Shown here: positions 1-64,000 of the stretch, piece after piece
Layout of the letters: the number at the start of each line of letters is the position of its first letter
Numbering within the stretch: the first letter of the stretch is position 1
Source: Escherichia phage vB_EcoM_KWBSE43-6
DNA length: 64,000 bases
Sequence record: NC_048186.1
Direction: 5' to 3' (one strand)
Translations under genes and position numbers: made by a program
Notes under the pieces: model-generated
The model's input: the letters and a program-made list of their open reading frames with translations, nothing else
Told to the model about the DNA's origin: nothing
Database searches by the model: none

Positions 1-2
1 TG

Positions 3-854
3 AAGATTTCGTTGCTTTCCAATGGTTACAACAAATTGGAAGTCGATCTCTCTAATCTTGTCGTGAGGACAGACACAGCGCTCCCTCAATCGCTGGCTGT
101 GTATTCACCCACAGGTGGGTCACAAATATGGTCTATGACAAGCCTGTTCAACAGTTTTTTCGCTGACACTCGTTTCAACGACTACGTGAAGGTCGTGGAA
201 TATGATTCAGATATGCTGAACATTGAAACGCAATTCACTAGCGTCAACAACCGCATAAATCTGAAACTGGATACTGCGACATATACGACGAAAATGACCA
301 GTCTGGATTCTCAGATAGCGAATTTACAATCTGGGAAAGTGGATAATACGACGTATACGGCGAAAATGACAAGCCTTGACAGTCAAATCAGCGGCCTGTC
401 TACGAATAAAGTTGACAAATCGACGTATGACACCAAAATGGCTAGTTTAGACGGTCAAATCAGTGATCTGACTACAAACAAAGTCGATGTGTCGACGTAC
501 ACTACTGATATGAACGCCTTGAATTTGGCGCTGGCGGGTTCGGTGAAATTGGCTAAAACCAACACCACCAGTGTTTCTGTCCCGGCTTCTGGTAGTGCTG
601 CGTTACCTGATTTCACTTTGGTGAATCTGTGTCAAATTTTGATTACAGCCAAATGGGGTACATTGGTTGATACGTTCTTGGTCACAATGACGTATGACGG
701 TACTCTTCAGGCAACGTCATTGACACAAAAAAGTACGGCGGGGACTTTGTCGTTCGCAGGTTCTGTTGTTTCAGGTAAACTACGCCTGACAATGACCAAT
801 GCTAATACAACAACCGCAGCATCTGTCGATTATTCACTTCGTGCTTCTTTCTAA
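3..854 (+). CDS. tail fiber-like structural protein, C-terminal fragment (5' end outside window)
   Basis: Frame is open to the window start; four in-frame 24-aa repeats (KVDxxTYTxKMxSLDxQIxxL); Thr/Ser/Ala-rich C-terminus; sits at head of tail-spike cluster. Confidence 0.5.
   Translation, partial: KISLLSNGYNKLEVDLSNLVVRTDTALPQSLAVYSPTGGSQIWSMTSLFNSFFADTRFNDYVKVVEYDSDMLNIETQFTSVNNRINLKLDTATYTTKMTSLDSQIANLQSGKVDNTTYTAKMTSLDSQISGLSTNKVDKSTYDTKMASLDGQISDLTTNKVDVSTYTTDMNALNLALAGSVKLAKTNTTSVSVPASGSAALPDFTLVNLCQILITAKWGTLVDTFLVTMTYDGTLQATSLTQKSTAGTLSFAGSVVSGKLRLTMTNANTTTAASVDYSLRASF
264..542. repeat. four tandem in-frame 72-nt degenerate repeats inside fiber-like gene
   Basis: Peptide repeats KLDTATYTTKMTSLDSQIANLQSG / KVDNTTYTAKMTSLDSQISGLSTN / KVDKSTYDTKMASLDGQISDLTTN / KVDVSTYTTDMNAL read from translation. 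Confidence 0.7.
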
Positions 855-862
855 ATCTTAAA

Positions 863-901
863 CTAAATACCCCTAGACGATTACATGTGCTAGGGGTATT
901 T
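863..901 (+). promoter_or_regulatory. late-promoter-like CTAAATA box inside a 12-bp perfect palindrome abutting the start codon
   Basis: CTAAATA 863-869; arms AAATACCCCTAG 865-876 and CTAGGGGTATTT 890-901, 13-nt loop; ATG at 906. Confidence 0.5.
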
Positions 902-905
902 TCAA

Positions 906-3900
906 ATGGCTAATAAACCCACGAAACCAAATTTTCCGCTTGGGCTTGAATCACAAGATCAATCCGTATTTCAAGAAGGTATTCTGAATAATGGTGTTGT
1001 AGAACATGGCCCAGATGCGGTAATGACTGTGCCAGAAACTCCTGACGCATCTGGGGTTCCTTCTGCTGTCCGTTATAACGAAGATGACGACCAGTTTGAA
1101 GGCTATTACAACGAAGGCGGTTGGTTGCCGCTTGGGGGTGGTAACGGTGGGCGCTGGGAACTCCTTCCGCATGCCCCCTCTTCCTTGTTACAGCTCGGTC
1201 GTGCATATCTGGTGGATAACACTGACGGTGCCTCTACGGTGGTTTTCCCTCCCCCTAAACGGGTTGGTGATAGCATCACTGTGTGTGACCTTTTTGGTAA
1301 ATTCTCAACTTATCCTCTGACTGTTGACGGTAACGGTAAATCGATCTATGGCTCTGCGGATAGCATGACGATTTCTACCGATAACGTCAGCGCGACGTTT
1401 ACGTGGACTGGTGAATCCCGTGGCTGGGTTATTACATCAGGCGTCGGTCTGGGACAAGGCCGGGTTTATAGTCGCGAAATTTACAGCCAAATTCTGTCAG
1501 CGACAACACCATCTATTACCCTGAGCACTCAACCATCTATTGTAGATGTGTATGTTGACGGAAAACGTTTGAAAGAATCCCTGTATACTCTCGACGGGTA
1601 TGAAGTTAAATTCGATCCGGCGCTGGCCTCTGGTTCTGATGTGCAGATTATTCAGTACATCCCAATTCAGCTCGGCGCGGGCGGTGGGGGTTCTGGTGGA
1701 ACTGTAATCACCTGGGAATACAACGGCGGCTCAGCTATCGGCGGAGAAACCCAAATCGTGTTGGATGTGGTCGTGGACTCAGTATCTGAGATCTACATCC
1801 GTGGTTCCCGTCAACAGATAGGGCGCGGGTTCACATTTGATCCTGCCACCAGTACGATTACCTTGGCGGATGAACTGGATGCCGGGGATGACGTTGTCGT
1901 CGTTATCAACGGTGACCCAACGGTCTACAACCAAATAGATCGCACTCCTTGGGAAGTTGCTCGGGCGTTTAACGTCTCAAATAACAGCGTCATTATGAGC
2001 AATGACAGGAATACTACCCTTGACGGGAAAACGATAGTATACGATATTAACAGTCAAAACTCTTGGGAAATTCCTGCTGGTATTCCTGTTGGCGCTAAAA
2101 TATCAAGTGTTTCTTCAGGGATTCTTGTGTACACCCCTGGTAACGTCAGTGTCACATTGACATTGTTGACGACGGGTACTACTGTTCTGAAACGCCTCGC
2201 CAATAGCAATTCTGGTAACGGCGGTGATATGGTTCTTTACAAAGCATCTTCAAATGCTGTGGAAAGAGCTATTTCTATGGCGTTGAAAGATTTTGTAAAC
2301 CTCCATGATTATTATCTGTCTTCTGATAACGGAGATTGGTATCCTGCATTTAACAGGGCTTTCCAAGATTCCCAAAATATTTTAGTTCCTTATGGTTCTC
2401 ATGTTGTCAAAACCACGGTTGTTCCACCATCCAATTCAAAAATAATTGGTCTTGGGGAAGCCAGTATCGTTAAATCACCAGATGCGATTGACGCCGCCGC
2501 CACAAACCTCGTTACCGTGTTTCGGGCTACTGGTTCAGATAATATATTGATTTCTGATATTACAATAGATGGTGGTGTTAACGAAGTCAACACCGCCAAA
2601 TCCTTTACACGAACTGTAAGGTTCATTAATTGTACCAACGTGTCGTTGCTGAGGGTTCGAGTATTAAACAACGCGGATTGGTCGACATCGTTCGAAGGCG
2701 GTCATGACTTTACGGTGAAGAATTATTACCAAAGATCGTATCGTTATCAGAACACTGCTATCAATTTGAATGGTGGACGTGATGGCCTACATTTCATGGA
2801 TTGTTATAATGTGAATGCAGACGGCCTTGACATAGAATCTGGTGATGATTGCGTGGGTATCACCACTACTGGTACAGATCTTGAAAATATCACGATTCGT
2901 AACCTGTGGGGTTCATCCAATATTGCTTCTCTCGTTATTTTTAACGAAGAAAAAGATTCTAACGATGTGTACTATTCAGCTAATGTCACTGGATTGAATA
3001 TTAGTGGTATCAGGATCAAGAAAGGCGGCAACGCTCGAAATATCGTCAGGGTTATAGGATACGGTGCCAACACCCAAATCAAAGATGTTTCAATCTTGGA
3101 TGTAAGGGGAAAAGCCTTTAACTCTTATGGTATTTGGGTGCAAGGTAGCGTTGACCATCCAGTAGACACAGTACACATAAGCAATTCAGACGTTGGTTCA
3201 CAACAGGCCCACGGCGTTCTGTTGCAGAATATAAAACGTTTGTCCGGTAACGTCTATGGTTATTATGAGGGTGTGAATTCTTCCGCTTCATTTGTTGGTG
3301 TGAACATGGTTTCGATCACTGGTGCGATGTTCACTCCAGGTTCTAGAAGTTCTTACGGGTATGGTGTACAAGTTCTGACCAGTAAAGATATCGTGCTGAC
3401 ACCTGATATCGAAAGTTGCGGCGCTGGGTTGTTCAGCTCTGCTTCTGGGGGTAATTTACGAATAGTAAACTGTGATGGTGTAACCATACCTTATGGCCGT
3501 GCCGTCGGGGACGTGGCTGTCAGCTATTGGGGTATCAACTTCGGTGGAAATACAAATTTAGACGTGGGTCTGGAATTCGTGTTTGGTGGGTTTACCAACT
3601 CGTCTCTCCCGAACTCTTATTATTTAAAAGCCCCAGCAGTTGATATCAAATGGAAAGAAGCGTCTGACGGGACTGTGACTATGAGTATCGCTCGTGGCGC
3701 CAGTATAGTCAGAAACAGCCAAGGCAATTTTACAATAACGTTCAACAATGATATGCGCAGTACATTGTTTTCTTGGCAGGCGACCGCCTATCACAATGGC
3801 GCGTTACGTTTAGTTCGTCTTGCTTCTGCTGTGGGGACTAAAACGATGACGATACAAGTAACGGATACGGCAAATGCCGCGACGTTCGCTGATTTTATAG

Positions 3901-3935
3901 AATTGAAAGCGTTTAACACTGCTACAGGATCTTAA
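906..3935 (+). CDS. tail spike protein, 1009 aa (TSP4-like), pectate-lyase-type beta-helix
   Basis: ATG 906; beta-helix signatures (NNADWSTSFEGGHDF, GRDGLHFMDCYNVNADGLDIESGDDCVGITTTG); N-terminal Ig-like modules as in gp10-like attachment domains; late-promoter hairpin upstream. Confidence 0.75.
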   Translation: MANKPTKPNFPLGLESQDQSVFQEGILNNGVVEHGPDAVMTVPETPDASGVPSAVRYNEDDDQFEGYYNEGGWLPLGGGNGGRWELLPHAPSSLLQLGRAYLVDNTDGASTVVFPPPKRVGDSITVCDLFGKFSTYPLTVDGNGKSIYGSADSMTISTDNVSATFTWTGESRGWVITSGVGLGQGRVYSREIYSQILSATTPSITLSTQPSIVDVYVDGKRLKESLYTLDGYEVKFDPALASGSDVQIIQYIPIQLGAGGGGSGGTVITWEYNGGSAIGGETQIVLDVVVDSVSEIYIRGSRQQIGRGFTFDPATSTITLADELDAGDDVVVVINGDPTVYNQIDRTPWEVARAFNVSNNSVIMSNDRNTTLDGKTIVYDINSQNSWEIPAGIPVGAKISSVSSGILVYTPGNVSVTLTLLTTGTTVLKRLANSNSGNGGDMVLYKASSNAVERAISMALKDFVNLHDYYLSSDNGDWYPAFNRAFQDSQNILVPYGSHVVKTTVVPPSNSKIIGLGEASIVKSPDAIDAAATNLVTVFRATGSDNILISDITIDGGVNEVNTAKSFTRTVRFINCTNVSLLRVRVLNNADWSTSFEGGHDFTVKNYYQRSYRYQNTAINLNGGRDGLHFMDCYNVNADGLDIESGDDCVGITTTGTDLENITIRNLWGSSNIASLVIFNEEKDSNDVYYSANVTGLNISGIRIKKGGNARNIVRVIGYGANTQIKDVSILDVRGKAFNSYGIWVQGSVDHPVDTVHISNSDVGSQQAHGVLLQNIKRLSGNVYGYYEGVNSSASFVGVNMVSITGAMFTPGSRSSYGYGVQVLTSKDIVLTPDIESCGAGLFSSASGGNLRIVNCDGVTIPYGRAVGDVAVSYWGINFGGNTNLDVGLEFVFGGFTNSSLPNSYYLKAPAVDIKWKEASDGTVTMSIARGASIVRNSQGNFTITFNNDMRSTLFSWQATAYHNGALRLVRLASAVGTKTMTIQVTDTANAATFADFIELKAFNTATGS

Positions 3936-3936
3936 C

Positions 3937-4173
3937 ATGAATATAAATTGTGTTTTTGTGAAAGACGAAATTCCCCTTGAGAAACAAGATGACTTTTTGA
4001 AATTATTTTTGGAAAGAATATCATTGGAATTCTCTGATGTCGTGATAACGGCAGAATGGGGAGACGATGAAACTGCTGTCGTTTCAGAGGATTGTTCTGA
4101 TTACGTCAAAGCAAATTATCAAAGATTTGTAGACGGTCTTAAACAAGACCTCATTATTTTCGATTATTTCTAA
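3937..4173 (+). CDS. hypothetical protein, 78 aa, acidic
   Basis: ATG 3937 two nt after upstream stop; AT-rich small ORF between tail-spike genes. Confidence 0.5.
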   Translation: MNINCVFVKDEIPLEKQDDFLKLFLERISLEFSDVVITAEWGDDETAVVSEDCSDYVKANYQRFVDGLKQDLIIFDYF

Positions 4174-4174
4174 A

Positions 4175-4212
4175 CTAAATACCCCATATTGGTAACGCCT
4201 TATGGGGTATTT
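4175..4212 (+). promoter_or_regulatory. late-promoter-like CTAAATA box inside a 12-bp perfect palindrome abutting the start codon
   Basis: CTAAATA 4175-4181; arms AAATACCCCATA 4177-4188 and TATGGGGTATTT 4201-4212; ATG at 4216. Confidence 0.5.
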
Positions 4213-4215
4213 CAA

Positions 4216-6795
4216 ATGGCCAGAAACATAGAAGAAATTTTCGGTGGGGTAGTCGTAGCACCACACCAGATCCCGTTCACGTACACTTCAACAAACGGTG
4301 GGGAAACTTTTATATCTCTGCCATTTTATCCCATCACCGGGTTCGTTACTATCAACGGTGGTGTACAGGTCCCTCTTGACAATTTCGAAATAGACGGAAA
4401 CACATTAAATCTTGGTCGAGAACTGGATCCAAGTGATGTTGTGTTCTGTTTGTTCGATAAAATCATGTCACCTCAAGATGCCAGTAACAACGCAGTTCGA
4501 GTTTATAAATTCATCTCTGTTGGAGGAGAAACGGAATTCACTCCAGATTTTACGGCGTATGGTGTCCAATCTCTTTATATCAATGGGAAATACCAAATAG
4601 CTGGTGAGGATTACACATATTCTAAGACAGATGGGAAAGTTTCTTTTACTACCCCATTAGTTACTGGAGTATGGGTTGCAGCTGAGATGAACATAAAGCA
4701 AAATATCCCCGCTTTAGCTGGCAATAATGGCGCATCACAAATCGGAACAGAATCAGGGCAAAATGTTCAATTAGAACTCGATTCATTCCGTAATTTGTTC
4801 GGGGAATATGGGTTTAGCATGATAGGGCAAACCACATATCAAGGATTGAGGAATTATAACGGCAATTCCAATTATATGATGATATATGGTAGATCCTATC
4901 TTCTAGATGGTGGTCATGGTATATTTGATTTAGTTCCTGGCGGTAATGCCATGACAACCCCTGACGATGATTGTGTGCATATTCGAGATACGTTGGGGCG
5001 GTTATGGCGTCGTAGATTTGAAGACAATGTCATAAGAATGAGCTGGGCGGGTGCTAAAAACCAATTAGAAACATCATCACCACAAGATGATGCTTTCAGG
5101 AACTGCCTGCTTGCGGCCAAATCGTTGTCTCCTACTGGTTATCCACAATCAATCATTAAAGGATTAGACCGTGGTGTAGTTTATCTTGCAGAGCGGCATT
5201 ATATCCGTTGTGGTAATTTCCCTGAATATATGGCGTGGAAATTGCCACCTACTGGTGGTGGTGACCGTTTTGGGCTGGATCTGCTGTGTGCATTGGGAGA
5301 AGGGGCGGGGTTCTTTATCGTCCAAGCTAATAACCCATTGTTGCGCGTCCGGGTAGACAACACTGGTATCCCATTCAATGTTTCGAATTATACTGATGCC
5401 CAACTTGTGAGTATAGTTGAGAACAATTATATCTTACGTTTGGAATCAATGGTGAACGCTCCGGAATTCGACGTTCATCCAGGTAATTATCCCGGTACTG
5501 TTCTTTACAGCACGGGTAAAAAGGATTATTCTGCAGTAACTGCACAATGGCCTGATTTGGTCCAAGTCTTACCGTCTATACAGAACGTCGGTAACGCGGT
5601 GTTTAACATAAAAAACTGTGGTCGAGATTTTATGTTAACCAATACTGGGGCTGGGTTGGGTCATTTTCATTCCGTTTGGTCACAAAATAACCGACTCCCT
5701 GGTTATATATCGAACTGCTATGATTTAACGATGACATATGAAGATTATGTCCCACACAACGAAACATCTGGTGGATTGATATTTAGTGAATGTGGCACTC
5801 TTTCTTTAGAAAATATTTTGATTGGCGCAGGTGGGGTAGGACATTTGTGTATATGGGATTGCCGTAACGTCCATATGAACCGTCATATCTCTATATGTGG
5901 TAATACCACTTGGGCTGCATCTAACCAAGTAGATGATCTTTATGCTTTAGAAATTTGTAACTCCGAAGTTCATATGAGCGGCGTGCATGCTCAAAACTCT
6001 GGTAAATTCGCACGTGTAGGATTCAATTCACAATTAACGGTTGATCACCTTACTGCATGGGATGTTTCAAAATTATTCTTGATGACGAATGATTTGACTA
6101 AATTGAAATATCGTGGGCAGCGGCAGGCTGTTACAGGGGACCCGAGCCGGATTTATGTGACATCAGGATTCGCTCAAAACCTTAACGCATCTCAGTTCGG
6201 TTGGGCTTGTGCTCCTGTAATAGAAATCGACAGCACAGTTAACGGTGATTTCAAATTTTATTGGAATTGCTGGACCAATAACGTTCATGCAGGGTATGGA
6301 TCTGAATCTGAAGCAAATCTTGCTATTATTAGCGTGGCTTCTACAAGTTCTACAGGATCTGTGTCATTCGGCGAAGACGCTAAATTGGAAGGTAATACGA
6401 CGAACTACGTCCTTCGTCTTGCAAACAAAAACCAATTGGGGAAAGTGCGCACTCGTCAAACATCTTTCTGTCGTGTACGTTATACCAATGACAACTCACA
6501 GTCATCTTTTGCAATGCGCGAAGCTGCTCATGACAATGGAACTACTGTGATCCCTATTGACGGAACAACATACAGCTATCCGTACCGCAGACCTGCTAAA
6601 TATTTCGTATCTTTAAACGTCCCTGCTGGTGGTGGTTCATGCTCAGTGACATTAAACGGTATGACGATTTTCCAAACTACGGTAGTCGGGACACATGGTA
6701 TAGTTATTGAAATGAAATACCAAGAAACCGTCGTGTTTACGTCATCCAACGTTACTGTATCGAATGCGCAGTGGCGTTATATTTTGGAGGAATAA
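4216..6795 (+). CDS. tail spike protein, 859 aa (TSP2-like), beta-helix
   Basis: ATG 4216 (track start 4189 is TTG inside the hairpin); same upstream architecture and tttcaaATGGC start context as 906 gene; beta-helix-like repeats in C-terminal half. Confidence 0.7.
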   Translation: MARNIEEIFGGVVVAPHQIPFTYTSTNGGETFISLPFYPITGFVTINGGVQVPLDNFEIDGNTLNLGRELDPSDVVFCLFDKIMSPQDASNNAVRVYKFISVGGETEFTPDFTAYGVQSLYINGKYQIAGEDYTYSKTDGKVSFTTPLVTGVWVAAEMNIKQNIPALAGNNGASQIGTESGQNVQLELDSFRNLFGEYGFSMIGQTTYQGLRNYNGNSNYMMIYGRSYLLDGGHGIFDLVPGGNAMTTPDDDCVHIRDTLGRLWRRRFEDNVIRMSWAGAKNQLETSSPQDDAFRNCLLAAKSLSPTGYPQSIIKGLDRGVVYLAERHYIRCGNFPEYMAWKLPPTGGGDRFGLDLLCALGEGAGFFIVQANNPLLRVRVDNTGIPFNVSNYTDAQLVSIVENNYILRLESMVNAPEFDVHPGNYPGTVLYSTGKKDYSAVTAQWPDLVQVLPSIQNVGNAVFNIKNCGRDFMLTNTGAGLGHFHSVWSQNNRLPGYISNCYDLTMTYEDYVPHNETSGGLIFSECGTLSLENILIGAGGVGHLCIWDCRNVHMNRHISICGNTTWAASNQVDDLYALEICNSEVHMSGVHAQNSGKFARVGFNSQLTVDHLTAWDVSKLFLMTNDLTKLKYRGQRQAVTGDPSRIYVTSGFAQNLNASQFGWACAPVIEIDSTVNGDFKFYWNCWTNNVHAGYGSESEANLAIISVASTSSTGSVSFGEDAKLEGNTTNYVLRLANKNQLGKVRTRQTSFCRVRYTNDNSQSSFAMREAAHDNGTTVIPIDGTTYSYPYRRPAKYFVSLNVPAGGGSCSVTLNGMTIFQTTVVGTHGIVIEMKYQETVVFTSSNVTVSNAQWRYILEE

Positions 6796-6797
6796 TA

Positions 6798-7097
6798 ATG
6801 ATTAAAGCAATCAAAGGGGATTTCACTGCTGTAACTTCAGTAGGAGAAATTTCATATCAATACGCTACTGTCCAGACTTTTCGGGGAGATGCAACGAGCG
6901 TGACCGTAGATGTATTTCTTTCCGATCGCTGGATTATCCAACGGGACGGGATCAATGTGGTAGATGATACTGCGCCTGGATTTTTCAAATCTGTACAGTT
7001 TGCTCCTGATTGGCAGAGCAGTTTGAATATCATAGATCAGGCTTATGAATATTTGAAAAGTCTTCCAGAGTTTTCAAATTCTACTGATGTTGTATAA
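6798..7097 (+). CDS. hypothetical protein, 99 aa
   Basis: ATG 6798 with GGAGG 8 nt upstream; overlaps end of preceding tail-spike gene. Confidence 0.5.
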   Translation: MIKAIKGDFTAVTSVGEISYQYATVQTFRGDATSVTVDVFLSDRWIIQRDGINVVDDTAPGFFKSVQFAPDWQSSLNIIDQAYEYLKSLPEFSNSTDVV

Positions 7098-7130
7098 AGT
7101 TAAGGGGGCTAGACCCCCTTAACTTATTTT
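7097..7130. terminator. bidirectional rho-independent terminator
   Basis: 12-bp perfect stem AAGTTAAGGGGG / CCCCCTTAACTT, loop ctaga, T-tract after; A-tract before serves the minus strand. Confidence 0.6.
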
Positions 7131-7372
7131 TCTATTTGTACAACAATCCCGTTTTCTTTTAAAACAGCTTCCAATTGCTCAATATGTAGCCTTAAATTTG
7201 AGTAGACGGTCGCTGCGATCAAAATTTCTTCACTTAATTTAACAGGTGAGTGAAGTGCGTCTATGTTAAAATTTCCTCCTGACGCAATAACTTTTCCATC
7301 TTCGTTAAATGTGTAGATGCAAGGATCTGGTTTATTTTTCTTAATCTTTATCAGTATTTCTTGTTTCCCCAT
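7124..7372 (-). CDS. hypothetical protein, 82 aa, opposite orientation inside tail-spike cluster
   Basis: ATG (minus) at 7370-7372 with GGAGA 9 nt upstream; stop lies in bidirectional terminator. Confidence 0.45.
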   Translation of the reverse strand: MGKQEILIKIKKNKPDPCIYTFNEDGKVIASGGNFNIDALHSPVKLSEEILIAATVYSNLRLHIEQLEAVLKENGIVVQIEK

Positions 7373-7442
7373 GATACATATCTCCAGCTGACTATGATTT
7401 GTACAAACATTGTACCCGAAACCGTTCGTTTGGAATAATACA

Positions 7443-7449
7443 CTAAATA
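7443..7449 (+). promoter_or_regulatory. late-promoter-like box CTAAATA
   Basis: CACTAAATACAAG 39 nt upstream of ATG 7488; same 13-mer context upstream of 9822 gene. Confidence 0.4.
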
Positions 7450-7487
7450 CAAGAATCAAGCCACAGAAAAACAACAGGAGATTCATC

Positions 7488-9491
7488 ATGAATCCGCAAT
7501 TTAGTCAGCCCGGTGGTTCCGTCTCTAAAGACGTGAACAAACAATCTATCGCACGTGTATTCTCTAAGAAAAAGAGTGATATATCATATTTGAAAGTTGG
7601 TTCTAGCGTTAATGGTTATGCTGTGCTATTCGAGCCGACAACCCAAACGTGTTGGTTTAGAGGGACTGCAACAGGTAATACAGTTTCTTGGACTATCAAC
7701 AATGATATCATGACTTTAGTGACTTCGGGTGGTTCCTTCACTCTGAACAAAGCCCAAGTTTGGGATTCTGTTACACTTTCCGGTGGAAATGCGACGAGTT
7801 TGATCGGAACACCTTCTGGTGGAACGTTAGCTAATCTGTTATTACGGACTGTGTCTCCTGCTGAATTCGGATTAGAAAACGATCCAACAGGAGTCAAAGC
7901 AGATAAAAATACCATGGCTGTTCAAAAGGCTATTCGTTACCTGAATTCTTTGGGTGGTGGACGTCTCTTGTTCCCTACTGGGCAATACACATTTTGCTAT
8001 GGAATTTGGTTGTTTGACAACATTCTGATCGATCTGAACGGTAGCATCTGTACTTTCAAAAACGCAACTTTTCCATTACGCAGTCGGGCATGTTTTGTTA
8101 TGGGTTCTTCTTATGAAGTCAACCGTGACAAGGCTATGAGTTTTTATGATGACGGCACCTACATCAACAACCCAAACCCGACCAATACAGCATATGTGAA
8201 TTTGCCGTTGGGAACGTTTTTGCGTGACAATGTCAATAAAGCGGAAATCAAAAACGCGCATATAATGAATGGGCATATCAAAGCCACGTTTGATTCCCCT
8301 ACTGCAAACGGTGCTTATGCAATAAATATGGCAAATGCGATGTATTGCACAGCACATGATTTATTCTTTACTGGATTCACAGAAGCCATAAACATGGGTT
8401 CGGATACTGGTTCTGAAACTCCGTCTTGCCATGGTTGTCTGGCTCATGATCTTTATATCGTTCAGCCTGACCAAAATAAAACTTATTATTCAATTGGTTT
8501 TATTTCAAACTCCACCAACTGTTCCATTCAACGGGCGATACAATATCTGCCTTGCGCCGCCGGGACAGAGAACGGGTCGGGTGTGGCTACTAACGTCGTT
8601 GAAGATTGTATTATAGAGGACATATTCATACCTTCTTTGGGTATTACGCAATCTTCTGAAGGGGTTCTTTTAAACAACGCAAAAGGATGTGTTGTGAGGA
8701 ACATTTGTGTCCGAAACTGTAAAGTGGTGGTGGCTGTTTATTATGTCAGCACCAGCTATATCAGTGCTGACAAATGGAATCATATTTCTGGCATAACTGG
8801 CCAAGGCACAGTTGCATTGATCGCAGTGCGCGGAAAATATACCACATTTACCGGATTCGCTGCGGATTCAACGACGCCGTATGAAATATATTTCGGGACT
8901 ACAAACGGATCTAACAACCGTATTGAACAAGAACCGGCTAGTATGTATTTCACAGAGACATCAACGGTCAAACAATATTGGTATTGCAATAACAACTACA
9001 TCAAAGGATGGGTCGTCAAATATCTGTATTTGCGGCCAATGAATACACTGGTGAATGACAAATCTGTTGCATTCAACTGGAACATGAACAAATCCGTGTC
9101 AGCCAACGATGACACCACGTTGTATTTCTTATGGGAAGTTCCTCCGTCCGTGAAGGCTATAAAGGCGGTCAAACTTTTCGCATATTACAATACCAACGCA
9201 GTGGCTAAAGGAAGTAATATCAAAATAGAAGTTCGTAGGATGATAGCGTTTGATGGTAACGCTAACACGTTGCCGTACATAGAACCTGCCATTGGTGCAA
9301 CTTCTACAGCAACGGTGGATCAACAGAATATAGCCATGAGCGCGGTTCATTCCGATACGGTTAGTCCCGGCATGGTAGTAACTGGCGATACTACGAATGG
9401 CCTGTCGAATAGTGTTGACATTTTGGTTACGTTTGCCAACACGTCCAAAAACTCTTTAATGAAAGAAATGGAAATTACATACCTGGGGTGA
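7488..9491 (+). CDS. tail spike protein, 667 aa, conserved N-terminal anchor module
   Basis: ATG 7488; N-terminus MNPQFSQPGGSVSKDVNKQSIARVF... shared with 9822 gene and resembling Ackermannviridae tail-spike N-termini; beta-helix-like C-terminal region. Confidence 0.75.
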   Translation: MNPQFSQPGGSVSKDVNKQSIARVFSKKKSDISYLKVGSSVNGYAVLFEPTTQTCWFRGTATGNTVSWTINNDIMTLVTSGGSFTLNKAQVWDSVTLSGGNATSLIGTPSGGTLANLLLRTVSPAEFGLENDPTGVKADKNTMAVQKAIRYLNSLGGGRLLFPTGQYTFCYGIWLFDNILIDLNGSICTFKNATFPLRSRACFVMGSSYEVNRDKAMSFYDDGTYINNPNPTNTAYVNLPLGTFLRDNVNKAEIKNAHIMNGHIKATFDSPTANGAYAINMANAMYCTAHDLFFTGFTEAINMGSDTGSETPSCHGCLAHDLYIVQPDQNKTYYSIGFISNSTNCSIQRAIQYLPCAAGTENGSGVATNVVEDCIIEDIFIPSLGITQSSEGVLLNNAKGCVVRNICVRNCKVVVAVYYVSTSYISADKWNHISGITGQGTVALIAVRGKYTTFTGFAADSTTPYEIYFGTTNGSNNRIEQEPASMYFTETSTVKQYWYCNNNYIKGWVVKYLYLRPMNTLVNDKSVAFNWNMNKSVSANDDTTLYFLWEVPPSVKAIKAVKLFAYYNTNAVAKGSNIKIEVRRMIAFDGNANTLPYIEPAIGATSTATVDQQNIAMSAVHSDTVSPGMVVTGDTTNGLSNSVDILVTFANTSKNSLMKEMEITYLG

Positions 9492-9494
9492 TTT

Positions 9495-9740
9495 ATGCAA
9501 AATTCGGCTATGCGTGATGCGTTATCTCTATTTTATGCTTTATACGACTATTTGGTAAACAAAGTGGAATTGACAGAAACAGAAGAATCTGTCAAATCTA
9601 AAATAGAACAAGATATGGGGATACGTTGTGATGATTCATTGGATGAGCAAATCCTACAACTGCAATCAGAACTAAACCAAGCAGTTGAAGAGGGAGAACG
9701 TCACCAAATCTTAGATAATGTGGTTGAACTTTTGAAATAA
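9495..9740 (+). CDS. hypothetical protein, 81 aa, acidic
   Basis: ATG 9495 four nt after upstream stop; terminator follows. Confidence 0.5.
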   Translation: MQNSAMRDALSLFYALYDYLVNKVELTETEESVKSKIEQDMGIRCDDSLDEQILQLQSELNQAVEEGERHQILDNVVELLK

Positions 9741-9742
9741 CA

Positions 9743-9767
9743 AAGCCCCTTCGGGGGCTTTTCTTTT
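9743..9767 (+). terminator. rho-independent terminator
   Basis: AAGCCCC ttcg GGGGCTT followed by TTCTTTT. Confidence 0.6.
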
Positions 9768-9774
9768 GAACAAA

Positions 9775-9781
9775 CTAAATA
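9775..9781 (+). promoter_or_regulatory. late-promoter-like box CTAAATA
   Basis: AACTAAATACAAGGAG 41 nt upstream of ATG 9822. Confidence 0.4.
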
Positions 9782-9821
9782 CAAGGAGACATTGTTAGAA
9801 AAACAACATGAGGAACCACCC

Positions 9822-12098
9822 ATGAAAACGCAATTTAACCAATCACAAGGCTCAACTTCACGTGAGACGAATAAAGAAGCGATTGCTCGCATCTTTGGTC
9901 TCAAGAAGTCTCAAGTCGGATATCTGTCAACAACCACTCCAATTGATTCGTATGTCATATTGTTTGACAAAGAAACTCAGACGTGTTGGTATCGAGGTAC
10001 AGCAACAGGTACTCCAATTTCTTGGAATGTCAATGGTGAATCATTATCTTTGACAACTAATTCTGGAACTTCTATATTAACTAAATCTAAACCATGGGAT
10101 GAATTGAATCAAAAACTATCATCACCACAAGGATTTGGTGCGATAGGCAAATTTTCTTCTTTGATTAATTTAAGAAATCATGAACCCACATACCCTGGCG
10201 AATCTGTGATTTTAGAAAGAATAGCGTCTGGGAAACCGACAGTTAACGTAGTGCTAAGGCATGATCCTACTGATACCACGTCTGTGGATGACGACATAAG
10301 CATATTTGTTACACCTGGTGGTGCTCGTTGGAAATTGGATATTAGTGATGGTTATGATATGAGACTGGCAGGGGTTAATGTTGATGGTACAAACTTTTCC
10401 TCTGCTTTAAATAAAATAGTCAGTGTCATTATTTCAAAAATAGTAGCTAATGGGCGGGTAAATAATGTTGCTCGTCGCATAAAAGTTGTCCCGACAAATT
10501 TTTTATGTCAATTCTTTTTAACTGATCCTGTTGATTTACCATCAATCGTGTCATGTTCTTTTTATGGGTCACCATTCATAGAATCACAAAACATGACGGG
10601 ACTCTATTCTTTCAGAATAGCCAACCAACCGTTCAGCACGTTGACCAAGGCTATGATGCAAGCAGAAACTTCGTGGCCTAATGGCCCGTTAAACCAAGTT
10701 ATCGGGAATAAAGTTATAAATTCAGGGGATGGCGGGAGAATAACTTTAAGGGGACCCGGATTTTCAGATGGTGTCCCAAGGATAGGTGTTATATTAGGTA
10801 ATGATGTGACCACAGATAAAGACGTGAGGGATTGTAGCGTAGAAGATATGAATATCTTCGGCTTCGACGCTTCTCATACGTTGGGTGGCTATTTTACCTT
10901 TATGGCAGGCTTCCGGAATTGTAACTTCTCGCGTTGTAATGTTGGTATGCGATTACCAAATATCACTGGAAACGCTGGGGAAAGAATGTGGTATGATTCT
11001 TGCACTTTTGGTAACATGACAAGCCATGCATTACACGTATTTGGGGCTGGTACGTATAGCTTGGTCAACACTTCCATAGACTTCATAGGCGGGGATATGT
11101 TCCATTATGGATCTGATTCTTCTGTGTCTATAGAATTTATTTCAGGCCATATAGAAGGTATACAAGGGTATGATGCCGCGAAAGATACTCCGACGAACTA
11201 TTCTCAGGCCAGGGTTCATATCCATTCTGCCGTTCTGAGAGATCCGAGACAAGGAAGCGGCCAATACAGGGGTATAAGGCAACGTTGGTCTTGCCCTTCT
11301 TCTTCATTTGGGCAAGGACTTTCCGTAATAGACGAATCTATTTCCCCCGGAATGGAGAATACAAAACCGAACACTGCATATCCGTGCTTTATGGGTAGTC
11401 CAAGTAATACTGGTGTTTACATAGAAACCCCGCGAACTGCTAACCGGGGAACGCCGTGGTTGAACAGCTATAGTGATTCTTGTTCCAAGAGAATAAATCC
11501 GACATATTTCTTTATAACTTCGGCGGGTACTGGGGAGTTAGGTCAGAGTCAATTAGTGTTGGATTATAACTTTTCATACACCAAAACTGGGGATGGAATA
11601 GTAGAATATGGTGTAGTCGGTGACGCGGATGCAGATGGATTTATACCGTTCAAGATTACTTGTAATGATGTCAATACAGTCATTAATTTGTTCTGTAATA
11701 ACCGATCTAAAGCCACCAACGGAAACAAGCCTTTATGGGGAGCTTGCTCAGTTAAATTGGCGAATTCCGTGGGTGATGTCATGATCGCTCCACTTAGGGC
11801 AACATATTTAGGTTCTACTATCACGTCGATATATAATGACACCACGAAGACGGTAACAAGTACGTTAAATCCTGTTCTTCGTTCAACAAACGTGGGAGTT
11901 GCTCTTAACCTTAGAGATCTGTTGAACGGAAGCGGACTAACAACTAATGACTATCAGGCGACTTATCCTCGATATGTTACTGGTTACTACCAGGGCAATG
12001 ATTTCTTTGTCCCCGGTTTCCGCCTTTGGAATTTCACAGGAACCATATATTTGAAATTGCCTATTTGGTGGTTCGAAGGTGATAACTTTGGAGCATAA
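9822..12098 (+). CDS. tail spike protein, 758 aa, conserved N-terminal anchor module
   Basis: ATG 9822 (GAGGA 8 nt upstream); N-terminus MKTQFNQSQGSTSRETNKEAIARIFG... homologous to 7488 gene; divergent C-terminal receptor-binding/depolymerase region. Confidence 0.75.
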   Translation: MKTQFNQSQGSTSRETNKEAIARIFGLKKSQVGYLSTTTPIDSYVILFDKETQTCWYRGTATGTPISWNVNGESLSLTTNSGTSILTKSKPWDELNQKLSSPQGFGAIGKFSSLINLRNHEPTYPGESVILERIASGKPTVNVVLRHDPTDTTSVDDDISIFVTPGGARWKLDISDGYDMRLAGVNVDGTNFSSALNKIVSVIISKIVANGRVNNVARRIKVVPTNFLCQFFLTDPVDLPSIVSCSFYGSPFIESQNMTGLYSFRIANQPFSTLTKAMMQAETSWPNGPLNQVIGNKVINSGDGGRITLRGPGFSDGVPRIGVILGNDVTTDKDVRDCSVEDMNIFGFDASHTLGGYFTFMAGFRNCNFSRCNVGMRLPNITGNAGERMWYDSCTFGNMTSHALHVFGAGTYSLVNTSIDFIGGDMFHYGSDSSVSIEFISGHIEGIQGYDAAKDTPTNYSQARVHIHSAVLRDPRQGSGQYRGIRQRWSCPSSSFGQGLSVIDESISPGMENTKPNTAYPCFMGSPSNTGVYIETPRTANRGTPWLNSYSDSCSKRINPTYFFITSAGTGELGQSQLVLDYNFSYTKTGDGIVEYGVVGDADADGFIPFKITCNDVNTVINLFCNNRSKATNGNKPLWGACSVKLANSVGDVMIAPLRATYLGSTITSIYNDTTKTVTSTLNPVLRSTNVGVALNLRDLLNGSGLTTNDYQATYPRYVTGYYQGNDFFVPGFRLWNFTGTIYLKLPIWWFEGDNFGA

Positions 12099-12099
12099 T

Positions 12100-12354
12100 A
12101 TGTATACCATACATAAAATTCCTTGTGACATAGTCTACAATTCTTTGTTAGAGCATCATAAGTTTTTCATATCTTTAAAGAAAGATTTGGCAAAGCGTAT
12201 TAAGAATTCTACGTCAGGATTCAAATATGAAAATTTCAAATTTTGTTATGACAAAGATGATGTAAATCAATATTATCTAAAATTAGATTCAAAATGTCGT
12301 GACTTTGAAACCCAATTAAACGAAATTTGGTTTCATTCAGTACACCAACAATGA
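12100..12354 (+). CDS. hypothetical protein, 84 aa
   Basis: ATG 12100 immediately after tail-spike stop; AT-rich. Confidence 0.45.
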   Translation: MYTIHKIPCDIVYNSLLEHHKFFISLKKDLAKRIKNSTSGFKYENFKFCYDKDDVNQYYLKLDSKCRDFETQLNEIWFHSVHQQ

Positions 12355-12364
12355 GGATTATGGT

Positions 12365-12625
12365 ATGAAATTTAGTATAATTGAAACAGAAGTTAACCCA
12401 GGTTCTGAACTAAGGAATTTCTTAGTCGTTCCTGCAGGAAGTGAAAAAGAAACCGAAGACAATTGGATTCTTTCTTTCAAACATGATTCTGTCGATACTT
12501 TGCAAGAAACCGCTTCTCGTTATCTCATCGCATTCGGTGTCTTGTCCTCGTTGTCACTCAGTTTAGACAACACTGCTATTGTTGAATTGGTGAAAACTTT
12601 AGATAACACTTCAGTTTCAAGTTGA
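12365..12625 (+). CDS. hypothetical protein, 86 aa
   Basis: ATG 12365 with GAGGA 7 nt upstream; terminator follows. Confidence 0.5.
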   Translation: MKFSIIETEVNPGSELRNFLVVPAGSEKETEDNWILSFKHDSVDTLQETASRYLIAFGVLSSLSLSLDNTAIVELVKTLDNTSVSS

Positions 12626-12632
12626 TGCAATT

Positions 12633-12656
12633 AGCCCCCTCGGGGGCTTTATTCTT
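12633..12656 (+). terminator. rho-independent terminator
   Basis: AGCCCCC tc GGGGGCT followed by TTATTCTT. Confidence 0.6.
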
Positions 12657-12679
12657 CATACGATGGGTTGTGTGGTATA

Positions 12680-12686
12680 CTAAATA
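12680..12686 (+). promoter_or_regulatory. late-promoter-like box CTAAATA
   Basis: TACTAAATAATTCC about 35 nt upstream of ATG 12721. Confidence 0.4.
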
Positions 12687-12720
12687 ATTCCAAGACAAAA
12701 CTCTATAGATGGAGTACAAA

Positions 12721-15700
12721 ATGCAACAATTGAATCTTAACCGCCGCCCTTATTGGGACGACTGGAATCCAGAGAAGCGTTTCAGCCGCATCCTGTTCCG
12801 CCCAAATCCAATCAAAGTACAGACTCGTGAGCTGAACCAGCTGCAGACTATCCTACAGGATCAAATTGAGAAGATCGGTAATCATCTTTTCAAAGACGGT
12901 TCCATGGTAATCCCAGGCGGTTTGACTATTACCAATTCGGCTGTATCCATGAAGTTCCAGCTGGCGGGTGGGAGCGAATTCACCGACCTGGAAGGCATTC
13001 AAGAACTGTACGTGATTGGCAAAGACAACAACGCCAAGGCCCGTGTATTGTCTCTGGAACGCTACACCAGCGAACCGGATATGATGTTCTGTATCCTGGA
13101 AATGACCGAGTCCGGCACTGCCGATGGATTCAGCCCGAACGATAATCTATACTTCAACACTTATGATGTGAATGATAACTTCATCCGTATCGGTTATGGT
13201 GTTGCACAGACTGTCGGTGGCTCTATTGTTGCTCGGATGACCAAAGGCGTCTATTTCGTTCGTGGGTTCTTCCTCGACGTTGACGATGATATGTTGGTTG
13301 TCAACAAATATGCAAATAACACCAGCCATCGCGTCGGGTTCAAAGTTACTGAAGAAATCGTGACTGAAGAGCAAGATAGTAGTCTGTTCTCCAATGCCCA
13401 GGGTACACCGAACACCAAAGCGCCGGGCGCTCATCGCCTTCGTTTGGATCTGAGTCTTCAGGCGTTTGATTATGACGCAGAAGTCGAAGATTTCGTTGAG
13501 CTGGCGAAGATCAAAGACGGTAAAATCCAGTCTATGGTCACCCAATCGACGTACAATATCCTCGAAGACACTATGGCCCAGCGCACCTATGAGCAAGCTG
13601 GTGACTACAACGTGTCTACTCACCAGATCGACCTTCGCGAACACCTGAAAGAAAACAACAATGGTGGGGTATATACTCCGGCCGAAGGTGGCGATGAAAG
13701 CAAACTGGTTGCGGTAATGAAGCCGGGCATTTCTTATGTCCGTGGTCGTCGTATTGAGAACGTCGGGGAAGAACTCGTCGTCATTGATAAGGCGCGTGAT
13801 ACAGACCTCCTGAACAACACGCCAGTTGCTGTAGCGACAGGTAATTTCCTGACGACCAAGAACTCTAAAGGTGTTCCTGTTATCAGCCGTAGTATTCGCT
13901 ACAAATTGCTGAATGCTTCTGGTGTTACCCAAGCGACTGCCCTGTGTATCTCCGCCGACCGTACCGGGACGGAATTCCGTCTGTATATGCGTGACCTGGT
14001 CGTCACTGGTGATATGAGCACGGTCACCAAAGTCGCTTACGAAGAAAGCGGGACCACGATGTTCTCGGCAGCGTTGGAAACTAATCAGTTCTCACAAAGT
14101 TCATCTATGGATCTCATATTTGAACTGCCTGTCTTTGGCGTGAAAACTTTGGCTCCGACCGGAACGATTGATATCAACTACACCGTCTTGCGTTCTTACA
14201 AAATTACGCTGGATGCGTCAGGTAACGGTTCTATATCTGCACCGCTGGGATACAGTTTTTCTCCGGAATTCTCACTCTACTCCGGAGCGAAATCTGACGG
14301 AACCGCCGCCCAGATCGATATCTCCAGCAGCCTGTCTCTGACCGGGACACCAGTTGGGTCGGCTCTGCAGATTTCCCTCGGTTCCGGTAATGCTCTGCAA
14401 TCTATCAACCTGTTGGCGCTGATGGTACGCACCACTGCTATCATCAAAACCAAAACTGTTACGACTGCTACTGAGACTGTGATCTTCACCAACCAGGCCA
14501 GCATCCAGCTTGCGAACCATGACGGCTACAAATTGACTTCCGTCAAAAATGCCAATGGTGCTGACGTGACCTCTAACTTCACTCTGGATGGCGGGCAGCG
14601 TGATGCGGCGTACTACAAGTCCAGTCTGATATCGGCCACTGGAGCCATTTCAGGCGCGTATACCGTGGAATACACGTATTTCGCTCACAGTACTGGTGAC
14701 TTCTTTACCGCTGATTCGTATACTTCTATTGATTACAAATCAATCCCGAATTATACGTCGAGCACGTCGGGTACAGTGTATGGTCTGGCCGACAGTATAG
14801 ACTTCCGCCCTAAAATCACCAATGGTGCGTCTGATACTGATATGGTGCGGCCTAACACGGCGATCATCATGGACGTTGAATATTATCTGCCTCGCATTGA
14901 TGCTGTGTACCTGGCAGACAACGGCGTTTTCAACGTTGCTCGTGGTATCAGTTCGAACAACCTGGCGGCTCCGGCTATTCCAGCAAACGCCATGCGTTTG
15001 TACGAACTGTTGATTCCCCCATATACTCCGGATATTGACGATATTCAGATCCGTACTATCGACAACCGCCGCTACACAATGCGGGATATCGGTAAGCTGG
15101 ACACCCGTATATCGAACGTCGAGTATTACACAACACTGTCTCAGCTGGAATCTTCGGCTATGACTCAGCAAGTATTCGACCCGGTAACAGGCAACCCACG
15201 TTACAAAAATGGTATCGCTGCTGATCCGTTCAAAGACTTTCGTCTGATTGATGATCTGTCTTCCGACTGGATGGGTTCCGTAGACACCGACAATGGTCGC
15301 CTGCGTCCGTTTGTACAACAAAACGCGATTGACCTGGTTCCGGATGGGTGGGACAAGGTTATGGACGGTATGGTCGTGTGCAAATACACACCGGAAATTT
15401 CTGTTAATCAGGAATATGCGACGACGACGATCAACGTCAACCCATATGCTGTGTTTAACTGGACGGGGTTCCTCAAACTCAATCCGACAACAGATTACTG
15501 GTTTGAAAACTACTACGTTGCCCCTCGTGTTATCAACGAGACGATCAATACCCGTGGTGCTGTCCAAGAAGGTACGGTTTATGGTACATGGCGGACTGTG
15601 TCTGTATCTGAGCGGGTATGGGAACCGCACGGCGCGGGCGGCGTATGGTGGGGATATCGTTATAGAACCACTGTGTCTACACGTGATGTTTCGACTTACA

Positions 15701-17559
15701 CGTACACGGATACAACCACCACTTCACTTTCTGGCGAACAGATTGTTGAAACTCAGGTTATTCCGTACATGCGTTCAATCGAAATCAACTTTGACGCCAG
15801 CGGCCTGCGCCCGTTCACCAGAATGTATGCATTCTTCTCTGGTCGGGATGTGAATCTGTACTGCAAACCGAACGGCGGGGCATATGGTGCACCGTTGACG
15901 ACGGACGCCAACGGTAATCTGAAAGGTGTATTCAAAGTTCCGCAGAATAACACCATTAAATTCAATACTGGTGACAACGTCTTCCGGTTAACTGACAGCC
16001 CGACTGATAGCAAGTCTGCTGATGATACTCTGACGAATGCCGAGATTGTTCATAAGTCCTTTGGTAAGAAACAAGGTATCCAGAAGACCTATGTTAACAC
16101 ACGTGTCCTGGGTTATACTGTATCGACTAAATCTGAAACAACTTCGTCTGAAGCCGTTGTTGGTCAGTGGCGTGATCCTATCGCACAATCTTTCATGGTG
16201 GCGACCAGCATCGGTGGTGAATACATTGAAGGTGTGGAAGTGTTCTTCTCAAGCAAATCACGTGATGTTCCAGTAACTCTGGAAATCCGTGAGATGAGCA
16301 ATGGCCTTCCGGCAAGTACTGTTATCACCCGGAAAACTTTGAACCCGTCTGACGTCAAAGTATCGAATGACTCTTCCCTCGGGACGAAATTCACTTTCGA
16401 TTATCCAGTATATCTGCAGGCTGGCACAGAGTTTGCTATCGTTCTTCTGGCTAACACCCAGGATTACAATGCTTACATTGCAGAAATGGGTAAAAAGAAT
16501 TTGCTGTCGAACGAATATATCGCCAAACAACCGTATACTGGCGTGTTCTTCACCTCGTCAAACGGTTCAACCTGGTCTCCAAACCAAATGGCGGATATGA
16601 AATTCCGTGTGTATCGCTGTAATTTTGCTGCTGCCGACAACGTGGTGACATTTACTCCGAACGCCGGGCCTAAAATCCGTCCTCTTGGTCTGAACGTGTT
16701 GAACTGCGTCAACGGTTCTACTGTGGTCACAGTTTACGCACCGGGCCATGGTCTTGTTGCGGGCAACTCTGTGACGTTGTCAGAACTGACGGGCGGCTGC
16801 GGCTTTACCGCAGAGCAACTGAATAAAGTTCACACTGTCACGGATGCGAGCTATACTTCATTCAAGATTGATGTTGGCGCAGCTGCGGACAGCGATGGAC
16901 AGATTGGTGGTGAAGACGGTTCTTTCTTGGGCAATTACCTGGTAGATATGTTCTATGCCAGCGTGACCAATTCAGCCCTGGAAGGTTCTATATTGAAACT
17001 GGAATACCGTTATCGTGATTCTACTTCCAATTCTATGTCTGATTGGGCTGAGTTTGAATCTGATACTGATGTTCCTTTGCCAACAGAAGGTATTTATCGT
17101 CAGGCTGGGGATTTCCAGGTAAGAGCCACCATGACTCGCAGCGCGAGCAATGCGTACACGGCACCAATGATTGATGGTGATGACTTAACCGTGGTTCTCA
17201 ACTCGCATGGCGTAGATCCTTTCGAGGACGTTTTCCGCTATGTGACCAAGGACGTAAGTTTTGACAACCCGTGTACAACTTTGAAAATGTACTTCGGCGC
17301 GATGTTGCCTTCTCAGTCCACCATGACTGTACAGGTCAAACTTCTGCGCCCAGGGCAAGAAATGGATTCGATCGAATGGGAAACGGTTACGCCGAATTCT
17401 CCTCTGGTCAACGATGGTTCCGCATTCTTTGAATATGAATACGATAAGACCGTCGACAGCAGCAGTCCATTTTCAGCCCTGAAAGTCAGAGCATTAATTC
17501 GCGGAAGCCGGATAGCCCCACCTTCCTGCAAAGATTTCCGCTTGATTGCTCTGGCATAA
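12721..17559 (+). CDS. large virion structural protein, 1612 aa (baseplate or fiber component, function unassigned)
   Basis: 4.8 kb uninterrupted ORF; ATG 12721 preferred over 12709 because GGAG lies 6 nt upstream; between tail-spike cluster and neck genes. Confidence 0.6.
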   Translation: MQQLNLNRRPYWDDWNPEKRFSRILFRPNPIKVQTRELNQLQTILQDQIEKIGNHLFKDGSMVIPGGLTITNSAVSMKFQLAGGSEFTDLEGIQELYVIGKDNNAKARVLSLERYTSEPDMMFCILEMTESGTADGFSPNDNLYFNTYDVNDNFIRIGYGVAQTVGGSIVARMTKGVYFVRGFFLDVDDDMLVVNKYANNTSHRVGFKVTEEIVTEEQDSSLFSNAQGTPNTKAPGAHRLRLDLSLQAFDYDAEVEDFVELAKIKDGKIQSMVTQSTYNILEDTMAQRTYEQAGDYNVSTHQIDLREHLKENNNGGVYTPAEGGDESKLVAVMKPGISYVRGRRIENVGEELVVIDKARDTDLLNNTPVAVATGNFLTTKNSKGVPVISRSIRYKLLNASGVTQATALCISADRTGTEFRLYMRDLVVTGDMSTVTKVAYEESGTTMFSAALETNQFSQSSSMDLIFELPVFGVKTLAPTGTIDINYTVLRSYKITLDASGNGSISAPLGYSFSPEFSLYSGAKSDGTAAQIDISSSLSLTGTPVGSALQISLGSGNALQSINLLALMVRTTAIIKTKTVTTATETVIFTNQASIQLANHDGYKLTSVKNANGADVTSNFTLDGGQRDAAYYKSSLISATGAISGAYTVEYTYFAHSTGDFFTADSYTSIDYKSIPNYTSSTSGTVYGLADSIDFRPKITNGASDTDMVRPNTAIIMDVEYYLPRIDAVYLADNGVFNVARGISSNNLAAPAIPANAMRLYELLIPPYTPDIDDIQIRTIDNRRYTMRDIGKLDTRISNVEYYTTLSQLESSAMTQQVFDPVTGNPRYKNGIAADPFKDFRLIDDLSSDWMGSVDTDNGRLRPFVQQNAIDLVPDGWDKVMDGMVVCKYTPEISVNQEYATTTINVNPYAVFNWTGFLKLNPTTDYWFENYYVAPRVINETINTRGAVQEGTVYGTWRTVSVSERVWEPHGAGGVWWGYRYRTTVSTRDVSTYTYTDTTTTSLSGEQIVETQVIPYMRSIEINFDASGLRPFTRMYAFFSGRDVNLYCKPNGGAYGAPLTTDANGNLKGVFKVPQNNTIKFNTGDNVFRLTDSPTDSKSADDTLTNAEIVHKSFGKKQGIQKTYVNTRVLGYTVSTKSETTSSEAVVGQWRDPIAQSFMVATSIGGEYIEGVEVFFSSKSRDVPVTLEIREMSNGLPASTVITRKTLNPSDVKVSNDSSLGTKFTFDYPVYLQAGTEFAIVLLANTQDYNAYIAEMGKKNLLSNEYIAKQPYTGVFFTSSNGSTWSPNQMADMKFRVYRCNFAAADNVVTFTPNAGPKIRPLGLNVLNCVNGSTVVTVYAPGHGLVAGNSVTLSELTGGCGFTAEQLNKVHTVTDASYTSFKIDVGAAADSDGQIGGEDGSFLGNYLVDMFYASVTNSALEGSILKLEYRYRDSTSNSMSDWAEFESDTDVPLPTEGIYRQAGDFQVRATMTRSASNAYTAPMIDGDDLTVVLNSHGVDPFEDVFRYVTKDVSFDNPCTTLKMYFGAMLPSQSTMTVQVKLLRPGQEMDSIEWETVTPNSPLVNDGSAFFEYEYDKTVDSSSPFSALKVRALIRGSRIAPPSCKDFRLIALA

Positions 17560-17572
17560 ATAAAATTGAAAT

Positions 17573-17591
17573 GGCGGGGGATTCCCCCGCC
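17573..17591 (+). other. GC-rich hairpin after large structural gene
   Basis: GGCGGGGG att CCCCCGCC; no clear T-tract so terminator function uncertain. Confidence 0.35.
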
Positions 17592-17604
17592 CTCTTGAGA
17601 GGAT

Positions 17605-17859
17605 ATGTGTATGCGTGGAATGAAAGTACAGGGGCACGCATCAATGGTACGCAGTAGCTCTTGCCCCGGAGCAATCATCTGCACTGACCATGTTGCTGGA
17701 ATGGCGGCGCTTCGGTCTCGCCAAGATACTGAACAAAGAGAGGCTAAGATTGCTGCGCAATCGGCCCAAATTGATCAGCTTGAAGCAACCGTTAAAATGT
17801 TGGCAGAAAAACTCGGGATTACAATCCCGGACGGGGGCGAAAATGACAACGCAGAATAA
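17605..17859 (+). CDS. hypothetical protein, 84 aa, coiled-coil C-terminus
   Basis: ATG 17605 after GAGAGG; overlaps next gene in another frame; start uncertain. Confidence 0.3.
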   Translation: MCMRGMKVQGHASMVRSSSCPGAIICTDHVAGMAALRSRQDTEQREAKIAAQSAQIDQLEATVKMLAEKLGITIPDGGENDNAE

Positions 17860-18181
17860 CAGCTTGTTTAATGTTAAGGAAATCTTGACTGCTGCCGTTG
17901 CATCTCTATTGGTCTCTTCTGCGACATTCGTATGGTTTATGGGTGGATTAGAAAACCGTGTGAATGTTCTGGAAAAAGACTCTGGGAAAGTTGACCAGAT
18001 TTTGATAAAGGTTAATGATCTCAGCGAAAGAATGGCTGTCATGAACAACGATATATCCTACGTTAAACAAAACATGACTGAATTGAAATTAAACAGCAGC
18101 AGCCTTTCTGACGACGTTAGAACATTGCGCCTGACTGTTTCAGATCTACAGCGCAAGGAGGGTGATAATGGCCGTCAATAA
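17843..18181 (+). CDS. membrane-anchored coiled-coil protein, 112 aa
   Basis: ATG 17843; N-terminal hydrophobic helix ILTAAVASLLVSSATFVWFMGG followed by coiled-coil-like region. Confidence 0.45.
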   Translation: MTTQNNSLFNVKEILTAAVASLLVSSATFVWFMGGLENRVNVLEKDSGKVDQILIKVNDLSERMAVMNNDISYVKQNMTELKLNSSSLSDDVRTLRLTVSDLQRKEGDNGRQ

Positions 18182-18920
18182 GATTCGGGACAAAGATTCA
18201 TTTATGAATTATGTCCTTCGTAAATTGGGTGCGCCTGTCATCCAAATCAACCTCGACAAAACACAAGTTGAAGACGCGGTTGATGATGCTTTACAGAAGT
18301 TTTGGGAGTACCATCGCGACGGTAGCCAAGATGCATTCTTCCTTTACCAGGTGAAGCAGGAAGACATCGATAAAGGATATATCACCTTTCCAGAAGATAT
18401 CGATGACGTTGTCGAAGTTATCCAAGGGCCACCAATTGAATCTATCGGTAACTGGGCAACCCCCCAGTGGCAGATGGCTCAGGCGATGTTAGTGCCCAAA
18501 GCTGCTTTGGTATCTATCCGTCTTATCGATTATGTCTCTATGCAGCAGCGCCTTTCCGATATCACCAGCGTCCTCAATGTCCGCAGGGCATTCGTCTACA
18601 AGAAATTCCAGCGCCGTCTGTACCCTCAATTCTCAGCTGTTATCGACGAAGTCCTGGCGTTCAAGTGCTACCAGAACATCGACCCCACAGCGGAAGAGAA
18701 CACAGAAGCATGGAATGACATGTGGCTGAAGGCTTATGCGACCGCATTGGTAAAACGCCGCTGGGCGGAAGTGCTCAAAAAGGCCCGAGGCATCCGTCTC
18801 CCTGGCGGGATAGAACTGGATGGCGATAGTATGTTCAGCGAGGCCGAGGCCGAGATCGAGCGCCTGGAAGAAGAACTGCGTACTGGTCAGCAGTATCCCA
18901 TCGACTTCTTTATGGGATAA
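18168..18920 (+). CDS. gp13: neck protein gp13
   Basis: ATG 18168 with AAGGAGG upstream; VLRKLGAPVIQINLDK...EYHRDG and C-terminal LPGGIELDG match T4 gp13 as remembered. Confidence 0.85.
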   Translation: MAVNKIRDKDSFMNYVLRKLGAPVIQINLDKTQVEDAVDDALQKFWEYHRDGSQDAFFLYQVKQEDIDKGYITFPEDIDDVVEVIQGPPIESIGNWATPQWQMAQAMLVPKAALVSIRLIDYVSMQQRLSDITSVLNVRRAFVYKKFQRRLYPQFSAVIDEVLAFKCYQNIDPTAEENTEAWNDMWLKAYATALVKRRWAEVLKKARGIRLPGGIELDGDSMFSEAEAEIERLEEELRTGQQYPIDFFMG

Positions 18921-18924
18921 CAAA

Positions 18925-18950
18925 AAGCCGGGGTTTCCCGGCTTTCTTTT
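18925..18950. terminator. rho-independent terminator (bidirectional)
   Basis: AAGCCGGG gttt CCCGGCTT then TCTTTT; stop of minus ORF lies at its 3' edge. Confidence 0.6.
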
Positions 18951-19161
18951 AGAGTTTGATATCCCGAGGGCCGGGTAGCGCAGTCGCCTGAATATACCCA
19001 TCATGGACGTTATTACTGTCCCACCATTCAATGAAGTCATTCCCGTCAGATTGTTTTACCAAACCGACGATATCATAATCACCACCTGCAATTTTAGCAT
19101 CCACACAGATGATTCTTACTCGACTTCCATCACGAGTTTCTTTGATATCTTCTACTTGCAT
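18949..19161 (-). CDS. hypothetical protein, 70 aa, opposite orientation between neck genes
   Basis: ATG (minus) 19159-19161 with GAGGA 8 nt upstream. Confidence 0.4.
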   Translation of the reverse strand: MQVEDIKETRDGSRVRIICVDAKIAGGDYDIVGLVKQSDGNDFIEWWDSNNVHDGYIQATALPGPRDIKL

Positions 19162-19192
19162 TCATCAATTCCTCAATAGAATTAAACATCGA

Positions 19193-19199
19193 CTAAATA
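19193..19199 (+). promoter_or_regulatory. late-promoter-like box CTAAATA
   Basis: CGACTAAATACC 30 nt upstream of ATG 19223. Confidence 0.4.
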
Positions 19200-19222
19200 C
19201 CTTCAAAATTGAGGGTATAGTC

Positions 19223-19864
19223 ATGGCCACTTCAAAATATTTCAACTACACGAACCACCAAGGCACGCAGAAGTTAATTGATGACCTCGTGGTGGAGATG
19301 ATACAATTACGTGGGATCGACGTCAAGTATATTCCACGCGCCATTTATGAAAAATACCCAATTTTAAACGAAGCCGAACATCGTTTCGACCAGGCGTTTG
19401 ATATTGAGGTCTATATGCAGGATTATCAGGGCTTCAACACCCAAATGTGGGAGAAGTTCGGTGGTATCCAGCTACAAGATGAGGTGACATTTACTATCGC
19501 CCGTCGCCGCTTTGCGGAAGTTATTGGTAACGGACCAGGACTGGATCAACAACCTCAGGAAGGGGATCTCATTTATCTTCCGATGGCGAATAAAATATTC
19601 AAGGTCAATAACCCGAATAATGACGAAGACTTCATGCAATTCGGTAAATGGTACACGTATTCATTACCATGTACCTTGTTCCAGTATGGCAACGAAGACT
19701 TCGATACTGGTGTCCCTGAAATTGATGATATTGATAAACGTCTTCAAGATCTTGAAGGTGATGGGGTTTACCAGGATGCTACTCTCCAAACAGACAACCA
19801 GTTTGCTGATGAGATCGAAGAAGATCTGGCCCCCAATAATGTCAAAATAGATTTTGGAGAATAA
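19223..19864 (+). CDS. gp14: neck protein gp14-like
   Basis: ATG 19223 after GAGGG; position between gp13 and gp15 homologs; size and acidic C-terminus consistent. Confidence 0.65.
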   Translation: MATSKYFNYTNHQGTQKLIDDLVVEMIQLRGIDVKYIPRAIYEKYPILNEAEHRFDQAFDIEVYMQDYQGFNTQMWEKFGGIQLQDEVTFTIARRRFAEVIGNGPGLDQQPQEGDLIYLPMANKIFKVNNPNNDEDFMQFGKWYTYSLPCTLFQYGNEDFDTGVPEIDDIDKRLQDLEGDGVYQDATLQTDNQFADEIEEDLAPNNVKIDFGE

Positions 19865-19866
19865 CC

Positions 19867-20565
19867 ATGAGACCTTTTCAGAATTATTTTTACCATGGTT
19901 CACTCCTGAAATATATCCATGTGTTCAACGCTATTATGTCTGACGTTCAGGTGAAAACTGAGCGCGGTCTTATGAAAGTCCCGTTACACATGGCTATTGG
20001 TCGTCGTAATGACCTGAACCGAAATGTCCCAGCGAATGCATTACCATTTGCGACGATGTCTTTCGGTCAATTTGAAATCAATAAACAGGTAACGAATTCG
20101 TATCACAACAAATTGGCGACTAATACTGCGACGTCTAAGCAACGAATTCCAATCATCATCGACTTTGAATACAATGTGCGTACAAAGAAGATGAATGAAA
20201 TGCTTCAGATCCTCGAACAGATTTATTCTGTTTACACTCCTTCAATAGATTGCCAGATAAAGGACAACGAAACGCTCAAGCAGGATCAGGTTGTGAAGAT
20301 CCAATTGATGAGCCATACGATGTCAGATAACTGGGAAGGGGATGCTGCTGAATCTCCTCATGTCGATTGTAATTTCATGTTTCAGCTTCATGGTGCTATC
20401 TATGGCTGGGATTATTGGGTTGATGACGGTTCCGGTACTGGTGATCCAAACGTTATCAAGGAAATAATTATCGAAATGTCTACTGATTTGAATACACCGT
20501 GGACGGAATTGCCTCTTTGGTTTACTGTTGACAAAGACGGCGTCCACCATCCAGAGGATGATTGA
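19867..20565 (+). CDS. gp15: tail sheath stabilizer / tail completion protein gp15
   Basis: N-terminus FYHGSLLKYIHVFNAIMSDVQVKTERG...KVPL matches T4 gp15 pattern as remembered; synteny. Confidence 0.8.
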   Translation: MRPFQNYFYHGSLLKYIHVFNAIMSDVQVKTERGLMKVPLHMAIGRRNDLNRNVPANALPFATMSFGQFEINKQVTNSYHNKLATNTATSKQRIPIIIDFEYNVRTKKMNEMLQILEQIYSVYTPSIDCQIKDNETLKQDQVVKIQLMSHTMSDNWEGDAAESPHVDCNFMFQLHGAIYGWDYWVDDGSGTGDPNVIKEIIIEMSTDLNTPWTELPLWFTVDKDGVHHPEDD

Positions 20566-20567
20566 TT

Positions 20568-21254
20568 ATGTCTAATATGTCGGAACGTTTGTTACAGACC
20601 TTAGATGCTGTCTCAGCACGAGATGAGGTTGCTCAAGATGCGATGAAGAAAACCGCATTGAAGCCCGGTGTTGATTATGATGAAGAAACGGGGGAGTGGT
20701 TAGGTGATCCCCCGGAAGGGTATCAAGGATTCGAGATGCCACCATCATTGTCTGAAGTCGCATCAAAAGAATCAAAAGTTCCTGAATACGAGGACACTGA
20801 CGCCACGACTGACTACAAACGTATTCGTGACACCACATATGCTATGCAAGAAGCCACGATGTTCATGATGGGCAAGGCCGCTGAACTCGCCGCTTCTACA
20901 GAGGCTCCTCGTGCATTCAGCGTCTTCCGCGAGCTGGGTGAACTCATGCGTGGTCTCAATAAAGACTTGATGGAAAACCAGAAAACCATCAAGGATGTTA
21001 CTCGCGACAAAGAACCGCCGGGACAGACCACCGTTGAGGTTTCTGAAGATGAAAATGGAACGACTACAGTCAAAGTCGGTAAGACTGCTCGTTCGTCCAG
21101 AGATCTTCTCCAGATGATTGAGAAAGTTCGACGTGATGCCGAAGCCAATCGAAATTCTCGCGTCAACCCCGATGAAGAAGTAATTGACGTCGCGGAAGAA
21201 CCAAAACAGGAAGATAAGTCAGAGGGCGAGGACAATGGCGTATCCGAAGCGTGA
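20568..21254 (+). CDS. gp16: terminase small subunit gp16
   Basis: ATG 20568; central region MFMMGKAAELAASTEAPRAFSVFRELGELMRGLNKDLMENQKTIKDVT resembles T4 gp16; directly upstream of large terminase. Confidence 0.75.
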   Translation: MSNMSERLLQTLDAVSARDEVAQDAMKKTALKPGVDYDEETGEWLGDPPEGYQGFEMPPSLSEVASKESKVPEYEDTDATTDYKRIRDTTYAMQEATMFMMGKAAELAASTEAPRAFSVFRELGELMRGLNKDLMENQKTIKDVTRDKEPPGQTTVEVSEDENGTTTVKVGKTARSSRDLLQMIEKVRRDAEANRNSRVNPDEEVIDVAEEPKQEDKSEGEDNGVSEA

Positions 21255-23445
21255 AGTCGAATATGCCCCGGTCAAGACGGGGTTTAAAATTGAAGACGTC
21301 AAATTGCGTATGGACCAAACGTTCATGCGCAAGCCGACTGTGCGTGCTCCTCGTGTTGAATTAGTCCTTACTGATGAGCAAGAAGATGAATATGTCAAGT
21401 GTGCCATGGACGCACACTATTTCGCTGCGAACTATTACAAGATCACCACTATCGACCACGGCTTCATCTTGTTCGATATGCATGATTATCAGAAGCAATT
21501 GTTCCATGATTTCCAGGATCATCGATTCAATGCTGTCGTACAGGCTCGTCAGTCTGGTAAATGTGTTCGGGGCGACTCTGAAGTTTATGTTTACGATACT
21601 CTCAGCCAGGAAGAGTTCTCTATCACCATAGAGGAGCTTCACAGCCGCTTCGAGGACGTTAACCATGCAGAGCCGTTGAATACCATTGGCAAACACAATA
21701 AGTTCGTAGATAGCCGCTTCGGCAAACGATACTTTGTGAAGTCTGATAGTGGTTGGGTTCCTGTAATAGCAGCACACAAGACAAAAGAATATGCAGAATA
21801 TGTGGTAAAAACTGAAAGTGGTCGGACGATTCATGTCGCGGACGAACATCTATTCTTTAATGAATATAATAGTGAGGTTTTCGCCAAAGATCTGGAAGCC
21901 GGGGATGCCATCATGACGCAAGATGGCCTTGAATGTATTTCTGAAATTTGGGAAACCGGCGAATCTCACCACATGTTTGACCTCCAGGTGAAATCATCTG
22001 AGCAGCGTTATTACACCAATGGGTTCCTGAGCCATAATACGACAGTGGTGGCGGCATTTCTCCTCTGGTACGCGATGTTCAACTCTGACAAAGAGATCGC
22101 GGTTCTTGCGAACAAAGAGAAACAGGCTATTGAAATCCTGGATCGTATTCGTAAAGCATATCAGGACATGCCATTCTTCGTCCAGCAAGGTTGTGAGAAA
22201 TTTGGTTCAACCCTGATTGAATTCGAGAACGGTTCGAAGATCTTTGCATACGCGACTTCCTCGGACTCCATCCGTGGTCGTTCTGTATCTCTCCTGTATG
22301 TGGACGAAGTCGCATTCATCGAAAACGACTTTGAATTCTGGGAATCAACTTTCCCGGCGATCGCCCAGGCAGAGACTTCGAAGTGTATCCTCACCAGTAC
22401 ACCAAAAGGTCAGCGCGGGCTGTTTTACGACATCGTCACGAAGGCGAACCCAGAACATCCTCAATACAACGACTTCAATCTTACGGAAGTTCCTTGGTAC
22501 AGGGTTCCGGCGTACACCAAAGACCCGAATTGGGAATCCAAACAACGTGCCAAACTTGGCGACGCTCGTTTCGATCAGGAATTCGGTATCAAGTTCCGTG
22601 GTTCTGTCGGTTCATTAATACCGTCGAAATGTCTGGACAAGATGACATCCAAGTTGTATCAGGAGCCGAATGAGTTCACCAAAATCTACAAACCCTTTGA
22701 CAAAACCAGAACATATTTTGGTATTGCGGATACAGGCAAAGGGGTTGAGGGGGACTACTCTGTGCTGACCATATTGGACATCACGGAATATCCTCATACG
22801 ATTGCAGCCAAATACCGGAACAACACGATACCGCCGATGATGTATGCATACACGATTGCCGATATGTGTACTCAATACGGTGAATGCCCTGTGCTTGTAG
22901 AGACCAACAATGATGTTGGTGGCCAGGTGATCACAATCCTGTATCAAGAAATTGAATATCCGGAAATCGTGTTTACATCAACGGACAATAAGGGTACTGG
23001 TAAGAAGATCGGCGGTCGTCGTCCTGAACCAGGGATCAACACCAACAAGAAAGTTCGCTCTATCGGTTGTGCTAACCTGAAAGCACTTATCGAAAGAGAG
23101 ATGTTGGTAATCGAAGACCAGGATACGATTGATGAACTGAGTACGTTCGTGTTTACTGGGACCCGCTATGAGGCCGATCAGGGTTGTCATGACGACTGCG
23201 TTATGCCACTTGTTTTATATTCATGGGCTGTAAAACAGGAATGGTTCAGTGATTTAACTGATACCAGCATTTCTCGAGATATGCGCGGTCGTATGAATGC
23301 GATGGAGCAACACCAAGTCCTCCCGTTTGGGGGCAAATTTACTGGTGATACCCCTCATGAAGTACAGCATATGCCGGGCTTTGGGGGTGTGAATGTATTT
23401 GATGAACGTTCTGGGATGTCAATGGAAGAGTGGTTCAAGAACTGA
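21235..23445 (+). CDS. gp17: terminase large subunit gp17, intein-containing precursor
   Basis: ATG 21235; extein sequence reconstitutes Walker A QARQSGK-TTVVAAFLL (T4: SRQLGKTTVVAIF); downstream ATPase and nuclease regions match T4 gp17. Confidence 0.9.
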   Translation: MAYPKREVEYAPVKTGFKIEDVKLRMDQTFMRKPTVRAPRVELVLTDEQEDEYVKCAMDAHYFAANYYKITTIDHGFILFDMHDYQKQLFHDFQDHRFNAVVQARQSGKCVRGDSEVYVYDTLSQEEFSITIEELHSRFEDVNHAEPLNTIGKHNKFVDSRFGKRYFVKSDSGWVPVIAAHKTKEYAEYVVKTESGRTIHVADEHLFFNEYNSEVFAKDLEAGDAIMTQDGLECISEIWETGESHHMFDLQVKSSEQRYYTNGFLSHNTTVVAAFLLWYAMFNSDKEIAVLANKEKQAIEILDRIRKAYQDMPFFVQQGCEKFGSTLIEFENGSKIFAYATSSDSIRGRSVSLLYVDEVAFIENDFEFWESTFPAIAQAETSKCILTSTPKGQRGLFYDIVTKANPEHPQYNDFNLTEVPWYRVPAYTKDPNWESKQRAKLGDARFDQEFGIKFRGSVGSLIPSKCLDKMTSKLYQEPNEFTKIYKPFDKTRTYFGIADTGKGVEGDYSVLTILDITEYPHTIAAKYRNNTIPPMMYAYTIADMCTQYGECPVLVETNNDVGGQVITILYQEIEYPEIVFTSTDNKGTGKKIGGRRPEPGINTNKKVRSIGCANLKALIEREMLVIEDQDTIDELSTFVFTGTRYEADQGCHDDCVMPLVLYSWAVKQEWFSDLTDTSISRDMRGRMNAMEQHQVLPFGGKFTGDTPHEVQHMPGFGGVNVFDERSGMSMEEWFKN
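21562..22038 (+). mobile_element. mini-intein (159 aa) inserted in terminase Walker A P-loop
   Basis: Begins Cys (TGT 21562), ends His-Asn (AAT 22036-22038), +1 residue Thr; block A CVRGDSEVYV and block F/G FDLQV...NGFLSHN recognisable; no homing endonuclease domain. Confidence 0.8.
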
Positions 23446-23448
23446 TCA

Positions 23449-23455
23449 CTAAATA
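23449..23455 (+). promoter_or_regulatory. late-promoter-like box CTAAATA
   Basis: CACTAAATATC 43 nt upstream of ATG 23498. Confidence 0.4.
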
Positions 23456-23497
23456 TCTTTCAAATTGAGCGAAACTCTACCGAGAAGGAATAATATT

Positions 23498-25393
23498 ATG
23501 GCAACTACAAGCTTCAGCGTTGCGCCGTCTGTACAGTGGACCGAGCGCGATGCCACGCTTCAGACATCTCCGTCCGTTGTTGTTCAGGGCGCGTCTGCTG
23601 GTAAATTCCAATGGGGTGAAGTAGAATTGCCCGTGTTGGTTACTAGCGGTGAGACTGGTCTGGTGAAGAAATTCTTCAAACCGAATGATGATACTGCAAT
23701 CGACTTTCTGGTCATCGCTGACTTTTTGTCGTACAGTTCTGCTGCATGGGTGACCCGTATCGTCGGCCCTACTGCCAAGAACGCCGTGACTAAAGGTCAG
23801 AGCGCTATCCTCATCAAAAACAAACTGGACTTTGAGACCGCAAGTCCTTCGGCTTCTATCACGTGGACTGGTCGTTATCCCGGTTCCCTGGGCAACGATA
23901 TTGCCGTTAACATCTGTGATGCAGCGTCATTCCCAACCTGGGAATTCCGTAACAACTTCGCCTATGCTCCTCAGGCTGGTGAATTCCACGTTGTTGTTGT
24001 GGATAAAGTTGGCCGTATCACCGATTCTTCCGGCGCTGTCGGTCAGGTTGATCGTATTTCTATTTCTGGTACTGCTACCGCCGCTGGCGCCATCACAGTA
24101 GCAGGTGAATCTGTTGCGTACCTGCAGACGGATACCCCAGCAACTCTGGCGGCTAAAATCGGCCTGGAGATGGAAGCACTGACTGATGTTTATTCGAGCG
24201 TTGTTGTGAAATCGAATACCGTCATTCTGACCCACAAAGCTATCGGCCCGCAGCCTGTTACCACCGTGGTTCCTGATGCCAATGGTCTGACTGGGACTGC
24301 GATCATCACCACTGTTGGCGCATCCGGTACGATCATTGAGAAATATGAACTGATGCAGAATACCCAGGGTTCTAAAAAATCCGACGGCGCGAACGCATAT
24401 TTCAAAGATGTTATCAACAATACTTCGAATTGGGTTTACACCTTCACTAATGCCCTGGCGGCAGGTGTAGTTGAACTCGAAGGTGGTGTTGATGATTACG
24501 ACGTCAACCGTGTCGCTGCTATCGAAGCCCTGAACAACGCCGAAGCATACGATGCCAAACCTGTGTTTGCATACTGCGAAGAGCTGATTGAACAGCAGGC
24601 GATCATCGATCTGTCGACTAACCGTAAAGACACAGTGTCCTTCGTGTCGCCGCTGCGTGATGTTGTAGTCGGCAACCGTGGTCGTGAAATGGATGATGTT
24701 GTGGCTTGGCGTGAAAGCCTGGTGCGCGATTCTTCCTATTTCTTTATGGATGACAACTGGGCATACGTTTACGACAAGTACAACGACAAAATGCGCTGGA
24801 TCCCGGCGTGTGGTGGTACTGCAGGTCTGTGGGCGCGTACTATTGAGATTGCTGGTATCTATAAGTCCCCGGCGTTCCATAACCGTGGCAAATACAACAA
24901 CTACAATCGTATGGCATGGTCCGCGTCTTCTGATGAACGTGCTGTGCTGTATCGCAACCAGATCAACAGCATCGTCACCTTCTCCACAGAAGGCATCGTG
25001 CTGTACGGTGATAAGACTGGCCTGACCCGCCCGTCAGCGTTCGATCGCATTAACGTGCGCGGCCTGTTCATCATGGCTGAACAAAACATCGCTGCCATCG
25101 CCAAATACTATCTTGGTGAAAACAACGATGCGTTCACTCGCAGCCTGTTTAGCAACGCCGTTCGTCCTTATATTCGCCAGCTGGCCAACATGGGCGCGAT
25201 TTATGACGGTAAAGTGAAGTGCGACGAAGACAATAACCCGGCTGAAGTTATTGCTGCCAACCAGATGGTTGCTGGTATCTGGCTGAAACCAGAATACAGC
25301 ATTAACTGGATTTATTTGGATTTTGCTGCCGTTCGTCCGGACATGGAATTCTCGGAAATCGAATCCGGCGGCGGTATTGTCGCAGCGTCATAA
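23498..25393 (+). CDS. gp18: tail sheath protein gp18
   Basis: ATG 23498; GKFQWG motif and overall similarity to T4 gp18. Confidence 0.9.
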   Translation: MATTSFSVAPSVQWTERDATLQTSPSVVVQGASAGKFQWGEVELPVLVTSGETGLVKKFFKPNDDTAIDFLVIADFLSYSSAAWVTRIVGPTAKNAVTKGQSAILIKNKLDFETASPSASITWTGRYPGSLGNDIAVNICDAASFPTWEFRNNFAYAPQAGEFHVVVVDKVGRITDSSGAVGQVDRISISGTATAAGAITVAGESVAYLQTDTPATLAAKIGLEMEALTDVYSSVVVKSNTVILTHKAIGPQPVTTVVPDANGLTGTAIITTVGASGTIIEKYELMQNTQGSKKSDGANAYFKDVINNTSNWVYTFTNALAAGVVELEGGVDDYDVNRVAAIEALNNAEAYDAKPVFAYCEELIEQQAIIDLSTNRKDTVSFVSPLRDVVVGNRGREMDDVVAWRESLVRDSSYFFMDDNWAYVYDKYNDKMRWIPACGGTAGLWARTIEIAGIYKSPAFHNRGKYNNYNRMAWSASSDERAVLYRNQINSIVTFSTEGIVLYGDKTGLTRPSAFDRINVRGLFIMAEQNIAAIAKYYLGENNDAFTRSLFSNAVRPYIRQLANMGAIYDGKVKCDEDNNPAEVIAANQMVAGIWLKPEYSINWIYLDFAAVRPDMEFSEIESGGGIVAAS

Positions 25394-25399
25394 GACACC

Positions 25400-25423
25400 A
25401 AACCCCGCTTCGGCGGGGTTTTA
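25400..25423 (+). terminator. rho-independent terminator
   Basis: AAACCCCGC ttcg GCGGGGTTT. Confidence 0.6.
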
Positions 25424-25461
25424 CTTCGGGGTAAATAATATCGGCAACCCGGAGATTTGAA

Positions 25462-25917
25462 ATGATATTTGCATACAAAATTGAAATGATATCTAACAAC
25501 AAGGTCTACATCGGTGTGACCAATGATCCGCAAAGGCGATATGAGCAACATTTGGCCAATGCATTTCAATATAATGTTGAAAGTGAATTGTATGATGCCA
25601 TGCGCAAATATGGGGCTTCCGCTTTTACTTTCGTGATTATTGCTCAAACCGATGAAGTCCACAAATGGGAATTGGAAAAGCAATTAATTGCTCAATACGA
25701 TTCTTATGAATTGGGCTACAACATGAATAAAGGCGGTAACGATGGAAGTCATCTGGTTGGTAAAGCTGCTGCTAAATTGACCTCCACTGGAGAACATATT
25801 GGTATGGTCTCATTAATTGATCCACGTTGGGATCTCTGTGAGATTGAACCAGTACGGAACAATGTTGATCATGGCTTTGATCTCAGTAAATTGACGATCA
25901 AAAGATTAACAGACTAA
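25462..25917 (+). CDS. GIY-YIG endonuclease (free-standing homing endonuclease-like), 151 aa
   Basis: YKIEMISNNKVYIGVTNDPQRRYEQH aligns with I-TevI GIY-YIG catalytic core; conserved R, E and N (GYNMNKGG) present; inserted between sheath and tube genes. Confidence 0.8.
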   Translation: MIFAYKIEMISNNKVYIGVTNDPQRRYEQHLANAFQYNVESELYDAMRKYGASAFTFVIIAQTDEVHKWELEKQLIAQYDSYELGYNMNKGGNDGSHLVGKAAAKLTSTGEHIGMVSLIDPRWDLCEIEPVRNNVDHGFDLSKLTIKRLTD

Positions 25918-25951
25918 TTAGAATTGTGTAACTCTTTTTGGAGAATGTATA

Positions 25952-26485
25952 ATGGCTACAGTAAATGAATTTCGCGCGGCCATGTCACGTGGGGGCGGCG
26001 TTCAACGTCAGCACCGCTGGCGTGTGACTGTAAACTTCCCGGCATTCGTAGCGGGTTCTGACACCATTCGTGACGTATCTCTGTTGGCTGTAACAACCAA
26101 CACCCCGACAGGCCAGCTGGGTGAGATTCTCGTTCCGTGGGGTGGCCGTGAACTGCCGTTCCCTGGCGACCGTCGTTTTGAGGCTCTGCCTGTAACGTTT
26201 ATCAACGTTGTGGACAACGCCCCGTACAACGCATTTGAAATCTGGCAGCAGTATATCAACGGCAGCAACAACAACCGTGCGTCTGCTAACGCAGATGATT
26301 ATTTCCGTGACATCATCATGGAACTGCTGGATGCTAACGACAACGTCACCAAGACCTGGACGCTGCAGGGCGGCTGGCCTCAGAACCTCGGTCAGCTGGA
26401 ACTGGATATGTCTGCTATGGACTCCTATACTCAGTTCACTGTTGACCTGCGTTACTTCCAGGCCATTTCGGACAAGTCTCTCTAA
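25952..26485 (+). CDS. gp19: tail tube protein gp19
   Basis: C-terminus WTLQGGWPQNLGQLELDMSAMDSYTQFTVDLRYF matches T4 gp19 as remembered. Confidence 0.85.
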   Translation: MATVNEFRAAMSRGGGVQRQHRWRVTVNFPAFVAGSDTIRDVSLLAVTTNTPTGQLGEILVPWGGRELPFPGDRRFEALPVTFINVVDNAPYNAFEIWQQYINGSNNNRASANADDYFRDIIMELLDANDNVTKTWTLQGGWPQNLGQLELDMSAMDSYTQFTVDLRYFQAISDKSL

Positions 26486-26553
26486 CGTTACACGTGGTGG
26501 GGGAATTTATTTCCCCCTCACTAATTACAAGAAAACGTTGAGGACATATAATC

Positions 26554-28236
26554 ATGGCATACGGCAAAGGTTTCTTTGGTCTGTTCAGCGGCGGCGGTTT
26601 AGTTGACGCCAAAGTTGACACGGACAAATATGTCCAGAGTCAAGAAGAGAAGCTGCTTTCAAAAGCGACTGTTGTAGCTCTGGACGACGCTCAGGATGGT
26701 TCAGTCATCCTCCAGGGCGGGGCCAACACTTACAATTATGTTGGTGTTGAGAGCGAGCTGCTTAATGTCAAACAGCTTGTTGAAGAATATCAGTCCATGG
26801 CTCAGCAGCCTGAAATCCGCAAAGCGGTGGACATCATTATTAACGACGTTGTCACCTGCGAAGAAGATGAAACGCCGGTTACTATCAATCTCGATAAAGT
26901 TGAAGGCATCAGTGAAGATTTGAAAGAACAAATCACAGAATGCTTCAAAGAGATTATGAATTTGCTGGACTTTGACGACACTGCGTATCAGAAGATGCGT
27001 AAATGGTATGTTGAAGGCCGTCAGGCATATCATGTTGTAACTGACCCGACCAAGCCAGGTAACGGCATTCAGAAGCTGGTCATGCTTGATTCTCGTTGCA
27101 TCCGTCCAGTATACGTCGTTGAGAAAACGATGCGAGAAGGCGGCATCGAGGCAATCGAAAAGGTCACTCTCAAGTATTACTACAATCCGAACTACAACCG
27201 CAACCAATTCACTGGTCAATCTGGGACATCTCAGAACTTCCAGCCGTCTCAACAGGAACTGGTATTTGACGAAGAAAGTATCGTCTATGTTGATAGCGGT
27301 GAAGATCCTTTGGCAAATGGTGTTGTTCCCGGTCTGCTGAACCCTGCTATCCGCCCGCTCAACAACCTGGTTACGGTTGAGGATGCGACGGTAATTTACG
27401 CCATCACCCGTGCTCCAGAAAAACGTGCATTCTATCTGGACGTCGGTACTCTCGGTAAGAAATCTGCCGAAGAATACATGACTATGATGATGGGTAAATT
27501 CAAAAACCGTCTGGCGTTTGACCGCAGTACTGGTAAGATTACGGGCAACAGCCATCTGATGGGGATAGCTGAGGACTATTGGTTGCCTCGTCGTGAAGGT
27601 CAGAACGCCACTGAGATTTCAACAGTCGGTGGTGGCGACCAATTAGGACAGATGGACCACGTCAATTACTTCCTTGAAAAACTGTATAGCTCTCTGTTTA
27701 TTCCAAAGAGTCGTATCCAGGAAGAAGGGAGCATCAATATTGGCGGTTCTAATTTGGCTGAGATCACCCAGGAAGAACTGCGGTTCAACAAATTCTGCGC
27801 AGGTTTGCGCCGTCGTTATTCTAAATTCTTCTCTGAATTTTTACGTCGTCAGTTAATTTTGAAAAAGATTACTGACGAACAAGATTGGGTTGAAAAAATT
27901 CAACCGTTCGTTACGTTTGAATTCACCTCAGACAGTTTTATCCGTGAACAGCAAGAAAATGAAATGCTTGCTGGTCGTCTGAGCGCCCTGACCGGGATTG
28001 AGCCTTATATCGGAACATTCTTCTCAATTGATTACGCGATGCGGAACATTATGCGTATGTCTGATGAAGAAATTAAGGCCCAGCAAGAGAAGATCAAAGA
28101 AGAAAAAGATAAAGGAATGTATCCGAAGGTTCAGGCTGATGAGAGTGGTGGATTTAGTGGACAAGATGTTAGCCCGCTGAAATGGCGACCTGAAGTTATC
28201 CCTTTCCAGGGTACACCCGGCGGAGTAGAAGAGTAA
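26554..28236 (+). CDS. gp20: portal vertex protein gp20
   Basis: AVVIYAITRAPEKRAFYLDVG...EDYWLPRREGQ matches T4 gp20. Confidence 0.9.
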   Translation: MAYGKGFFGLFSGGGLVDAKVDTDKYVQSQEEKLLSKATVVALDDAQDGSVILQGGANTYNYVGVESELLNVKQLVEEYQSMAQQPEIRKAVDIIINDVVTCEEDETPVTINLDKVEGISEDLKEQITECFKEIMNLLDFDDTAYQKMRKWYVEGRQAYHVVTDPTKPGNGIQKLVMLDSRCIRPVYVVEKTMREGGIEAIEKVTLKYYYNPNYNRNQFTGQSGTSQNFQPSQQELVFDEESIVYVDSGEDPLANGVVPGLLNPAIRPLNNLVTVEDATVIYAITRAPEKRAFYLDVGTLGKKSAEEYMTMMMGKFKNRLAFDRSTGKITGNSHLMGIAEDYWLPRREGQNATEISTVGGGDQLGQMDHVNYFLEKLYSSLFIPKSRIQEEGSINIGGSNLAEITQEELRFNKFCAGLRRRYSKFFSEFLRRQLILKKITDEQDWVEKIQPFVTFEFTSDSFIREQQENEMLAGRLSALTGIEPYIGTFFSIDYAMRNIMRMSDEEIKAQQEKIKEEKDKGMYPKVQADESGGFSGQDVSPLKWRPEVIPFQGTPGGVEE

Positions 28237-28248
28237 AAATTTTATCAA

Positions 28249-28255
28249 CTAAATA
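28249..28255 (+). promoter_or_regulatory. late-promoter-like box CTAAATA
   Basis: CAACTAAATATAG 28 nt upstream of ATG 28283. Confidence 0.4.
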
Positions 28256-28282
28256 TAGAAAATTAACTTCGGAGATACAATC

Positions 28283-28447
28283 ATGAGCGCGATCGATATT
28301 GTTCGAGCCGTACTGGATGGTGACATCGAAAATGCCACGGCAGAATGTGGTATGGAACTTGATGCCCGCCGTGAAGAACTGATTGCTCAGGGTACAGAAT
28401 ACGTTCTGAATTCCCTGGGTGACGATCTCAGCACTGGCGCGGAATAG
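28283..28447 (+). CDS. small protein, 54 aa (possible gp67-like prohead core protein)
   Basis: ATG 28283 with GGAGA upstream; not in ORF track (<60 aa); position between portal and protease as T4 gene 67. Confidence 0.4.
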   Translation: MSAIDIVRAVLDGDIENATAECGMELDARREELIAQGTEYVLNSLGDDLSTGAE

Positions 28448-28456
28448 GTGATTAAT

Positions 28457-28765
28457 ATGGAAATCAAAGAAATTGCCACGTTCGCTGATTTCCTGGCTTC
28501 CCGCATGGACGAACAGAAAGTCATCGATAAAGTGAACGCAAAAGGTAAACGCCGTCGTCGTTTAAAATGCGCTCCTGGATTCAAACTTTCCGCTGATGGT
28601 TCTCGTTGTGAAGTCATGAACGCCAGCGAGCGTCGTACCCGTAAACTGGGCAACCGGAAAGCCATACGCGCTAAAAAACGTATGGGCCTGGGGTATGAAC
28701 GCAAAGTGGAGCGGCGTAAAAAGAAAGCCATGAAGTTCCGTAAAATGATGGGACTGAGCAAGTAA
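28457..28765 (+). CDS. basic protein, 102 aa (possible gp68-like prohead core / internal protein)
   Basis: ATG 28457; Arg/Lys-rich; synteny with T4 gene 68. Confidence 0.5.
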   Translation: MEIKEIATFADFLASRMDEQKVIDKVNAKGKRRRRLKCAPGFKLSADGSRCEVMNASERRTRKLGNRKAIRAKKRMGLGYERKVERRKKKAMKFRKMMGLSK

Positions 28766-28772
28766 GGAGCAA

Positions 28773-29441
28773 ATGATGAAACTGTTGCGTGAGATCACGG
28801 CGATAGGAAAGGAACTTCAGATCGGGGAAGCGCAAACTTCCACTGGTGGGAAGGCCATGTTCATCGAAGGTCCGTTTGTGATGTGTAACCAGGTTAACCG
28901 CAACGGGCGCAACTACGACCTTGAAAAAGTCGGTCGCCCTGCTGTGGAAGCATATGACCGGGAATACATTCAAGATCGTCGCGCAATCGGTGAACTCAAG
29001 CATCCTGACTATCCATTTCCTGATATCGAACATGCCGCCCTCAAAACCGAGTCACTCGTGTGGCAAGGCAACAATGCAATCGGGCGGGCGCGTATTTTAA
29101 ACACCCCCAAAGGTCAGATCATCCGTGCTCTGGCTGATGCGGACTTCAACCTGGCTGTCTCTACACGTGGCCTGGGTGAGACAGTAGAAGTTAACGGCTA
29201 TGATGACGTCAAGCCGGGCTTCATGCTTACCGCTGTTGATGCTGTCGACCGTCCTTCTGGACAAGTTTGTTATGTAAAAGCGGTTCACGAATCTGTAGAC
29301 TGGCAACTTGATGAATCCTCTGGTATCTGGATGCCTCGGGACATCAAAGGTCAGGTTGTAGACAATCTGGTTAAACACAATAGCCAGCTTGAAGACGACT
29401 TCCTGCGCCGTCTTGATTTAGCTCTTAAAAAATTGGGTTGA
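28773..29441 (+). CDS. gp21: prohead core protease gp21
   Basis: GELKHP, GRARI, STRGLG and TAVDAV motifs parallel T4 gp21. Confidence 0.85.
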   Translation: MMKLLREITAIGKELQIGEAQTSTGGKAMFIEGPFVMCNQVNRNGRNYDLEKVGRPAVEAYDREYIQDRRAIGELKHPDYPFPDIEHAALKTESLVWQGNNAIGRARILNTPKGQIIRALADADFNLAVSTRGLGETVEVNGYDDVKPGFMLTAVDAVDRPSGQVCYVKAVHESVDWQLDESSGIWMPRDIKGQVVDNLVKHNSQLEDDFLRRLDLALKKLG

Positions 29442-29451
29442 TTTCAGCTCA

Positions 29452-29458
29452 CTAAATA
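29452..29458 (+). promoter_or_regulatory. late-promoter-like box CTAAATA
   Basis: CACTAAATACTG 29 nt upstream of ATG 29487. Confidence 0.4.
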
Positions 29459-29486
29459 CTGAAAAATCGTTCAGAAGGAAATTATC

Positions 29487-30347
29487 ATGAAACCTGAATT
29501 ACAAAAACTGTTTGAGGGCGTTAATGGCCTCAGCACCGAGTTCCTGGACAAAGTGAGCGGTCTGATGGAGGCTAAAGTCGGCGAAGCCCGTCTTCAGGCT
29601 ATCCAAGAGACTGAACATGTTGCCCACCAGGAACGTCTGAAACTGGTGGAAGCGCATCAGCAAGAAATCGCTAACCTGAAAGAAACTCATATTCAGGAAG
29701 TGGCGACCAAAGTTGATGCATTCCTGAATGCCGTGGTTGAAGAATGGGCGAACAAAAATGCTCCGGCTATTGACGCTACCATCAAAACCGAAGCGGCTGA
29801 AAAATTCCTGTCTGGTATGGTCAACGTGCTGAAAGAAGCCAACGTTGAATTTACTGTAGACACCGACGGCCAGATCGCGGCCCTGACTCATCGTCTGGCG
29901 GAAGCAGAAAAACGTGCAAACGTTTCTGAATCCGAGCTGAAACAGATCCGTGAACAAGAAAGTGTCCGCCAGCGCAATAACGTCATTGACGAAATTTGCG
30001 AAGGCATGGTCAGTACCAAAAAAGAAGTCGTTGTTGGCCTTCTGGAAGGTATTCAATTTTCTGACGCCTCTTCCTTCGGCGCTCGCGTTCGCACCTTCCG
30101 CAACCTGGTAGAAGGTAACAAAGACGACTTTACTGACAAAGTCGGTAAAGACAACGAAGGCGGTAAATCTTCTGATGATCAGGAAAAAGACATCAAAGAA
30201 GGCAAAAAACAGAAAAAAGAAGGCGACGATGACGATGATGACGACAACGACAACGACGATGACCCTGATGAAACCGACAAAGAACTGAAAGAGTCGGTCA
30301 GCCGTCAGCTGGAAGAATACCGTCGTATGCGTGGTCTGAAAGGCTAA
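29487..30347 (+). CDS. gp22: prohead scaffold protein gp22
   Basis: Coiled-coil, highly acidic C-terminal tract DDDDDDDNDNDDDPDE; between protease and capsid genes. Confidence 0.8.
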   Translation: MKPELQKLFEGVNGLSTEFLDKVSGLMEAKVGEARLQAIQETEHVAHQERLKLVEAHQQEIANLKETHIQEVATKVDAFLNAVVEEWANKNAPAIDATIKTEAAEKFLSGMVNVLKEANVEFTVDTDGQIAALTHRLAEAEKRANVSESELKQIREQESVRQRNNVIDEICEGMVSTKKEVVVGLLEGIQFSDASSFGARVRTFRNLVEGNKDDFTDKVGKDNEGGKSSDDQEKDIKEGKKQKKEGDDDDDDDNDNDDDPDETDKELKESVSRQLEEYRRMRGLKG

Positions 30348-30361
30348 ATTTTGCAGCCACA

Positions 30362-30389
30362 GCCCTCTATAAAAGGGGGCTTGATTTTG
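30362..30389 (+). terminator. terminator-like hairpin
   Basis: GCCCTCT ataaaa GGGGGC (one G-U pair) followed by TTGATTTTG. Confidence 0.45.
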
Positions 30390-30394
30390 AACGA

Positions 30395-30401
30395 CTAAGT
30401 A
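30395..30401 (+). promoter_or_regulatory. late-promoter-like box variant CTAAGTA
   Basis: One mismatch to CTAAATA, 41 nt upstream of ATG 30442. Confidence 0.3.
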
Positions 30402-30441
30402 ATTTCAACTTAACTGAATATCAATGTAAGGAATGAGCATC

Positions 30442-31764
30442 ATGGCTAAGAAACTTGTTACTGAACAAATGCGCGAAACGTGGCTGCCGGTTCTGAATGA
30501 AGAATCCAAATCTATTCAGCCGCTGTCTGCCGAAAACGTCGCGGTTCGCCTGCTGCAGAACCAGGCCGAATGGAACGCCAAAAACCTGGGCGAATCCGAA
30601 GCGCCGGGTTCTCTGAACACCACTGTCGGTAAATGGCAACCGGTTCTGATCGATATGGCAAAACGTCTGGCGCCGATCAACATCGCGATGGACTTCTTCG
30701 GCGTTCAGCCGCTGTCTGGTCCGGACGGTCAGATCTTCGCACTGCGTGCTCGCCAGGGCGTTGCTGACGGTTCTAACACCCAGCAGTCCCGTAAAGAACT
30801 GTTCATGCAGGAAGCCGATTCCGGTTATTCTGGTGACGGTACTGTACAGGCTGGCGACCCGTCTGGCTTCACCCAGGCTGAGATCGAAGGTTCCGGCGCT
30901 GGCACCACCACCATCGGTAAAGGTATGCCGTCGACCGACGCTGAACTGCTGGGCTCTCCGTCCAATCCGTGGGCGCGTGTTGGTATCACCGTTCAAAAAG
31001 CGACCGTTACTGCGAAATCTCGCGGCCTGTACGCTGATTACAGCCACGAACTGCGCCAGGATATGATGGCGATCCACGGCGAAGACGTGGACAACATTCT
31101 GTCCGACGTGATGGTAACTGAAATTCAGGCGGAAATGAACCGCGAATTCATCCGCACCATGAACTTCAGCGCAGTGCGTTTCAAAAAATTCGGCACCAAC
31201 GGTATCGTAGACATCGCTCAAGACATCTCCGGTCGTTGGGCGCTGGAAAAATGGAAATTCCTGACCTTCATCCTGGAAGTTGAAGCGAACGGTATCGGCG
31301 TCGACACCCGTCGTGGTAAAGGCAACCGTGTTCTGTGTTCCCCGAACGTAGCGTCCGCGCTGGCAATGTCCGGCATGCTGGATTACGCTCCAGTTCTGCA
31401 GGAAAACACCAAGCTGGCGGTTGACCCGACTGGTCAGACCTTTGCGGGCGTTCTGTCCAACGGTATGCGCGTCTATATCGACCCGTATGCAGTAGCAGAA
31501 TATATCACCCTGGCGTACAAAGGCGCAACTGCGCTGGATGCTGGTATCTTCTTCGCACCTTACGTGCCGCTGGAAATGTACCGTACCCAGGGTGAAAGCA
31601 CCTTCGCACCGCGTATGGCGTTCAAAACCCGTTACGGTATCTGCGCGAACCCGTTCGTACAGATCCCGGCGAACCAAGACCCGCAGGTATACGTTACTGC
31701 CGATGGCATCGCCCAAGACAGCAACCCGTACTTCCGTAAAGGTCTCATCAAATCTCTGTTCTAA
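30442..31764 (+). CDS. gp23: major capsid protein gp23
   Basis: ATG 30442 preferred (ATG 30433 abuts the SD); FFGVQPLSGPDGQIFALRA and KSRGLYADYSHELRQDMMAIHG match T4 gp23. Confidence 0.9.
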   Translation: MAKKLVTEQMRETWLPVLNEESKSIQPLSAENVAVRLLQNQAEWNAKNLGESEAPGSLNTTVGKWQPVLIDMAKRLAPINIAMDFFGVQPLSGPDGQIFALRARQGVADGSNTQQSRKELFMQEADSGYSGDGTVQAGDPSGFTQAEIEGSGAGTTTIGKGMPSTDAELLGSPSNPWARVGITVQKATVTAKSRGLYADYSHELRQDMMAIHGEDVDNILSDVMVTEIQAEMNREFIRTMNFSAVRFKKFGTNGIVDIAQDISGRWALEKWKFLTFILEVEANGIGVDTRRGKGNRVLCSPNVASALAMSGMLDYAPVLQENTKLAVDPTGQTFAGVLSNGMRVYIDPYAVAEYITLAYKGATALDAGIFFAPYVPLEMYRTQGESTFAPRMAFKTRYGICANPFVQIPANQDPQVYVTADGIAQDSNPYFRKGLIKSLF

Positions 31765-31784
31765 TCGGACAGCTGATCTGAATC

Positions 31785-31812
31785 AAACCCCGCCATGTGC
31801 GGGGTTTTTCTT
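31785..31812 (+). terminator. rho-independent terminator (sequence repeated at 49594)
   Basis: AAACCCCGC catgt GCGGGGTTT TTCTTT. Confidence 0.65.
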
Positions 31813-31863
31813 TATACACCCTCAGTGTTATTATATTATGGTCTATCACTGAGGAAACAAAAC

Positions 31864-32109
31864 ATGAATCTGTCAGGAGCAGCAATTGATGTTCTATACC
31901 AACTTTTCTGGTTTGGGCCAAGAGAAGCTGGTGAAATTCCGTCTAAATCTGGTGAGTTGGAATTGTTGTCTAAAGGGTTGTGCGAAAGATTAGATCTGGT
32001 TTCTACACCCAAAGGCAAAGATACTCATCTCTGCGTTTTGACTCCAAATGGTTACATCCAATCCCGCGCTCTTTTCTTCCATTCCAACAAACAGGAAATC
32101 AAATCATGA
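31864..32109 (+). CDS. hypothetical protein, 81 aa
   Basis: ATG 31864 after GAGGA; SD lies in right arm of inverted repeat CCTCAGTG/CACTGAGG. Confidence 0.5.
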   Translation: MNLSGAAIDVLYQLFWFGPREAGEIPSKSGELELLSKGLCERLDLVSTPKGKDTHLCVLTPNGYIQSRALFFHSNKQEIKS

Positions 32110-32426
32110 GTATTCAATTAACCATTTCTTCCCTGATCCCAGCGTTCGGCAGCAATCTGGAACAAATCACTTACATCCGTAATCGGCTGGAAGATGTGGC
32201 GTTCCAATTGGGGTATGTGGAACCTCCTCGGGAAGTAAAAGAAGCGGAGGATGCTGCGGCACCTTCCAACCTCATCGATGCGTATGATGAAATCGGGCGT
32301 AAAACGAACGTTGTCATACAGCAAATTTTTGAATATATCGGGTTTATAGAAAACGCGCTGGGGAATTCTTACCACCCCCAGTCTGATTCGGTTAAGGAAA
32401 TTGTTCCAACATCTAATGGTATTTAA
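32106..32426 (+). CDS. hypothetical protein, 106 aa
   Basis: ATGA overlap with upstream stop. Confidence 0.55.
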   Translation: MSIQLTISSLIPAFGSNLEQITYIRNRLEDVAFQLGYVEPPREVKEAEDAAAPSNLIDAYDEIGRKTNVVIQQIFEYIGFIENALGNSYHPQSDSVKEIVPTSNGI

Positions 32427-32464
32427 AGAGAGGGCGCAGTCGCGCCCTTTTATTTGGGGGTTTT

Positions 32465-32713
32465 ATGTACTCAAATATTTCAAACTCTGAAGCCCTGTCT
32501 TTGGCTAAACGATACCATTGCTTCAAGTCCCGCGCCGGGCATTCCTGGGATAAAAAGGCGTGGATCAAGCAATTACAGATACAAATAGAGATAATGGAAT
32601 CTCTATCCACTCAGTGCGGAAATAACCCATTCGCTGCCCGTTGTCTTGAACAAGAGTATGCAACTCTTAAAATGCAACTGAACACTGCGATGTCACACGT
32701 TTTGCACTCTTAA
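32465..32713 (+). CDS. hypothetical protein, 82 aa
   Basis: ATG 32465 after hairpin GGGCGC agtc GCGCCC. Confidence 0.5.
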   Translation: MYSNISNSEALSLAKRYHCFKSRAGHSWDKKAWIKQLQIQIEIMESLSTQCGNNPFAARCLEQEYATLKMQLNTAMSHVLHS

Positions 32714-32742
32714 CTTTTCAATAAACAGATTTCAATTATTAT
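32714..32742 (+). promoter_or_regulatory. early-promoter-like element (-35 CTTTTC, 17 bp, -10 TATTAT)
   Basis: -35 immediately followed by AATAAAC; 30 nt upstream of ATG 32772. Confidence 0.35.
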
Positions 32743-32771
32743 TCACCCACAATCTAAACGAGGAACAACTG

Positions 32772-32978
32772 ATGGCCCGCGAAGACAATTCACAGATTTC
32801 TACCAACGCCAACTCAACCTTCAATGAGTGGCACAACACCCTTGAGCGCGTAGCACGTTCTCAAGGTGGTTCAGCTGCTGACGCCGATGCCTGGCGTGAA
32901 GATTATGACAATGGCAAGACTCCGCGCCAGGCATGGGAAGACGAATGGGGATGGGAAGATGCAGACACTAATTCGTAA
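32772..32978 (+). CDS. hypothetical protein, 68 aa
   Basis: ATG 32772 with GAGGAA upstream. Confidence 0.45.
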   Translation: MAREDNSQISTNANSTFNEWHNTLERVARSQGGSAADADAWREDYDNGKTPRQAWEDEWGWEDADTNS

Positions 32979-33189
32979 AATCTTTCTGGATAAAAAGGGG
33001 ATGGAATCAAAGGTCGAAATCATCACGACTCAAAAATTGTTTGAGAAAGGTGAAACTCGATACTATCTTAATGTGTTCCTTTACCTTCCAGAATGCAGCC
33101 TGAACCGCGATATTACCCAACCGGATGGAACTGTGGTCCGTTGGGAAATAGCCAAACAGGAAGATGTTGAAAAAGACATATCACTTTGA
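32959..33189 (+). CDS. hypothetical protein, 76 aa
   Basis: First in-frame ATG giving minimal overlap with upstream gene. Confidence 0.4.
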   Translation: MQTLIRKIFLDKKGMESKVEIITTQKLFEKGETRYYLNVFLYLPECSLNRDITQPDGTVVRWEIAKQEDVEKDISL

Positions 33190-33204
33190 AGCGAGATCTA
33201 TATC

Positions 33205-33642
33205 ATGACAAATAAATTCATTTTTCTGGACGTTCGCGGTAAACGATTCTTCAAAACCGATCTGGACGAAAAGACAGAAGGGTTCCAGGGGCGATTATCA
33301 TATTTGTTGCCGACAGGCGATATCGACACCCAAAGATATGTGGCGGATGTACGGGATCTCCTGGATTGTGGTTGGGTTGAAATTCCTAACCCCCAGGTGT
33401 TGACCGTCAACCTGTATTACATGAAGGAAAGTGGGAAGTATTATTCCAATGGAGAACTCCACCTCCTTCGTTCTGAAGTCACTGCCGATCCAGCCAAGAG
33501 TTGGTACAATGCTAGAGAAACCGTCCGGAAGATGGTTGATGAAGGCAATTTGCCTGGCCTGGTATCCGGTTCTCGTTACGATGTGTTCATGTCCTGTGAA
33601 GAGCACCCGTGTTATGTGCCCACTTTGGTGAAGGTGAAATGA
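33205..33642 (+). CDS. hypothetical protein, 145 aa
   Basis: ATG 33205. Confidence 0.55.
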   Translation: MTNKFIFLDVRGKRFFKTDLDEKTEGFQGRLSYLLPTGDIDTQRYVADVRDLLDCGWVEIPNPQVLTVNLYYMKESGKYYSNGELHLLRSEVTADPAKSWYNARETVRKMVDEGNLPGLVSGSRYDVFMSCEEHPCYVPTLVKVK

Positions 33643-34022
33643 TGGAACTCTTAACTGTTGGTGACGTTTTCGAATTGACGCCGGATATGAAAATCGGCAC
33701 AAATGTCCCTAATCATTTCCTGTATTCAAATCGAGTAGGTGATTGGACGCTTTCTCATGGGAGCGTATATCCAGAAGGCGTGTTTGATTATATGCTTGGG
33801 AATTATGTGGTCACCAAAACTGCCAAAGACGGCGGTGGTACTGGTCATGGCCCAGGCGACGTCTATCCCGACGGGCATCACGTTTGGGCGCAGAATGTGG
33901 ACAACGAGAATATCGTAATTGATTTCTATCAGACTGGTTGTTTCACTAATATGCATCGTAATGTGTCCGTCATCGGAAAAGCAAAGGCTCAGAAATGGTC
34001 TTGGGAACGTTTAGATGGGTAG
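33639..34022 (+). CDS. hypothetical protein, 127 aa
   Basis: ATGA overlap with upstream stop. Confidence 0.55.
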   Translation: MMELLTVGDVFELTPDMKIGTNVPNHFLYSNRVGDWTLSHGSVYPEGVFDYMLGNYVVTKTAKDGGGTGHGPGDVYPDGHHVWAQNVDNENIVIDFYQTGCFTNMHRNVSVIGKAKAQKWSWERLDG

Positions 34023-34179
34023 ATCCCTCGTTTCTCATCATTACCGTGACCTCATAAAGCGTCTGGAGCGCAAAGGTATCTTTGAGGGAATGGATAAAGA
34101 AAAGGTGAAGGTCTTGAAAGAAGAAATTCATGAAGCCATTAAAGACACTTCTCGTTCCACATATTTCAAAACTTTATAG
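34015..34179 (+). CDS. small protein, 54 aa
   Basis: ATG 34015 overlapping upstream stop; not in ORF track; weak SD. Confidence 0.3.
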   Translation: MGRSLVSHHYRDLIKRLERKGIFEGMDKEKVKVLKEEIHEAIKDTSRSTYFKTL

Positions 34180-34189
34180 GCTATAACAA

Positions 34190-34630
34190 ATGAAAACTCT
34201 CGAACAAATTTTAGAAGGTCATAAAACAGGAACTTTGTCAGCGGCTTTAGACGGTCGTGACCTGGTTCGCCTGTCTCAGTTTTTGACAGTTGAGCAAATT
34301 GAAAGTCTGGGATTGTCTTTCGAATCTTCTGAAAAACGTGAATCCCATGTCCCGGTTGAATTCACCAAAGAAAATATCCTGAAACAACTGGAAAAGGACG
34401 TCGCCTTTGGGTTTGAAAAGGCTCTGAATCGTCGTGGGATTAGTTCTAGCCTTATGTACGAAGTCGTACAAATGTGGAACTGTATCCTTGAAGAAGGTCT
34501 CGAAGATTTTGATTCGTATGCGATGTACGGCCTTCCTCTGTTTAAAGCAACTGCTGTCAAATACGGGTTTGACAACCCAATCGGTGATGACACAGGTGCC
34601 GAAGATCATTATGAAGAGCAGGGCTATTAA
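34190..34630 (+). CDS. hypothetical protein, 146 aa
   Basis: ATG 34190. Confidence 0.55.
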   Translation: MKTLEQILEGHKTGTLSAALDGRDLVRLSQFLTVEQIESLGLSFESSEKRESHVPVEFTKENILKQLEKDVAFGFEKALNRRGISSSLMYEVVQMWNCILEEGLEDFDSYAMYGLPLFKATAVKYGFDNPIGDDTGAEDHYEEQGY

Positions 34631-34631
34631 T

Positions 34632-34868
34632 ATGCGTATCAAAAAGATCGGATCCAGCCCGCTGACTGGTACTATCTTCTACGGCACCCTGGAAACCAAA
34701 ACCAGCATGTGGGTAGGGGATAAAATTGATGTCACCGAAGAGTGTGTCGCAGCGACGGCTGAGCATATGCGTCATATCAAGAAAGACTACTGCTACAAAA
34801 CGCCTGATGGAAAATATCTGGTGTTGTCTGCTGAAGTCCACGATACTCTTCCGGACAGATTCAAATAA
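34632..34868 (+). CDS. hypothetical protein, 78 aa
   Basis: ATG 34632 two nt after upstream stop. Confidence 0.5.
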   Translation: MRIKKIGSSPLTGTIFYGTLETKTSMWVGDKIDVTEECVAATAEHMRHIKKDYCYKTPDGKYLVLSAEVHDTLPDRFK

Positions 34869-34891
34869 TTTAAAAATATTCAATAAACGGG

Positions 34892-34920
34892 GTTTACTTC
34901 TTCAATAAACCCCGTATACT
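34892..34920 (+). promoter_or_regulatory. early-promoter-like element (-35 GTTTAC, 17 bp, -10 TATACT)
   Basis: Matches T4 early promoter pattern as remembered; contains 17-mer TTTACTTCTTCAATAAA also found at 52830. Confidence 0.4.
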
Positions 34921-34969
34921 TCATTTCATAAGCAGTACGACACCAACTCTGAAATGAAGGAACTATATC

Positions 34970-35392
34970 ATGATCACTCCCAACATCACCGCCTATGCGT
35001 TTGACGACTTCGCCAATTTTGATTCATTCATCAAGAAATTTGGTGTGAATTCCGTCGAAGCCAAGCAATTGTATGGTTCCGATCGTCTGAGCAAAACCGC
35101 CCAGATCAAAGCTACGTTGGAAGAACTGATTGAGTCCTTGGGTGAATCCTTCCGCGCCAAAATCTATAAGAAGGACGGTGGCCTGCGCCAACTGAAAGGC
35201 AAGACTGTCATTCATGAGGCTGATCAATTTACCGTATCTATGCATTTCACGTTCAAGCCTGAATATGAACTTTTTTCCAACGGCGAGGATTCCACCCATT
35301 ACGTCATAGCCAAAGGTAGCAATCGCCCAGTATTTGAATCCGGTGATATCATGGCAGCAATCAATGAAATGGAACGCCTGAATAAAGCATAA
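34970..35392 (+). CDS. hypothetical protein, 140 aa
   Basis: ATG 34970 with GAAGGA upstream. Confidence 0.55.
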   Translation: MITPNITAYAFDDFANFDSFIKKFGVNSVEAKQLYGSDRLSKTAQIKATLEELIESLGESFRAKIYKKDGGLRQLKGKTVIHEADQFTVSMHFTFKPEYELFSNGEDSTHYVIAKGSNRPVFESGDIMAAINEMERLNKA

Positions 35393-35421
35393 CTATTCAA
35401 TAGTCACTATCGGGGTATGAT
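35393..35421 (+). promoter_or_regulatory. early-promoter-like element (-35 CTATTC, 17 bp, -10 TATGAT)
   Basis: TTCAATA-N9-GGGGTATGAT shared with 47033 and 53390. Confidence 0.35.
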
Positions 35422-35461
35422 AAACTTCGTACCCTACACAAATTGATGAGGTCTATATATC

Positions 35462-35722
35462 ATGGCTTGTGCGTCATCTATTCCGAAAATGCTTATCCTG
35501 AAATGGTATGAGCACAGTATTTATGCTCGCATCAAATCAGCTGCGAAAGAGGGTCGAAAAACGATCGAATTATTCCGTCCTTGCGCATCCTCCAAAGCGC
35601 ATCGCGATACATTCGTCTTACTGCGTGAATTGGAACGACTCGGCATCAAAATCGAACCTATGCCATGCAGTAACCCGATGGTCAATCTCTTCGTTCTGAG
35701 CAATTTTGAGAATTTGGAATGA
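35462..35722 (+). CDS. hypothetical protein, 86 aa
   Basis: ATG 35462. Confidence 0.5.
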   Translation: MACASSIPKMLILKWYEHSIYARIKSAAKEGRKTIELFRPCASSKAHRDTFVLLRELERLGIKIEPMPCSNPMVNLFVLSNFENLE

Positions 35723-36162
35723 ATACGATTATCCTCATAACTGGTTCGCGTTCTATTACGGAGCGCGACAAAATCTTTGAAAAGTTAGACGAACTTTCTC
35801 ATACAGATTCCGTTTGTAATCTGTATCATCCGTGCGATACCCTATTGATCGCTGGGGAGGCTGTCGGCGTCGATACGATCTGCAAAGATTGGGCTGAATC
35901 CAGAGGGGTGACTTATCTCGGGATGCCTATCCCCGATGAATACTTCGCTACATATGGGAAAGGGGCTGGAAACAAACGCAACCAGGACATGTTAGACAAG
36001 GCGTTGGAGTTATCACAGAAATACAAGGCGGAGATACTGCCTCTGGCTTTCTGGGACGGTTCATCGACTGGTACGCAGGATATGATCAAACGAATCAACA
36101 AAGCAGGGTTGCATTGTAAGGTCATGCTCTTGGGTAAGCCAAAAACCAAACGCCTTCTGTAA
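35719..36162 (+). CDS. SLOG-like (YpsA/DUF2493-type) Rossmann-fold protein, 147 aa
   Basis: N-terminal ILITGSRS strand-loop, central IAGEAVGVD glycine loop, C-terminal WDGSSTGT; pattern recalled from SLOG family. Confidence 0.45.
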   Translation: MNTIILITGSRSITERDKIFEKLDELSHTDSVCNLYHPCDTLLIAGEAVGVDTICKDWAESRGVTYLGMPIPDEYFATYGKGAGNKRNQDMLDKALELSQKYKAEILPLAFWDGSSTGTQDMIKRINKAGLHCKVMLLGKPKTKRLL

Positions 36163-36185
36163 TTTGTTAACACTGGAGACGTCCC

Positions 36186-36353
36186 ATGATCATTTTTCAA
36201 CTGTTTTGCTATTTGTTCACTCTGTACTTTCTGGTTGCTGTCGGTTATGAAACCTTCCGTGACCTGGCATCGAGCCAGTATGCGTCCAAACTGGTTTATG
36301 CTAAGAAATTTGCTGTCCGCTTCTGGAGCAATTTTCTGTATCGCCTCCCCTGA
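36186..36353 (+). CDS. small membrane protein, 55 aa
   Basis: ATG 36186 with GGAGA upstream; N-terminal hydrophobic helix; not in ORF track. Confidence 0.35.
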   Translation: MIIFQLFCYLFTLYFLVAVGYETFRDLASSQYASKLVYAKKFAVRFWSNFLYRLP

Positions 36354-36354
36354 T

Positions 36355-36383
36355 TTAAATACCCCCATCAATTGGGGGTATTT
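36355..36383 (+). promoter_or_regulatory. late-promoter-like box TTAAATA inside an 11-bp palindrome abutting the start codon
   Basis: Arms AAATACCCCCA 36357-36367 and TGGGGGTATTT 36373-36383, 5-nt loop; ATG 36388. Confidence 0.5.
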
Positions 36384-36387
36384 TCTT

Positions 36388-37116
36388 ATGAACGCACAAA
36401 TTTATGACGCCCTTGAACAAGGCAATGCATTTAACAATCCTCTCCCGGGATTCTCTGCTACTTCTCAGACGTTAATCACCAGTGGCCAACAAAGTATAGC
36501 TGGTATTACAAGCATCCCGGATACGTCCGTTCAGGCGGCGATAACCGCTGGTGGTTTGACTCCTGCTAAACTCAATACAATGAACACCATGTACGGGACT
36601 GCCAACACCGGGATCGGGACTCTGAATTCTTATGGTGACCAGACCGTTAATGAGGCATACAATAGGATCGGAACTTCAGTATCCTATAAATCCGGCCTCA
36701 AAAGTATTGAACGAGAACCCACCAACTGTGATTTGATTAACAACGCATTCGGTGTTGTACAGACACTTGGTCGTCAATGGTTGACTGCAATGGAGGATGC
36801 CTTATCTCCAATAACAGACAAAGTTCAAGAACTGTATGATCTGGCCAAACAAGGCGCGGCGGCGGGGCTGGCCAAAATACAGGCATTAGCCTCACAGGTC
36901 AACGGATTAATCAATGACGCTGTAGCAAAGGTGAATGGTGTTATTCAGAACATCACTGATGGGATAGCTGCTGAGTTAGCTCATATTGAAGATATGGTGA
37001 AGAAGTGTCTTAATTTCTCCTTTGCTAATGTTCTTGGCGAATGGGCAAAAGATCTTTGCGCAGGCGGTGTCATCAACAATATCGGTTCTAATGATCTGAA
37101 AAATGCCCTGAAATAA
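36388..37116 (+). CDS. hypothetical late protein, 242 aa, coiled-coil-rich (possible virion component)
   Basis: ATG 36388; same palindromic late element as two tail-spike genes. Confidence 0.6.
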   Translation: MNAQIYDALEQGNAFNNPLPGFSATSQTLITSGQQSIAGITSIPDTSVQAAITAGGLTPAKLNTMNTMYGTANTGIGTLNSYGDQTVNEAYNRIGTSVSYKSGLKSIEREPTNCDLINNAFGVVQTLGRQWLTAMEDALSPITDKVQELYDLAKQGAAAGLAKIQALASQVNGLINDAVAKVNGVIQNITDGIAAELAHIEDMVKKCLNFSFANVLGEWAKDLCAGGVINNIGSNDLKNALK

Positions 37117-37767
37117 TCAGGGCACAGTCCTTGCTGGCAGAACTCCCACTGGCTCAATACCTTCCACCAGGAGGGAGTTCACGCCTACATCGCTCAACCT
37201 AATCCATATCTTCCCACCAGGCTTAATTTCAAAAACGTTCATTTCATTTCCAACCGCTTCATTATTCACAAATACACCTTGTGTTGCGATCCTGATAGGC
37301 TTCTTCGTGTTGTTTGTGATTTGAAATGTAACAGTTATATCCGTGGTCAGATTAACTCCCTGTTTCATGGTGTAGCGTTTTATTTTGTCGTAGAATGATG
37401 GATTGAATGTGATGATGATGCTGTTGTTCTGTGAGTAATAAATACTTGCTGACAAGTAAGGAATTTTGCCTTCTTCCCCTTTGCGTAAAAGAGGGATGGT
37501 GGTTTTCCAGTATGGTCGCAAAGTGTCTTTATTGTCATCAAAACAACCGACAGGCTGGAGATTTTGGAAACTTTGAAACAAAATAGTGGCCTCATCCAGC
37601 ATGGATTTTTCACATTTGTTGCTGTCTGTTGAAATGGTTACTGGTACAACACGGACATCAGTATCCCAGAGGTCACTAACGGAAATGATGGGCGTGACGA
37701 AAATACGGCAACTTGTCAATACAAGTACCATAAAAATCATCACAATCCATCTTCTGATTCCGCGCAT
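37117..37767 (-). CDS. predicted lipoprotein, 216 aa
   Basis: Minus ATG at 37765-37767; signal peptide MRGIRRWIVMIFMVLVLTSC with lipobox LTSC; stop abuts stop of converging plus gene. Confidence 0.6.
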   Translation of the reverse strand: MRGIRRWIVMIFMVLVLTSCRIFVTPIISVSDLWDTDVRVVPVTISTDSNKCEKSMLDEATILFQSFQNLQPVGCFDDNKDTLRPYWKTTIPLLRKGEEGKIPYLSASIYYSQNNSIIITFNPSFYDKIKRYTMKQGVNLTTDITVTFQITNNTKKPIRIATQGVFVNNEAVGNEMNVFEIKPGGKIWIRLSDVGVNSLLVEGIEPVGVLPARTVP

Positions 37768-37805
37768 CAGGGACACAATTAATCTCCACAGCAAAGGTGC
37801 TAACA

Positions 37806-38306
37806 ATGTCTACTTCAGTCCAATTCAAACATGACAACCCAAATTATGCAGCATCCGATAAGTGGCGCTTAACTATCGGTGATCTGATATTGTTATCCCG
37901 CTCTGTACACGATTTTAGCATACCAGGCGTGTATTCCGAGGGCATCGATGGGCCTTCGCCCGGTTCAGTGCTCAACACGATCCCTTCTGAACGTTTAACA
38001 TATGATCCCATCGTATTTACGTTCGTTATCGATGAGGATTGGGTAAACTGGGAAACCATCTACAACTGGATAGCCAGCAACGCCGCCGCTGATATGGCTG
38101 TTAGTAAAGACATCACCATAGAATTACTCAACAACATGAACCGCCCGGTTGGCCTGCAACTTCTGTTGGAAGAAGCACGTCCAACTGCACTGGACAACGT
38201 TCTTGTTGATGTGGACGCTTCTGTTCCCCAATTAGTTACAACGGTGACTTTCAAGTATCTGAAACTGACACCGACCCGTGTCGTACGTGAAATTGATAAA
38301 GAATGA
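37806..38306 (+). CDS. hypothetical protein, 166 aa
   Basis: ATG 37806; diverges from lipoprotein gene across a 38-bp spacer. Confidence 0.55.
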   Translation: MSTSVQFKHDNPNYAASDKWRLTIGDLILLSRSVHDFSIPGVYSEGIDGPSPGSVLNTIPSERLTYDPIVFTFVIDEDWVNWETIYNWIASNAAADMAVSKDITIELLNNMNRPVGLQLLLEEARPTALDNVLVDVDASVPQLVTTVTFKYLKLTPTRVVREIDKE

Positions 38307-38343
38307 GTTATAATAGAGAGAGTTGAAAAGGTGGGAATATTTT

Positions 38344-38805
38344 ATGGAAGTTAACAACACTCAATATCAAACGATGTCTATAGAGGACATCATGGCTGAA
38401 CTGGATCCACTGATTACGGTTGATCCAGCTGATCGTAATTTAGATCAGATTTCGTTGAAGATCGGACGTTCCTTTATGACAGTGCAGCGGCATTACATTC
38501 GTGAAGGGCGTTATCTGGAATATCTGACTGGGCGGTTTAAACAGATTGATGTTTATCTGCGGAGATATTATGCCGGGGAATTACCTGCGCAATCGTACCG
38601 AGATCGTCCTCTCAACAACAAACCACTGAAAACTGATCTGCCTCTATGGGTCCAGGCTGATGACATGTATGTTGAGATGTCCGGGCTGCTCCAAGAGCAG
38701 AGAGCAAAAGTGAAATTCATCGAAAGTTGTTTGGATCGTTTGAACAAGCTGGGTTATGAAGTCAAAAACGCCATAGATTGGCGAAAATACATGGACGGTA
38801 TGTAG
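38344..38805 (+). CDS. possible recombination mediator UvsY-like protein, 153 aa
   Basis: C-terminal half aligns loosely with remembered T4 UvsY; adjacent to nuclease and UvsW. Confidence 0.4.
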   Translation: MEVNNTQYQTMSIEDIMAELDPLITVDPADRNLDQISLKIGRSFMTVQRHYIREGRYLEYLTGRFKQIDVYLRRYYAGELPAQSYRDRPLNNKPLKTDLPLWVQADDMYVEMSGLLQEQRAKVKFIESCLDRLNKLGYEVKNAIDWRKYMDGM

Positions 38806-38807
38806 CG

Positions 38808-39554
38808 ATGAGTCGACTCCAGGCACTCAAGAAGATCAACAATATTGAGGAACGTCAATATACATTTCAGCAGTACGAATTACCGTACAAGGAGCTGACT
38901 TGTGTAACGAACGAGAATGGACGCCATTACGTTTCCCCAACAGGAGTAAAGTTGACCTCTGTGACAACCATGTTGGGGCGTACCAGTGATCATACATGGT
39001 TGGATGCCTGGGTCGAAAGGCTTGGAGTTGAAGAAGCAGCAATTGAAACACAAAGGTGCGCTGATAGGGGAGAGGCAGTGCATCTTGCTTGTGAGTTATA
39101 TCTGAAGAATGCCCCAATGAAAGATGTTGTGGCCGCCGCCGGACAATATCTGTTCATGTTCATGCAGTTGTTTCCCTATCTGAACCGCATGACAAAGATA
39201 TATGCTCAGGAAATACCTCTATATAGCGAAGTATTGGGCTTGGCCGGGCGTGTGGATTTAATTGGGGTGTACAACGGAACCCCAGCAATTATCGACTTCA
39301 AGACTTCGAACACCCTGAAAACCAGAGACATGATCGAGGATTACAGCATCCAATTGTGTCTGTATTCAGTTATGTTTCAACAGATGTTTAATGTCAAAAT
39401 CGAGCGTCTCATCAACATCATATCCAATGAGAATGGTTTACTGCCGACAGTAATAGAATTCGACAGAAAGGATATTCTCCCAAAAATGTTCGAGCGCGTC
39501 CGTTTATATCACCGTATGGACAAGGAACAGAATGGAATCTGGGCAGACCGCTAA
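38808..39554 (+). CDS. PD-(D/E)xK family nuclease (RecB/Cas4-like exonuclease fold), 248 aa
   Basis: Motifs GEAVH, GRVDL, IIDFKTS, QLCLY in canonical order. Confidence 0.65.
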   Translation: MSRLQALKKINNIEERQYTFQQYELPYKELTCVTNENGRHYVSPTGVKLTSVTTMLGRTSDHTWLDAWVERLGVEEAAIETQRCADRGEAVHLACELYLKNAPMKDVVAAAGQYLFMFMQLFPYLNRMTKIYAQEIPLYSEVLGLAGRVDLIGVYNGTPAIIDFKTSNTLKTRDMIEDYSIQLCLYSVMFQQMFNVKIERLINIISNENGLLPTVIEFDRKDILPKMFERVRLYHRMDKEQNGIWADR

Positions 39555-39557
39555 ATA
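39551..39557 (+). promoter_or_regulatory. late-promoter-like box CTAAATA
   Basis: GCTAAATACTCC 25 nt upstream of ATG 39582. Confidence 0.35.
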
Positions 39558-39581
39558 CTCCATATAATTGGGAGGATTGGT

Positions 39582-41099
39582 ATGGCCGACATTTCTGTGA
39601 CCAAAGTGAACGAAGTCCGTATGCGTGTGCATGCTGACGCAGGGATCTATGAAGAACTAAATGATTATTTCAAATTTGAAGATCCCAACTTTCAGCCTAA
39701 TCCTTTCAGCAAATGGGATGGCGTCGTCCGTTTATTCACCAAATCTTCCGGGTTGATCGACATCGGTCTTCTGTTTGAACTCTTCAAATTTTGTAAGACC
39801 AACGGTTATTCACTTGACGTAGATCCTGCATTGAAATATATCCAGGACATCCCTGATAATGAAATTCATGATTTCTGTAATAATTTGAAAACACAAATTC
39901 GCACAGAATCTGGGGAATACATTGATGCTGAAGTTCGACAGTATCAATTCGATTCCATCGCCACTGCCATGAGGCAATCTCGCTGCGTCCTCGAGCTGGC
40001 TACAAGTGCCGGTAAATCCTTTATTCTTTATGTGATGGCCCGTTACTACAGGGAAAGACGAGAAGCGCTCGAAAGTAATCTGAGGACGCTTATCGTTGTT
40101 CCTTCTGTGCATCTTGTCAGACAATTGTACGAGAACTTCGAAGAATACAGTCATGGACAATCCTGGAACCCGTTCTACCAGGTACAGACCATATGCGAAG
40201 GTGCAACCCGCAATATTGATAAACCCATCACAATTTCCACATGGCAAGGCATACAAGACCAGCCAAAGGATTGGTTTCATCAGTTTGGTGATATCATTGT
40301 TGACGAAGTTCATACCTCAAAGTCGGATAAACTTTCATATATCCTCAACAACTGCATAAATGCTGACCAGCGCCTTGGGGTGACTGGTACTTTGGCGAAC
40401 ACTAAAGTTGCTGGTCTGCAGGTGGTATCCCACTTTGGTGCCTATCACAAGATCATCACGGCTCGAGAACTGATCAGTATGGGATATGCAGCTGACATTA
40501 AAATCCGGATGATAGAATTGAAACACAGATTGGCCGACGCTATTGATATGCATGGCGCCGATTACCAGAAAGAAATGGAATATTTGATATCGAACGAAGT
40601 TAGAAACCGGCTTATCGCCAAGATGGCTTTAACATTGAAGGGTAACGTCGCCATCATGTTCGAACGTATTGATGCCCATATGATGATCGTGTATGATATC
40701 CTCAAAGAAATAAAGCCCAACGTATTTGTCATCAACGGGGAAGTCAAATCAGCAGACCGCATGCAAATCCAAAGGGCGATAGAAGAAGGTGAGGATATTA
40801 CTCTGTTGGCATCTTATGGAACGATGCAACAAGGGGTTTCTATAAAGAAACTTCACCATCTGGTATTGGCACACCCAAGCAAATCATATATTCGTGTTAT
40901 CCAGACTCTGGGAAGATTGATGCGTCAGCACTCAACAAAAGACGTGGCACTCATATGGGATTTGGTAGACAATTTGAGTTATAATGGGAGTTACAATCAT
41001 GCGTTGCGTCACTCTCACGAGCGATACAAATTTTATTTGACAGAACGCCACCCTGTCGAATTGAAAAGAGTGGCGCTGGAAGATTATTTGGGGTCTTGA
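39582..41099 (+). CDS. uvsW: UvsW-like SF2 DNA helicase
   Basis: ATSAGKSFILYVMARYY (Walker A), DEVH box, TWQGIQDQPKDWFHQFG match T4 UvsW. Confidence 0.85.
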   Translation: MADISVTKVNEVRMRVHADAGIYEELNDYFKFEDPNFQPNPFSKWDGVVRLFTKSSGLIDIGLLFELFKFCKTNGYSLDVDPALKYIQDIPDNEIHDFCNNLKTQIRTESGEYIDAEVRQYQFDSIATAMRQSRCVLELATSAGKSFILYVMARYYRERREALESNLRTLIVVPSVHLVRQLYENFEEYSHGQSWNPFYQVQTICEGATRNIDKPITISTWQGIQDQPKDWFHQFGDIIVDEVHTSKSDKLSYILNNCINADQRLGVTGTLANTKVAGLQVVSHFGAYHKIITARELISMGYAADIKIRMIELKHRLADAIDMHGADYQKEMEYLISNEVRNRLIAKMALTLKGNVAIMFERIDAHMMIVYDILKEIKPNVFVINGEVKSADRMQIQRAIEEGEDITLLASYGTMQQGVSIKKLHHLVLAHPSKSYIRVIQTLGRLMRQHSTKDVALIWDLVDNLSYNGSYNHALRHSHERYKFYLTERHPVELKRVALEDYLGS

Positions 41100-41476
41100 T
41101 CCACATAGGCGGGCGTTGGCTCGCCTTCTTCACTGTCGTCAACCAAACCCAGGAATGCGTCAATACTATCACAACAACGTTGTAACAGTTCCGGTTTGAT
41201 GGTTTTGTTGATGATCGCCTGATTTTTGTTGACCAGAGGGAACACTCTTAATTCGCCGAAGTTGCTCATATTGACGATCGCAACATAAAGCCCTGGCTTG
41301 GTATTACCAGACAGAAATGAGAATGGGACTTCTTTGGCAGAGTCGGATTTTGTTTCATCAACTAAAACCTTCAAAAGAGTAGTTGTTGATGTCTCACTAC
41401 CCAATTTCCGGCTTGCCATATCTCCGTGGCTGTACCCTACGGCATAGATTGCTACTAATTGTTTCATTCTATTCAT
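41084..41476 (-). CDS. hypothetical protein, 130 aa, opposite orientation
   Basis: Minus ATG 41474-41476; 3' end overlaps uvsW by 16 nt. Confidence 0.45.
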   Translation of the reverse strand: MNRMKQLVAIYAVGYSHGDMASRKLGSETSTTTLLKVLVDETKSDSAKEVPFSFLSGNTKPGLYVAIVNMSNFGELRVFPLVNKNQAIINKTIKPELLQRCCDSIDAFLGLVDDSEEGEPTPAYVDQDPK

Positions 41477-41790
41477 CTCGTGTTGTTTACATCCTTATAT
41501 AATAGTCTCATGTTATGTTTAGACCAATTTAAAATAATTTGCCTTTCGGATTAAAAAGTCCTTTCTTGTTGAACAACTCCGTCGTACTATACGAGTTGTG
41601 AGCTTTGCGAGCAACGAGTATTAGGGGTTTACGAGCGAAGCGAGTTGATTAATATAAATTAATAGATTAATCTATTTCGTTAATAATTTGCGCGCGAAGA
41701 GATTTAACACTTGTTCTATATCCCCAAATGGGCGATACTAAATTGCGTCAACAACATGACTTGACTTCACTATATCTTGAGGATACATAA
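41477..41790. promoter_or_regulatory. 314-bp AT-rich divergent intergenic region with direct repeats upstream of clamp gene
   Basis: Repeated ACGAG/GCGAG (ACGAGTTG 41591, GCGAGTTG 41636), clustered ATTAAT/TTAATA 41648-41690; TTGACT and MotA-box-like TTGCGTCA near gene 45 start. Confidence 0.4.
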
Positions 41791-42459
41791 ATGCAAGAAA
41801 TTACTCTGTCGGAACGCACTCTGCAACTTCTGGCTAACTTTGAAACCATCTGCCCGTCTATCGTCCTGACTCCTGGCAAAAAGCTGCGTACCGTAAATGA
41901 CGCATCGACGGTTATCGCCATCGCCGATATCGACGAAGACTTCCCGTTCGAATTCCCGATCCTCGATCTAACCAAGCTGCTGGCCATCCAGCGCCTGCCG
42001 AGTTTCAAGAGCGGTAAGATCGAAATGTACGAAGATCACGTGCTGCTCAAAGGCGAAAACTCTCAACTGCAATTCTGGCGCTCGGCCAAAGAACTGACGA
42101 CTGTTCCGGCTGATACCATTGATCTGCCGTCGGTTGATTTCGAAGCAACTGTGTCGCCGGAAAAAATGAAAGAGCTGATCCGCGCGTGTTCTACCCTGGG
42201 CCACAAAACTGTCCGTATGGTCGCCAGCGGCGGCAAAACCCGTCTGGTGGGTACTACTCCGGCAATCGACAATTCCAACGATTACACCGTTGAATTGGGC
42301 GAAACTGCGCTGGGTGATTTCTCCATGCCGATCGACGTTGTCAACCTGAAAATGATCGAAGGCAACTATACTATCCGCGCCTGCACTGAAATGCAGCTGG
42401 TCAATTTCCAATCGGTCGACGGCACCATCAACTATTACGTCGGCATGCAGCTGGAATAA
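41791..42459 (+). CDS. gp45: sliding clamp gp45
   Basis: N-terminus TLQLLANFETICPSIVLTPGK parallels T4 gp45; followed by clamp loader genes. Confidence 0.8.
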   Translation: MQEITLSERTLQLLANFETICPSIVLTPGKKLRTVNDASTVIAIADIDEDFPFEFPILDLTKLLAIQRLPSFKSGKIEMYEDHVLLKGENSQLQFWRSAKELTTVPADTIDLPSVDFEATVSPEKMKELIRACSTLGHKTVRMVASGGKTRLVGTTPAIDNSNDYTVELGETALGDFSMPIDVVNLKMIEGNYTIRACTEMQLVNFQSVDGTINYYVGMQLE

Positions 42460-42492
42460 TCTTCAATATCTGCCTGTTGCTTTAATATCGTT

Positions 42493-42518
42493 GCAGGGGC
42501 TTTGTGCCCCTGTATTTT
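42493..42518 (+). terminator. terminator-like hairpin
   Basis: GCAGGGGC tttgt GCCCCTGT then ATTTTG. Confidence 0.45.
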
Positions 42519-42544
42519 GAAACGCATCATCTAAAGAGGCTGTA

Positions 42545-43534
42545 ATGTCTAATATCACAATCGTTGGTGACCAATACGCATGGGAAAACAAATATCGCCC
42601 GGACAATCTGGACGAAATCGTTCTCCCCCAGGACGTCCGTGCCAAGATCCATGGCTATATCACTGGTGGCAATGGCAACATCCCGTCAATGCTGTTCTAC
42701 TCACCGAAACCGGGTACTGGTAAGACCACGACTGCTCTGGCGGTTTGTAATGAAATCGGCTGCGTCAAGCCGCTGATGATCAACGCATCCCTGGACAACA
42801 ACATCGACACCATCCGCGACAAAGTTATCCAGTATTCGACTGGCGTCAGCGTATATGGCGGACGGAAAGTCGTTATCCTGGATGAAGCCGAGCGCCTGTC
42901 TATGGCCGCTCAGGAATCGTTGAAAGGTATTATCGAGAAGGTGAGCAAAAACTGCTCGTTTATCCTCACCACCAACTCGAAATCCCGTCTGAACGAACCG
43001 CTGGTTTCCCGCTGCCGTGAAATCGACTTCATCTGGACCGACAAAGAAGCACATGAAGTGCAGCTACAGTTCATGCGGCGCTGTGCTGAAATCCTTGCTG
43101 CTGAAAACGTCGAAGTCGATCTGAAAGTCCTCGGCCGGATCATTCCTCAGTTCTTCCCGGACAACCGTAAGATCATGGGCATCTTGCAAGACAATGCCTC
43201 CACCTACGGAAAAATTGATGAACGCGCTTTGGCCGTCGTCAACGCAGGCGGTATGCGCCAGCTGGTTGAAGAGATGAAGAAAAACAACTGGGACGGCGTT
43301 CGCCAATGGGTGACTGATAATCAGAACTACATCGGCGATGATTTCTATTCCCGTTTCTTCCATTTCTGTGTGCCGCAGGATAAGGACAAGCCACGGGCTA
43401 TCGAAACGACTAGCATCGTCGATATGGTCGCTCTCTGCGGTCAGGCGCAGATTGAACACAGACAGGCTGGTGACGTTTGGCTGCATGCGGTTTATTTCCT
43501 GACCAACGTCATGCTCAACATTAAGTGGAGCTGA
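42545..43534 (+). CDS. gp44: clamp loader large subunit gp44 (AAA+)
   Basis: WENKYRP, Walker A SPKPGTGKTT, Walker B ILDEAER, sensor SRCREIDF; matches T4 gp44. Confidence 0.9.
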   Translation: MSNITIVGDQYAWENKYRPDNLDEIVLPQDVRAKIHGYITGGNGNIPSMLFYSPKPGTGKTTTALAVCNEIGCVKPLMINASLDNNIDTIRDKVIQYSTGVSVYGGRKVVILDEAERLSMAAQESLKGIIEKVSKNCSFILTTNSKSRLNEPLVSRCREIDFIWTDKEAHEVQLQFMRRCAEILAAENVEVDLKVLGRIIPQFFPDNRKIMGILQDNASTYGKIDERALAVVNAGGMRQLVEEMKKNNWDGVRQWVTDNQNYIGDDFYSRFFHFCVPQDKDKPRAIETTSIVDMVALCGQAQIEHRQAGDVWLHAVYFLTNVMLNIKWS

Positions 43535-43536
43535 TT

Positions 43537-43959
43537 ATGGCCGCTCCGTCTTTGTTCGATTTCCTGGGTGCGTTGAACAACACCAAAGAGAACCTCTTGC
43601 AAACGGACGACCCTGATGTTCGTAAGGCTTTTGATCCGTTTATGACCCGGCGCGGGCTGGCACAGAACAAAGATACTCTTGTCATCGCCCAGCGAATGAA
43701 TTTGCTTCACAAGGTCACGCCGTGGATGCAATGGAATATGGCATTCCATTCTATCCCGGCGCGTAAGCGGTATGGGAAGTGGGCCAAAAAAGGTCCGCTC
43801 GACCCTGATATTCAGATGTTGTCTGAGTATTATTACATCAGCCATGAAAAGGCATCAGAGTATCTCAAATTTCTTCCAAAAGAAGCACTGGCCGAGATCA
43901 GGAAGAAAGTTGAGTTGTCTAACAGCAACGAGAAAGCGAAGCCGCGCAAGGCTAAGTAG
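43537..43959 (+). CDS. gp62: clamp loader small subunit gp62-like
   Basis: RYGKWAK motif and position directly after gp44. Confidence 0.7.
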   Translation: MAAPSLFDFLGALNNTKENLLQTDDPDVRKAFDPFMTRRGLAQNKDTLVIAQRMNLLHKVTPWMQWNMAFHSIPARKRYGKWAKKGPLDPDIQMLSEYYYISHEKASEYLKFLPKEALAEIRKKVELSNSNEKAKPRKAK

Positions 43960-43987
43960 TTAAAATCATTAATGAAGGAGTTTGGTC

Positions 43988-44452
43988 ATGGCGCGCAATA
44001 CGCTCGACATCTTAAAACTGACTGCGGTCGACGATGAGGCCAGCATCGTCGATTGTATGGTCGAAGTTGAACTGAACCAAGATAAACCGGGAATTTTCCT
44101 GGGTATCAAGGAAACACTGAGCCGAATCGGGGTTAATACTCGCCAAGAGCCTGAAACCCTGTATCAGACCTGCCATATCCTCCACAAATCTGGCAAGTAT
44201 TTTATCGTCCATTTCAAGCATCTGTTTATGCTGGATGGGCATTACAACGGCTTTCAGCGTGAAGATGTCCTGCGTATGAATCGCATCATTCGTCTTCTGG
44301 AGCAGTGGAAGATGATTAAGGTTCTGCATCCGGAACAAGTAACCGAATGCGCCGACATGTCCCGTATCAAAGTTGTGAAACACGATCAGATCGCTGATTG
44401 GAAACTGGTTCCCAAATATATCATTCGCCCATCTCGGGCCAAAAGCGAATAA
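43988..44452 (+). CDS. regA: translational repressor RegA
   Basis: LYQTCHILHKSGKYFIVHFKHLFMLDG and DWKLVPKYIIR match T4 RegA; AAGGAG SD. Confidence 0.75.
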   Translation: MARNTLDILKLTAVDDEASIVDCMVEVELNQDKPGIFLGIKETLSRIGVNTRQEPETLYQTCHILHKSGKYFIVHFKHLFMLDGHYNGFQREDVLRMNRIIRLLEQWKMIKVLHPEQVTECADMSRIKVVKHDQIADWKLVPKYIIRPSRAKSE

Positions 44453-44468
44453 CTGGAGTCGCTATATT

Positions 44469-45335
44469 ATGACAACTACATTTAGTAAGAACGTGAGACT
44501 GAATCTGGCTTTTGGTAATGCTAAAGGGGACGTAACCGCCCCCGACTTTAGCAAAATTCGCAATCAGGCGAAACTCGTTCTGGAAGAAACCCGCGAACTC
44601 CTGGAAGCGGCGTATTTCGATCATCAAGTAGTTCTGACATTGGAACTTAATCCTCGGGAAAGTGAAACGCCGACCACTACCGAAGATCTGATGAAAGCCA
44701 TCATGGATGCGCAGGGTGATATCACCACAGTCAACGACGGCGTAGCTCATATTGCCGGTTTCGACGGTGATGAATGCCTGCAACGTGTCTTTGCTTCCAA
44801 CATGAGCAAGTTCATCCGTTCTGAAGATGAAGTCGGCCCGGCGCTGGACTACTACTATTCCCGTGGTTTCCCGGAAGGCCAGCTGCGCGTTGAAGGCGAA
44901 TTCCCCCAGGCATGCATCAAGGTTAATGAAACCGTGATGTGGAAAGGTAAAGAATATCCGGCTGGCAAATTCCTGAAGAACATGGCGGTCTTCCAGGAAC
45001 CGGATTTCAGTGACATGTTGACGGATAGCCCCAAACAACAGATCAAAACCATCATCGCTACCCAAGCGGTTGAAGAAGGTAAATTACATGTTGATCATAC
45101 AAACGGCGTCGCGTATTTCCATTTGAAAGATTTTCAGGCATTCCTTTTAGCCCAATCTGAAACTTTTTCGCACAGCGTTGTTGCAAACAAAGGCCATATC
45201 GAAAGTTATGTCCCTGTCTTTCAAGTCGTGGACGAAGAACATCCGCCACTGAAAGGCGTTTGGGCAGCGAATGTCCGTATGTTTGTGTACTCCCCGTACA
45301 ATCCGGAAATTACACAGCTGACCCGAATCGATTAA
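44469..45335 (+). CDS. MazG-like all-alpha NTP pyrophosphohydrolase domain protein, 288 aa
   Basis: EExxELxEA (LVLEETRELLEAA) and downstream EDL...DAQGD acidic motif in N-terminal 110 aa; C-terminal 170 aa unassigned. Confidence 0.55.
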   Translation: MTTTFSKNVRLNLAFGNAKGDVTAPDFSKIRNQAKLVLEETRELLEAAYFDHQVVLTLELNPRESETPTTTEDLMKAIMDAQGDITTVNDGVAHIAGFDGDECLQRVFASNMSKFIRSEDEVGPALDYYYSRGFPEGQLRVEGEFPQACIKVNETVMWKGKEYPAGKFLKNMAVFQEPDFSDMLTDSPKQQIKTIIATQAVEEGKLHVDHTNGVAYFHLKDFQAFLLAQSETFSHSVVANKGHIESYVPVFQVVDEEHPPLKGVWAANVRMFVYSPYNPEITQLTRID

Positions 45336-45359
45336 GGCTATCAGGGTTTCAATATACAG

Positions 45360-45386
45360 CAGAGGCTATAATGGCCTCTGTTTTTG
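45360..45386 (+). terminator. rho-independent terminator
   Basis: CAGAGGC tataatg GCCTCTG TTTTT. Confidence 0.6.
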
Positions 45387-45406
45387 TATTCTAAGAAGAG
45401 GATACC

Positions 45407-46624
45407 ATGAAAGATAAACAGTCAGACATCCAATATTGCGGTGTCCGTGAAGATAAAATCAAATCAGCTGAACCAATTCTCAGTCCTTTCCATCGTAAGC
45501 TGTCCTATGATTGGATGGATGAACGTTACAAAATCCACGTGAGAAAGGACGTCCAGCGCCTTCCTTCTCCCTGGACAGAAAACGAGATACTACGGCAGGT
45601 CAAGTTCTGTAACGTCCGGAGAGAGCACGACAGGCAGTCTCAGCATCTTATCCGCAATATTGTCGAGAACAACAACCTGTCTCTGGCCGACAAGATGTTC
45701 AACTGCCTTCTGTTTCGTATGTTCAACATGTGGGATCCTATCGAACATGTTCTAGAAGGCCCGGTCTCCATCAATGATTTCCGTAATATCAATTTGGATC
45801 GAACTCGTGAACGGTTTGCGGACTTTGATAAAAAAGGCGGCGTGACATTCACCAATGCTTTCAACACAGGCGGTCTAAAGCAATGTTTGGCCTTCCCTGA
45901 ACTGGCAGTGACTGGAAAGCCCGCCAGCCCCAGCAAAATGATGGTGAAAGTCTTCGAGAACGAAGGACCGATGAAGTTTTATGTCGGTGAAATGAAATAC
46001 AAAGATGCCAAGTCTTTGGCGGAAGATAATCCAGGGTCAGTAACAATCGAAGGGTGGGAACCGCATATGGGGATGCGTGTTGTCCGGTTCCTGAAATCGT
46101 TTGTTACCCATAACCCTCATTTCTTCCATTCATTGTTGGGGTTCAATTCACCGCTATCTGTTTATGAAGAACTCCTTAACAAAGTTGAAGGCCTCGGACC
46201 ATTCTTGGCATATCAGGTTTGGGTTGACTTCACGTACAACCCGGATTATCCGTTTAGTGAAAACCATTTCACTATCGCCGGGCCGGGGTGCCGCGCCGGG
46301 ATTGATCTGTTGTTCCTGGATAAAGACGGGATGACACATGAAGAATGTATCTTCTGGCTGCGTGACAATCAGGATGATGTGTATCGGCAATATGGTTATG
46401 AACGTGATGCGTTTTGGTCAGCAGAAGAGCCGTATGACCGTTGTATGAACGTCATGCAGCTGGAAAACATGTTCTGCGAGCTGAGCAAATACACCCGTTG
46501 TGTTGAGGCTGTCATGCGCGGCGAGAAACCTCGAGGCAAGGTTGGATACAATGGCGGGGAAGTGTATACCGCTCCTAAGACCCAAGTCCGCTCTATCAAC
46601 CTCCTAGAAAGGATGAAGAAATGA
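45407..46624 (+). CDS. hypothetical protein, 405 aa
   Basis: ATG 45407 with GAGGA upstream; no motif recognised by eye. Confidence 0.6.
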   Translation: MKDKQSDIQYCGVREDKIKSAEPILSPFHRKLSYDWMDERYKIHVRKDVQRLPSPWTENEILRQVKFCNVRREHDRQSQHLIRNIVENNNLSLADKMFNCLLFRMFNMWDPIEHVLEGPVSINDFRNINLDRTRERFADFDKKGGVTFTNAFNTGGLKQCLAFPELAVTGKPASPSKMMVKVFENEGPMKFYVGEMKYKDAKSLAEDNPGSVTIEGWEPHMGMRVVRFLKSFVTHNPHFFHSLLGFNSPLSVYEELLNKVEGLGPFLAYQVWVDFTYNPDYPFSENHFTIAGPGCRAGIDLLFLDKDGMTHEECIFWLRDNQDDVYRQYGYERDAFWSAEEPYDRCMNVMQLENMFCELSKYTRCVEAVMRGEKPRGKVGYNGGEVYTAPKTQVRSINLLERMKK

Positions 46625-47028
46625 AACCTGTGAAGTGCCACCGTTCTTGGAAAGTATGCCCGGCATGTTCAAGCCGGGCCACAAAGATGATTGAATTTGA
46701 GACTGGCTTGTATCGTTGTCAGATCTGCTTTCATCGTTATTCGGATCCAGCTGGTCGTTCTTTGGTTGATAAGAAGTACAAATTCAAAATATTGTTGGGG
46801 ACTTCTGAACAATATGAATACACTGTGGTGGGCGACTCTCTTTCTCAGATTAATCTTCATGTCCTGGAAAAGATTTCCCATTATGATAAAAATTGTGAAC
46901 GTCCTGTGCGAGTTGTCAAAACTCCAAAGGGATACCCGGAAGGCACTCGCAGTGTTGTCGTGGCTGGATACACAAGATTTGACGGTAAGAGATTCAGAAG
47001 TATCCGAATTAATATGATCCCGGTTTAA
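46621..47028 (+). CDS. zinc-ribbon protein, 135 aa
   Basis: ATGA overlap with upstream gene; CPAC-x17-CQIC cysteine pairs near N-terminus. Confidence 0.55.
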   Translation: MKPVKCHRSWKVCPACSSRATKMIEFETGLYRCQICFHRYSDPAGRSLVDKKYKFKILLGTSEQYEYTVVGDSLSQINLHVLEKISHYDKNCERPVRVVKTPKGYPEGTRSVVVAGYTRFDGKRFRSIRINMIPV

Positions 47029-47029
47029 A

Positions 47030-47058
47030 GTTTTCAATAACTGTAATCGGGGTATATT
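47030..47058 (+). promoter_or_regulatory. early-promoter-like element (-35 GTTTTC, 17 bp, -10 TATATT)
   Basis: TTCAATA-N9-GGGGTATATT; 66 nt upstream of ATG 47124. Confidence 0.35.
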
Positions 47059-47123
47059 GACCTCACTTTAACGAAGCGCCTCAACCGGGGCGCACATTTG
47101 AACTGAAACAGGAAGACTATATC

Positions 47124-49160
47124 ATGTCAGATTTTAAACCCTTCGCAGTTGCTGTAAAGAATCAAATCACCGCGATGTCCAGCAATGGCCTGTACATGAC
47201 TTCGGTTGACAAAGACGCCCTGTGGGATCTGTACCTGTCATCTTTCCCGGAAGGCACGAACAACATCTACCGCGAGCGCACTGAGCACGATTGCACCTGC
47301 TGCAAGCAATTCATCCGTAACATCGGCGGCGTCGTATCGATTGACGCTGATCTGAACCTGGTTACTGTGTGGGACAGCGTCAATCTGGGTAACGAATACG
47401 AAGTGGTGGCGGCAGCGCTGGCCAAATATGTCAAGCAGCACAACATCGTCGGCGTTTACTTCAACGATTCAGCTAAGGTGAGCGTAGAAAGCAACCACGA
47501 AATGGGTGAAAACGGTAAAGTCCGCACCTACGACCATTTCCACGCCGTTCTGAACAATAAATTCGTCCTGCGCGGCGAAGATATCGCCTCCACCAAAGGC
47601 GAAATTTCCCAATCCATTGAAGTATTTGAGCGCAGCATGCGTGAGCTGACTATGGAATCGGCTGAAATCGTCCTGGAACTGATCGATCAGAATTCTCTGT
47701 ATCGCGGCGAAGAGCATCGTTCGGCTGTACAAAGTTTTGTGCAGAGCAAAACCGAATACATGAAAATTCGCTCCGATCTGAAACAACTTTGGGCCTGGCG
47801 AACTGGTTGGTTGTCTAAAAACCATAAGCCGTTCGGCATCCGCAATACTGTCATCGGCACCCTGCTGACCGATCTTTCTGACGGCGTTGAAATGGAAAAG
47901 GCGGTGAAATCCTTTGAAACCAAAGTCGCTCCGACCAACTACCGCCGCCCGACTGCCCTGGTCACCAAAGGTATGATCGAAAAGGCGCAGAAAACGGTTG
48001 CCGAACTCGGCCTGACTGAATCTTTGGGTCGCCGCTATGCGAAGTATGAAGACCTGACGATCAACAACGTGCTGTTCGCCGATATCGATGCGCGGAAAGC
48101 TATGGATCCGTTCGATCAATTGGCGCAGGAAGTCAAAGTGACTGAAAAGTCGCTGGGTAAAATTGAAGAGATCAGCGTCGATGATTTCATCAAAAACGTT
48201 ATCCCGAAAGCGCGTTCCATGGAAGTGATGTTTGAAGGACGTCATACCGCCAACCTGATGTCTCTGGTCGCACCGGAAACTCAAGGCGCTCCGAACCTGT
48301 TCAAATGGGGTAATAATTTCTCCTGGTCCTACAACGGTGAAGTTGCTGATTCCATCAAAGAGCGCGTGAAAGCCGCTGGTGGTAACGTTGATTCATTCCT
48401 GCGCATTTCGCTGGCCTGGTTCAACAATGACGACCTGGACCTGCACATGTACACTCCGACGAACGAACACATTTATTTCTCTCGCGGTTGCCGCCGTTCT
48501 TACCATACTGGTGGTGAGTTGGATATTGACATGAACGGTATGGATGGGATCAACAAAGAGCGTAAACCGGTTGAGAACATCTTCTTCAAAGACAAGAACA
48601 TGCTGCGTGATGGCGTGTACCGTTTCATCGTCGACAACTATGCCCAGCGTGAAACCATCGACACCGGGTTCATCGTTGAGGTGGAATATGAAGGCGACCT
48701 GAAACGTTTCTCCTGTGAAAAAGGTCTGAAGAATAAACAGCAGATGACCGTCATTGAACTGCGCGTCAAAGACAAAAAGGTTGTTGAAATTCAGTCTTCC
48801 CTGGTGCCGACAACTGGCGTGGAAACTGAAATTTGGGGTATCCGTACCCAGAATTTCCAGAAGGTGCAACTGGTCCTGAATTCTCCTAACCACTGGGACG
48901 GTGAACAGACCGGAAACCGACATCTGTTCTTTATCCTGGAAGGTTGTATCAACCCGGCCAGCACTCGCGGCTTCTACAATGAATATCTGAAGCCGGAATT
49001 GGCACCGCATGGCAAGGTTTTTGAAATGTTGGGCGCTAAAATGAGAGCAGAACCGAGTGATAAGCAACTCAGCGGCCTGGGCTTCTCTTCCACTCAGCGC
49101 AATTATGTCCTGGTGAAGGTAAGCGGTTCATTTAATCGTGTAGTCAAAGTCGTTTTTTAA
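47124..49160 (+). CDS. hypothetical protein, 678 aa
   Basis: Long ORF with good start context; HDCTCCKQF cysteine cluster near N-terminus; no Walker motifs. Confidence 0.6.
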   Translation: MSDFKPFAVAVKNQITAMSSNGLYMTSVDKDALWDLYLSSFPEGTNNIYRERTEHDCTCCKQFIRNIGGVVSIDADLNLVTVWDSVNLGNEYEVVAAALAKYVKQHNIVGVYFNDSAKVSVESNHEMGENGKVRTYDHFHAVLNNKFVLRGEDIASTKGEISQSIEVFERSMRELTMESAEIVLELIDQNSLYRGEEHRSAVQSFVQSKTEYMKIRSDLKQLWAWRTGWLSKNHKPFGIRNTVIGTLLTDLSDGVEMEKAVKSFETKVAPTNYRRPTALVTKGMIEKAQKTVAELGLTESLGRRYAKYEDLTINNVLFADIDARKAMDPFDQLAQEVKVTEKSLGKIEEISVDDFIKNVIPKARSMEVMFEGRHTANLMSLVAPETQGAPNLFKWGNNFSWSYNGEVADSIKERVKAAGGNVDSFLRISLAWFNNDDLDLHMYTPTNEHIYFSRGCRRSYHTGGELDIDMNGMDGINKERKPVENIFFKDKNMLRDGVYRFIVDNYAQRETIDTGFIVEVEYEGDLKRFSCEKGLKNKQQMTVIELRVKDKKVVEIQSSLVPTTGVETEIWGIRTQNFQKVQLVLNSPNHWDGEQTGNRHLFFILEGCINPASTRGFYNEYLKPELAPHGKVFEMLGAKMRAEPSDKQLSGLGFSSTQRNYVLVKVSGSFNRVVKVVF

Positions 49161-49196
49161 GTTAAAATATAACCGAATTCAATTGAGGATACAAAA

Positions 49197-49568
49197 ATGT
49201 TTGATAAAGCAACCCGTCTGAAACTGCGTTTCAACTCCAACAAAGGACAGCTGTCCGTTGAGCAGGTGTGGGATCTGAGCCTGACTGCTCTGAACGAAAT
49301 GGCGAAAGGTCTGAGCCGCGAACTGAAAGCTGCTGCGGTCGACGATGAAGATTTCATCGGCAACAATACATCCGTCGACTCTCAGCTGCAACTGCGCTTT
49401 GACATCGTCAAAAGCATCATCAGCACCAAGCTGAAAGAGCGCGATGACAGCCTGTCCGCTGCAGAAAAACGTGAGCACAACCAGGCCATCCTGGAACTCA
49501 TCAAGAAGAAACAGCAGGAAGAGCTGGCGGGTAAATCTGTTGAAGAACTGCAAGCCCTGCTGAAATAA
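49197..49568 (+). CDS. hypothetical protein, 123 aa
   Basis: ATG 49197 after GAGGA. Confidence 0.5.
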   Translation: MFDKATRLKLRFNSNKGQLSVEQVWDLSLTALNEMAKGLSRELKAAAVDDEDFIGNNTSVDSQLQLRFDIVKSIISTKLKERDDSLSAAEKREHNQAILELIKKKQQEELAGKSVEELQALLK

Positions 49569-49593
49569 ATCCGCTGCCTTTGGCGCGATAATG

Positions 49594-49620
49594 AACCCCG
49601 CCATGTGCGGGGTTTGTTGT
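49594..49620 (+). terminator. rho-independent terminator (same hairpin as 31785)
   Basis: ACCCCGCCATGTGCGGGGTTT identical to 31786-31806. Confidence 0.6.
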
Positions 49621-49694
49621 ATCCATCAGCAATAAAGCCTCATTCAATATACGTGGGCATATAATATCCTAGTGTTAAACAGTGGAGAAGATTT

Positions 49695-50051
49695 ATGTCG
49701 GTCAAAATGAAAGGTGCCGAGTTTAAAGCATACTACGATGACTCAGAGTATTGGGTTCAGGATGCTTGGCATGATTATCACAACATAAAGGTTAATGGCG
49801 AATATATCGACGATATTGAAACTGAGAATATTCCCGACGAGGCTGATGTGGTTATTGAGTCGGGGATAGTTTATATTCCCATCAGAAGTGAATCCGGTTA
49901 TGAAGAAAAAGAAGTCCAACTGGTCACTCACATCAAGAACTGGCGCAAACAGCAGAAATTTTCTACTATTGTCGTGGTAGTTGAAAAAGACAAAGCTGAA
50001 GAAATTATAGCCTCAATTAAAACGATACCTGGCGTCAATACCGTCAAGTGA
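49695..50051 (+). CDS. hypothetical protein, 118 aa
   Basis: ATG 49695 after GGAGAAG; perfect TATAAT at 49660. Confidence 0.5.
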   Translation: MSVKMKGAEFKAYYDDSEYWVQDAWHDYHNIKVNGEYIDDIETENIPDEADVVIESGIVYIPIRSESGYEEKEVQLVTHIKNWRKQQKFSTIVVVVEKDKAEEIIASIKTIPGVNTVK

Positions 50052-50058
50052 GGCGATA

Positions 50059-50202
50059 ATGGATTCCTGTCTATTAGATCCCGAGAACGTTCTTGTGGTT
50101 GAAATTGAAAACAACAAGCCGTTCATTTTGAAAATGTTGGAGAAGGATAATAATCCTGAAACCAATCCTAAACTATCCCAAAAGGGGAATAACGATGATT
50201 GA
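50059..50202 (+). CDS. small protein, 47 aa
   Basis: ATG 50059 after GAGG; not in ORF track; overlaps next gene start. Confidence 0.3.
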   Translation: MDSCLLDPENVLVVEIENNKPFILKMLEKDNNPETNPKLSQKGNNDD

Positions 50203-52448
50203 ATCATTAGAATTTAAGAATGCCACACAGACGGTCGCTCCTTCCAATCACGTCATCGTCGTTGACATTTCTTATTCCATGTGTTATGCGCTGCCGAAAC
50301 TGCGCCAGCACCTGAAAGAAAACCTGCCCTCCCTGGTTAAGCCGGAAGACACCGTCAGTATTCTGTACTTCTCTTCTCGTGGCGACTTCGGTACTGTGTT
50401 CGCTGGGCGCCAGGTCACCAACGCATCTGACCTGAGTGAGCTGGGTAAACTGATCGATCGCTTCCTGCAACCAACTGGCTGCACCGGATTTGTTGAGCCG
50501 CTCAAGCTGGCTATCGAAACCGCCAACGATCTGAAAAAGTCCGGCGTCATCAATTCCCTGGTGTTCATGACCGACGGTTATGACAACTGCTGGCGTTCCA
50601 GTGAAATTCTCGCGGTCGCAGAGCAGCTGCCAAAGGCGTACGACAACATCACGCTGATCGAATACGGCTGGAACTGCAACCGGGAACTGCTGCAGAAAAT
50701 GGCAGAGTGCTCTGGTGCCACCCATGTATTCGCCGAAGGCCAGGAAGAATATCAGATCGAACTGGAAACAGCGATGGTTTCTGTCGCTCCGCGCGTTCGC
50801 GTTGATTTCAGTATCATCTATTCCTATGCCGTTTATATCGAAAACGGGATTCCGACCATCCTGGCCGCCCAGTCTGATGAAGACCATCCTATCAATTACG
50901 TCAACATCCCTGAGAGCGTCTCTAAGCTGTGGGTTGTTGATCCTGATATGATCGACCAACTGGATAACCTGGCGGACGTTGAAGCGGCATATGTGCTGGC
51001 TCTCTTTGGCGTGCATACTATGGATGCCGACCTGGTGTGGGCCGCGCTGAAAAAGACTGGCGATGTGCGCTTCATTAAACAGTACACCAACTGCTTCACC
51101 AAGCAGGATTATTCCAACATCAAAACTGACATCACAGCAGCGATTGTAGACCCGGCGCTGCGCGGTGTGGACGGTATCGATTACAATCTGGTGCCGCCGG
51201 AAGACGCAACTACTGTTGTTGATGTTCTGACTTACCTGGCGGGAGCAGATGCACAACTGGTTGTTGACCATCCCCTGTTCTCTTACAAGCGGATCGGTCG
51301 CGGTACGGTACAAAAAGCCGACGATACCGAAGACAAGCTGGCGGCAGAAATTGCCGAAGCCAAATCTAAAGAAGAGCGTAAAGCGCTGGCCCTGAAACTG
51401 GCTGAGCACGAAGACTGGACTCCTGTGTTTGAGCCGGTGAAAGGCGCGGGCGTTCCCATCAGCAATCTGGTTTACAACTCGGCCCGCCCGAACATCAGTC
51501 TGCAGACTGTGCAAAACGGGACCGTCATCATCCCGAAGTTCGCACAAAAGAAATACGATCTGCCTGAATCTATTGATACGTGGCAGTGGAAGAACTACAC
51601 CAAAGAAATACGATCTGCCTGAATCTATTGATACGTGGCAGTGGAAGAACTACACCATCGTCAAAGACGGTATCATCCATATGAAGACCCTTCCTGTGGT
51701 CTGCTCGGTGGAAACCGTATCTGAACTGGTTAGCAAAGGCGTTGAAGTTTACGGCGGGCCGGAAGTGTTCATCGTAAATCTGGGCAGCGTTCCTCTGGTT
51801 AACCGCGCGATGGTTAAGAACATCAGCGCCGCGCAGTTCTTTGCTGACCACGTCCGTCTGGAATCCCTGAAAGCCAAGCAGAAGGTTCTCAAATATTTCC
51901 GTGACGAACTGGTTGGGAAAGGTAATGCCGTGGGCCTGGCAGGCAAATACGGCTTTGAAGCGGCTGAGTTTTTGTCTGCGAATGGCATCCGCGATTACGG
52001 CTTCTCTCCGAAGACCGCTTCGGTTGAGTCTACTGATTTCTACATGAGCCGCGAACTCAATGTGAAGATCAAAGGCGCTTCCTCGCTGCCGTCAATTGCC
52101 GCCGTTCTGAAGAAACAGGCCGACAACAAAAAACTGAACGCAGCTGATCAGCTGATCGCTAATGCGCTGGCAGAATACAACGCCTTTGTCAAATCTCCGG
52201 CGGTGACTGCAGTTCCGGAAGCAACGCAGGCCAAGATCATTGAATCTTGGATCAGTGATGCTGCCAAGGCTGCTATCACCCAAGTCCGTGAGCTGAACAA
52301 GACCCTGTCCAAATCTCTGTATGCCATCGTTGCAGGCCATGGCTGGTTCACCGACCTGGATCTGGAAGAGTCCACCATGGAAGTGGAAGTTGATGGCGTC
52401 AAATACACCGTCAGTGCAGTCCTGGAAGAGAAAGAGATCAAAATCTAA
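50195..52448 (+). pseudogene. vWA-domain protein gene split into two ORFs (50195-51622, 51573-52448) by a 55-bp tandem duplication
   Basis: N-terminal vWA/MIDAS motifs (VVVDISYSM, FMTDG); removing one repeat copy restores a single ORF of about 732 aa with KKYDLPESIDTWQWKNYT read once. Confidence 0.6.
51547..51656. repeat. perfect 55-bp direct tandem duplication (2 copies)
   Basis: AAAGAAATACGATCTGCCTGAATCTATTGATACGTGGCAGTGGAAGAACTACACC at 51547-51601 and 51602-51656; 55 is not a multiple of 3. Confidence 0.9.
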
Positions 52449-52456
52449 TCAACTGT

Positions 52457-52478
52457 GCCGGGGAAACCCGGCCTTTTC
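52457..52478 (+). terminator. rho-independent terminator
   Basis: GCCGGG gaaa CCCGGC CTTTTC. Confidence 0.55.
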
Positions 52479-52492
52479 ATAAGGTATCCCAA

Positions 52493-52816
52493 ATGTCTAA
52501 GAATGTGTCTTATATCGATGTCATGCGCTTCCTTGTCCAGTATGCAAGTGACAATCTGAATATGGAACTGTGGCGTGAGAAGAAACACTCCGTAACAATA
52601 CAATCCGCGATTGACAAAATCGAAGATCAGCTGGAATCCCTGGCTCCTCTGCGCGTCAAAGAACATCTGGGTGGCGATGAACTTGACGCGATAGAGATCA
52701 TCATGGACCTGGAAGAAGAATATGATGTAGAGATCACGGATTATTGGGTCGGTTCTCATAAAGACGACCCAACCCTGGGTGAATTGGCAGAGCATGTGGT
52801 GCATCTTTTAAAATAA
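52493..52816 (+). CDS. acyl carrier protein-like protein lacking the phosphopantetheine-attachment serine, 107 aa
   Basis: EHLGGDELDAIEIIMDLEEEYDVEITD aligns with ACP [26 protein letters not shown]; canonical DSL is DEL. Confidence 0.65.
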   Translation: MSKNVSYIDVMRFLVQYASDNLNMELWREKKHSVTIQSAIDKIEDQLESLAPLRVKEHLGGDELDAIEIIMDLEEEYDVEITDYWVGSHKDDPTLGELAEHVVHLLK

Positions 52817-52828
52817 TTTTGAAGTTGG

Positions 52829-52857
52829 CTTTACTTCTTCAATAAATGATTTAATAT
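52829..52857 (+). promoter_or_regulatory. early-promoter-like element (-35 CTTTAC, 17 bp, -10 TAATAT)
   Basis: Contains 17-mer TTTACTTCTTCAATAAA identical to 34893-34909. Confidence 0.35.
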
Positions 52858-52909
52858 TAATTTTGTAGGGCGGGAACGGCTCCCGCCTGATTGAAGAAGG
52901 CACTATATT

Positions 52910-53155
52910 ATGGAACAACTACTCCCCGAATCCGTATGCACATACGTGCGCCTCGCAGGTGAAGGCCACGATGTAGCAACTCAACTTACCGACCTCATTC
53001 TGAGCTACGGTATCAAGAAAGTTAATTCCGTTGACAACTCTGGTGTGAAAGGCGACTATATCGTTCTGAACCACCGCGGTCTGAAGACCAATCCGGTATT
53101 TTTCGTCGGCGTTCATAAGAAAGATGGCCAGGAAGTCGTGGAGATCGTATCGTGA
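52910..53155 (+). CDS. hypothetical protein, 81 aa
   Basis: ATG 52910 after GAAGAAGG and hairpin GGGCGGG...CCCGCC. Confidence 0.5.
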   Translation: MEQLLPESVCTYVRLAGEGHDVATQLTDLILSYGIKKVNSVDNSGVKGDYIVLNHRGLKTNPVFFVGVHKKDGQEVVEIVS

Positions 53156-53388
53156 GTAATAAGAAAGTCGAAACCACGGTTGAAATTGAAAAGAATTGGG
53201 GTTTCCTGCGTGCTAAAGGTTTCCGCCGTGTGTATGCTGCGAAGGAAGTCTATGTCCAGCGTAAGGACGTTATCATTAGCAAGAAAGGTAAGTCCTGGGT
53301 GGCAGAAGAAGTAGACGAAGACGGCATCGTAGGCAAGATTAAGGCCAAGGCCGAAATCCTCTTCGCTCTTCTGAAGCAAATTAACTAA
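53152..53388 (+). CDS. hypothetical protein, 78 aa, basic
   Basis: GTG start overlapping upstream stop, GGAGA 7 nt upstream. Confidence 0.45.
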   Translation: MSNKKVETTVEIEKNWGFLRAKGFRRVYAAKEVYVQRKDVIISKKGKSWVAEEVDEDGIVGKIKAKAEILFALLKQIN

Positions 53389-53414
53389 AATCAATAACAC
53401 GGACGGGGTATGAT
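53386..53414 (+). promoter_or_regulatory. early-promoter-like element (-10 TATGAT in GGGGTATGAT context)
   Basis: ATCAATA-N8-GGGGTATGAT; overlaps hairpin GACGGGG...CCCCGTC so the two roles conflict. Confidence 0.3.
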
Positions 53415-53447
53415 TGCCCCGTCTATTTGAAATGCAGGAACTATACC

Positions 53448-53918
53448 ATGACCCGTATTAATGTCATTCCCGTTGAATCTCTGTGTGATCAGCATTTGCT
53501 CGCTGAATATACCGAACTGGCGCCTGTTGTCCTTAATGTTGTGAATGGAAAACGTCGCAATCTCAAAGGCGCTCCAAAACATTACAAACTCAACGAAGGT
53601 CATGTGTTATTTTTCCGGGACAAACTGATTTATCTGATTGAGCGCTATGACCAACTTGTCACTGAACTGATATCTCGCGGGTATACCGTGAATTATCCTT
53701 CTCTTCGAAATCAGATAACTCATGAGAACAAACAGGAACTCCGGATTTATCTAAATGATTATCAACCGACTCAAGCTGCAGTCCAAGAAAATGTGGAACG
53801 CATAGTCGAAAGGTTGAAGGGTATGGGCAAAATAACGTATAACAGAAAGCCCGTAGATCCTTCTTATATGGTTGGCGTCATGAAACAGAATTTCGAATTT
53901 GGTGAGGTGGCATTATGA
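53448..53918 (+). CDS. denV: endonuclease V (pyrimidine dimer DNA glycosylase) DenV
   Basis: MTRINVIPVESLCDQHLLAEYTELAPV...GHVLFFRDKL matches T4 DenV N-terminus. Confidence 0.8.
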   Translation: MTRINVIPVESLCDQHLLAEYTELAPVVLNVVNGKRRNLKGAPKHYKLNEGHVLFFRDKLIYLIERYDQLVTELISRGYTVNYPSLRNQITHENKQELRIYLNDYQPTQAAVQENVERIVERLKGMGKITYNRKPVDPSYMVGVMKQNFEFGEVAL

Positions 53919-54223
53919 CAGATTTTATAGTCCCTCCAGCCTCATTCCTTCGCGTGAAAAATGAAGTGAAGGAAATCACGGGCTGTACTCACAAAGAATC
54001 TACGACTATCACCATGATGCTGGAAGCAAAAATGTTGGTAGATTCAGAGGATACAAAAGCGGCACTGAATTCTCTGTTGGCTCTTATTATCCGAGCGTAC
54101 CGAATCCCTGCTATTTCAGATGCGGACGATTTGGTTAAACTCCTCAACACTGGAGGGAAAGAATATGATTCCCTCCGCATCTTTATGACCGGTATACAAG
54201 AAGGTGGTTGGTATGAATCTTAA
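53915..54223 (+). CDS. hypothetical protein, 102 aa
   Basis: ATGA overlap with denV stop. Confidence 0.5.
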   Translation: MTDFIVPPASFLRVKNEVKEITGCTHKESTTITMMLEAKMLVDSEDTKAALNSLLALIIRAYRIPAISDADDLVKLLNTGGKEYDSLRIFMTGIQEGGWYES

Positions 54224-54389
54224 TTGGGAATTAATGGGTTGGATCCTTTGCTCCATTTTTGGCGTATTGGGTATTCTGTGGATTATTGTTGGTATCTGGT
54301 TCTATCGGGTTATTACACAATATGAAGCGCGTAAAGCGGAGCGCCAGGTACGCCAGGAAGAAATTCGCAATCGCCGGGAGAACTGGTGA
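54213..54389 (+). CDS. small membrane protein, 58 aa
   Basis: ATG 54213; hydrophobic helix WILCSIFGVLGILWIIVGIWFY then basic tail. Confidence 0.4.
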   Translation: MNLNWELMGWILCSIFGVLGILWIIVGIWFYRVITQYEARKAERQVRQEEIRNRRENW

Positions 54390-54502
54390 TGGAAGAAAAT
54401 ATCTGGCATGTCATCGGCGGCAATCTGTTGGGTATTCTGATCGTCTGGTTCTGTTATTGGTTCGGTGGCAAGCTGGCTAAATTTTTCCACGGACGTGACT
54501 AA
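54389..54502 (+). CDS. small membrane protein, 37 aa
   Basis: ATG overlapping upstream stop; single hydrophobic helix; not in ORF track. Confidence 0.25.
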   Translation: MEENIWHVIGGNLLGILIVWFCYWFGGKLAKFFHGRD

Positions 54503-54534
54503 CTAAGGGATAACTCCATATCCCGAGGTGTGCC

Positions 54535-54984
54535 ATGTTCTTGACTTCCTTTATCGACTGGTTGAATATCATCAACGGCCTGAGGATTCCTGTGGGAAAC
54601 CTCGGGCTTTCTCGTTCTTCTATGCCACAAATTGACGCTGATAAACAGCAAGACTTCCATGATTATCTGGAGGCGAATGGCGTGACCATAGATGCATCTC
54701 AAGTCCCGATCCGAACATTGCGGCTGACTCAGAACGAGATCAACAAAATGAAGGTCTGGAAGATCATGAAGCAGATCAGGAACAAGAAGCCGATGGGCCG
54801 GGTTTGGGTATCTTCAGACAATTACGTCGTGGATGGTTCCCATCGGTTTGTGGCCGCTCTGAATATGGACGGCAAGCAACGAATGAAGGTTTACAAAGTA
54901 GATTTGCCTGCCATGGAATTTGTCAAATTAGCTCGAAAATTCAATGGGGTGCGTTATCGTACTGTTTCTGATGCACGTTTCTGA
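54535..54984 (+). CDS. ParB/sulfiredoxin-like nuclease domain protein, 149 aa
   Basis: IRTLRLTQNEI and VVDGSHRFVAA resemble ParB N-terminal domain motifs (DGHHR-type). Confidence 0.5.
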   Translation: MFLTSFIDWLNIINGLRIPVGNLGLSRSSMPQIDADKQQDFHDYLEANGVTIDASQVPIRTLRLTQNEINKMKVWKIMKQIRNKKPMGRVWVSSDNYVVDGSHRFVAALNMDGKQRMKVYKVDLPAMEFVKLARKFNGVRYRTVSDARF

Positions 54985-55005
54985 ATAAAGAATATTATTG
55001 AAATC

Positions 55006-55035
55006 CTTTACTCAATAAACCTTCCGAACTACTAT
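55006..55035 (+). promoter_or_regulatory. early-promoter-like element (-35 CTTTAC, 18 bp, -10 TACTAT)
   Basis: CTTTAC followed by TCAATAAAC; 28 nt upstream of ATG 55063. Confidence 0.35.
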
Positions 55036-55062
55036 TTCCTCAATGAACAAGAGGGAATCACC

Positions 55063-55749
55063 ATGAAACGTTTAATCCTTGGGGTGCTGCTGGCTGGGCT
55101 GGCGCTCCCCGCCGCTGCCAAACTGAACTCTACAGGTGAGAAACTGTGGGGAGATCTTTCTTACTGTGCTGGATGGTCTCAGGCTGTCGCCATAGACAAG
55201 ACTGGTTCTATCGAGAACTTTTCTGAATTGTGGAACACAGGCAACGTATCTGACGCTGTTGTCAACGCCGGAATTGAATTTAATCGATACAAACAAGGAG
55301 CCTATAATCTCAAAGGCTATCTGAATGACGATAAATTCAACAAAGGTGGGATGGATGCCTCAGATTTGATCATGACCGGGCGTATGGGGACGGCAGGGAG
55401 GATTCAGGTTAGACAATGCCGTTCGCTTCCCATCCCGGCGCTTCAGAAAGGTGTCAACATCGGGCGTCGCCATCTTGATCTCATTAATGATGGGAACCAG
55501 TGCGTCAAAGTATTTGAATACAGTGCCGATCAGATCAATGATCCTAAATTAAAGAAAGAATGGCGGACTCGTGCTCTTGGGCTTCGGGCCTGGTTGGTAG
55601 AGAATGACCATTATTACCAGGACAGGGTTGATTCAGGCCTCAAAGATTTATCGACCAACTTGTCTGTAAATCTGGATGACCCAAGACTTTCCCGGGAACT
55701 TCAACAGACACGTATTGATTGTGACAACATGATGAAGGAGAACGAATGA
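55063..55749 (+). CDS. secreted / periplasmic protein, 228 aa
   Basis: Signal peptide MKRLILGVLLAGLALPAAA. Confidence 0.6.
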   Translation: MKRLILGVLLAGLALPAAAKLNSTGEKLWGDLSYCAGWSQAVAIDKTGSIENFSELWNTGNVSDAVVNAGIEFNRYKQGAYNLKGYLNDDKFNKGGMDASDLIMTGRMGTAGRIQVRQCRSLPIPALQKGVNIGRRHLDLINDGNQCVKVFEYSADQINDPKLKKEWRTRALGLRAWLVENDHYYQDRVDSGLKDLSTNLSVNLDDPRLSRELQQTRIDCDNMMKENE

Positions 55750-56093
55750 TGCGTGCGAAAAAGTCGACTATCATTATCGTCTACCTGATTTTGGTCTCTG
55801 TCTTTGGTTTATGGGCAAACCATGCATTGGCGGTCCCGGCCAACAATCTGAACAAATGTGCTGCATGGTTGTCTACTTATCAACAATTTCATCCTGACGA
55901 TAAAGATACTTCCATTTTGCTTTCCGATTTTGAAGGTGAAATGAAACGTTTGGACCAGTACAGTACTGACCAGATTGAGAATGCTCTGGATTTACCGATG
56001 ATGGATTCCGCAGCAGATAACAGTCACCAAACTGCCGTAGACCTGTCATATTGCCGTGAGATTGCGATTAACTTTACCCGTAATCAAAAATAA
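55746..56093 (+). CDS. secreted or membrane-anchored protein, 115 aa
   Basis: ATGA overlap; N-terminal KKSTIIIVYLILVSVFGLWANHALA signal/anchor. Confidence 0.55.
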   Translation: MMRAKKSTIIIVYLILVSVFGLWANHALAVPANNLNKCAAWLSTYQQFHPDDKDTSILLSDFEGEMKRLDQYSTDQIENALDLPMMDSAADNSHQTAVDLSYCREIAINFTRNQK

Positions 56094-56142
56094 AATCGGG
56101 TTAAAATTTAGGCTCTAATTGAAAATGACCGGAGTACTTTAA

Positions 56143-56883
56143 ATGACCGATAACGAAATTGCCCAGATCATTAAGCAGCATTCCCGTTTTGCTCCGAATG
56201 CTGCTAATGTCATCATAGTACACAAAGACGGACGTGTATTCTTTGCTGAAAAGTTTGAGCAAGGGAGCCAGTTCTGGGATGCGAGCACGATGCTTCCACG
56301 TACCTTACAAGGTATCATCTACTCCTGTTCTCTGGTGGCGAAGCGGAGCGATGCCGGTCATTGGGTTGGCGTTAATGATCTCGGTGGCATTATGGGTGGG
56401 AAAGAATATCCGACCAAACGCTCCCCGCCGCCTTATGTCAAAGAACAGATGTCCAAGATTACCAATCGTCCAAGGCCGACCCCGAAAGAACCGAAAGTCG
56501 AAGTCGTTCCTGCAACGGCGGTAGAAACAAAACCAGCCAAAAAGGATACTGATTGGCGTTCTGGATTTATCGGGGTTAAAGAATTGGATCGCGAACGTAA
56601 TCCTCGCAATCATCCATTGTTCGTGTCAATACGGACTGATGGTAAAATCATCCTGAGCAAAGGTCTTCTGGATAAAATCGATGGTAATTTTGATTTTCTG
56701 GTGTCTAAGGATCGGAAGGTCATTGCCCTGGTGAAAAACGGTTCTATGTATAATATGAACAAATCGGGGAATTACTCTCACAAAGGTCTGCCCAAGTATC
56801 TCAAGTTCCCAGAAGATTCCGGCACAGTTCGAATCTATATGGATTGGGACCAAGAAAAGAACGCATTTATCGGCAGTCTATAA
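56143..56883 (+). CDS. hypothetical protein, 246 aa, two domains joined by Pro/Lys-rich linker
   Basis: ATG 56143 after CCGGAG; internal linker PPPYVKEQMSKITNRPRPTPKEPKVEVVP. Confidence 0.55.
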   Translation: MTDNEIAQIIKQHSRFAPNAANVIIVHKDGRVFFAEKFEQGSQFWDASTMLPRTLQGIIYSCSLVAKRSDAGHWVGVNDLGGIMGGKEYPTKRSPPPYVKEQMSKITNRPRPTPKEPKVEVVPATAVETKPAKKDTDWRSGFIGVKELDRERNPRNHPLFVSIRTDGKIILSKGLLDKIDGNFDFLVSKDRKVIALVKNGSMYNMNKSGNYSHKGLPKYLKFPEDSGTVRIYMDWDQEKNAFIGSL

Positions 56884-56930
56884 TATCGGGGCGGTTATAA
56901 TGACCGCCTCTTTGATTTGAAGGAATTATT

Positions 56931-57641
56931 ATGCACAATGTAACAAAACTCTATCCGATCATTATCGGGGCCGATCAAGGGCACCTGCATTTATCTGAAC
57001 CCTCATATATCGCCTACGCCCGCGCCGGGGGATCTCGGTATGTATATTGTGAACATGACCATGGGCGTGGTACAGGCATCCTTCACTATACGGTGAACGA
57101 CACTACAATGGTCCCTCTGGCCCCAGAAGACGTTGTGTTGGCCCGGCGCATTTACATTGAATTTAATGCCATGCACAACAACGAAATAGACGCTCGTTAT
57201 CATGCCATGCGTTCTATGGAGGGGCGAGACTGTATTTATCGTATTGATCATTTTTCTGAATTTAGCCAGTCTATAGATTGGTTCATTTCTGACAAGATCT
57301 TGGGTGAAAGGATCATCACAACTCCTTGGGCGCATGCCGAACAACTTCGTGTCTCCACAGACGCATACAAAGAAGTTGATACCCTGTGCAACAAATTCCG
57401 CATTTCTGTAACCTGCAACCAGGACCTGGGTGAAGAGATACAATGGAAAGCGCAGTCCCCACATTTTAGTGATATGGAAATGTGGGCTGAAACCCGTTCC
57501 CGTGCTGTTGTTCAATTAGTTCTGTGGGCATTCTACCAGCGCACCCCATTCTCTTACATGGGACAGAAAACGATTGGTGAAATTCTGAAATCTCATAAAG
57601 TAGAGATTGTTGAAGATTTAATGGGTTGGAGCACATTATGA
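56931..57641 (+). CDS. hypothetical protein, 236 aa
   Basis: ATG 56931 after GAAGGA. Confidence 0.55.
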   Translation: MHNVTKLYPIIIGADQGHLHLSEPSYIAYARAGGSRYVYCEHDHGRGTGILHYTVNDTTMVPLAPEDVVLARRIYIEFNAMHNNEIDARYHAMRSMEGRDCIYRIDHFSEFSQSIDWFISDKILGERIITTPWAHAEQLRVSTDAYKEVDTLCNKFRISVTCNQDLGEEIQWKAQSPHFSDMEMWAETRSRAVVQLVLWAFYQRTPFSYMGQKTIGEILKSHKVEIVEDLMGWSTL

Positions 57642-57871
57642 GCATGCTATTTGATGTCTATTTGGTCCATTTCGTTGCCAGTCAATCCCAAACAACTTTC
57701 CTAGTTTTGTTGCCTTCTGGCAAAGGTATGAGCCTTGATGACATATCCACTTTAGAAAATCAATTCTACGAACGTTGTCATGATCTTGGGTATTTGGTTA
57801 ATTTCAATAAATTGACGGACGAGATCACTGCCGAAGAACATGACCAACTCCATCTTTTTTTCCAATTTTGA
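57638..57871 (+). CDS. hypothetical protein, 77 aa
   Basis: ATGA overlap with upstream stop. Confidence 0.45.
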   Translation: MSMLFDVYLVHFVASQSQTTFLVLLPSGKGMSLDDISTLENQFYERCHDLGYLVNFNKLTDEITAEEHDQLHLFFQF

Positions 57872-57894
57872 ATTACAACAGATTAGAGGCAAAC

Positions 57895-58221
57895 ATGAGC
57901 AGCCGTATTTTTGATCTAAAATTCCGCGTTTGGCACGTTCCTCAGGTGCCGGGGAAAATGTTTACAGTTGAAGTCCCGACGTATGCTGAAGCTGAACGTT
58001 TGAAATCGTCGCTGGCTGATTATGATCTGTTCCAGTATGAGAACAACATCAAACCCGATTATTGCAATGCCAGCGGTATTCAGATTTATCAACACGACCT
58101 ATGTGACGCCGAGTTGATCGAAATGGGCCTTGAAGATCGTTGGGTGGATATCGAGGATGACCAAGATCTACAGGATTATCTGGATCATATTCGTTCTACT
58201 GGTTGGGAAATAAAATCATGA
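57895..58221 (+). CDS. hypothetical protein, 108 aa, acidic
   Basis: ATG 57895 after AGAGG. Confidence 0.5.
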   Translation: MSSRIFDLKFRVWHVPQVPGKMFTVEVPTYAEAERLKSSLADYDLFQYENNIKPDYCNASGIQIYQHDLCDAELIEMGLEDRWVDIEDDQDLQDYLDHIRSTGWEIKS

Positions 58222-58532
58222 CCATGATCAGTTCTTATATCGTTCAAAAAGGTGATACCCTTATGGGGATCTGTATGAAATTTTATTCAGATCCCTATAT
58301 GTATTCAGATATAGCGAAGTACAACAATATCATTGATCCGAACAAAATTTGCGTCGGCCAGCTGATTAAATTCCCCCGGCCTGTCAATGACCCACAAACA
58401 GTCGTTATCCCGGTAGAACCCACTCAGAAATGTTTGGATGCTATTGCAGGCTTATTCCAGGAAGGATTTTGTGATGGTCGTATAGAAAGAGATATTTATG
58501 CCGTCATAGTGAGTTCGGCTCTGAACCAATAA
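58218..58532 (+). CDS. LysM domain protein, 104 aa
   Basis: YIVQKGDTLMGICMKFYSDPYMYSDIAKYNNIIDPNKICVGQLIKFP fits LysM consensus. Confidence 0.6.
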   Translation: MTMISSYIVQKGDTLMGICMKFYSDPYMYSDIAKYNNIIDPNKICVGQLIKFPRPVNDPQTVVIPVEPTQKCLDAIAGLFQEGFCDGRIERDIYAVIVSSALNQ

Positions 58533-58648
58533 TTTATTGGGAATCGGCAAATAAGTGCTTTATTCAATAATTTTTGTTAGGTAAGCTGTAATCCTCTTGT
58601 AGTGAACACAGAAGTAAACATTAACATAAACCAACTGGAGTAATCCGA

Positions 58649-58927
58649 ATGAATCGTCAAGATTTTATCGCACATATCGCCCAAACTCAGGGTGTGACCA
58701 AAACCGAAGCTGAAAAAACTGTCGCGTCCTTTATCGCTGGTATCAACTCTGCCGTCGCTGCTGGCCAATCCGTTCAACTCGTCGGATTCGGCACCTTCGA
58801 AGTGAAACATCAGGAAGCCCGCGCTGGCCGCAACCCGCTGACCGGGGCTGCGCTGACCATCGAAGCGAAAAATGTCGTCAAATTCAAGGTCGGCGAAACT
58901 CTGAAAAACGTCGCCAACGGCAAATAA
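58649..58927 (+). CDS. HU/IHF-family DNA-binding protein
   Basis: GFGTFEVKHQEARAGRNPLTGAALTIEAKNVVKFKVGETLK matches HU beta-arm signature. Confidence 0.8.
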   Translation: MNRQDFIAHIAQTQGVTKTEAEKTVASFIAGINSAVAAGQSVQLVGFGTFEVKHQEARAGRNPLTGAALTIEAKNVVKFKVGETLKNVANGK

Positions 58928-58976
58928 AACAAATTCGGCCAGTACCAGGCGCACTGCGCAGGCAGGTACAAAGAGG

Positions 58977-59003
58977 AAGCCGGGGATTACCCCGGCTTTT
59001 TCG
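58977..59003 (+). terminator. rho-independent terminator
   Basis: AAGCCGGGG atta CCCCGGCTT TTTCGTTCTT. Confidence 0.65.
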
Positions 59004-59052
59004 TTCTTGGGATTCGGGTAAACTATACTGACACCCCCAAAGGAGAAATCAA

Positions 59053-60774
59053 GTGACAGCATTTAACCAGCATGCCAAAGCGCTGGATACTCTTCGCAGA
59101 GAAATACCTATAGAAGAAATCCAGAAATTGGCCGAACAATATTTTCCATATGACCACGCCAACCCCGGCCAAATGGAATGTATTGTTGAAGCCATAGATG
59201 CGTTGGCCAATAAGAAATTCAAACACGTGATTATCGAAGCTCCTACCGGAGTCGGTAAATCCCTCATCGGCACAACTATCCATCAGGTGTTGCGCCATCT
59301 TGTGCTTGAAGCAAACCCTTATGGCCAATTCCGTACATCCATTTCCACGCCGACCAAAGGTCTACAAGATCAATATGCGGCTGAAAAAGCTGTTGCTATC
59401 GATATCCTGAAAGGCAAGAAGAATTATCGCTGCCATATGCATCCGGATATCTATTACAACGCAGTGCAATGCCGTATCGCTTGCCGGGATGGGCATTGTA
59501 GTAAGAGGCGTTGCCCCTATGTCCAGGCCCGTAATCTCTGGACCAACATCTCTTCATTACGCTGCACAAACGCAGCCATGATGATAGAAATGTGCACCAC
59601 CATTTGTATGAAGCCAGAAAACCGGGCCGACATGCTTATTTTGGATGAGTGCCATAAAATGCCCTCTACACTCCTAGACCATACGATCATGGAATACAAT
59701 ACGAAGGTATTGGAAGGACTGAGATCGTTGCCTCAGGGGAAGGATATCGTCCAGGCAGTGGTTGAGATCGTTTCCCATTGCAAAGACTATGAATTGGGCA
59801 AGCTGTATTCCCTTGATGGTTATCTGTTCGACCGTTTTGTAGACTTGTTAGGAAAGGTGGAAGCCATTTTAACAGAACTGCATGAACTCGTCGAAGATGA
59901 CCGCCTGACCGAAGCCCAGGTAATGAAGCTGGCCGATATTATCGACATCCTCCACAACCTATCTGACTATTGTGGTATCATGTCACAGACCCAGGCGAGT
60001 ACATTCATTGTACAGGAGAAAGGAGAAGAATTCATCCGCTTCAAACCTGTTATGGCATCGGATGTGTCTGAATTCGGGCTTTTCCGCAAAGCCGATTATC
60101 ACGTACATATGTCTGCAACCATCTGTGGAATTGATGCGTATGCTCGCTCCTTGGGTATTCGTCCTGGGCAGTACCATAAGATACAGATAGGAAACCCAAT
60201 CCCGATTGAGAATCGCAAAGTCAATTACATGCCGGTTATGAAAATGACCAACAATATGGGTGACTATGAGATGCGTCAGCTGGCCGGGTTTGTTGACGAG
60301 ATCATACAATTCCATCAAGGCCAGTCTGGCATCATTCATACGGTGAGTTATGACCGGGCGCTGGCGATACAGAAGTTCAGCAAATATCGGAACATCATCC
60401 ACGTACCCAGGACCCGTAAGGCTCTGATGGAACTGATGGATAATGCTTTCCGTACGAAGACGCCGTGCATCATCGCCAGCCCGGCTATGGAAGAAGGATA
60501 TGACTTCAAAGGGGATTATAGTCGTTTCCAGATTCTTATCAAGGTGCCATATGATTACCTTGGTGACCCATTAGTTGCGCATATCAACTCTGTGGATCCA
60601 TCGGCGTATTTCCGGAATGCCATACTGCGTATCATACAAATGTGTGGGCGTTCGGTCAGGGGCGTGAACGACTGGGCCGCGACATACATCCTGGATTCTT
60701 CCTTTGAATCCTTGATGATGCGCAACCCAGAGTTCTTTCCAACTTGGTTTACCGAGGCAGTATTTGAAGTTTAA
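59053..60774 (+). CDS. DinG/Rad3(XPD)-family helicase, 573 aa
   Basis: GTG start with AAAGGAGA SD; Walker A EAPTGVGKSL, DECH box, Cys cluster CRIACRDGHCSKRRCPY. Confidence 0.8.
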   Translation: MTAFNQHAKALDTLRREIPIEEIQKLAEQYFPYDHANPGQMECIVEAIDALANKKFKHVIIEAPTGVGKSLIGTTIHQVLRHLVLEANPYGQFRTSISTPTKGLQDQYAAEKAVAIDILKGKKNYRCHMHPDIYYNAVQCRIACRDGHCSKRRCPYVQARNLWTNISSLRCTNAAMMIEMCTTICMKPENRADMLILDECHKMPSTLLDHTIMEYNTKVLEGLRSLPQGKDIVQAVVEIVSHCKDYELGKLYSLDGYLFDRFVDLLGKVEAILTELHELVEDDRLTEAQVMKLADIIDILHNLSDYCGIMSQTQASTFIVQEKGEEFIRFKPVMASDVSEFGLFRKADYHVHMSATICGIDAYARSLGIRPGQYHKIQIGNPIPIENRKVNYMPVMKMTNNMGDYEMRQLAGFVDEIIQFHQGQSGIIHTVSYDRALAIQKFSKYRNIIHVPRTRKALMELMDNAFRTKTPCIIASPAMEEGYDFKGDYSRFQILIKVPYDYLGDPLVAHINSVDPSAYFRNAILRIIQMCGRSVRGVNDWAATYILDSSFESLMMRNPEFFPTWFTEAVFEV

Positions 60775-61538
60775 TAACCAGCAATAAATGACAGGCGACA
60801 TTTGAGATTCGGTGCCAGGGATGTCAGGGATATGATCATATCATCGCTGTCCATACTGTACTCAATTGTCGCCAGTTGCTGGGTTTGAACATTGTTGTAT
60901 TCACTGTAGATCAAGTCCTCACCACGGAAACCGATTTTTCCATCTGTATCTTGCCAATGACCTTGTGTTTTGTCATAAACATGGACACGGAATTCTACCA
61001 TATGGAAAAGCGCTTTCGGTATACTTTTCAATATACTGGTGCCGACGACTGGGATCTCAATATTGGCATCATTGGCCCCGCCTTCATAAACTGGCGCCCA
61101 ATTGAATATAGGATCACCACCAGCGACCGGAGTCCTTTTCCAATATTGGAATTCCGGGTTCCCTGAATCGTTTTTCTGCAACAATATGACTTCACCACCT
61201 GTAAAATTGGTGGTATCAATATCGTCTCGTGCCAAGATATCTGCCGGGGAACCGATAAATTTCCAGCCATCACGATCCAATAATGACTTATAATAGTCTG
61301 TGAAAACGTTGCTGTCGCCAGCATTGTTGATTGCGTCTTTGAGACCTTCTCCTGTGACCATCTCATTGACTTTCAACCACATGTTTTTGACCGCAGACGC
61401 TGCCGCAACCTGGCCTGGTGTACCGCCTGCAGCGTAGTCATAGATGATGTCTACATTCTGTATTGCGGTCTGTATGGACAGGAGAAGTCGTTCAATTTCA
61501 GCTGCGGTTAAACTGAAACGATAAGAACGTTCAGCCAT
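60771..61538 (-). CDS. hypothetical protein, 255 aa, opposite orientation
   Basis: Minus ATG 61536-61538 with GAGGA 8 nt upstream; stop overlaps helicase stop by 4 nt. Confidence 0.5.
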   Translation of the reverse strand: MAERSYRFSLTAAEIERLLLSIQTAIQNVDIIYDYAAGGTPGQVAAASAVKNMWLKVNEMVTGEGLKDAINNAGDSNVFTDYYKSLLDRDGWKFIGSPADILARDDIDTTNFTGGEVILLQKNDSGNPEFQYWKRTPVAGGDPIFNWAPVYEGGANDANIEIPVVGTSILKSIPKALFHMVEFRVHVYDKTQGHWQDTDGKIGFRGEDLIYSEYNNVQTQQLATIEYSMDSDDMIISLTSLAPNLKCRLSFIAGY

Positions 61539-61579
61539 AATAATGTCCTCATGATAAACAAGTTTGGAGTATTTATATC

Positions 61580-62119
61580 GTGATTGAAATTTACACTGAC
61601 GGCGCTTCATCGCCACAGACCACACAAGCGGCGGGATGGGCCTTTGCAGTCAGCCCGATTTCTGGCGGGGCACAATGGAACGTATTCTATGGTTATTTGC
61701 CACCGCCTTCCACAAATAATATAGCAGAACTCTTGGGCGTTATTAATGCTCTGAAACTCCTTTGGAAATTTTCGGGTTGTGGTGAGCGTAATATTCCCAA
61801 AGCGACGATTATATCCGACAGCCAGTATGTCATCAATAGTGCCACCAAATGGCGTTCGAAATGGGAATATGAGGGTATGCCTCCCAAAAATACTGAATTG
61901 CTTCTTGATTTGTTCAATATGTATGACAAAGTTTGTTCAATTTGTGAACTTGAACTAAAATGGGTCAAAGGTCATGCGGGTACAATCGGCAACGAAATTG
62001 CGGATCAGTGGAGTGTCCGGGCCAAAGAAAATAGCAGTATGGTCCTGGAAAACGAACGATTTCGCGTCAAGAAAGTAGTCGGTTCATTCAATCAATTTAT
62101 CGGTATCTCTGAGGGTTAG
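61580..62119 (+). CDS. ribonuclease HI (RNase H type 1)
   Basis: IEIYTDGAS, TNNIAELLG, ISDSQYV, WVKGHAGTIGNEIADQ reproduce the D-E-D-H-D catalytic pattern of E. coli RNase HI. Confidence 0.8.
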   Translation: MIEIYTDGASSPQTTQAAGWAFAVSPISGGAQWNVFYGYLPPPSTNNIAELLGVINALKLLWKFSGCGERNIPKATIISDSQYVINSATKWRSKWEYEGMPPKNTELLLDLFNMYDKVCSICELELKWVKGHAGTIGNEIADQWSVRAKENSSMVLENERFRVKKVVGSFNQFIGISEG

Positions 62120-62122
62120 ATC

Positions 62123-62893
62123 ATGGGCATGAATTTCGTAGACAGAGGGGAAAACGTCACCAAATATTTCACTGACGAAGACAATGAGCGTGTCATCGCA
62201 ATATTACGTGACTGGATACCCGGAAGGAAAAAGGCGATAGCCGAAGGGAAGCCCCTACCCAAGATTCCGAATTATGTGGCCGCCAAAGTTCATATGATCA
62301 TCCACAAAATGAGTACCCGCTACAACTACAGAGATTATCCTTTCCGTGAAGATATGGTGAGCGATGCCGTCGCCAATATCCTTCGATATTTGCATACCTT
62401 CGATGTCAGCCATGTTGGAAAGAAAGGGAAGATCAATTTCTTCTCTTGGGTGACCATGTGTGCTGACCGTTCATTCGCCCGCAAATTGACCATCGAAGAA
62501 GAACACACATATATCAAATTGCGTTCGTTCGAAGACGCGGGCGGATTTGCTGCGTTCAGTGATGATCCAGACTTCCAGCCTCAGACATTTGTTGACAACA
62601 CTGGGATCACAATGGATTTTCGTGAGCGGATAGGTCACTTCGAAAATAAGAAAGAATCCCAGCGTGAAAAGGAAAGACAAAAACAAGCCGACCTCAAAGA
62701 AGACGAAAAGAATAAAAAGATTCCAAAAGGTATACTTCAATGTCTCCGTGGACCGCAAAATAATGCTACCGCACAGGCCGAAGATGATTCAGAACAAGAC
62801 TTCGGCAAAACCCAATTCAGCCTTGAAGAAATAATGGATAGCCCTACACTGCTATCCGAATTATCAGGAGAAAAGAATAATGGCGATTGCTAA
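62123..62893 (+). CDS. gp55: late-transcription sigma factor gp55-like, with long acidic/basic C-terminal extension
   Basis: N-terminal 130 aa resemble remembered T4 gp55; immediately upstream of gp47 as in T4. Confidence 0.6.
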   Translation: MGMNFVDRGENVTKYFTDEDNERVIAILRDWIPGRKKAIAEGKPLPKIPNYVAAKVHMIIHKMSTRYNYRDYPFREDMVSDAVANILRYLHTFDVSHVGKKGKINFFSWVTMCADRSFARKLTIEEEHTYIKLRSFEDAGGFAAFSDDPDFQPQTFVDNTGITMDFRERIGHFENKKESQREKERQKQADLKEDEKNKKIPKGILQCLRGPQNNATAQAEDDSEQDFGKTQFSLEEIMDSPTLLSELSGEKNNGDC

Positions 62894-63998
62894 GATCGGC
62901 GATTTACACATCGGGAGCCGTAATGGATCTCGTTATGTTCGTGACTTCATTAAGAATTATCTCATCAACTATTTCATTCCTGAACTCGTTGATGCCGATA
63001 TCAAAGAAGTCTGGCAATTCGGCGACACATTTGACGTCCGTAAATTCATGTATGGGCGCGACAAAGATTGGCTAAAAGATGAGTTGGCCCCGGCTCTGCG
63101 TGCTGCTGGTATCAAGTGGAACGGTCTTGTCGGCAACCATGACATCACTCTGGAAGAATCTAACCGCATCAACTGGCCTTCTTACCTTGTCGATATGGCC
63201 CCGGATGTGTTCACCTATTACTCCGAACCGACGGAAGTTATGGTCGAGGGCAAAAAAGTCCTGGTGCTTCCGTGGATCAACAAAGAGAATTACAATGCAT
63301 CTATTAAAGCATTACAAGATACAGACGCCAAGTACTGTTTTGCGCATCTGGAGTTGGCAGGGTTCAAAATGTACCAATCATCTGTTTGTGATCACGGTCA
63401 GATCGACGTTGCATTGCTTTCCAAATTTAACCGGGTCGACACGGGGCATTTTCATACCCGTTCGATGGAAGGTAACATTCAGTATCTGGGAACGCCATAC
63501 CATCTGACATGGGAAGACCACAAAGACGGGGATAACCGTGGATTCTACGTGGACGACCTGACTGAAGGTGGTGAGCTGTTCATCCCCAACAACGCCAGCC
63601 AAACTCTATTCCGGTATGTGGAATATGATTACACCAAACTGTCATCTGATGACGAAGGTAATTGGATCGATCCGGAATGGCTAAACACCAAGTTGGGTAT
63701 TGAAGGACAGATCGTTAAGATTATCGTAACCAATCGTGATAATTCTAAGCATTACGAGAAGTTCTGTGATGCGATGAAGCGCTGTAAATGTATTGACTAC
63801 AACTTCATCGATAAGACCGTGACTGTTTCGGCTGAAAAGGTTGAAGTCACCGAAGAAATGATCGCGACCGATGCTGTGGAAGTTCTGAAGAATGATATCC
63901 GCGCTGCTGACAATATCCAGCGCCCAGAATCGGTCTGTAAACTGGCCGAAGCATTCTATACAGCCGCCCAACAACGTCTTAATACTCTGGATGCATAA
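62880..63998 (+). CDS. gp47: recombination endonuclease subunit gp47 (Mre11/SbcD-like metallophosphoesterase)
   Basis: GDLHIG, GDTFD, GNHD phosphoesterase motifs; overlaps gp55 end by 14 nt. Confidence 0.8.
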   Translation: MAIAKIGDLHIGSRNGSRYVRDFIKNYLINYFIPELVDADIKEVWQFGDTFDVRKFMYGRDKDWLKDELAPALRAAGIKWNGLVGNHDITLEESNRINWPSYLVDMAPDVFTYYSEPTEVMVEGKKVLVLPWINKENYNASIKALQDTDAKYCFAHLELAGFKMYQSSVCDHGQIDVALLSKFNRVDTGHFHTRSMEGNIQYLGTPYHLTWEDHKDGDNRGFYVDDLTEGGELFIPNNASQTLFRYVEYDYTKLSSDDEGNWIDPEWLNTKLGIEGQIVKIIVTNRDNSKHYEKFCDAMKRCKCIDYNFIDKTVTVSAEKVEVTEEMIATDAVEVLKNDIRAADNIQRPESVCKLAEAFYTAAQQRLNTLDA

Positions 63999-64000
63999 CG

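Follow-up and report, generated by a model that had tools for sequence, protein, structure and literature searches.

The intergenic spacer described here lies in a 64-kb stretch of DNA (the window, i.e., the whole stretch that was analysed) from a Klebsiella phage of the genus Taipeivirus (Ackermannviridae). It separates a minus-strand orphan gene, in whose protein no DNA-binding fold was found, from a gene for a gp45-type sliding clamp, which is the first gene of a 45-44-62-regA cluster (Table 1). Genes for replication and recombination are present on either side, with uvsY and uvsW close by. As stated in the original prediction, no non-coding stretch of the window is longer than the spacer: two further large gaps in a crude gene call turned out to be coding, and a relative with 98% identity has no gap exceeding 314 bases in its annotation. 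The predicted AT-richness is also borne out, with a GC content of 34.7% compared with 45.7% for the window. Part of that prediction follows T4, and because the phage belongs to Ackermannviridae and is not T4-type, such a reading holds only partly.

Table 1. Genes and sequence features in and around the spacer (window coordinates).
Feature	Position	Strand	Basis or score
Divergent orphan gene, 130 aa, phrog_4255, function unknown	41084-41476	-	
Whole intergenic control region (copy 1; the cassette family has three copies)	41477-41790	.	conservation
Pm1, predicted sigma70-like promoter toward the orphan gene: TTGGTC (41527-41522), 17-nt spacer, TATTAT (41504-41499)	41499-41527	-	PWM 9.8
UP-element-like A/T tract directly upstream of Pm1, AAATTATTTTAAA	41528-41552	-	sequence; function inferred
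Distal rightward promoter-like element, TTTCTT-17-TACTAT	41562-41590	+	conserved; PWM weak, 4.6-8.0
Pm2, leftward sigma70-like match inside H1, TTGCTC-17-TATAGT, top-scoring	41586-41614	-	10.4-10.6 in four genera
H1, predicted hairpin ATAC-GA-GTTGT-GA-GC-[TTT]-GC-GA-GCAAC-GA-GTAT	41589-41621	+	fold, covariation
H2, predicted hairpin AC-GA-GC-[GAA]-GC-GA-GT	41631-41645	+	conservation 0.85 across genera, 0.88 in Miltonvirus
AT-rich, easily melted segment with perfect 16-bp palindrome AATAGATTAATCTATT (41661-41676)	41647-41689	.	nearest-neighbour stability
Alternating GCGCGCG block	41690-41696	.	CGCG core conserved across genera
Pp1, predicted sigma70-like promoter toward gp45-44-62-regA, TTGTTC-17-GATACT	41711-41739	+	conserved; moderate score, 7.0
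ACTAAATT, 7/8 match to late motif ACTAAATA, overlapping the Pp1 -10	41737-41744	+	motif scan
gp45 leader: 4-bp GTCA/TGAC hairpin (41747-41760), Shine-Dalgarno GAGGA (41779-41783)	41745-41790	+	0.85 conserved
gp45-type sliding clamp gene	41791-42459	+	phrog_223, E 1e-64; relatives' annotations concur

The spacer is a functional control region, densely occupied and strongly selected, and its conservation is far above that of neutral sites. It aligns over its full length with Salmonella phage Vi01 at 79% identity, compared with 38.7% at 551 four-fold degenerate sites of the neighbouring genes, and the orphan gene is not alignable as DNA in this pair. In Kuttervirus, Limestonevirus, and Agtrevirus, identity is about 74% over some 300 nt of the spacer, and within the genus (41 records) the spacer is at least 99% identical, with 97-98.5% over 1.3 kb that includes the flanks. 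Together with its two paralogs (see below), it is the most constrained non-coding DNA found in the analysis. A tRNA scan gave a single dubious match, located outside the spacer, a BLAST search for a second copy inside the window returned nothing but a self-palindrome, and there was no similarity indicative of host mimicry among 5,426 E. coli genomes. Matches in a metagenome scan were mostly due to chance, with two true orthologs. A small protein as the conserved product is extremely improbable. A 31-residue ORF on the minus strand (41519-41614) appears as a hypothetical protein in the annotations of Bullseye and some other relatives, but it has a TTG start and no PHROG match, and a coding function is rejected by frame-breaking indels between genera and a peptide sequence that is not conserved.

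Conserved hexamers 16-18 bp apart, enclosing a variable spacer as expected for sigma70 promoters, are found at Pm1 and Pp1. Pm1 occupies the same alignment column in every genus except Miltonvirus, with hexamers conserved at 0.92-1.00 and a spacer at 0.62, and the A/T-richness of the adjoining tract is maintained across the other genera. As for Pp1, the hexamers are invariant in four genera and the spacer is variable (0.62). Taken as single sequences, Pm1 and Pp1 do not score above chance, and a generic promoter/terminator scan returned two promoter sites against 2.0 expected, and no terminators. The pattern of conservation shows Pm1 and Pp1 to be two predicted sigma70-like promoters that face outward from the spacer. 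Pm2, with its higher score, has a spacer that is as conserved as its hexamers, and the match may therefore be a by-product of H1. In the distal rightward element, only the third position of the -10 sequence TAnTAT varies, an upstream block (GCTTTCTTGTTGAACA) is conserved at 0.87, and an 11-bp palindrome, TTGTTGAACAA, is present at 41566-41576. The paralogous copies before gp6 and gp5 have TTTTCT-17-TATnnT in an equivalent arrangement.

Stacked early, middle, and late promoters, or a replication origin, had been proposed as possible contents of the spacer. Conserved promoter-like elements indeed face both ways, but a MotA-dependent middle promoter is unsupported. The two sequences noted near the gene 45 start, TTGACT and the MotA-box-like TTGCGTCA, are present at 41761 and 41743, respectively, but their T4-derived labels fail. 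A MotA box has the sequence (a/t)(a/t)(a/t)TGCTTtA and is centred near -30, with a sigma70 -10 element, TAnnnT, 11-13 bp downstream. TTGCGTCA is conserved across genera and shares only TGC..T.A with this box; 11-13 bp downstream the sequence reads GACTTC/ACTTCA, and the nearest TAnnnT (TATATC, 41771) is 20 bp off. Searches with tblastn in the window and in the complete Bullseye genome (98% identical) gave a best E value of 5 for T4 MotA, and for T4 AsiA a sole match at E 0.05 inside a gp55-like gene; in the phage collection, none of 164 Kuttervirus Salmonella records matched MotA. With neither a MotA/AsiA gene nor a properly spaced -10 element, a MotA box is rejected, and the site is more simply read as part of the gp45 leader. 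The leader hairpin has a maintained stem and a variable loop, and the leader fold is not significant (z 0.12). TTGACT-17-TACATA is also unsupported as a promoter, since transcription would start at the ATG and the element is not conserved.

Late promoters of the T4 type depend on gp55, gp33, and gp45 and have the exact -10 octamer of their family. In this phage the late motif is ACTAAATA, which precedes structural genes at 11 plus-strand sites. The exact octamer is missing from the spacer, which contains two 7/8 versions, ACTAAATT and TATAAATT (at 41653). In the gp6 and gp5 copies, the sequences aligned with ACTAAATT are true late motifs, CTAAATA and CATAAATA, but in other genera the site is degenerate (CTAATTT, CTAGATT).

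The prediction also noted ACGAG/GCGAG direct repeats. The pentamers are present (ACGAG at 41591, 41614, and 41631; GCGAG at 41607 and 41640), and five CGAG within 60 nt compares with a maximum of four across 200 Markov simulations of 64 kb; rather than being iteron-like, however, they belong to imperfect inverted repeats. Comparison across genera shows them to be the arms of two predicted plus-strand hairpins, H1 and H2, with tandem G.A pairs in a Y-GA-R context. H1 is composed of 4 bp, a tandem G.A, 5 bp, a second tandem G.A, 2 bp, and the loop, and this fold is the MFE structure in four lineages, for DNA and RNA alike. As RNA, the plus strand folds at -11.4 to -12.8 kcal/mol (z -1.7 to -3.5), compared with -5.0 kcal/mol (z -0.85) for the minus strand. 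The H1 block is conserved at 0.92, and at 0.81 even in Miltonvirus. All alignment cells in H1 are paired (100%, against 16-48% in slid controls), with double changes at two pairs, and the covariation score of 0.147 is higher than in all 500 shuffles, as counted in about five lineages on the same sequences that gave the structure. Miltonvirus, which was scored by a regex-based manual alignment (MAFFT misplaced its insertion), has further compensation in the outer stem and a symmetric insertion of 3+3 nt.

The mini-hairpin motif GCGAAGC (41635-41641) of H2 is invariant among the genera, and Miltonvirus has it twice. The outer C-G pair is replaced by T-A in Aglimvirinae, and the loop is GAA, GTA, or AAA. 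Variants of the mini-hairpin are GCGTTAGC at the H1 apex in one lineage and GCGTAGC in Klebsiella phage May, and the central palindrome in Aglimvirinae is CCGAAGG. GCGAAGC alone is not rare, with five occurrences on the plus strand of the window compared with 3.2 expected. The G.U-to-A-U changes and the G.A pairs fit one strand only, and since just one strand folds, a cruciform is excluded. Iteron origins, such as lambda ori and those of plasmids, consist of direct repeats in tandem, each about 17-22 bp long and bound by an initiator. An origin of this type is rejected here, as the pentamers are the paired arms of hairpins and compensatory changes preserve the pairing. A 19-nt repeat family obtained in a repeat search is 68-79% identical and is not maintained in other genera. 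Scans against Rfam 15 of the spacer, the window, and the gp6 copy gave no match at the gathering score (copies 1 and 2 were at chance level at E <= 10), and RNA folds of the whole spacer were no better than those of shuffled sequences (z -0.7 to -1.0).

The conserved blocks could alternatively be duplex-DNA sites for a phage or host regulator that times the divergent promoters, with no role for single-stranded structure. Candidate sites (YGAGY half-sites, TTGTTGAACAA, and the AT palindrome) overlap promoter-like elements, Pm2 lies within H1 with a palindrome at about +9 from its start, and dense constraint is typical of operator arrays. Such an arrangement of promoters and operators alone is nevertheless unlikely, since the compensatory substitutions and the symmetric arm insertion keep pairing and not sequence, while the hairpin loops vary freely. 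The motifs are also missing from other promoters in the 64 kb, and the orphan protein is without a DNA-binding fold.

The hairpins are followed by the AT-rich segment and then by the CG block. The predicted cluster of ATTAAT (41648, 41658, and 41666) and TTAATA (41649, 41659, and 41680) is confirmed in this part of the spacer. The AT-rich segment has the lowest nearest-neighbour duplex stability of the 64 kb at scales of 30, 40, and 50 bp, and the equivalent region in Vi01 ranks fourth for low stability at the 40-bp scale. Its sequence identity, 0.42, is about neutral, while AT-richness and a palindrome are present in every genus. With this unstable duplex adjoining repeated motifs, the spacer has features like those of an origin.

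Exact-pattern scans indicated a single copy of the cassette per genome, and the paralogs were found only with a covariance model, which gave matches at 43 and 35 bits (E 1e-7 to 1e-5) and a partial third copy. The three copies per genome precede gp45, gp6, and, for the partial one, gp5. The order of H1/H2, AT-rich segment, CG block, and promoter recurs before gp6 and in part before gp5, and in all three copies the hairpins fall on the strand that is sense for the downstream operon. The gp6 copy, in which the CGCG core is present as AACGCGCGCGAG, has another variant of the outer stem (CTTC/GAAG). Its sense strand folds into four hairpins at -36 to -50 kcal/mol (z down to -3.6), the reverse complement always folds less well, and the copy is located exactly at the single divergent strand-switch point of the genome. 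A metagenomic contig that breaks exactly at the boundary between H2 and the AT-rich segment joins two cassette copies, which suggests recombination between copies; homology with the gp5 copy accounts for the breakpoint.

The spacer is best read as a composite promoter region combined with a single-strand hairpin cassette, and we infer that the cassette acts in cis and in single-stranded form. As for the nature of that form, we tentatively favour a leader RNA. Transcription would enter the cassette from the distal promoter, which is weak, or would run on from the uvsY-exo-uvsW unit, and long transcripts of the downstream operon would carry a structured 5' leader module that serves factor binding, processing, or stability of the mRNA. 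Transcripts from the proximal promoter would have a short leader without structure, and the clamp operon would in this way have two expression modes during infection. Against this, the predicted start of the distal promoter (about 41597) is inside the 5' arm of H1, so that its RNA would be without an intact H1, and the gp6 and gp5 cassettes are upstream of the late promoter and therefore outside late transcripts. The lack of an Rfam match and whole-spacer folds at the level of shuffled sequences also weigh against a leader RNA.

If the spacer were a free-standing, trans-acting sRNA gene, H1-H2 would be its conserved 5' part, followed by an AU-rich middle and, at the 3' end, a weak hairpin. This layout is like that of Hfq-type sRNAs, where the conserved part is 5', and in other genera a 9-bp hairpin is followed by a short U-rich tail. 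We consider it very unlikely, as the terminator-like hairpins are weak and without proper T-runs, the fold (z -0.7) and Rfam give no support, and no complementary target was found in the window. Action in cis is suggested, moreover, by the association of all three paralogs with downstream operons.

A DNA-level initiation element, possible but more doubtful, is the main alternative to the leader RNA. The AT-rich segment would melt under negative supercoiling or transcription, and G.A mini-hairpins on the sense strand would stabilise the open state or an R-loop. The outcome could be an origin of the oriF/oriG kind, a single-strand initiation signal, or an entry site for clamp loading, and the three copies would represent three sites. 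The R-loop origins oriF (uvsY) and oriG (34) of T4 consist of a promoter and a downstream DNA-unwinding element, into which the transcript runs and where it persists as an R-loop. A candidate unwinding element adjoining a predicted promoter is found also in the spacer, where the least stable segment, about 45 bp, adjoins promoter-like elements with uvsY and uvsW near, and is preceded by a G-rich sense strand (G:C = 20:8). Unlike the T4 origins, there is no MotA-type promoter, and no counterpart to the strand-specific hairpins is known in T4.

Several other observations agree with a DNA-level element. The low duplex stability recurs in Vi01, and the AT-rich sequence has drifted at a neutral level while its composition and palindrome persist. 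Promoters are present on both sides, replication and recombination genes flank copy 1, and the gp6 copy is at the sole divergent strand switch. The distant Vibrio phage D493 has a long AT-rich spacer with a GCGAAGC-centred hairpin before gp45, in this case with no divergent gene. The contig break at the H2/AT-rich boundary could be added to this list, but it is accounted for by the homology with the gp5 copy. Against a DNA-level element, GC skew has no inflection, although this measure is uninformative for T4-like phages. There is no known initiator, and no clearly conserved promoter reads into the AT-rich segment, which is faced by the weak distal element alone. The orientation is tied to the downstream gene, which would be unneeded for an origin.

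DNA mini-hairpins of the GCGNAGC/GCGNNAGC type are known from replication-initiation sites of phages and plasmids, i.e., the complementary-strand origins of G4, St-1, and alpha3 and ssiA of RSF1010, and from the hairpin promoters for early transcription in N4 (PMC13037366). Such signals act in single-stranded DNA, where a primase or polymerase recognises them. The exact motif GCGAAGC is found at a hairpin apex in the spacer, with the variants in relatives, and the motifs are lengthened by tandem G.A pairs. Unlike those systems, which involve single-stranded DNA phages, plasmids, or a virion RNA polymerase, the genome here is double-stranded DNA and without a virion RNA polymerase. The apical motif family (GCGAAGC, GCGTTAGC, GCGTAGC, and CCGAAGG) has exceptional stability as DNA and not as RNA (PMC13037366). 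This DNA-specific stability counts against the leader RNA, as does the weakness of the distal promoter. In the most specific form of the DNA-level alternative, which we regard as rather doubtful, the three cassettes would be the replication-initiation or clamp-entry sites of Ackermannviridae: the hairpins would hold the melted non-template strand open or stabilise an R-loop, and the junction would prime synthesis and/or load gp45 on the non-transcribed strand, thereby coupling replication to late transcription of the adjacent operons.

The region upstream of gene 45 in T4 contains multiple promoter classes and serves a RegA-controlled 45-44-62-regA cluster. The spacer is similar in that 45, 44, 62, and regA are downstream, the clamp gene has at least two promoter-like elements before it, and a sequence close to the late motif overlaps a -10 of the sigma70-like kind. 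It differs in the absence of MotA/AsiA, in the late motif itself (ACTAAATA, compared with TATAAATA in T4), and in having a divergent orphan gene as its upstream neighbour. No G.A-hairpin cassette is known in T4, nor paralogs of one.

The PeSL/PmSL cassettes of T4-like phages are mobile promoter-stem-loop units, and the PeSLs are about 50-70 bp, numerous, located in hyperplastic regions, and built from a terminator and an early promoter (PMC2839356, PMC4122927). The cassette resembles these in being a repeated intergenic combination of promoter and stem-loop, with copy recombination suggested by the joining contig. It differs in length (about 250-300 bp), in having three copies, in its location between genes of the conserved core, and in its G.A-zippered hairpins without T-runs. 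Being neither short, many-copy, nor hyperplastic, and with no terminator stem-loop, it is not assigned to the PeSL/PmSL class. The TTCAATA-N13-TATAAT modules of the window are a better analogue of PeSL/PmSL.

Ackermannviridae, or ViI-like phages, are in wide use in therapy and biocontrol. In the literature searched, promoters and origins of the family are predicted only in silico, with no mapped promoter, transcript start, or origin; the spacer is unmentioned, and the cassette is previously undescribed. A leader RNA would represent a new cis-regulatory motif for core replication and baseplate operons, whereas a DNA unwinding or priming element would provide the first origins of the family and natural G.A mini-hairpins in a double-stranded phage genome. 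Either outcome would aid genome engineering by marking what must stay undeleted and unmoved, and the stems, G.A pairs, and AT-rich block constitute a precise target for mutation. The analysis also has consequences for annotation, in that small ORFs in the spacer are spurious and the annotated start of gp6 is about 220 nt too early.

The spacer between the minus-strand orphan gene and the gp45 clamp gene is a composite control region. It combines divergent promoters with a hairpin cassette that is specific to one strand and precedes a block prone to unwinding; the region is under selection as one unit and has been duplicated at three operons. The original prediction had described an AT-rich, longest non-coding stretch with direct repeats that might hold stacked early, middle and late promoters or a replication origin; the observation holds, and the interpretation finds partial support. 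Every motif lies in the spacer at the position originally assigned to it, the GC content is 34.7% against 45.7% for the window, and the spacer is the longest non-coding stretch, because the other apparent gaps of a crude gene call turn out to be coding.

The window is 97–98.5% identical to the Klebsiella phages Bullseye_ER20, Menlow and Magnus. Since these phages belong to Taipeivirus (Ackermannviridae, ViI-like phages), the phage is, judged by sequence identity, a member of that genus and not of T4 type (Straboviridae). The same gene order, with a long spacer (314–395 bp), is found in Kuttervirus, Limestonevirus, Agtrevirus, an unclassified Aglimvirinae phage and Miltonvirus. The orphan protein is fast-evolving (30–37% identity between genera) and has an invariant acidic C-terminal tail, GEPTPAYVDQD; its AF2 model is an alpha/beta domain, for which a search for structural neighbours gave no convincing one. 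The label "clamp loader subunit" that it carries in some records is unsupported. In Klebsiella phage KFM-TASP06 (PV588648.1, 75144–75929), the gp45 locus exceeds that of other Taipeiviruses by 120 nt, and its annotation gives two hypothetical proteins; this may reflect an insertion in the clamp gene.

Features of the spacer, its surroundings and its paralogous copies (window coordinates unless a record is named)
Feature	Position	Strand or direction	Remarks
uvsY-like gene, exonuclease, uvsW-like helicase	39582-41099	+	left of orphan gene
Orphan gene	41084-41476	-	130 aa; left of spacer
Spacer	41477-41790		314 bp; between orphan gene and gp45
gp45 clamp	41791-42459	+	then gp44, gp62, regA
Pm1, TTGGTC-17-TATTAT	-10 at 41504-41499	leftward	A/T-rich UP-like tract upstream; well placed for orphan gene
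Pm2, TTGCTC-17-TATAGT	41614-41586	leftward	highest score of scan
Weak element, TTTCTT-17-TAnTAT	-10 at 41585-41590	rightward
Pp1, TTGTTC-17-GATACT	41711-41739	rightward	predicted gp45 leader ~45 nt
H1	41589-41621	+	ATAC-GA-GTTGT-GA-GC-[TTT]-GC-GA-GCAAC-GA-GTAT
H2	41631-41645	+	AC-GA-GC-[GAA]-GC-GA-GT
Perfect 16-bp palindrome	41661-41676		AATAGATTAATCTATT
Alternating CG block	41690-41696		directly after AT-rich segment
Conserved block	41584-41619		conservation 0.92; 0.81 even in Miltonvirus
Conserved block	41630-41646		conservation 0.85; 0.88 in Miltonvirus
AT-rich segment	41647-41689		conservation 0.42, about neutral
gp45 leader			conservation 0.85
Two promoter-like hexamer pairs			conservation 0.92-1.00; their spacers 0.62
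Late-type motif ACTAAATA	863, 4175, 7443, 9775, 12680, 19193, 23449, 28249, 29452, 39551	+
TTCAATA-N13/14-TAnnnT class	32717, 35396, 42462, 45348, 47033, 49643, 52838, ~55010, 58563	+
Copy 2 (gp6)	Bullseye PP738768.1 ~27,520-27,690 (L072 3522-3626); Vi01 ~133,836-133,899 (L035 31836-31899)
Copy 3 (gp5 hub/lysozyme gene)	Bullseye ~118,200-118,300 (L073 ~23440-23520)	-	partial

Aligned over its full length, the spacer is 79% identical to that of Salmonella phage Vi01, with corresponding values of 84% for gp45 and regA, 74% for gp44 and 71% for uvsW; the orphan gene, compared as DNA, is essentially unalignable (17%). At four-fold degenerate sites in seven genes nearby the identity is 38.7% (n = 551), and set against this figure the identity of the spacer means that selection holds roughly two thirds of its positions. 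In 41 records of the genus the spacer is at least 99% identical, and 1.3 kb including the flanks is 97–98.5% identical. A profile of the spacer against four representatives of other genera resolves the constraint into blocks (Table). Genome-reduced mutants (118–122 kb) of the Kuttervirus selz/SenALZ1 retain the spacer and the orphan gene, a weak indication that loss of the region does not come easily. Indels of 1–2 nt between the conserved blocks rule out a conserved ORF, and the 31-aa TTG ORF annotated by some pipelines is frame-shifted between genera; a micro-protein as the selected product is barely credible. No Rfam family matches the spacer, no tRNA lies in it, E. coli genomes show no similarity to it, and RNA folds of the whole region are no better than shuffles; we consider a trans-acting sRNA quite improbable. 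Elsewhere in the window, ARAGORN calls a 91-nt tRNA-Thr within a plus-strand ORF (47534–47624, minus strand), which is probably a false positive because Rfam finds no tRNA there.

The ACGAG/GCGAG pentamers are not direct repeats but the arms of two plus-strand hairpins, H1 and H2, in which six YGAGY half-sites form three tandem G.A mismatches, with one half-site on either side of each. Every half-site has the Y-GA-R context, which favours sheared tandem G.A pairs. The density of CGAG (5 in 60 nt) exceeds the maximum of 4 in 200 Markov simulations of the window; a second, smaller cluster (4 in 60 nt) lies at 18839–18900, near the end of a structural gene. An array of operators is a less likely reading, and we give it little credence. 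The H1/H2 architecture is the minimum-energy fold (nearest-neighbour model) in Taipei-, Limestone-, Aglim- and Miltonvirus, for DNA and RNA alike, and as RNA the plus strand reaches −11.4 to −12.8 kcal/mol (z −1.7 to −3.5), against −5.0 (z −0.85) for the minus strand. Pairing is preserved through apical GC/GC to GT/AC changes in Limestone- and Agtrevirus, T.G to T-A in three lineages, and C-G to T-A at the outer H2 pair in Aglimvirinae, and the outer stem of Miltonvirus changes from ATAC/GTAT to ATTC/GAAT with a symmetric 3+3-nt insertion split between both arms. Loop sequence varies freely (TTT, GTTA, GAA; GAA, GTA, AAA). When eight sequences are aligned by tool, pairing in H1 is 100%, double changes occur at two pairs, and the covariation score is higher than in any of 500 shuffles, although these are the same sequences from which the structure was derived; in a slid-partner control, pairing falls to 16–48%.

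The apical sequences belong to the GCGNAGC/GCGNNAGC "mini-hairpin" family, members of which are known to be exceptionally stable in DNA form and are reported from initiation sites of phages and plasmids (PMC13037366). By itself GCGAAGC is not rare in the window, and its weight comes from context and from its invariance in H2; it occurs twice in Miltonvirus, variants are GCGTTAGC in one lineage and GCGTAGC in phage May, and CCGAAGG is found within the central palindrome of Aglimvirinae. The distant, Ackermannviridae-like Vibrio phage D493 (L031 1740–1830) has a spacer of ~225 nt upstream of gp45, preceded by co-directional genes, with ~70 nt of near-pure A/T and a hairpin of 7 bp that has GCGAAGC at its centre (TGATTGCGAAGCAATCA).

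A position-weight scan, mapped onto the cross-genus alignment, gave four conserved promoter-like elements (Table). Scores from a single sequence are not above chance, and the case for these putative promoters rests on conservation. Pm1 and Pp1 have invariant hexamers and variable spacers, a hallmark of real promoters. Pm2 may be a by-product of the H1 hairpin, since its spacer is conserved as strongly as its hexamers. Conserved sigma70-like elements thus point in both directions, but the T4 middle-promoter label fails: neither MotA nor AsiA is encoded in the window or in the complete genome of the near-identical phage Bullseye. The MotA-box-like TTGCGTCA lacks a −10 element at MotA-box distance, and the TTGACT near gene 45 (TTGACT-17-TACATA) would initiate at the ATG and is not conserved. 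The T4 late motif TATAAATA is absent from the entire 64-kb window. The phage's own late-type motif is ACTAAATA, with 11 plus-strand copies (11:2 strand bias) situated 30–50 nt upstream of structural genes and uvsW. A second class, TTCAATA-N13/14-TAnnnT, precedes gp44 and many downstream replication and metabolism genes, often with the −10 inside or beside a terminator hairpin (e.g., CAGAGGCTATAATGGCCTCTGTTTTT at 45360). In its −30 box and short spacing it resembles T4 middle promoters and the PmSL/PeSL cassettes (PMC2839356, PMC4122927), but it is found in a phage that lacks MotA and AsiA. Neither motif occurs exactly in the spacer, where near-matches to the late motif are ACTAAATT (41737) and TATAAATT (41653). 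Because ACTAAATT aligns with the late motifs of the gp6 and gp5 copies, the −10 of Pp1 appears to overlap a decayed late element.

A covariance model built from H1–H2, which recovers Miltonvirus, finds a match ahead of the gp6 baseplate-wedge gene (in Vi01, 43 bits and E about 1e-7; in Bullseye, 35 bits), and across the 157.7-kb genome the core strings mark exactly three loci. The inner H1 is unchanged in the gp6 copy, which has a different yet complementary outer stem (CTTC/GAAG) and two additional GC-rich hairpins with compensatory changes; in Taipeivirus, its H2 and flank match copy 1 exactly along 28 nt. Between H2 and the gp6 ATG come first a short AT block, then a CGCGCGCG block and finally a bona fide late motif, CTAAATA. 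The copy before gp5 retains the middle hairpins and H2 with an AAA loop and flanks, preceded by a terminator and a TTGTTT-16-TATAAT promoter and followed by CATAAATA. As sense RNA the gp6 copy folds at −36 to −50 kcal/mol, the reverse complement always being worse, and in each of the three copies the strand that forms the hairpins is the one that is sense for the downstream operon. The genome has a single divergent strand-switch point, and it is there that the gp6 copy lies.

As to mode of action, we infer, tentatively, that the cassette could serve as a transcribed cis-acting leader module, a reading favoured because structure is present on one strand only, G.U pairs are tolerated and orientation follows the downstream gene. 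Against it, the distal promoter is weak, a start in copy 1 would fall inside H1, and in the gp6 and gp5 copies the late promoters are situated downstream of the cassette. The main rival, possible though rather doubtful, is an element acting at the DNA level in unwinding, priming, origin function or clamp entry. Consistent with this are mini-hairpin motifs of the DNA type, the site occupied by the gp6 copy, the replication genes in the flanks and a duplex-stability minimum: 41647–41688 is the least stable duplex of the whole window at 30-, 40- and 50-bp scales, and its Vi01 equivalent ranks fourth at the 40-bp scale. This segment is free in sequence and length (20–62 nt), with AT-richness and a palindrome kept in every genus. 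The phiSboM-AG3 and LIMEstone genome papers give in-silico promoters only, none of them for the spacer upstream of gp45, and our literature search found no transcriptome or origin study for Ackermannviridae. The region belongs with the known phage regulatory or initiation cassettes, as a variant that has not been described before, and an origin or clamp-entry role, if shown, would raise its interest.

Two observations concern the records that contain the copies. In Bullseye, the ORF of CDS0050 (baseplate wedge; L072 3511–3730) extends through the non-coding cassette, and its annotated start is probably ~220 nt too early, with an ATG conserved in Vi01 at L072 3731. The metagenome contig CYGL01000298.1 (L060 1378–1668) runs from the orphan gene through the left half of the spacer up to where H2 ends, and there joins the gp5-upstream region directly; the junction is likely a recombination or assembly chimera between copies 1 and 3, and another contig of the same sample (L068) has the normal arrangement.

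Follow-up and report, generated by a model that had tools for sequence, protein, structure and literature searches.

Introduction

In phage T4, the gene for the translational repressor RegA is followed by the DNA polymerase gene. In Escherichia phage vB_EcoM_KWBSE43-6 (NC_048186.1), regA is followed by three ORFs of 288, 405, and 135 codons. What does this block do? The window analyzed here is a 64-kb stretch of the phage DNA, and no DNA polymerase gene is found anywhere within it. The T4 comparison, drawn in an initial sequence-only reading, is correct but carries no information about function. That reading also guessed that the block is a nucleotide-pool or DNA-modification module, and here the main guess stands: the 405-aa protein belongs to Pfam family PF18723 and is the orthologue of gp160 of phage ViI. 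By itself the block adds little: its genes have catalogued orthologues in ViI, and DNA modification in this phage family has been published. The block is probably part of the thymidine-hypermodification and nucleotide-pool gene set catalogued for the Ackermannviridae. What makes it worth a closer look is the PF18723 protein, the sole conserved component of thymidine hypermodification that lacks an assigned activity, and one that has an apparent active site.

Layout of the Locus

All features described here lie on the plus strand. regA (bp 43982–44452; Pfam Translat_reg, 5e-33; phrog_242) is the last gene of a replication block, gp45-gp44-gp62-regA, whose order is the same in phages ViI and Zahir. 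It is followed by the gene for a MazG-like protein of 288 aa (44469–45335), the gene for the 405-aa PF18723 protein (45407–46624), and the gene for a 135-aa zinc-ribbon protein (46621–47028; phrog_16119, 6e-84), as first described. The three ORFs are real genes, with homologues in 337, 415, and 79 phage records, respectively. The description of the genes as tightly packed holds for the last two, which share an ATGA overlap at 46621–46624. It does not hold for the first two, which are separated by a 71-nt spacer with a strong hairpin.

The spacer contains a conserved element (45358–45405). A terminator scan finds the strong hairpin followed by a T-run at 45358–45382, and a second, small hairpin at 45386–45405 pairs the Shine-Dalgarno sequence GAGGA (45398–45402) of the 405-aa gene. 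When the RNA of a 61-nt stretch is folded, the two hairpins are predicted at −21.2 kcal/mol (z −4.5). The sequence from hairpin to ATG is identical in the window, Zahir, XDRKpn-1, and ViI, save that ViI has a 2-nt gap and a single substitution, both of which lie between the T-run and the Shine-Dalgarno sequence. The element is conserved though the flanking proteins are only 67–76% identical.

The Hypermodification Pathway in Related Phages

In ViI-like phages, ~40% of T is replaced by 5-NeOmdU (PMC5889632). Unmodified virion DNA, the outcome that was to count against a modification module, is thus contradicted for close relatives of the phage studied here. Ackermannviridae phages replicate with 5-hmdUTP. 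Once 5-hmdU is in the DNA, P-loop kinases phosphorylate it to 5-PmdU, serine is attached by an amino acid:DNA transferase (Pplase2/AADT), and a PLP decarboxylase yields 5-NeOmdU at ~40% of T positions. The other T positions end as thymine. Both ViI papers report virion DNA that lacks 5-hmdU, the remainder having been turned into thymine. In the literature searched, no enzyme is assigned to the conversion of 5-hmdU to thymine, and it is the sole step of the pathway without one.

Neither a 5-hmdU DNA kinase nor a dUMP hydroxymethylase is encoded within the 64-kb window, and a kinase HMM search of it is empty. Both genes are present in Zahir, which is 94% identical over the block, and in ViI. The full pathway is present in a close relative.

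The MazG-like Protein

The 288-aa protein carries the N-terminal EExxELxEA motif reported from the sequence, as E39-E40-T-R-E43-L-L-E46-A, and its MazG-like fold is confirmed. Residues 1–185 (44469–45023) form an all-α NTP pyrophosphohydrolase domain. The domain is a four-helix bundle with acidic metal-binding motifs (E39-E40-x-x-E43 and D80-x-x-x-D84) and a β extension containing invariant K167 and K170. E40 and D84 do not vary; E43 is likewise invariant in a set of 42 homologues and nearly so in a set of 52, and D80 is nearly invariant in both sets. The protein is placed solely through its family profile and a structure model. The protein itself has no match in Pfam, including MazG (PF03819), MazG-like (PF12643), and PRA-PH (PF01503), none in NCBIfam, and none by phmmer against the PDB. 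Among the 42 homologues, Pfam matches are to PRA-PH (14), MazG-like (4), and MazG (2). Its relatives of solved structure are Deinococcus DR2231 (PDB 2YEU and others) and Exiguobacterium Exig_1061 (PDB 3NL9). The second motif, D80-A-x-x-D84, differs from the E-x-x-D of MazG-like relatives, and an extra C-terminal domain of ~100 aa extends beyond the DR2231/Exig_1061 fold.

This C-terminal domain (residues 190–288; 45036–45335) had been taken to be 170 aa long; the unassigned part is ~100 aa, because the NTPase domain spans ~185 residues. It is β-rich, with strands at residues 194–266 of the AF2 model, and its fold is without assignment. The domain profile has no significant match in the PDB or Pfam, the best being a non-significant one to a β-clamp domain (E 0.23). 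Of 150 representative clusters (50% identity), only three include the domain, all of them full-length proteins of close Ackermannviridae-type relatives.

The 288-aa protein is expected to be a Mg2+-dependent NTP pyrophosphohydrolase that trims some (d)NTP pool. Is it the purging enzyme of the pathway, one that destroys dTTP and/or dUTP and lets 5-hmdUTP enter the DNA in their place, as the initial reading supposed? The fold and the metal-binding motifs suit such a role. The closest solved sequence relative is DR2231, a dUTP-specific MazG-like enzyme. The gene adjoins the PF18723 gene in ViI, Zahir, and XDRKpn-1, and under most matches to the region. In addition, dTTPase activity is expected in infections by such phages (PMC5977210, PMC13458397). 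However, the proven dTTPase/dUTPase, gp18 of the Ackermannviridae phage SH-Ab 15599 (Acinetobacter), whose activity has been shown experimentally, is homologous through its C-terminal domain to a different gene, ViI orf00063/Zahir CDS0156. That gene encodes a Pfam dUTPase_2 protein (5e-7 for CDS0156) and adjoins the dUMP hydroxymethylase gene, beyond the window. gp18 has the kind of role imagined for the 288-aa protein, and the two have a broad superfamily in common, but the 288-aa protein was rejected as a gp18 homologue: profile comparison of gp18 with the 288-aa family by hhalign is insignificant (E 0.3). BLASTP and hhalign likewise find no similarity of the 288-aa protein to ViI orf00063, Zahir CDS0156, or Vibrio phage D533. 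Further, the N4-like phage CB1 encodes a stand-alone homologue of the N-terminal domain amid its structural genes, the D533 modification cluster has no member of the N-domain family, and the genome of a close relative has three separate NTP-PPase-like genes. We therefore consider it rather doubtful that the 288-aa protein is the purging enzyme; dTTP and dUTP are more likely purged by the dUTPase_2 protein.

T4 gp56 is a dCTPase/dUTPase of the dimeric-dUTPase-like branch of the all-α NTP-PPase superfamily. The 288-aa protein, which the initial reading assigned to the family of T4 gp56, belongs to this broad superfamily, but no sequence homology to the dimeric dUTPase/dCTPase branch, i.e., dUTPase_2 and gp18, is detected.

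The PF18723 Protein

A profile search against modification-enzyme families, the check suggested for the 405-aa protein, which the initial reading had left unplaced, leads to PF18723 (aGPT-Pplase clade 1, ‘HMUDK_hel’), a DNA-glycosylase-like family of the ViI pathway. The match scores 271.4 bits (cut-off 25; E 1.1e-80) and covers model positions 5–278 of 281; PF18723 is also found in 120 of 120 homologues among the matches listed. The protein is thus a member of PF18723. Its ViI orthologue is gp160 (Vi01_130c, ‘aG/PT-PPlase1’), to which it is 67% identical over its full length. The neighbors in ViI are as in the window (gp45, gp44, gp62, regA, and the MazG-like gene), and the upstream hairpin and ribosome binding site are nearly identical. 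ViI gp160 was one of the five proteins in the lysate mix that made 5-NeOmdU (PMC5889632).

Public labels of the gene are ‘hypothetical’, ‘terminase small subunit’, ‘ABC transporter’, and the Pfam-derived ‘kinase helical domain’. None fits. The terminase label reflects a match to phrog_800 at 2e-4, compared with 6e-149 for phrog_2396, and the true terminase genes map elsewhere in a syntenic relative. A 5-hmdU DNA kinase, as the Pfam name might suggest, is rejected because the protein lacks a P-loop domain: the kinase family PF18748 misses it, while ViI gp67 scores 386 bits and the N-terminal half of gp186 of Bacillus phage SP10 scores 83 bits. The kinases of the phage family studied here are encoded by separate genes elsewhere.

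The fold is all-α and DNA-glycosylase-like, with a helix-hairpin-helix near G262-L-G264 (46190–46198). In eight members from seven phage groups, the invariant residues are R40, F67, N69, R72, D75, R104, F266, D274, G292-P-G294, G298, C357, E358, and K361. The family core thus includes a Cys with an adjacent Glu, and a putative active site is E353...C357-E358-x-x-K361 (46463–46489). In the structure model, the E353–C357 segment is predicted to lie in a long C-terminal helix, residues 349–370.

The best structural match is Pplase2, the catalytic transferase. AADTs (clade 2, PF18724) include PaMx11 gp46 (PDB 8Z2M), ViI gp247, M6 gp51, and SH-Ab 15599 Pplase2. The 405-aa protein is not an AADT by profile, there being no PF18724 match at E ≤ 0.1, and it differs from AADTs in its N-terminal extension and in an insertion at ~165–220, which is confined to Ackermannviridae-type members among those aligned. 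Because neither ViI gp247 nor SH-Ab 15599 Pplase2 gives a significant score when compared with the PF18723 family alignment, the link between clades 1 and 2 is structural only. In PaMx11 gp46 the essential Cys has a proximal Glu (E243/T244/C247), whereas the invariant Glu of clade 1 comes directly after the Cys. The spacing of E353-N-M-F-C357 appears equal to that of E-T-x-x-C in the Pplase2 proteins of SH-Ab 15599 and D533.

Possible Functions of the PF18723 Protein

From these features we infer a substrate, a role for the cysteine, and the products. The 405-aa protein is the stand-alone clade-1 paralogue of the transferase. We propose that it is an active enzyme that binds DNA, flips out a base, and, like the transferase, works on 5-PmdU. 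Cys357 would attack C6, the phosphate would leave, and the exocyclic methylene so formed would be resolved by some non-serine partner. With M6 gp51 and borohydride, the exocyclic methylene is reducible to T. SP10, which converts 5-hmdU to glutamyl-T and T (PMC8989533), has the PF18723 domain in common with the 405-aa protein (2.4e-44), as the C-terminal half of gp186. In some phages, the PF18723 protein is the only Pplase-type protein. We tentatively suggest that the second branch of the pathway lacks an enzyme because it is supplied by PF18723 proteins, i.e., the 405-aa protein, ViI gp160, PaMx11 gp50, and the C-terminal half of SP10 gp186. They would draw on the 5-PmdU intermediate that the amino acid:DNA transferase uses, and the methylene formed by Cys357 would be reduced to thymine or captured by another nucleophile. 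This is one candidate that, as a whole, we judge unlikely to be right. If it is true, the PF18723 enzyme sets which positions become T and which are hypermodified.

The Pfam name implies another role, that of a non-enzymatic DNA-binding ‘helical’ accessory through which the 5-hmdU DNA kinase is recruited or given its sequence specificity. In SP10 gp186, PF18723 is fused to a PF18748 P-loop kinase, and in PaMx11 and BouleyBill its gene directly adjoins the kinase gene. The PF18723 protein was not needed in any in vitro reconstitution; in vitro, just ~23% of 5-hmdU was phosphorylated by the kinase alone, and hypermodification depends on sequence (PMC8989533). On the other hand, the SP10 gp186 kinase domain is active without PF18723 (PMC8989533). 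In the Ackermannviridae, PF18723 is encoded far from both kinases. The invariant Cys-Glu-x-x-Lys and invariant polar N69, R72, D75, and D274 look like an active site, and the protein that is matched best in structure is a catalytic transferase. A non-enzymatic role thus seems quite improbable to us. Another reading is a true DNA glycosylase, excising a base such as uracil, 5-hmU, or a host-type base with no group transfer. We regard this as very improbable: the best match, Pplase2, is not a glycosylase; the invariant Cys-Glu pair fits Pplase2 chemistry, unlike that of HhH glycosylases; and the gene is strictly linked to the 5-hmdU kinase and hydroxymethylase genes. The function of PF18723 bears on the way in which phages distribute modified and unmodified thymines to evade restriction, and also on enzymatic tools for DNA labeling.

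The Zinc-Ribbon Protein

The four cysteines of the 135-aa protein, C13-P-A-C16 and C33-Q-I-C36 (46657–46728), form the CxxC...CxxC ribbon that had been noticed, and the ribbon is conserved in homologues. C33 and C36 are invariant; C13 and C16 are nearly so, the single exception being an N-terminally shorter sequence. A domain of ~90 aa follows the ribbon. The protein has no Pfam family, and its NCBIfam match to a transcription factor S4 ribbon is sub-threshold (E 0.045). PDB matches are to generic ribbons only (TFIIE-α, E 0.02; eL43, weak). The family has just nine clusters in 5.8 billion proteins, and its named members are all from Ackermannviridae phages.

The ORF is an accessory ORFan whose translation is coupled to that of the PF18723 gene; in our proposal its product would be dispensable. 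Although its grouping with the other genes had implied a constant member of the module, the gene is an optional indel. Among the 278 records with a match to the region, 79 have it, and, unlike the window, ViI lacks it by a clean indel of ~400 bp. Could it be a selfish or recently acquired passenger outside the modification pathway? This is quite possible, if somewhat short of an even chance. Its presence in only 79 of ~280 related genomes, scattered over genera, the clean indel, and the restriction of its relatives to the family would be expected of a passenger. Against this, nuclease and transposase motifs are not found in Pfam/NCBIfam and PDB searches, and the position is constant, the gene always overlapping the PF18723 stop codon. 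Moreover, identities of 54–94%, together with conservation of all four Cys and of many residues in the C-terminal part, point to purifying selection on the protein.

The Genes Following regA

In the window, a T4-like replication block consisting of the genes for gp45 (41791–42459), gp44 (42545–43534), and gp62 (43525–43959) ends with regA (43982–44452). In T4, gene 43, encoding the DNA polymerase, comes after regA. A sequence-only reading made this synteny remark, correctly, and placed three other genes at the position; the ORF table agrees exactly, with ORFs of 288 (44469–45335), 405 (45407–46624), and 135 (46621–47028) amino acids. Also readable in the sequence are the MazG-type motif of the 288-aa protein (EETRELLEA), the ATGA overlap of the latter two genes (46621–46624), and the zinc-ribbon pattern of the 135-aa protein (CxxC...CxxC). 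The trio had been described as tightly packed. This holds for the 16-nt gap between regA and the 288-aa gene and for the ATGA overlap, but a 71-nt gap containing a strong hairpin and a T-run separates the 288- and 405-aa genes. Packing is thus not uniform across the trio. The synteny difference from T4 is without functional implication. No DNA polymerase gene is found within the 64-kb window; in Salmonella phage ViI and in the close relative Zahir, it lies about 100 kb away, adjoining one kinase gene and the Pplase2 gene.

Klebsiella phage phi1_146041 shares 97% identity with the region, and many further Taipeivirus (Ackermannviridae) genomes share 90–97%; in all, 278 phage records match it. 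The 288-aa protein has a 100% identical counterpart in Escherichia phage vB_EcoM_KWBSE43-6. All three genes had been catalogued before, and published experiments have included the ViI orthologue of the 405-aa protein.

Identity of the 405-aa Protein

The sequence-only reading could not place the 405-aa protein. A profile search gives one Pfam match, full-length, to PF18723 (HMUDK_hel, 5-hmdU DNA kinase, helical domain; E 1.1e-80). Some GenBank records name the gene “aGPT-Pplase1 domain-containing protein” or [quoted passage not shown]. The gene at the same position in ViI is Vi01_130c, whose record note reads orf00160. Lee et al. use the ViI orf numbers as their gp numbers, as judged against Table 1 of PMC8989533: gp67 is orf00067 (YP_004327432), gp226 is orf00226, and gp243 is orf00243. 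It follows that Vi01_130c is gp160, the aG/PT-PPlase1 of PMC5889632, to which the 405-aa protein is 67% identical over its full length.

The Pfam name is explained by gp186 of phage SP10, a fusion of a P-loop 5-hmdU kinase domain (PF18748, residues 35–193) and PF18723 (residues 313–598). Because the 405-aa protein lacks the kinase domain, it is not a kinase.

In public records, 5-hmdU DNA kinases proven by experiment systematically carry the erroneous label “terminase small subunit”. In stretches from other phage genomes, the loci concerned are those of ViI (L006, 13203–13865), SP10 (L015, 18383–20296), PaMx11 (L016, 29218–29787), and Zahir (L010, 32848–33627). The counterpart of 45407–46624 bears the same label in some relatives. 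One record names the PF18723 gene “phospholipid-lipopolysaccharide ABC transporter” and the MazG-like gene “putative diguanylate cyclase/phosphodiesterase”.

A Possible Role of PF18723 in Thymidine Hypermodification

Ackermannviridae phages have 5-NeOmdU in place of about 40% of the thymines in their DNA (PMC5889632; PMC11721090). In the route seen with purified ViI enzymes, the gp67 or gp243 kinase turns 5-hmdU in DNA into 5-PmdU, gp247 (Pplase2, now named ADDT in Pfam) adds serine, and gp226, a PLP enzyme, decarboxylates the serine product (PMC8989533). Zahir has orthologues of all ViI pathway genes (62–87% identity), and the PF18723 gene is the only pathway gene inside the window. The suggestion of a nucleotide-pool or DNA-modification block was right in outline: the region serves DNA modification and the nucleotide pool in a phage family that substitutes thymine. 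Several of its details are wrong or tentative. ViI gp160 was part of the original five-lysate mix (PMC5889632) and is not among the enzymes of the purified-enzyme pathway (PMC8989533); a literature search found no activity assigned to it.

PF18723 is present in all T-hypermodifying phages examined, which we count as evidence that it is an enzyme. It forms the C-terminal half of SP10 gp186. In PaMx11, it is gp50, flanked by kinase gp49 and hydroxymethylase gp51; in SH-Ab 15599, it is orf16 (6e-40), immediately upstream of the dUMP hydroxymethylase gene; and in phiRSL1, it is ORF231, overlapping the hydroxymethylase gene. In Vibrio phage D533, it lies within a consolidated cluster that starts with the polymerase, continues with kinase, Pplase2, PF18723, and thyA, and ends with dnk and an NTP-PPase. 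In Microbacterium phage BouleyBill, the kinase gene adjoins the PF18723 gene, and an HMM search of the complete 39-kb genome found no Pplase2; SP10 also lacks Pplase2 (PMC5889632). The evidence has limits: no sequence-profile method links clade 1 (PF18723) to clade 2 (Pplase2), and E353 of the 405-aa protein is not universal in the PF18723 family.

We suggest that the 405-aa protein would bind DNA through its HhH motif and flip out 5-PmdU. Cys357 would then add to C6 with departure of the phosphate, and the exocyclic methylene would be captured by a partner other than serine. The main rival is that PF18723 is, as its Pfam name implies, a non-catalytic module that targets the kinase. Such a module fits both the SP10 fusion and the adjacency of PF18723 genes to kinase genes, but it fits poorly with the invariant Cys-Glu-Lys of the family. 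A further reading, that PF18723 forms thymine, draws on three points. Both ViI papers report that mature DNA lacks 5-hmdU and that positions left unmodified become thymine; a literature search found no enzyme assigned to this 5-hmdU-to-thymine step; and M6 gp51 plus borohydride yields thymidine (PMC8989533). We consider thymine formation unlikely.

In SH-Ab 15599, a distant Ackermannviridae member (L005, 3922–12326), a characterized Pplase2, a diamine:DNA transferase, directly follows the regA-position gene. Its PF18723 homologue, orf16, is unreported; the paper on its dapT pathway does not mention it.

The MazG-like and Zinc-Ribbon Proteins

The sequence-only reading put forward the 288-aa protein as a pool-purging enzyme. 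This is not the best-supported assignment, and we regard it as possible though rather doubtful. The dTTPase/dUTPase defined by experiment, gp18 of the Ackermannviridae phage SH-Ab 15599, is a dNMP kinase and NTP-PPase fusion (PMC13458397). Homologues of the NTP-PPase half are ViI orf00063, Zahir CDS0156, and the NTP-PPase of D533 (Pfam dUTPase_2), all encoded outside the window adjoining thyA and dnk; no similarity was detected between gp18 and the 288-aa family. Also against pool purging, the N-domain family of the 288-aa protein occurs as a lone gene amid structural genes in N4-like phage CB1, and a relative's genome holds a third MazG-like gene. Counting the window's own, NTP-pyrophosphohydrolase-type genes number three in the phage family and look unrelated: the MazG-like gene that follows regA, dUTPase_2 beside thyA/dnk, and a third, “MazG-like”, near topoisomerase (the latter two in Zahir stretches L010, 35230–35784, and L011, 12780–13358).

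The zinc-ribbon gene is an accessory gene. It occurs in 79 phage records versus 278–415 for its neighbors, scattered over phages of Klebsiella, Salmonella, Escherichia, Serratia, and Dickeya, and it is missing from ViI, where a clean indel, about 400 bp in size, lies between the PF18723 stop codon and the conserved block upstream of the next gene. Only nine 90%-identity clusters are found among 5.8 billion proteins, and the named members are all from Ackermannviridae phages. Homologues conserve the Cys4 ribbon along with many residues toward the C terminus; PDB similarities are to generic ribbons only. The constant position and translational coupling hint that the protein may be functionally linked to PF18723.

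The Spacer and Downstream Genes

Two genes downstream of regA, the spacer that separates the MazG-like gene from the PF18723 gene (45358–45409) has a hairpin with the loop TATAAT and a T-run, and then another hairpin, in which the Shine-Dalgarno sequence is paired. From hairpin to ATG, Taipeivirus phages match ViI except for a 2-nt gap in ViI and one substitution, whereas the flanking proteins are only 67–76% identical. The element may serve as a terminator or attenuator, affect RNA stability, or control translation.

Directly downstream of the trio, a 678-aa ORF (47124–49160; phrog_1735) is conserved across the family, and Pfam and NCBIfam searches gave no match. Its ViI counterpart is split into Vi01_129c and Vi01_128c, and the segment upstream (47052–47123) is highly conserved with ViI. 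Within the ORF, ARAGORN calls a 91-nt tRNA-Thr(GGT) on the minus strand (47534–47624), a feature also annotated in several GenBank relatives; its length and its position inside conserved coding sequence point to a false positive.

At the position equal to 49568–49695, Zahir and XDRKpn-1, another relative, carry NAD+ salvage genes (ribose-phosphate pyrophosphokinase and nicotinamide phosphoribosyltransferase) and one hypothetical gene. All of these are absent here, a tblastn search of the window giving no match; the absence of the salvage genes agrees with their reported patchy distribution in Ackermannviridae. Further on (50195–52448), ORFs of 475 and 291 aa represent one 732-aa protein, annotated as VWFA-domain-containing in XDRKpn-1 and hypothetical in Zahir, broken by a frameshift near 51601. 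The two pieces are 98–99% identical to the intact Zahir protein, and the frameshift is either a sequencing error or the mark of a recent pseudogene.

Follow-up and report, generated by a model that had tools for sequence, protein, structure and literature searches.

An arrangement in which a von Willebrand A (vWA) domain sits within a beta-sandwich and a helical domain comes after it has been described for ArnB, for 4fx5, for YfbK and for the core of Sec23/24 (ArnAB paper, PMC12852372). ArnB and ArnE from Sulfolobus and 4fx5 from Catenulispora are cytoplasmic representatives of this "Sec23/24 core motif", while the ITIH1/ITIH4, YfbK-type and sortase-target vWA proteins are secreted proteins with VIT and further domains. 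In literature searches we found no phage vWA protein of such type that had been characterised. We analysed a stretch of 64,000 nucleotides (in the following "the window") of Escherichia phage vB_EcoM_KWBSE43-6 (NC_048186.1), which carries a gene for a vWA protein at 50195-52448. Taking all parts of the analysis together, we consider it fairly probable that one intact 2199-bp gene, disturbed in the record by 55 artefactual bp, encodes a cytoplasmic MIDAS adaptor which is not part of the virion.

The first-pass annotation had described 50195-52448 as one gene. Its borders were right, as the ATG at 50195 opens the reading frame and the gene ends at 52448. A single open reading frame, however, is not present, and the "reconstructed protein" of that annotation had silently bridged a duplication. 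Two frames are found in the interval, an ORF at 50195-51622 (475 aa) and a second-frame ORF at 51573-52448, and the peptide KKYDLPESIDTWQWKNYT occurs in the translations of both. They are separated by a perfect tandem duplication (TRF period 55; exact comparison), and since 55 is not a multiple of 3, the second copy of the unit changes the frame. The gene was found to be composed as follows:

50195 to 51601, plus strand: codons 1-469 of the vWA-family gene, with vWA domain, beta-sandwich, helical domain and the start of the C-terminal module
51547 to 51601, unstranded: first copy of the 55-bp unit, genuine gene sequence (TRF and exact-match scan)
51602 to 51656, unstranded: second, perfect and frame-shifting copy of the 55-bp unit, absent from the related records listed
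51657 to 52448, plus strand: codons 470-732 and stop codon, remaining C-terminal module, as in the 732-aa reconstruction

Deletion of one copy yielded a continuous protein of 732 aa, equal to the intact 2199-bp CDS of the relatives and with 9 differences to the homologue P0001. About 45 related Klebsiella phage records encode the 732-aa protein, and their single CDS is labelled "VWFA domain-containing protein", "hypothetical protein" or, by automated pipelines, "tail protein". Using a 201-bp query laid over the duplication, 146 bp were matched in two pieces in the related Klebsiella Taipeivirus records listed. Every one of these lacked the second copy, including 36 records that cover the whole query, each spanning 146 bp. 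The 475-aa ORF was identified by exact-sequence look-up as QBQ79028.1/YP_009822569.1 (HOV43_gp155; UniProt A0A482MYZ4) of KWBSE43-6, whose deposited sequence of 158,607 bp carries this ORF as well as the upstream 678-aa protein QBQ79024.1 described below. In the 90% cluster of the vWA protein all members listed have 732 aa except for the KWBSE43-6 entry, which is identical to the 475-aa ORF.

Circular contigs from SPAdes carry a direct repeat of length k at both ends, and when such a contig is joined or rotated untrimmed, a tandem duplication of k bp results. In the original study the Illumina genomes were assembled with SPAdes at k=55, and contigs without detectable ends were re-arranged (Korf et al., 2019; PMC6563267). 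The 55-bp repeat is the sole exact tandem duplication of length k in the window. Because its length equals k, its identity is perfect, it is confined to this record and the assembly method is as stated, the duplication is most likely an untrimmed SPAdes overlap, i.e. an assembly artefact, which is very probable though unproven. The deposited 475-aa entry is then very probably a truncation made by the untrimmed 55-mer. A genuine duplication by slippage, with a frameshift that truncates the protein to 469 aa plus a tail of 6 aa and a gene dispensable in the laboratory, was considered distinctly unlikely. The duplication does stand in the sequence as deposited, a short imperfect microhomology (CACa/CACc) flanks the unit, and Korf et al. 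(2019) are silent on the platform (Illumina versus PacBio) used for KWBSE43-6. Against this, the length is exactly the stated k-mer of the assembler at perfect identity, manual re-arrangement of contigs took place, and the duplication is missing from all other records and cluster members listed. A product truncated in this manner would keep vWA domain, sandwich and helical domain. A programmed frameshift was also considered and ruled out, as the ORF of the relatives is contiguous and the shift is due to the duplication. Other genomes that were re-arranged after SPAdes assembly can be searched for the same kind of 55-mer error.

The first-pass annotation had recognised an N-terminal vWA domain with a DxSxS MIDAS motif, and this assignment was borne out by sequence conservation, by the family profile and by an AlphaFold2 model. 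The residues concerned are:

50264 to 50278, plus strand: MIDAS DxSxS motif D24-I-S26-Y-S28 (aa 24-28), invariant in the 71-sequence alignment A1
50483 to 50485, plus strand: MIDAS residue T97, invariant in the 71 homologues
50573 to 50575, plus strand: MIDAS residue D127, invariant in the 71 homologues

All five MIDAS positions (D24, S26, S28, T97, D127) are also kept in g068 of Bacillus phage AR9. The KWBSE43-6 protein itself gave no Pfam match at E<=0.01 and no match in a phmmer search of its sequence against the PDB. It has 118 full-length homologues (about 670-810 aa); precomputed Pfam vWA matches exist for many of these, and several (27-47% identity) exceed the Pfam gathering scores for VWA or VWA_2. 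The family profile matched the vWA domains of ITIH1, ArnB, TRAP and alpha2delta-1 in the PDB (best E=1.5e-5), with alignments extending past the vWA domain of ~180 residues. The AlphaFold2 model built from the alignment reached a mean pLDDT of 90.7. An alpha/beta Rossmann-like vWA fold and a complete MIDAS (DxSxS ... T ... D) were found. The vWA domain covers about aa 1-195, the beta-sandwich about 200-250 and the helical domain about 252-350. In the model one strand precedes the vWA domain, strands at 200-248 follow it, and helices at 252-350 come next, corresponding to an ArnB-like or Sec23/24 core in which the vWA domain is inserted in the beta-sandwich and a helical domain follows.

The residues from about 350 to 732 are conserved to the same degree as the vWA domain. 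The earlier description of a long C-terminal part devoid of a recognisable domain held, as a Pfam domain was found in this half in none of the homologues tested, and the family profile gave no significant PDB match for it. Using residues 250-732 alone, at least 1014 clusters at 50% identity were obtained at E<=0.001 from a representative library of 1.84 billion proteins. The clusters listed are mostly 700-800 aa long, with a minority of 375-611 aa, and the match lies nearly always in the C-terminal part; the family is therefore defined by its C-terminal module and largely constant in architecture. The protein is a member of PHROG 2426 (E=0), which has no function label, and the family is already catalogued (PHROG 2426; UniProt "VWFA domain-containing protein") and uncharacterised. 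By tblastn it was detected in 483 phage records. Among them are Ackermannviridae (Taipeivirus, Kuttervirus, Dickeya, Serratia and Aeromonas phages), Slopekvirus-group Straboviridae (Klebsiella phage Miro gp117), the GAP161/Miller group, Vibrio phage vB_VmeM-32, Bacillus phage AR9 and Rhizobium phages. Many further jumbo-phage contigs of 300-510 kb were found in IMG/VR, and the family is confined to large phages. With regard to a possible effector class, which is taken up below, we observed that conservation spans from the enterobacterial Ackermannviridae and Slopekvirus to the Bacillus jumbo phage AR9.

A megablast search gave about 97% identity between the region and Klebsiella phages belonging to Taipeivirus, a genus of the Ackermannviridae (ViI-like). 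The former term "T4-like" is acceptable in a loose sense, but the phage is a ViI-like member of the Ackermannviridae and not T4. Around the vWA gene the following features were located:

46621 to 47028: ORF of 135 aa with a zinc ribbon
47124 to 49160, plus strand: gene for a 678-aa DUF8224 protein (PF26675), QBQ79024.1 (HOV43_gp159)
49596 to 49612: upstream hairpin bounding the apparent transcription unit
49695 to 50051, plus strand: ORF of 118 aa, PHROG 4254, first gene of the apparent three-gene unit
50059 to 50202, plus strand: ORF of 47 codons with an 8-nt overlap with the start of the vWA gene, seen in the sequence and annotated in relatives
52457 to 52472, plus strand: terminator-like GC hairpin with T-rich tail, directly after the stop codon of the vWA gene

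Judged from this arrangement, the 118-aa ORF, the 47-codon ORF and, as the last gene, the vWA gene apparently form one transcription unit, and the 47-codon ORF is possibly coupled to the vWA gene in translation. The small ORF is an annotated CDS in the relative L001 (6820-6963) and in phage Det7 (gp43), and was found in Ackermannviridae only. On the same strand before the vWA gene, genes for UvsW helicase, clamp loader, RegA, a MazG-like pyrophosphatase and a 5-hmdU DNA kinase are present, followed nearer to it by the zinc-ribbon ORF, DUF8224 and three small ORFs; after it come an acyl carrier protein and a denV-type glycosylase. In order to compare neighbourhoods, the ORFs within 10 kb on either side of the vWA gene were called in 87 loci and clustered by BLASTP, and the identity of the vWA proteins was used for sorting the loci into lineages (24 lineages for 86 loci). 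None of the genes inside these 10 kb is common to more than 5 of the 24 lineages, and only the gp44 clamp loader reaches 5. Across the lineages the zinc-ribbon ORF shows no conserved association with the vWA gene, and the 123-aa and 118-aa upstream ORFs as well as the downstream acyl carrier protein have no counterparts beside distant vWA homologues.

vWA proteins can be substrates or adaptors of MoxR-type AAA+ ATPases (RavA/ViaA, NorQ/NorD, BchI/BchD type). For the phage protein such a role was judged extremely improbable: no MoxR-type AAA+ gene was found near the vWA gene in the window, no AAA+ gene besides the clamp loader is conserved nearby in the 24 lineages, and the scores for NorD and BchD lie well below the ArnB- and ITIH-type matches. 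The previous statement that no AAA+ gene is nearby is correct for MoxR-type partners; the gp44-like clamp loader at 42545-43534 is the only AAA+ gene near the vWA gene.

The upstream 678-aa protein had been noted for an HDCTCC cysteine cluster, which we located at aa 55-60. Among 60 DUF8224 homologues D56, C57 and C60 are invariant, and C59 is present in at least 90%. A precomputed PF26675 match exists for 120 of the 120 homologues listed, including the 99%-identical P0119; our local Pfam scan of the protein gave no match, with a Pfam copy which may predate PF26675. The protein belongs to PHROG 1735 and has more than 5193 homologues. A fold search matched a TerD-like beta-sandwich over 116 residues, placed at about aa 425-550. 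Literature searches for PF26675 found nothing. ARAGORN also proposed a tRNA-Thr inside the DUF8224 gene, a false positive lacking Rfam support.

The two neighbours had been taken together as a module, and the sandwich would permit reading them as a Ter-like pair of a TerY-type vWA protein and a TerD-type Ca2+-binding protein. The distribution of the genes largely refutes such a pair, which was rated highly improbable. DUF8224 was found in 546 phage records (Bacillus, Caulobacter, Xanthomonas, Pseudomonas, Cellulophaga and other phages), a host spectrum different from that of the vWA family with its 483. For Klebsiella, 160 records with vWA and 79 with DUF8224 were counted, which suggests that Slopekviruses carry the vWA gene but lack DUF8224. 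Both genes adjoin each other in 2 of the 24 lineages, namely the Ackermannviridae group and one lineage with a single locus; in vB_VmeM-32 they lie about 85 kb apart, and in relatives unrelated inserts are found between them. Ter systems show a conserved linkage between vWA (TerY) and TerD-domain genes, which was not observed here, and no similarity emerged when the profiles of the vWA family and of DUF8224 were compared. Given the differing distribution, the rare adjacency and the lack of profile similarity, the "module" is a local adjacency in Ackermannviridae and not a functional unit.

Virion proteomics, which had been proposed as a check, provided a partial answer that speaks against packaging. 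Proteomics of CsCl-purified virions of Sajous1, a Vi01-like phage, yielded 1 spectrum for the homologue gp185 and 924 for the major capsid protein (PMC10892097), so that meaningful amounts were not found in purified virions. In the AR9 record g068 lacks the label "virion protein", which neighbouring genes carry. From the single spectrum and the AR9 labelling it follows that the vWA protein is not a structural component of the virion. It might nevertheless act as a late, non-structural morphogenesis or assembly factor that transiently binds a virion component via the MIDAS, and the Sajous1 spectrum would fit. Transcription of AR9 g068 shows a late profile resembling that of virion genes (FPKM 0.96, 105.6 and 431.5 at 5, 20 and 40 min; PMC5312081, Table S4), and some automated annotations read "tail protein" or "minor tail protein". 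The enterobacterial situation argues otherwise. In contrast to late AR9 g068, the vWA gene of Ackermannviridae is co-directional among replication and early-type genes; the copies in Ackermannviridae and in the metagenomic locus L005 run with clamp, clamp-loader, RegA and dUTPase genes. We found no T4-type late-promoter motif TATAAATA close to the gene, either in the window or in the Miro and Det7 loci. Moreover, structural genes are not adjacent in most lineages, and PHROG 2426 bears no function label in favour of assembly. We regard an assembly factor as unlikely; expression timing may differ between lineages.

A NAMPT-like gene lies within 10 kb at 10 loci belonging to 3 of the 24 lineages, in several Kuttervirus loci directly upstream; in Miro an NMNAT/NUDIX gene lies 6 kb upstream, in AR9 a NUDIX gene is 2.5 kb away, and L005 has Acb1-like and Acb2/Tad1-like neighbours. 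On this basis the protein could be a counter-defence or host-takeover factor which sequesters a conserved host protein and is encoded in an accessory island with NAD+-salvage genes. We found this quite unlikely, since the association is limited to those 3 lineages, KWBSE43-6 lacks the pair of NAMPT and Prs-like genes, a PADLOC scan of the vWA protein gave no match, and a large protein conserved along its entire length between enterobacterial and Bacillus phages is unusual among arms-race genes. A broader version, unlikely as well, would make PHROG 2426 an unrecognised class of phage effectors, in which a new 380-residue module is joined to a MIDAS "reader" of the ArnB/Sec23-24 type that recognises residues with an acidic or phosphorylated side chain. 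Its target would be a universally conserved protein of host or phage, and the gene might be part of accessory islands with NAD+-salvage genes.

The favoured reading of one intact gene for a cytoplasmic, non-virion MIDAS adaptor can be put in concrete terms. The second copy at 51602-51656 would stem from the ends of a circular SPAdes contig, whose k=55 overlap was retained during re-arrangement of the genome, and the product would be a 732-aa cytoplasmic PHROG 2426 protein. Its first 350 or so residues would form the vWA domain with complete MIDAS, the beta-sandwich and the helical domain, an arrangement shared with archaeal ArnB, 4fx5, ITIH and the Sec23/24 core, and the remaining ~380 a module specific to the family, for which no relatives were detected. 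Extrapolating from other MIDAS-bearing vWA domains, we infer ligand binding via the MIDAS and an adaptor role. Mg2+ would be held by D24/S26/S28/T97/D127, and a phage or conserved host protein as partner would complete its coordination with an acidic or phosphorylated side chain. The protein would work as a stand-alone adaptor or clamp, needing neither a MoxR-type AAA+ partner nor DUF8224, and the C-terminal module would supply a family-specific activity or oligomerisation. The role of the vWA protein had been left open before, and our results support this caution. At present the finding is an ordinary "conserved hypothetical" gene and no surprise. The intact protein belongs, however, to one of the larger uncharacterised families of big phages, with at least 1000 clusters at 50% identity and 483 records. 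Identification of the ligand would provide a function for a gene found in most Klebsiella and Salmonella myoviruses that are therapeutic candidates (Ackermannviridae and Slopekvirus groups).

Compared to the known systems, the phage protein shares with ArnB/ArnE and 4fx5 the vWA domain, the beta-sandwich and the helical part, at 13-18% identity. It has twice the length of ArnB and 4fx5, with about 380 extra residues of no recognised fold, and unlike for ArnB, its gene is not linked to an ArnA-like partner with FHA domain and zinc finger, a kinase or a phosphatase. From the secreted ITIH and YfbK type it differs in having no obvious VIT domain and, on inspection of the sequence, no obvious N-terminal signal peptide; NCBIfam produced only a weak match, to the vWA part of TIGR03788 (E=1.5e-6; 26.9 versus a cut-off of 551 bits). 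For the upstream DUF8224 protein with its TerD-like beta-sandwich, TerD is the closest known system. Bacillus phage AR9 g068 and PHROG 2426 members such as Klebsiella phage Miro gp117, Salmonella phage Det7 gp44 and Sajous1 gp185, all of them uncharacterised, are full-length members of the same family (hhalign E=3e-58, 642 columns, for AR9 g068). AR9 g068 is transcribed late, whereas the enterobacterial copies lie in early-type regions.

Inside the vWA gene, a perfect tandem duplication of 55 bp was found at window positions 51547-51656. The duplication length equals the SPAdes k-mer given in the genome paper of the phage (Korf et al., 2019; PMC6563267). The deposited protein of 475 aa (RefSeq YP_009822569.1, UniProt A0A482MYZ4) is very probably the vWA protein truncated by this duplication, and the same type of junction may occur in further re-arranged SPAdes genomes of that study.

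Besides the vWA gene and the upstream gene for the 678-aa DUF8224 protein, the following features were noted in the window:

45407-46624: gene for a 405-aa protein that strongly matches PF18723, the helical domain of 5-hmdU DNA kinase (E=1e-80)
46621-47028: gene for a 135-aa zinc-ribbon protein (CPAC...CQIC), upstream of DUF8224
47534-47624, minus strand: tRNA-Thr(GGT) of 91 nt predicted by ARAGORN, antisense within the DUF8224 coding sequence
31788-31804 and 49596-49612: two identical copies of a 17-nt GC hairpin, CCCCGCCATGTGCGGGG
52493-52816: gene immediately following the vWA gene; it encodes a phage acyl carrier protein (PP-binding match, E=5e-6)

The PF18723 match of the 405-aa protein suggests that thymidines in the phage DNA are hypermodified; among relatives its gene is annotated differently, either as "terminase small subunit" or as "aGPT-Pplase1 domain protein". 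Neither the acyl carrier protein gene nor the zinc-ribbon gene was kept beside distant vWA homologues. The tRNA-Thr is annotated in several GenBank relatives, in one of which the CDS was left out. As Rfam yielded no tRNA match for this segment at E<=1, the prediction was rejected as a probable false positive. The identity of the two hairpin copies extends to approximately 22 nt with the flanks, followed by a T-run; the hairpin looks like a re-used intrinsic terminator.

NAMPT-like genes were observed no more than 10 kb from the vWA gene in 10 loci from 3 of the 24 lineages, including jumbo-phage contigs. Among these loci, the NAMPT-like gene precedes the vWA gene by approximately 140 bp in L013, L024, L026, and L027, and it lies at a distance of up to 10 kb in L047, L066, L068, and L074. 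The association is weak and may just reflect common accessory regions.

Two elements of related phages are absent from the window between DUF8224 and the vWA gene (49622-49642; compare L001 5624-6399 and L002 5669-9392): a 756-bp gene of other Taipeiviruses, labeled "anti-CRISPR" by an automated pipeline, and a pair annotated as ribose-phosphate pyrophosphokinase and nicotinamide phosphoribosyltransferase, located there in many relatives. This pair presumably resembles the phage NAD+-reconstitution pathway NARP1.

Follow-up and report, generated by a model that had tools for sequence, protein, structure and literature searches.

Introduction

Tandem duplications, and their instability, are well known from the genetics of phage T4. 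Duplication by slippage or through microhomology usually leaves a few shared bases at the borders, which is a typical feature and not a strict requirement. Repeats may also originate during genome assembly. Contigs derived from a cyclic de Bruijn graph carry a k-base overlap at their ends (Philipson et al.), and the 127-bp version of this terminal k-mer overlap has been described as an artefact for removal (PMC5923482). The k-length overlap is an already known kind of error.

Escherichia phage vB_EcoM_KWBSE43-6 (MK373783; 158,607 bp) is a Taipeivirus of the family Ackermannviridae. It was isolated in June 2017, alone among the phages of its source study to date from that year (Korf et al., PMC6563267). 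No other Taipeivirus has been isolated on E. coli, and KWBSE43-6 lyses a single strain. Taipeiviruses are reported to be circularly permuted or headful. The window analysed here is a stretch of 64,000 nucleotides of this phage (NC_048186.1), in which an initial annotation had described a frame-breaking tandem duplication of 55 bp.

The duplication in the deposited sequence

The following features of the window are referred to below.

50195–52448, plus strand: vWA/MIDAS gene of 732 aa (PHROG 2426 match), its open reading frame restored when 55 bp are removed
50195–51622, plus strand: ORF1, 475 aa, exact match to QBQ79028.1 / YP_009822569.1 (gp155)
51683–52448, plus strand: ORF2 as annotated, 255 aa, ATG at 51683, exact match to QBQ79029.1 / YP_009822570.1 (gp154)
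51547–51601, plus strand: copy 1 of the 55-bp unit, equal to 51602–51656 and of the same length as the SPAdes k stated in the source paper
51602–51656, plus strand: copy 2 of the 55-bp unit, which is single-copy in all 43 relatives spanning the site

Base-for-base comparison and TRF (period 55, 2.1 copies) both recovered the array as it had been described, with positions 51547–51601 identical to 51602–51656 and the two 55-nt copies lying head to tail without a mismatch. The identity of the two 55-mers extends by a single nucleotide, the A at 51657, and the junction microhomology is just this 1 nt. The unit opens with AAAGAAATACG and closes with GAACTACACC, while the array is flanked by GTTCGCACA on the left and ATCGTC on the right. 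It was the sole long perfect tandem repeat across the 64-kb window, and a scan of 31 related loci (676 kb) revealed no perfect tandem duplication with a period of 21–300. An origin of the perfect adjacent 55-nt copies by chance is excluded.

The consequences for the gene were also as first described. ORF1 corresponds to the N-terminal vWA/MIDAS portion, shortened by the frameshift; it was said to stop 21 nt into copy 2, and the last base of its stop codon (...KNYTKEIRSA*) is indeed the 21st of that copy. ORF2 is the C-terminal portion of the same gene. Its frame, which differs from that of ORF1, is open from 51573, upstream of the annotated start, and reads the same peptide, KKYDLPESIDTWQWKNYTIVKDG, from copy 2 onward to 52448. 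Deleting either copy restores the gene, and the single ORF, estimated earlier at about 732 aa, has a computed length of 732 aa. An exact look-up of ORF1 recorded no encoding contig. The restored 732-aa protein was absent from a collection of 15 billion proteins, indicating that the collection holds no independent assembly of vB_EcoM_KWBSE43-6.

Copy number and gene integrity in related phages

The nearest relatives were the Klebsiella phages UPM 2146, 0507-KN2-1, Menlow and Magnus, with ~97% DNA identity over the gene. Comparison with related genomes, proposed in the initial annotation as a check, showed one copy in all of them: a 241-bp query over the site matched ~186 bp (241 minus 55) in 43 of the 43 relatives that span it, and the alignment contained a clean 55-nt gap. 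The junction 34-mer had no match in IMG/VR. It had also been suggested that a two-ORF layout might be conserved in relatives without any repeat, which would speak against a duplication. Instead, a single unbroken ORF without the repeat was found in the relatives, and in UPM 2146 and 0507-KN2-1 the vWA gene is one CDS of 2,199 bp.

Conservation of the intact gene extended well beyond these phages. A tblastn search located the gene in 464 phage records, of which 460 have 80% or more of it in one place. Among the records listed, it was unbroken in 58 of 60, the exceptions being Klebsiella phage vB_Ko_K5lambda5 and an N-gapped draft. The record of Klebsiella phage KFM-TASP06 (PV588648.1) was considered as a third disruption of the gene and rejected, as two 100-N gaps (2177–2276 and 2753–2852 of its retrieved locus) and junk contig ends mark it as a scaffold. 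The piece between the gaps was only 88.7% identical to the window, and a draft or chimeric scaffold is a likelier account of this record than a disruption of biological origin.

These comparisons bear on the suggestion that the repeat is a phase-variable on/off switch operated by slippage, or a recoding site at which ribosomal frameshifting joins the two ORFs. The bare existence of a frame-breaking direct repeat speaks for this reading and nothing else does, and we regard it as hardly credible. Neither the repeat nor the two-ORF layout occurs at the site in the relatives, and instead of a simple-sequence tract, the unit consists of 55 nt of unique, ordinary coding sequence. Neither a hairpin, a notable repeat nor a composition anomaly was found at the site, and no minority two-copy alleles were present among the 40 members examined of a 96-member protein cluster at 90% identity.

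Other differences from the relatives were observed in the same region. About 3.4 kb of the Menlow locus (5993–9445, between genes for proteins of 123 and 118 aa) is missing from the window at ~49573–49642; the K5lambda5 counterpart of this stretch contains an annotated nicotinamide phosphoribosyltransferase gene and a 756-bp gene. For segments 52912–53153 and 53439–54350, blastn gave no counterpart in the locus of either Menlow or May, and these segments look like a mosaic replacement of small genes just 3' of the acyl carrier protein gene.

The vWA/MIDAS protein family

The restored protein matched PHROG 2426 end to end (residues 1–732 of 736). In a family alignment of 28 sequences, with 28–95% identity to the first of them, the MIDAS residues D24-x-S26-x-S28, T97 and D127 were invariant, and the family profile matched the vWA domains (PDB) of ITIH1 (E = 2e-4) and TRAP (E = 6e-3) over residues 9–220. 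The vWA/MIDAS motifs initially noted at the N-terminus are thereby substantiated. The window protein alone gave a sub-threshold match to Pfam VWA_2 (16.5 bits, E = 0.013; cutoff 27), and many homologues have precomputed matches to PF00092 (VWA), PF13519 (VWA_2) or PF13768 (VWA_3). The C-terminal ~500 residues had no match to any known family. N467, D473 and G474, located at or just past the duplication site, were invariant family-wide, which implies that the C-terminal half is under constraint; given this constraint, a truncated form of the gene would be an oddity. A further 118 homologues (27–99% identity) were nearly all about 670–810 aa in length. The real feature of the locus is almost certainly an intact, conserved gene for a 732-aa vWA/MIDAS protein.

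The family reaches beyond the Ackermannviridae, with full-length homologues of ~47% identity in RB43/KP15-like T4-type phages; the RB43-like carriers were IMG/VR copies with genomes of 174–180 kb. More distant homologues were found in Vibrio, Shewanella and Rhizobium phages. Directly 3' of the vWA gene, at 52493–52816 on the plus strand, lies a gene for an acyl carrier protein (PP-binding PF00550, PHROG 4154), a pairing that is kept in the relatives.

A genuine tandem duplication that arose very recently in the stock used for sequencing, and that knocks out the vWA gene or splits it into two polypeptides, is the reading that takes the deposited sequence at face value. Such a mutation could have become fixed through a plaque-purification bottleneck or through selection on an unusual E. 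coli host, and unusual selection is conceivable for the sole E. coli Taipeivirus, with one strain lysed. We consider this explanation very unlikely. Nearly all of the 464 records carry a full-length gene, the site includes residues that never vary in the family, and the junction offers little of the microhomology expected of such events (1 nt here, and none in the parallel case described below). Moreover, a 55-bp perfect direct repeat would recombine away quickly under T4-like replication.

Assembly history and origin of the repeat

The source paper used both PacBio and Illumina sequencing, without a list of platforms by phage, and assembled the Illumina data with "SPAdes 3.12.0 ... (55kmer)" (Korf et al., PMC6563267). 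One contig was reported per phage, and where no genome ends could be detected, the sequence was re-arranged to agree with relatives already published. KWBSE43-6 was listed without a terminal repeat, at 51x coverage. The repeat length of 55 bp is the stated SPAdes k of 55, and documentary evidence indicates a circular assembly followed by contig rotation. We infer that KWBSE43-6 was assembled by the Illumina/SPAdes route, with a join at 51547–51656; its isolation in June 2017 and its 51x coverage bear on that route as circumstantial evidence.

Based on these observations, the 55-bp duplication is very probably an assembly artefact and absent from the phage DNA itself. The initial annotation had left three readings side by side, namely a recent inactivating duplication, an on/off switch and an assembly artefact. 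Only the last is upheld, on the grounds of the match to k, a re-linearised genome without ends, the lack of the duplication in any relative, and the parallel in K5lambda5.

The artefact probably arose as follows. A circularly permuted phage genome would form a cycle in the SPAdes de Bruijn graph, and SPAdes would write this cycle as a linear contig with its first k bases repeated as its last k. If the authors rotated the contig to match the relatives by joining its ends, and the k-base overlap was left untrimmed, the old contig ends would become an internal, perfect, directly adjacent k-bp repeat. Copy 1 would then derive from an end of the contig as SPAdes first wrote it, copy 2 would be the redundant k-mer overlap, and that contig would begin and end with the 55-mer AAAGAAATACGATCTGCCTGAATCTATTGATACGTGGCAGTGGAAGAACTACACC (or its reverse complement), reading AAAGAAATACG...CTACACC. 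A k of 55, not being a multiple of 3, would break the frame in any gene hit, and the conserved 732-aa vWA/MIDAS gene would thereby have come to be annotated as two CDSs. Junction microhomology of 1 nt, or of 0 nt as in K5lambda5, is what would be expected of arbitrary contig ends.

A different technical error, such as a manual contig join, an error in polishing or scaffolding, or a wrongly resolved graph loop that has nothing to do with circularisation, might also have introduced 55 bp. The documented SPAdes k of 55 applies equally to it, and any two de Bruijn contigs joined at a common terminal k-mer would look alike. However, a single contig per phage was reported in the source paper, and we judge such an error to be extremely improbable; in practice it is indistinguishable from an untrimmed circular contig, and either origin is non-biological.

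Three other genomes from the same study were scanned, and the 55-bp duplication was absent from D5505 (first 50 kb), MM01 and PTXU06 (first 42.3 kb of 45.9 kb). These scans are uninformative, because the platform is not stated for each phage and trimming may have varied, and the three genomes do not demonstrate a k-length duplication as a pipeline-wide signature. In Table S4 of PMC6563267 the size of D5505 is given as 168,409 bp, versus 168,049 bp in GenBank, and that of PTXU06 as 42,321 bp versus 45,904 bp, which suggests clerical errors in that table.

A parallel case in Klebsiella phage vB_Ko_K5lambda5

Klebsiella phage vB_Ko_K5lambda5 (OY978873.1) was found to contain a perfect 77-bp tandem duplication at positions 2983–3136 of the retrieved locus. 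The duplication breaks the frame of the orthologous vWA gene, leaving two annotated CDSs, at a site 76 bp downstream of that in KWBSE43-6, and the junction microhomology is 0 nt. The genome was assembled with SPAdes 3.13.0 in careful mode, with k = 21, 33, 55, 77 and 127 (PMC11448410). Its size is 160,719 bp both in the record and in the supplementary table of 2024, and 160,642 bp, exactly 77 fewer, in Table 1 of a 2025 paper from the same laboratory (PMC12654880). Between the same two tables, phage K7PH164C4 went from 113,206 to 113,079 bp and thus became shorter by exactly 127. Later trimming of k-mer overlaps by this laboratory would account for these changes most simply. The one further disruption of this type in the vWA gene is therefore likewise of k length, and the later published size is without it.

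This second case cuts both ways for a genuine duplication. A further out-of-frame duplication in the same gene, 76 bp away, might be taken in its favor, but its length would then have to coincide with an assembler k twice (55 and 77), and the laboratory of K5lambda5 itself later gave a genome 77 bp shorter. For the artefact reading, what is shown directly is a repeat of 55 bp, the k and the re-arrangement policy given in the source paper, one copy in every relative that spans the site, and the parallel in K5lambda5.

Proximity of the two break-points

In coordinates of the restored gene, the 55-mer of KWBSE43-6 occupies nt 1353–1407 and the 77-mer of K5lambda5 nt 1483–1559. One further feature of the window lies between them.

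51657–51731, plus strand: 75-nt segment between the overlaps (restored-gene nt 1408–1482), with the KWBSE43-6 55-mer on its left and the position of the K5lambda5 77-mer on its right

Read as contig ends, these overlaps mean that two independent assemblies opened a ~160-kb circle within 152 bp of each other. The chance of such proximity is ~0.2% per pair, or perhaps 1–4% allowing for how the second case was found. Pure chance thus explains the co-located openings poorly, which hints at something local. The overlaps flank 51657–51731 exactly as if they were the two vertices, left and right, that bound a single branch of an assembly graph.

No local cause emerged from the searches made. Neither exact repeats of at least 13 nt elsewhere in the 64-kb window nor homology of the site to E. 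coli genomes was found, and no fixed genome terminus near the vWA gene has been reported for Taipeiviruses. Contig ends near the gene were absent from 31 IMG/VR loci, and no further breaks occurred across the 101-aa segment spanning the site among the 464 records. A diversity-generating or hypervariable target was also considered and rejected, as close homologues vary at just two residues of the segment (487 and 490).

Two readings would give the proximity a biological basis, namely that both duplications are real, or that both are artefacts prompted by a real local feature at 51657–51731; taken together, we hold these to be highly improbable. If the former were true, two isolates, KWBSE43-6 on E. 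coli and K5lambda5 on K. oxytoca, would have independently gained out-of-frame duplications within 152 bp of each other, in a gene conserved almost everywhere else, and propagation would repeatedly have selected for a reversible knock-out. In the weaker version, a minority variant or branch over 51657–51731 would cause both circles to be opened at this place during assembly.

Implications for sequence records

As an assembly artefact, the duplication is biologically of little weight, and the phage almost certainly carries an ordinary intact gene. For the databases, MK373783 and its RefSeq copy probably contain 55 surplus bases, the true length being about 158,552 bp, and the truncated proteins YP_009822569.1 and YP_009822570.1 have already spread to UniProt. 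OY978873.1 carries the same kind of error, of 77 bp. We propose a filter for phage and plasmid records, by which any perfect two-copy tandem of exactly 21, 33, 55, 77, 99 or 127 bp is presumed to be an assembler overlap, pending read evidence.

Two further annotation questions were noted in the window. A 678-aa ORF (47124–49160, plus strand) matched PHROG 1735 end to end and also matched separate fragment PHROGs (residues 1–89, 1–172 and 203–678), which implies that its gene is annotated in pieces in other phage genomes; these pieces could be similar frameshift errors or real splits. Within this ORF, ARAGORN called a 91-nt tRNA-Thr(GGT) at 47534–47624 on the minus strand, which is probably a false positive.

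Comparison with known systems

The repeat in KWBSE43-6 resembles genuine slipped-strand duplications, such as those of T4, in its head-to-tail order, its effect on the reading frame and its potential to be reversed by recombination. However, genuine duplications usually have border repeats, arbitrary lengths and a mixed population, whereas the borders here share 1 nt and the length equals k. The gene itself is comparable to known vWA/MIDAS proteins, to which the family is linked by the invariant DxSxS...T...D residues and by the profile matches to ITIH1 and TRAP in its N-terminal ~220 residues, and from which the window protein differs in a C-terminal part of ~500 residues that matches no known family.

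The SPAdes circular-contig overlap shares with the KWBSE43-6 repeat its perfect, adjacent, two-copy form, a length equal to the final k of 55, and a re-linearised circle. It differs in that the overlap normally occupies both termini of a deposited record, whereas this copy is internal, lies in a gene and mimics a frameshift mutation; the k of 55 is also unlike the more familiar value of 127. K5lambda5 offers a further likeness, with the same gene affected by a perfect, out-of-frame duplication whose length is a listed SPAdes k, and with the CDS split in the same manner. The two cases differ in phage, laboratory, k and position, and K5lambda5 adds evidence of its own in a later genome size that is 77 bp smaller.
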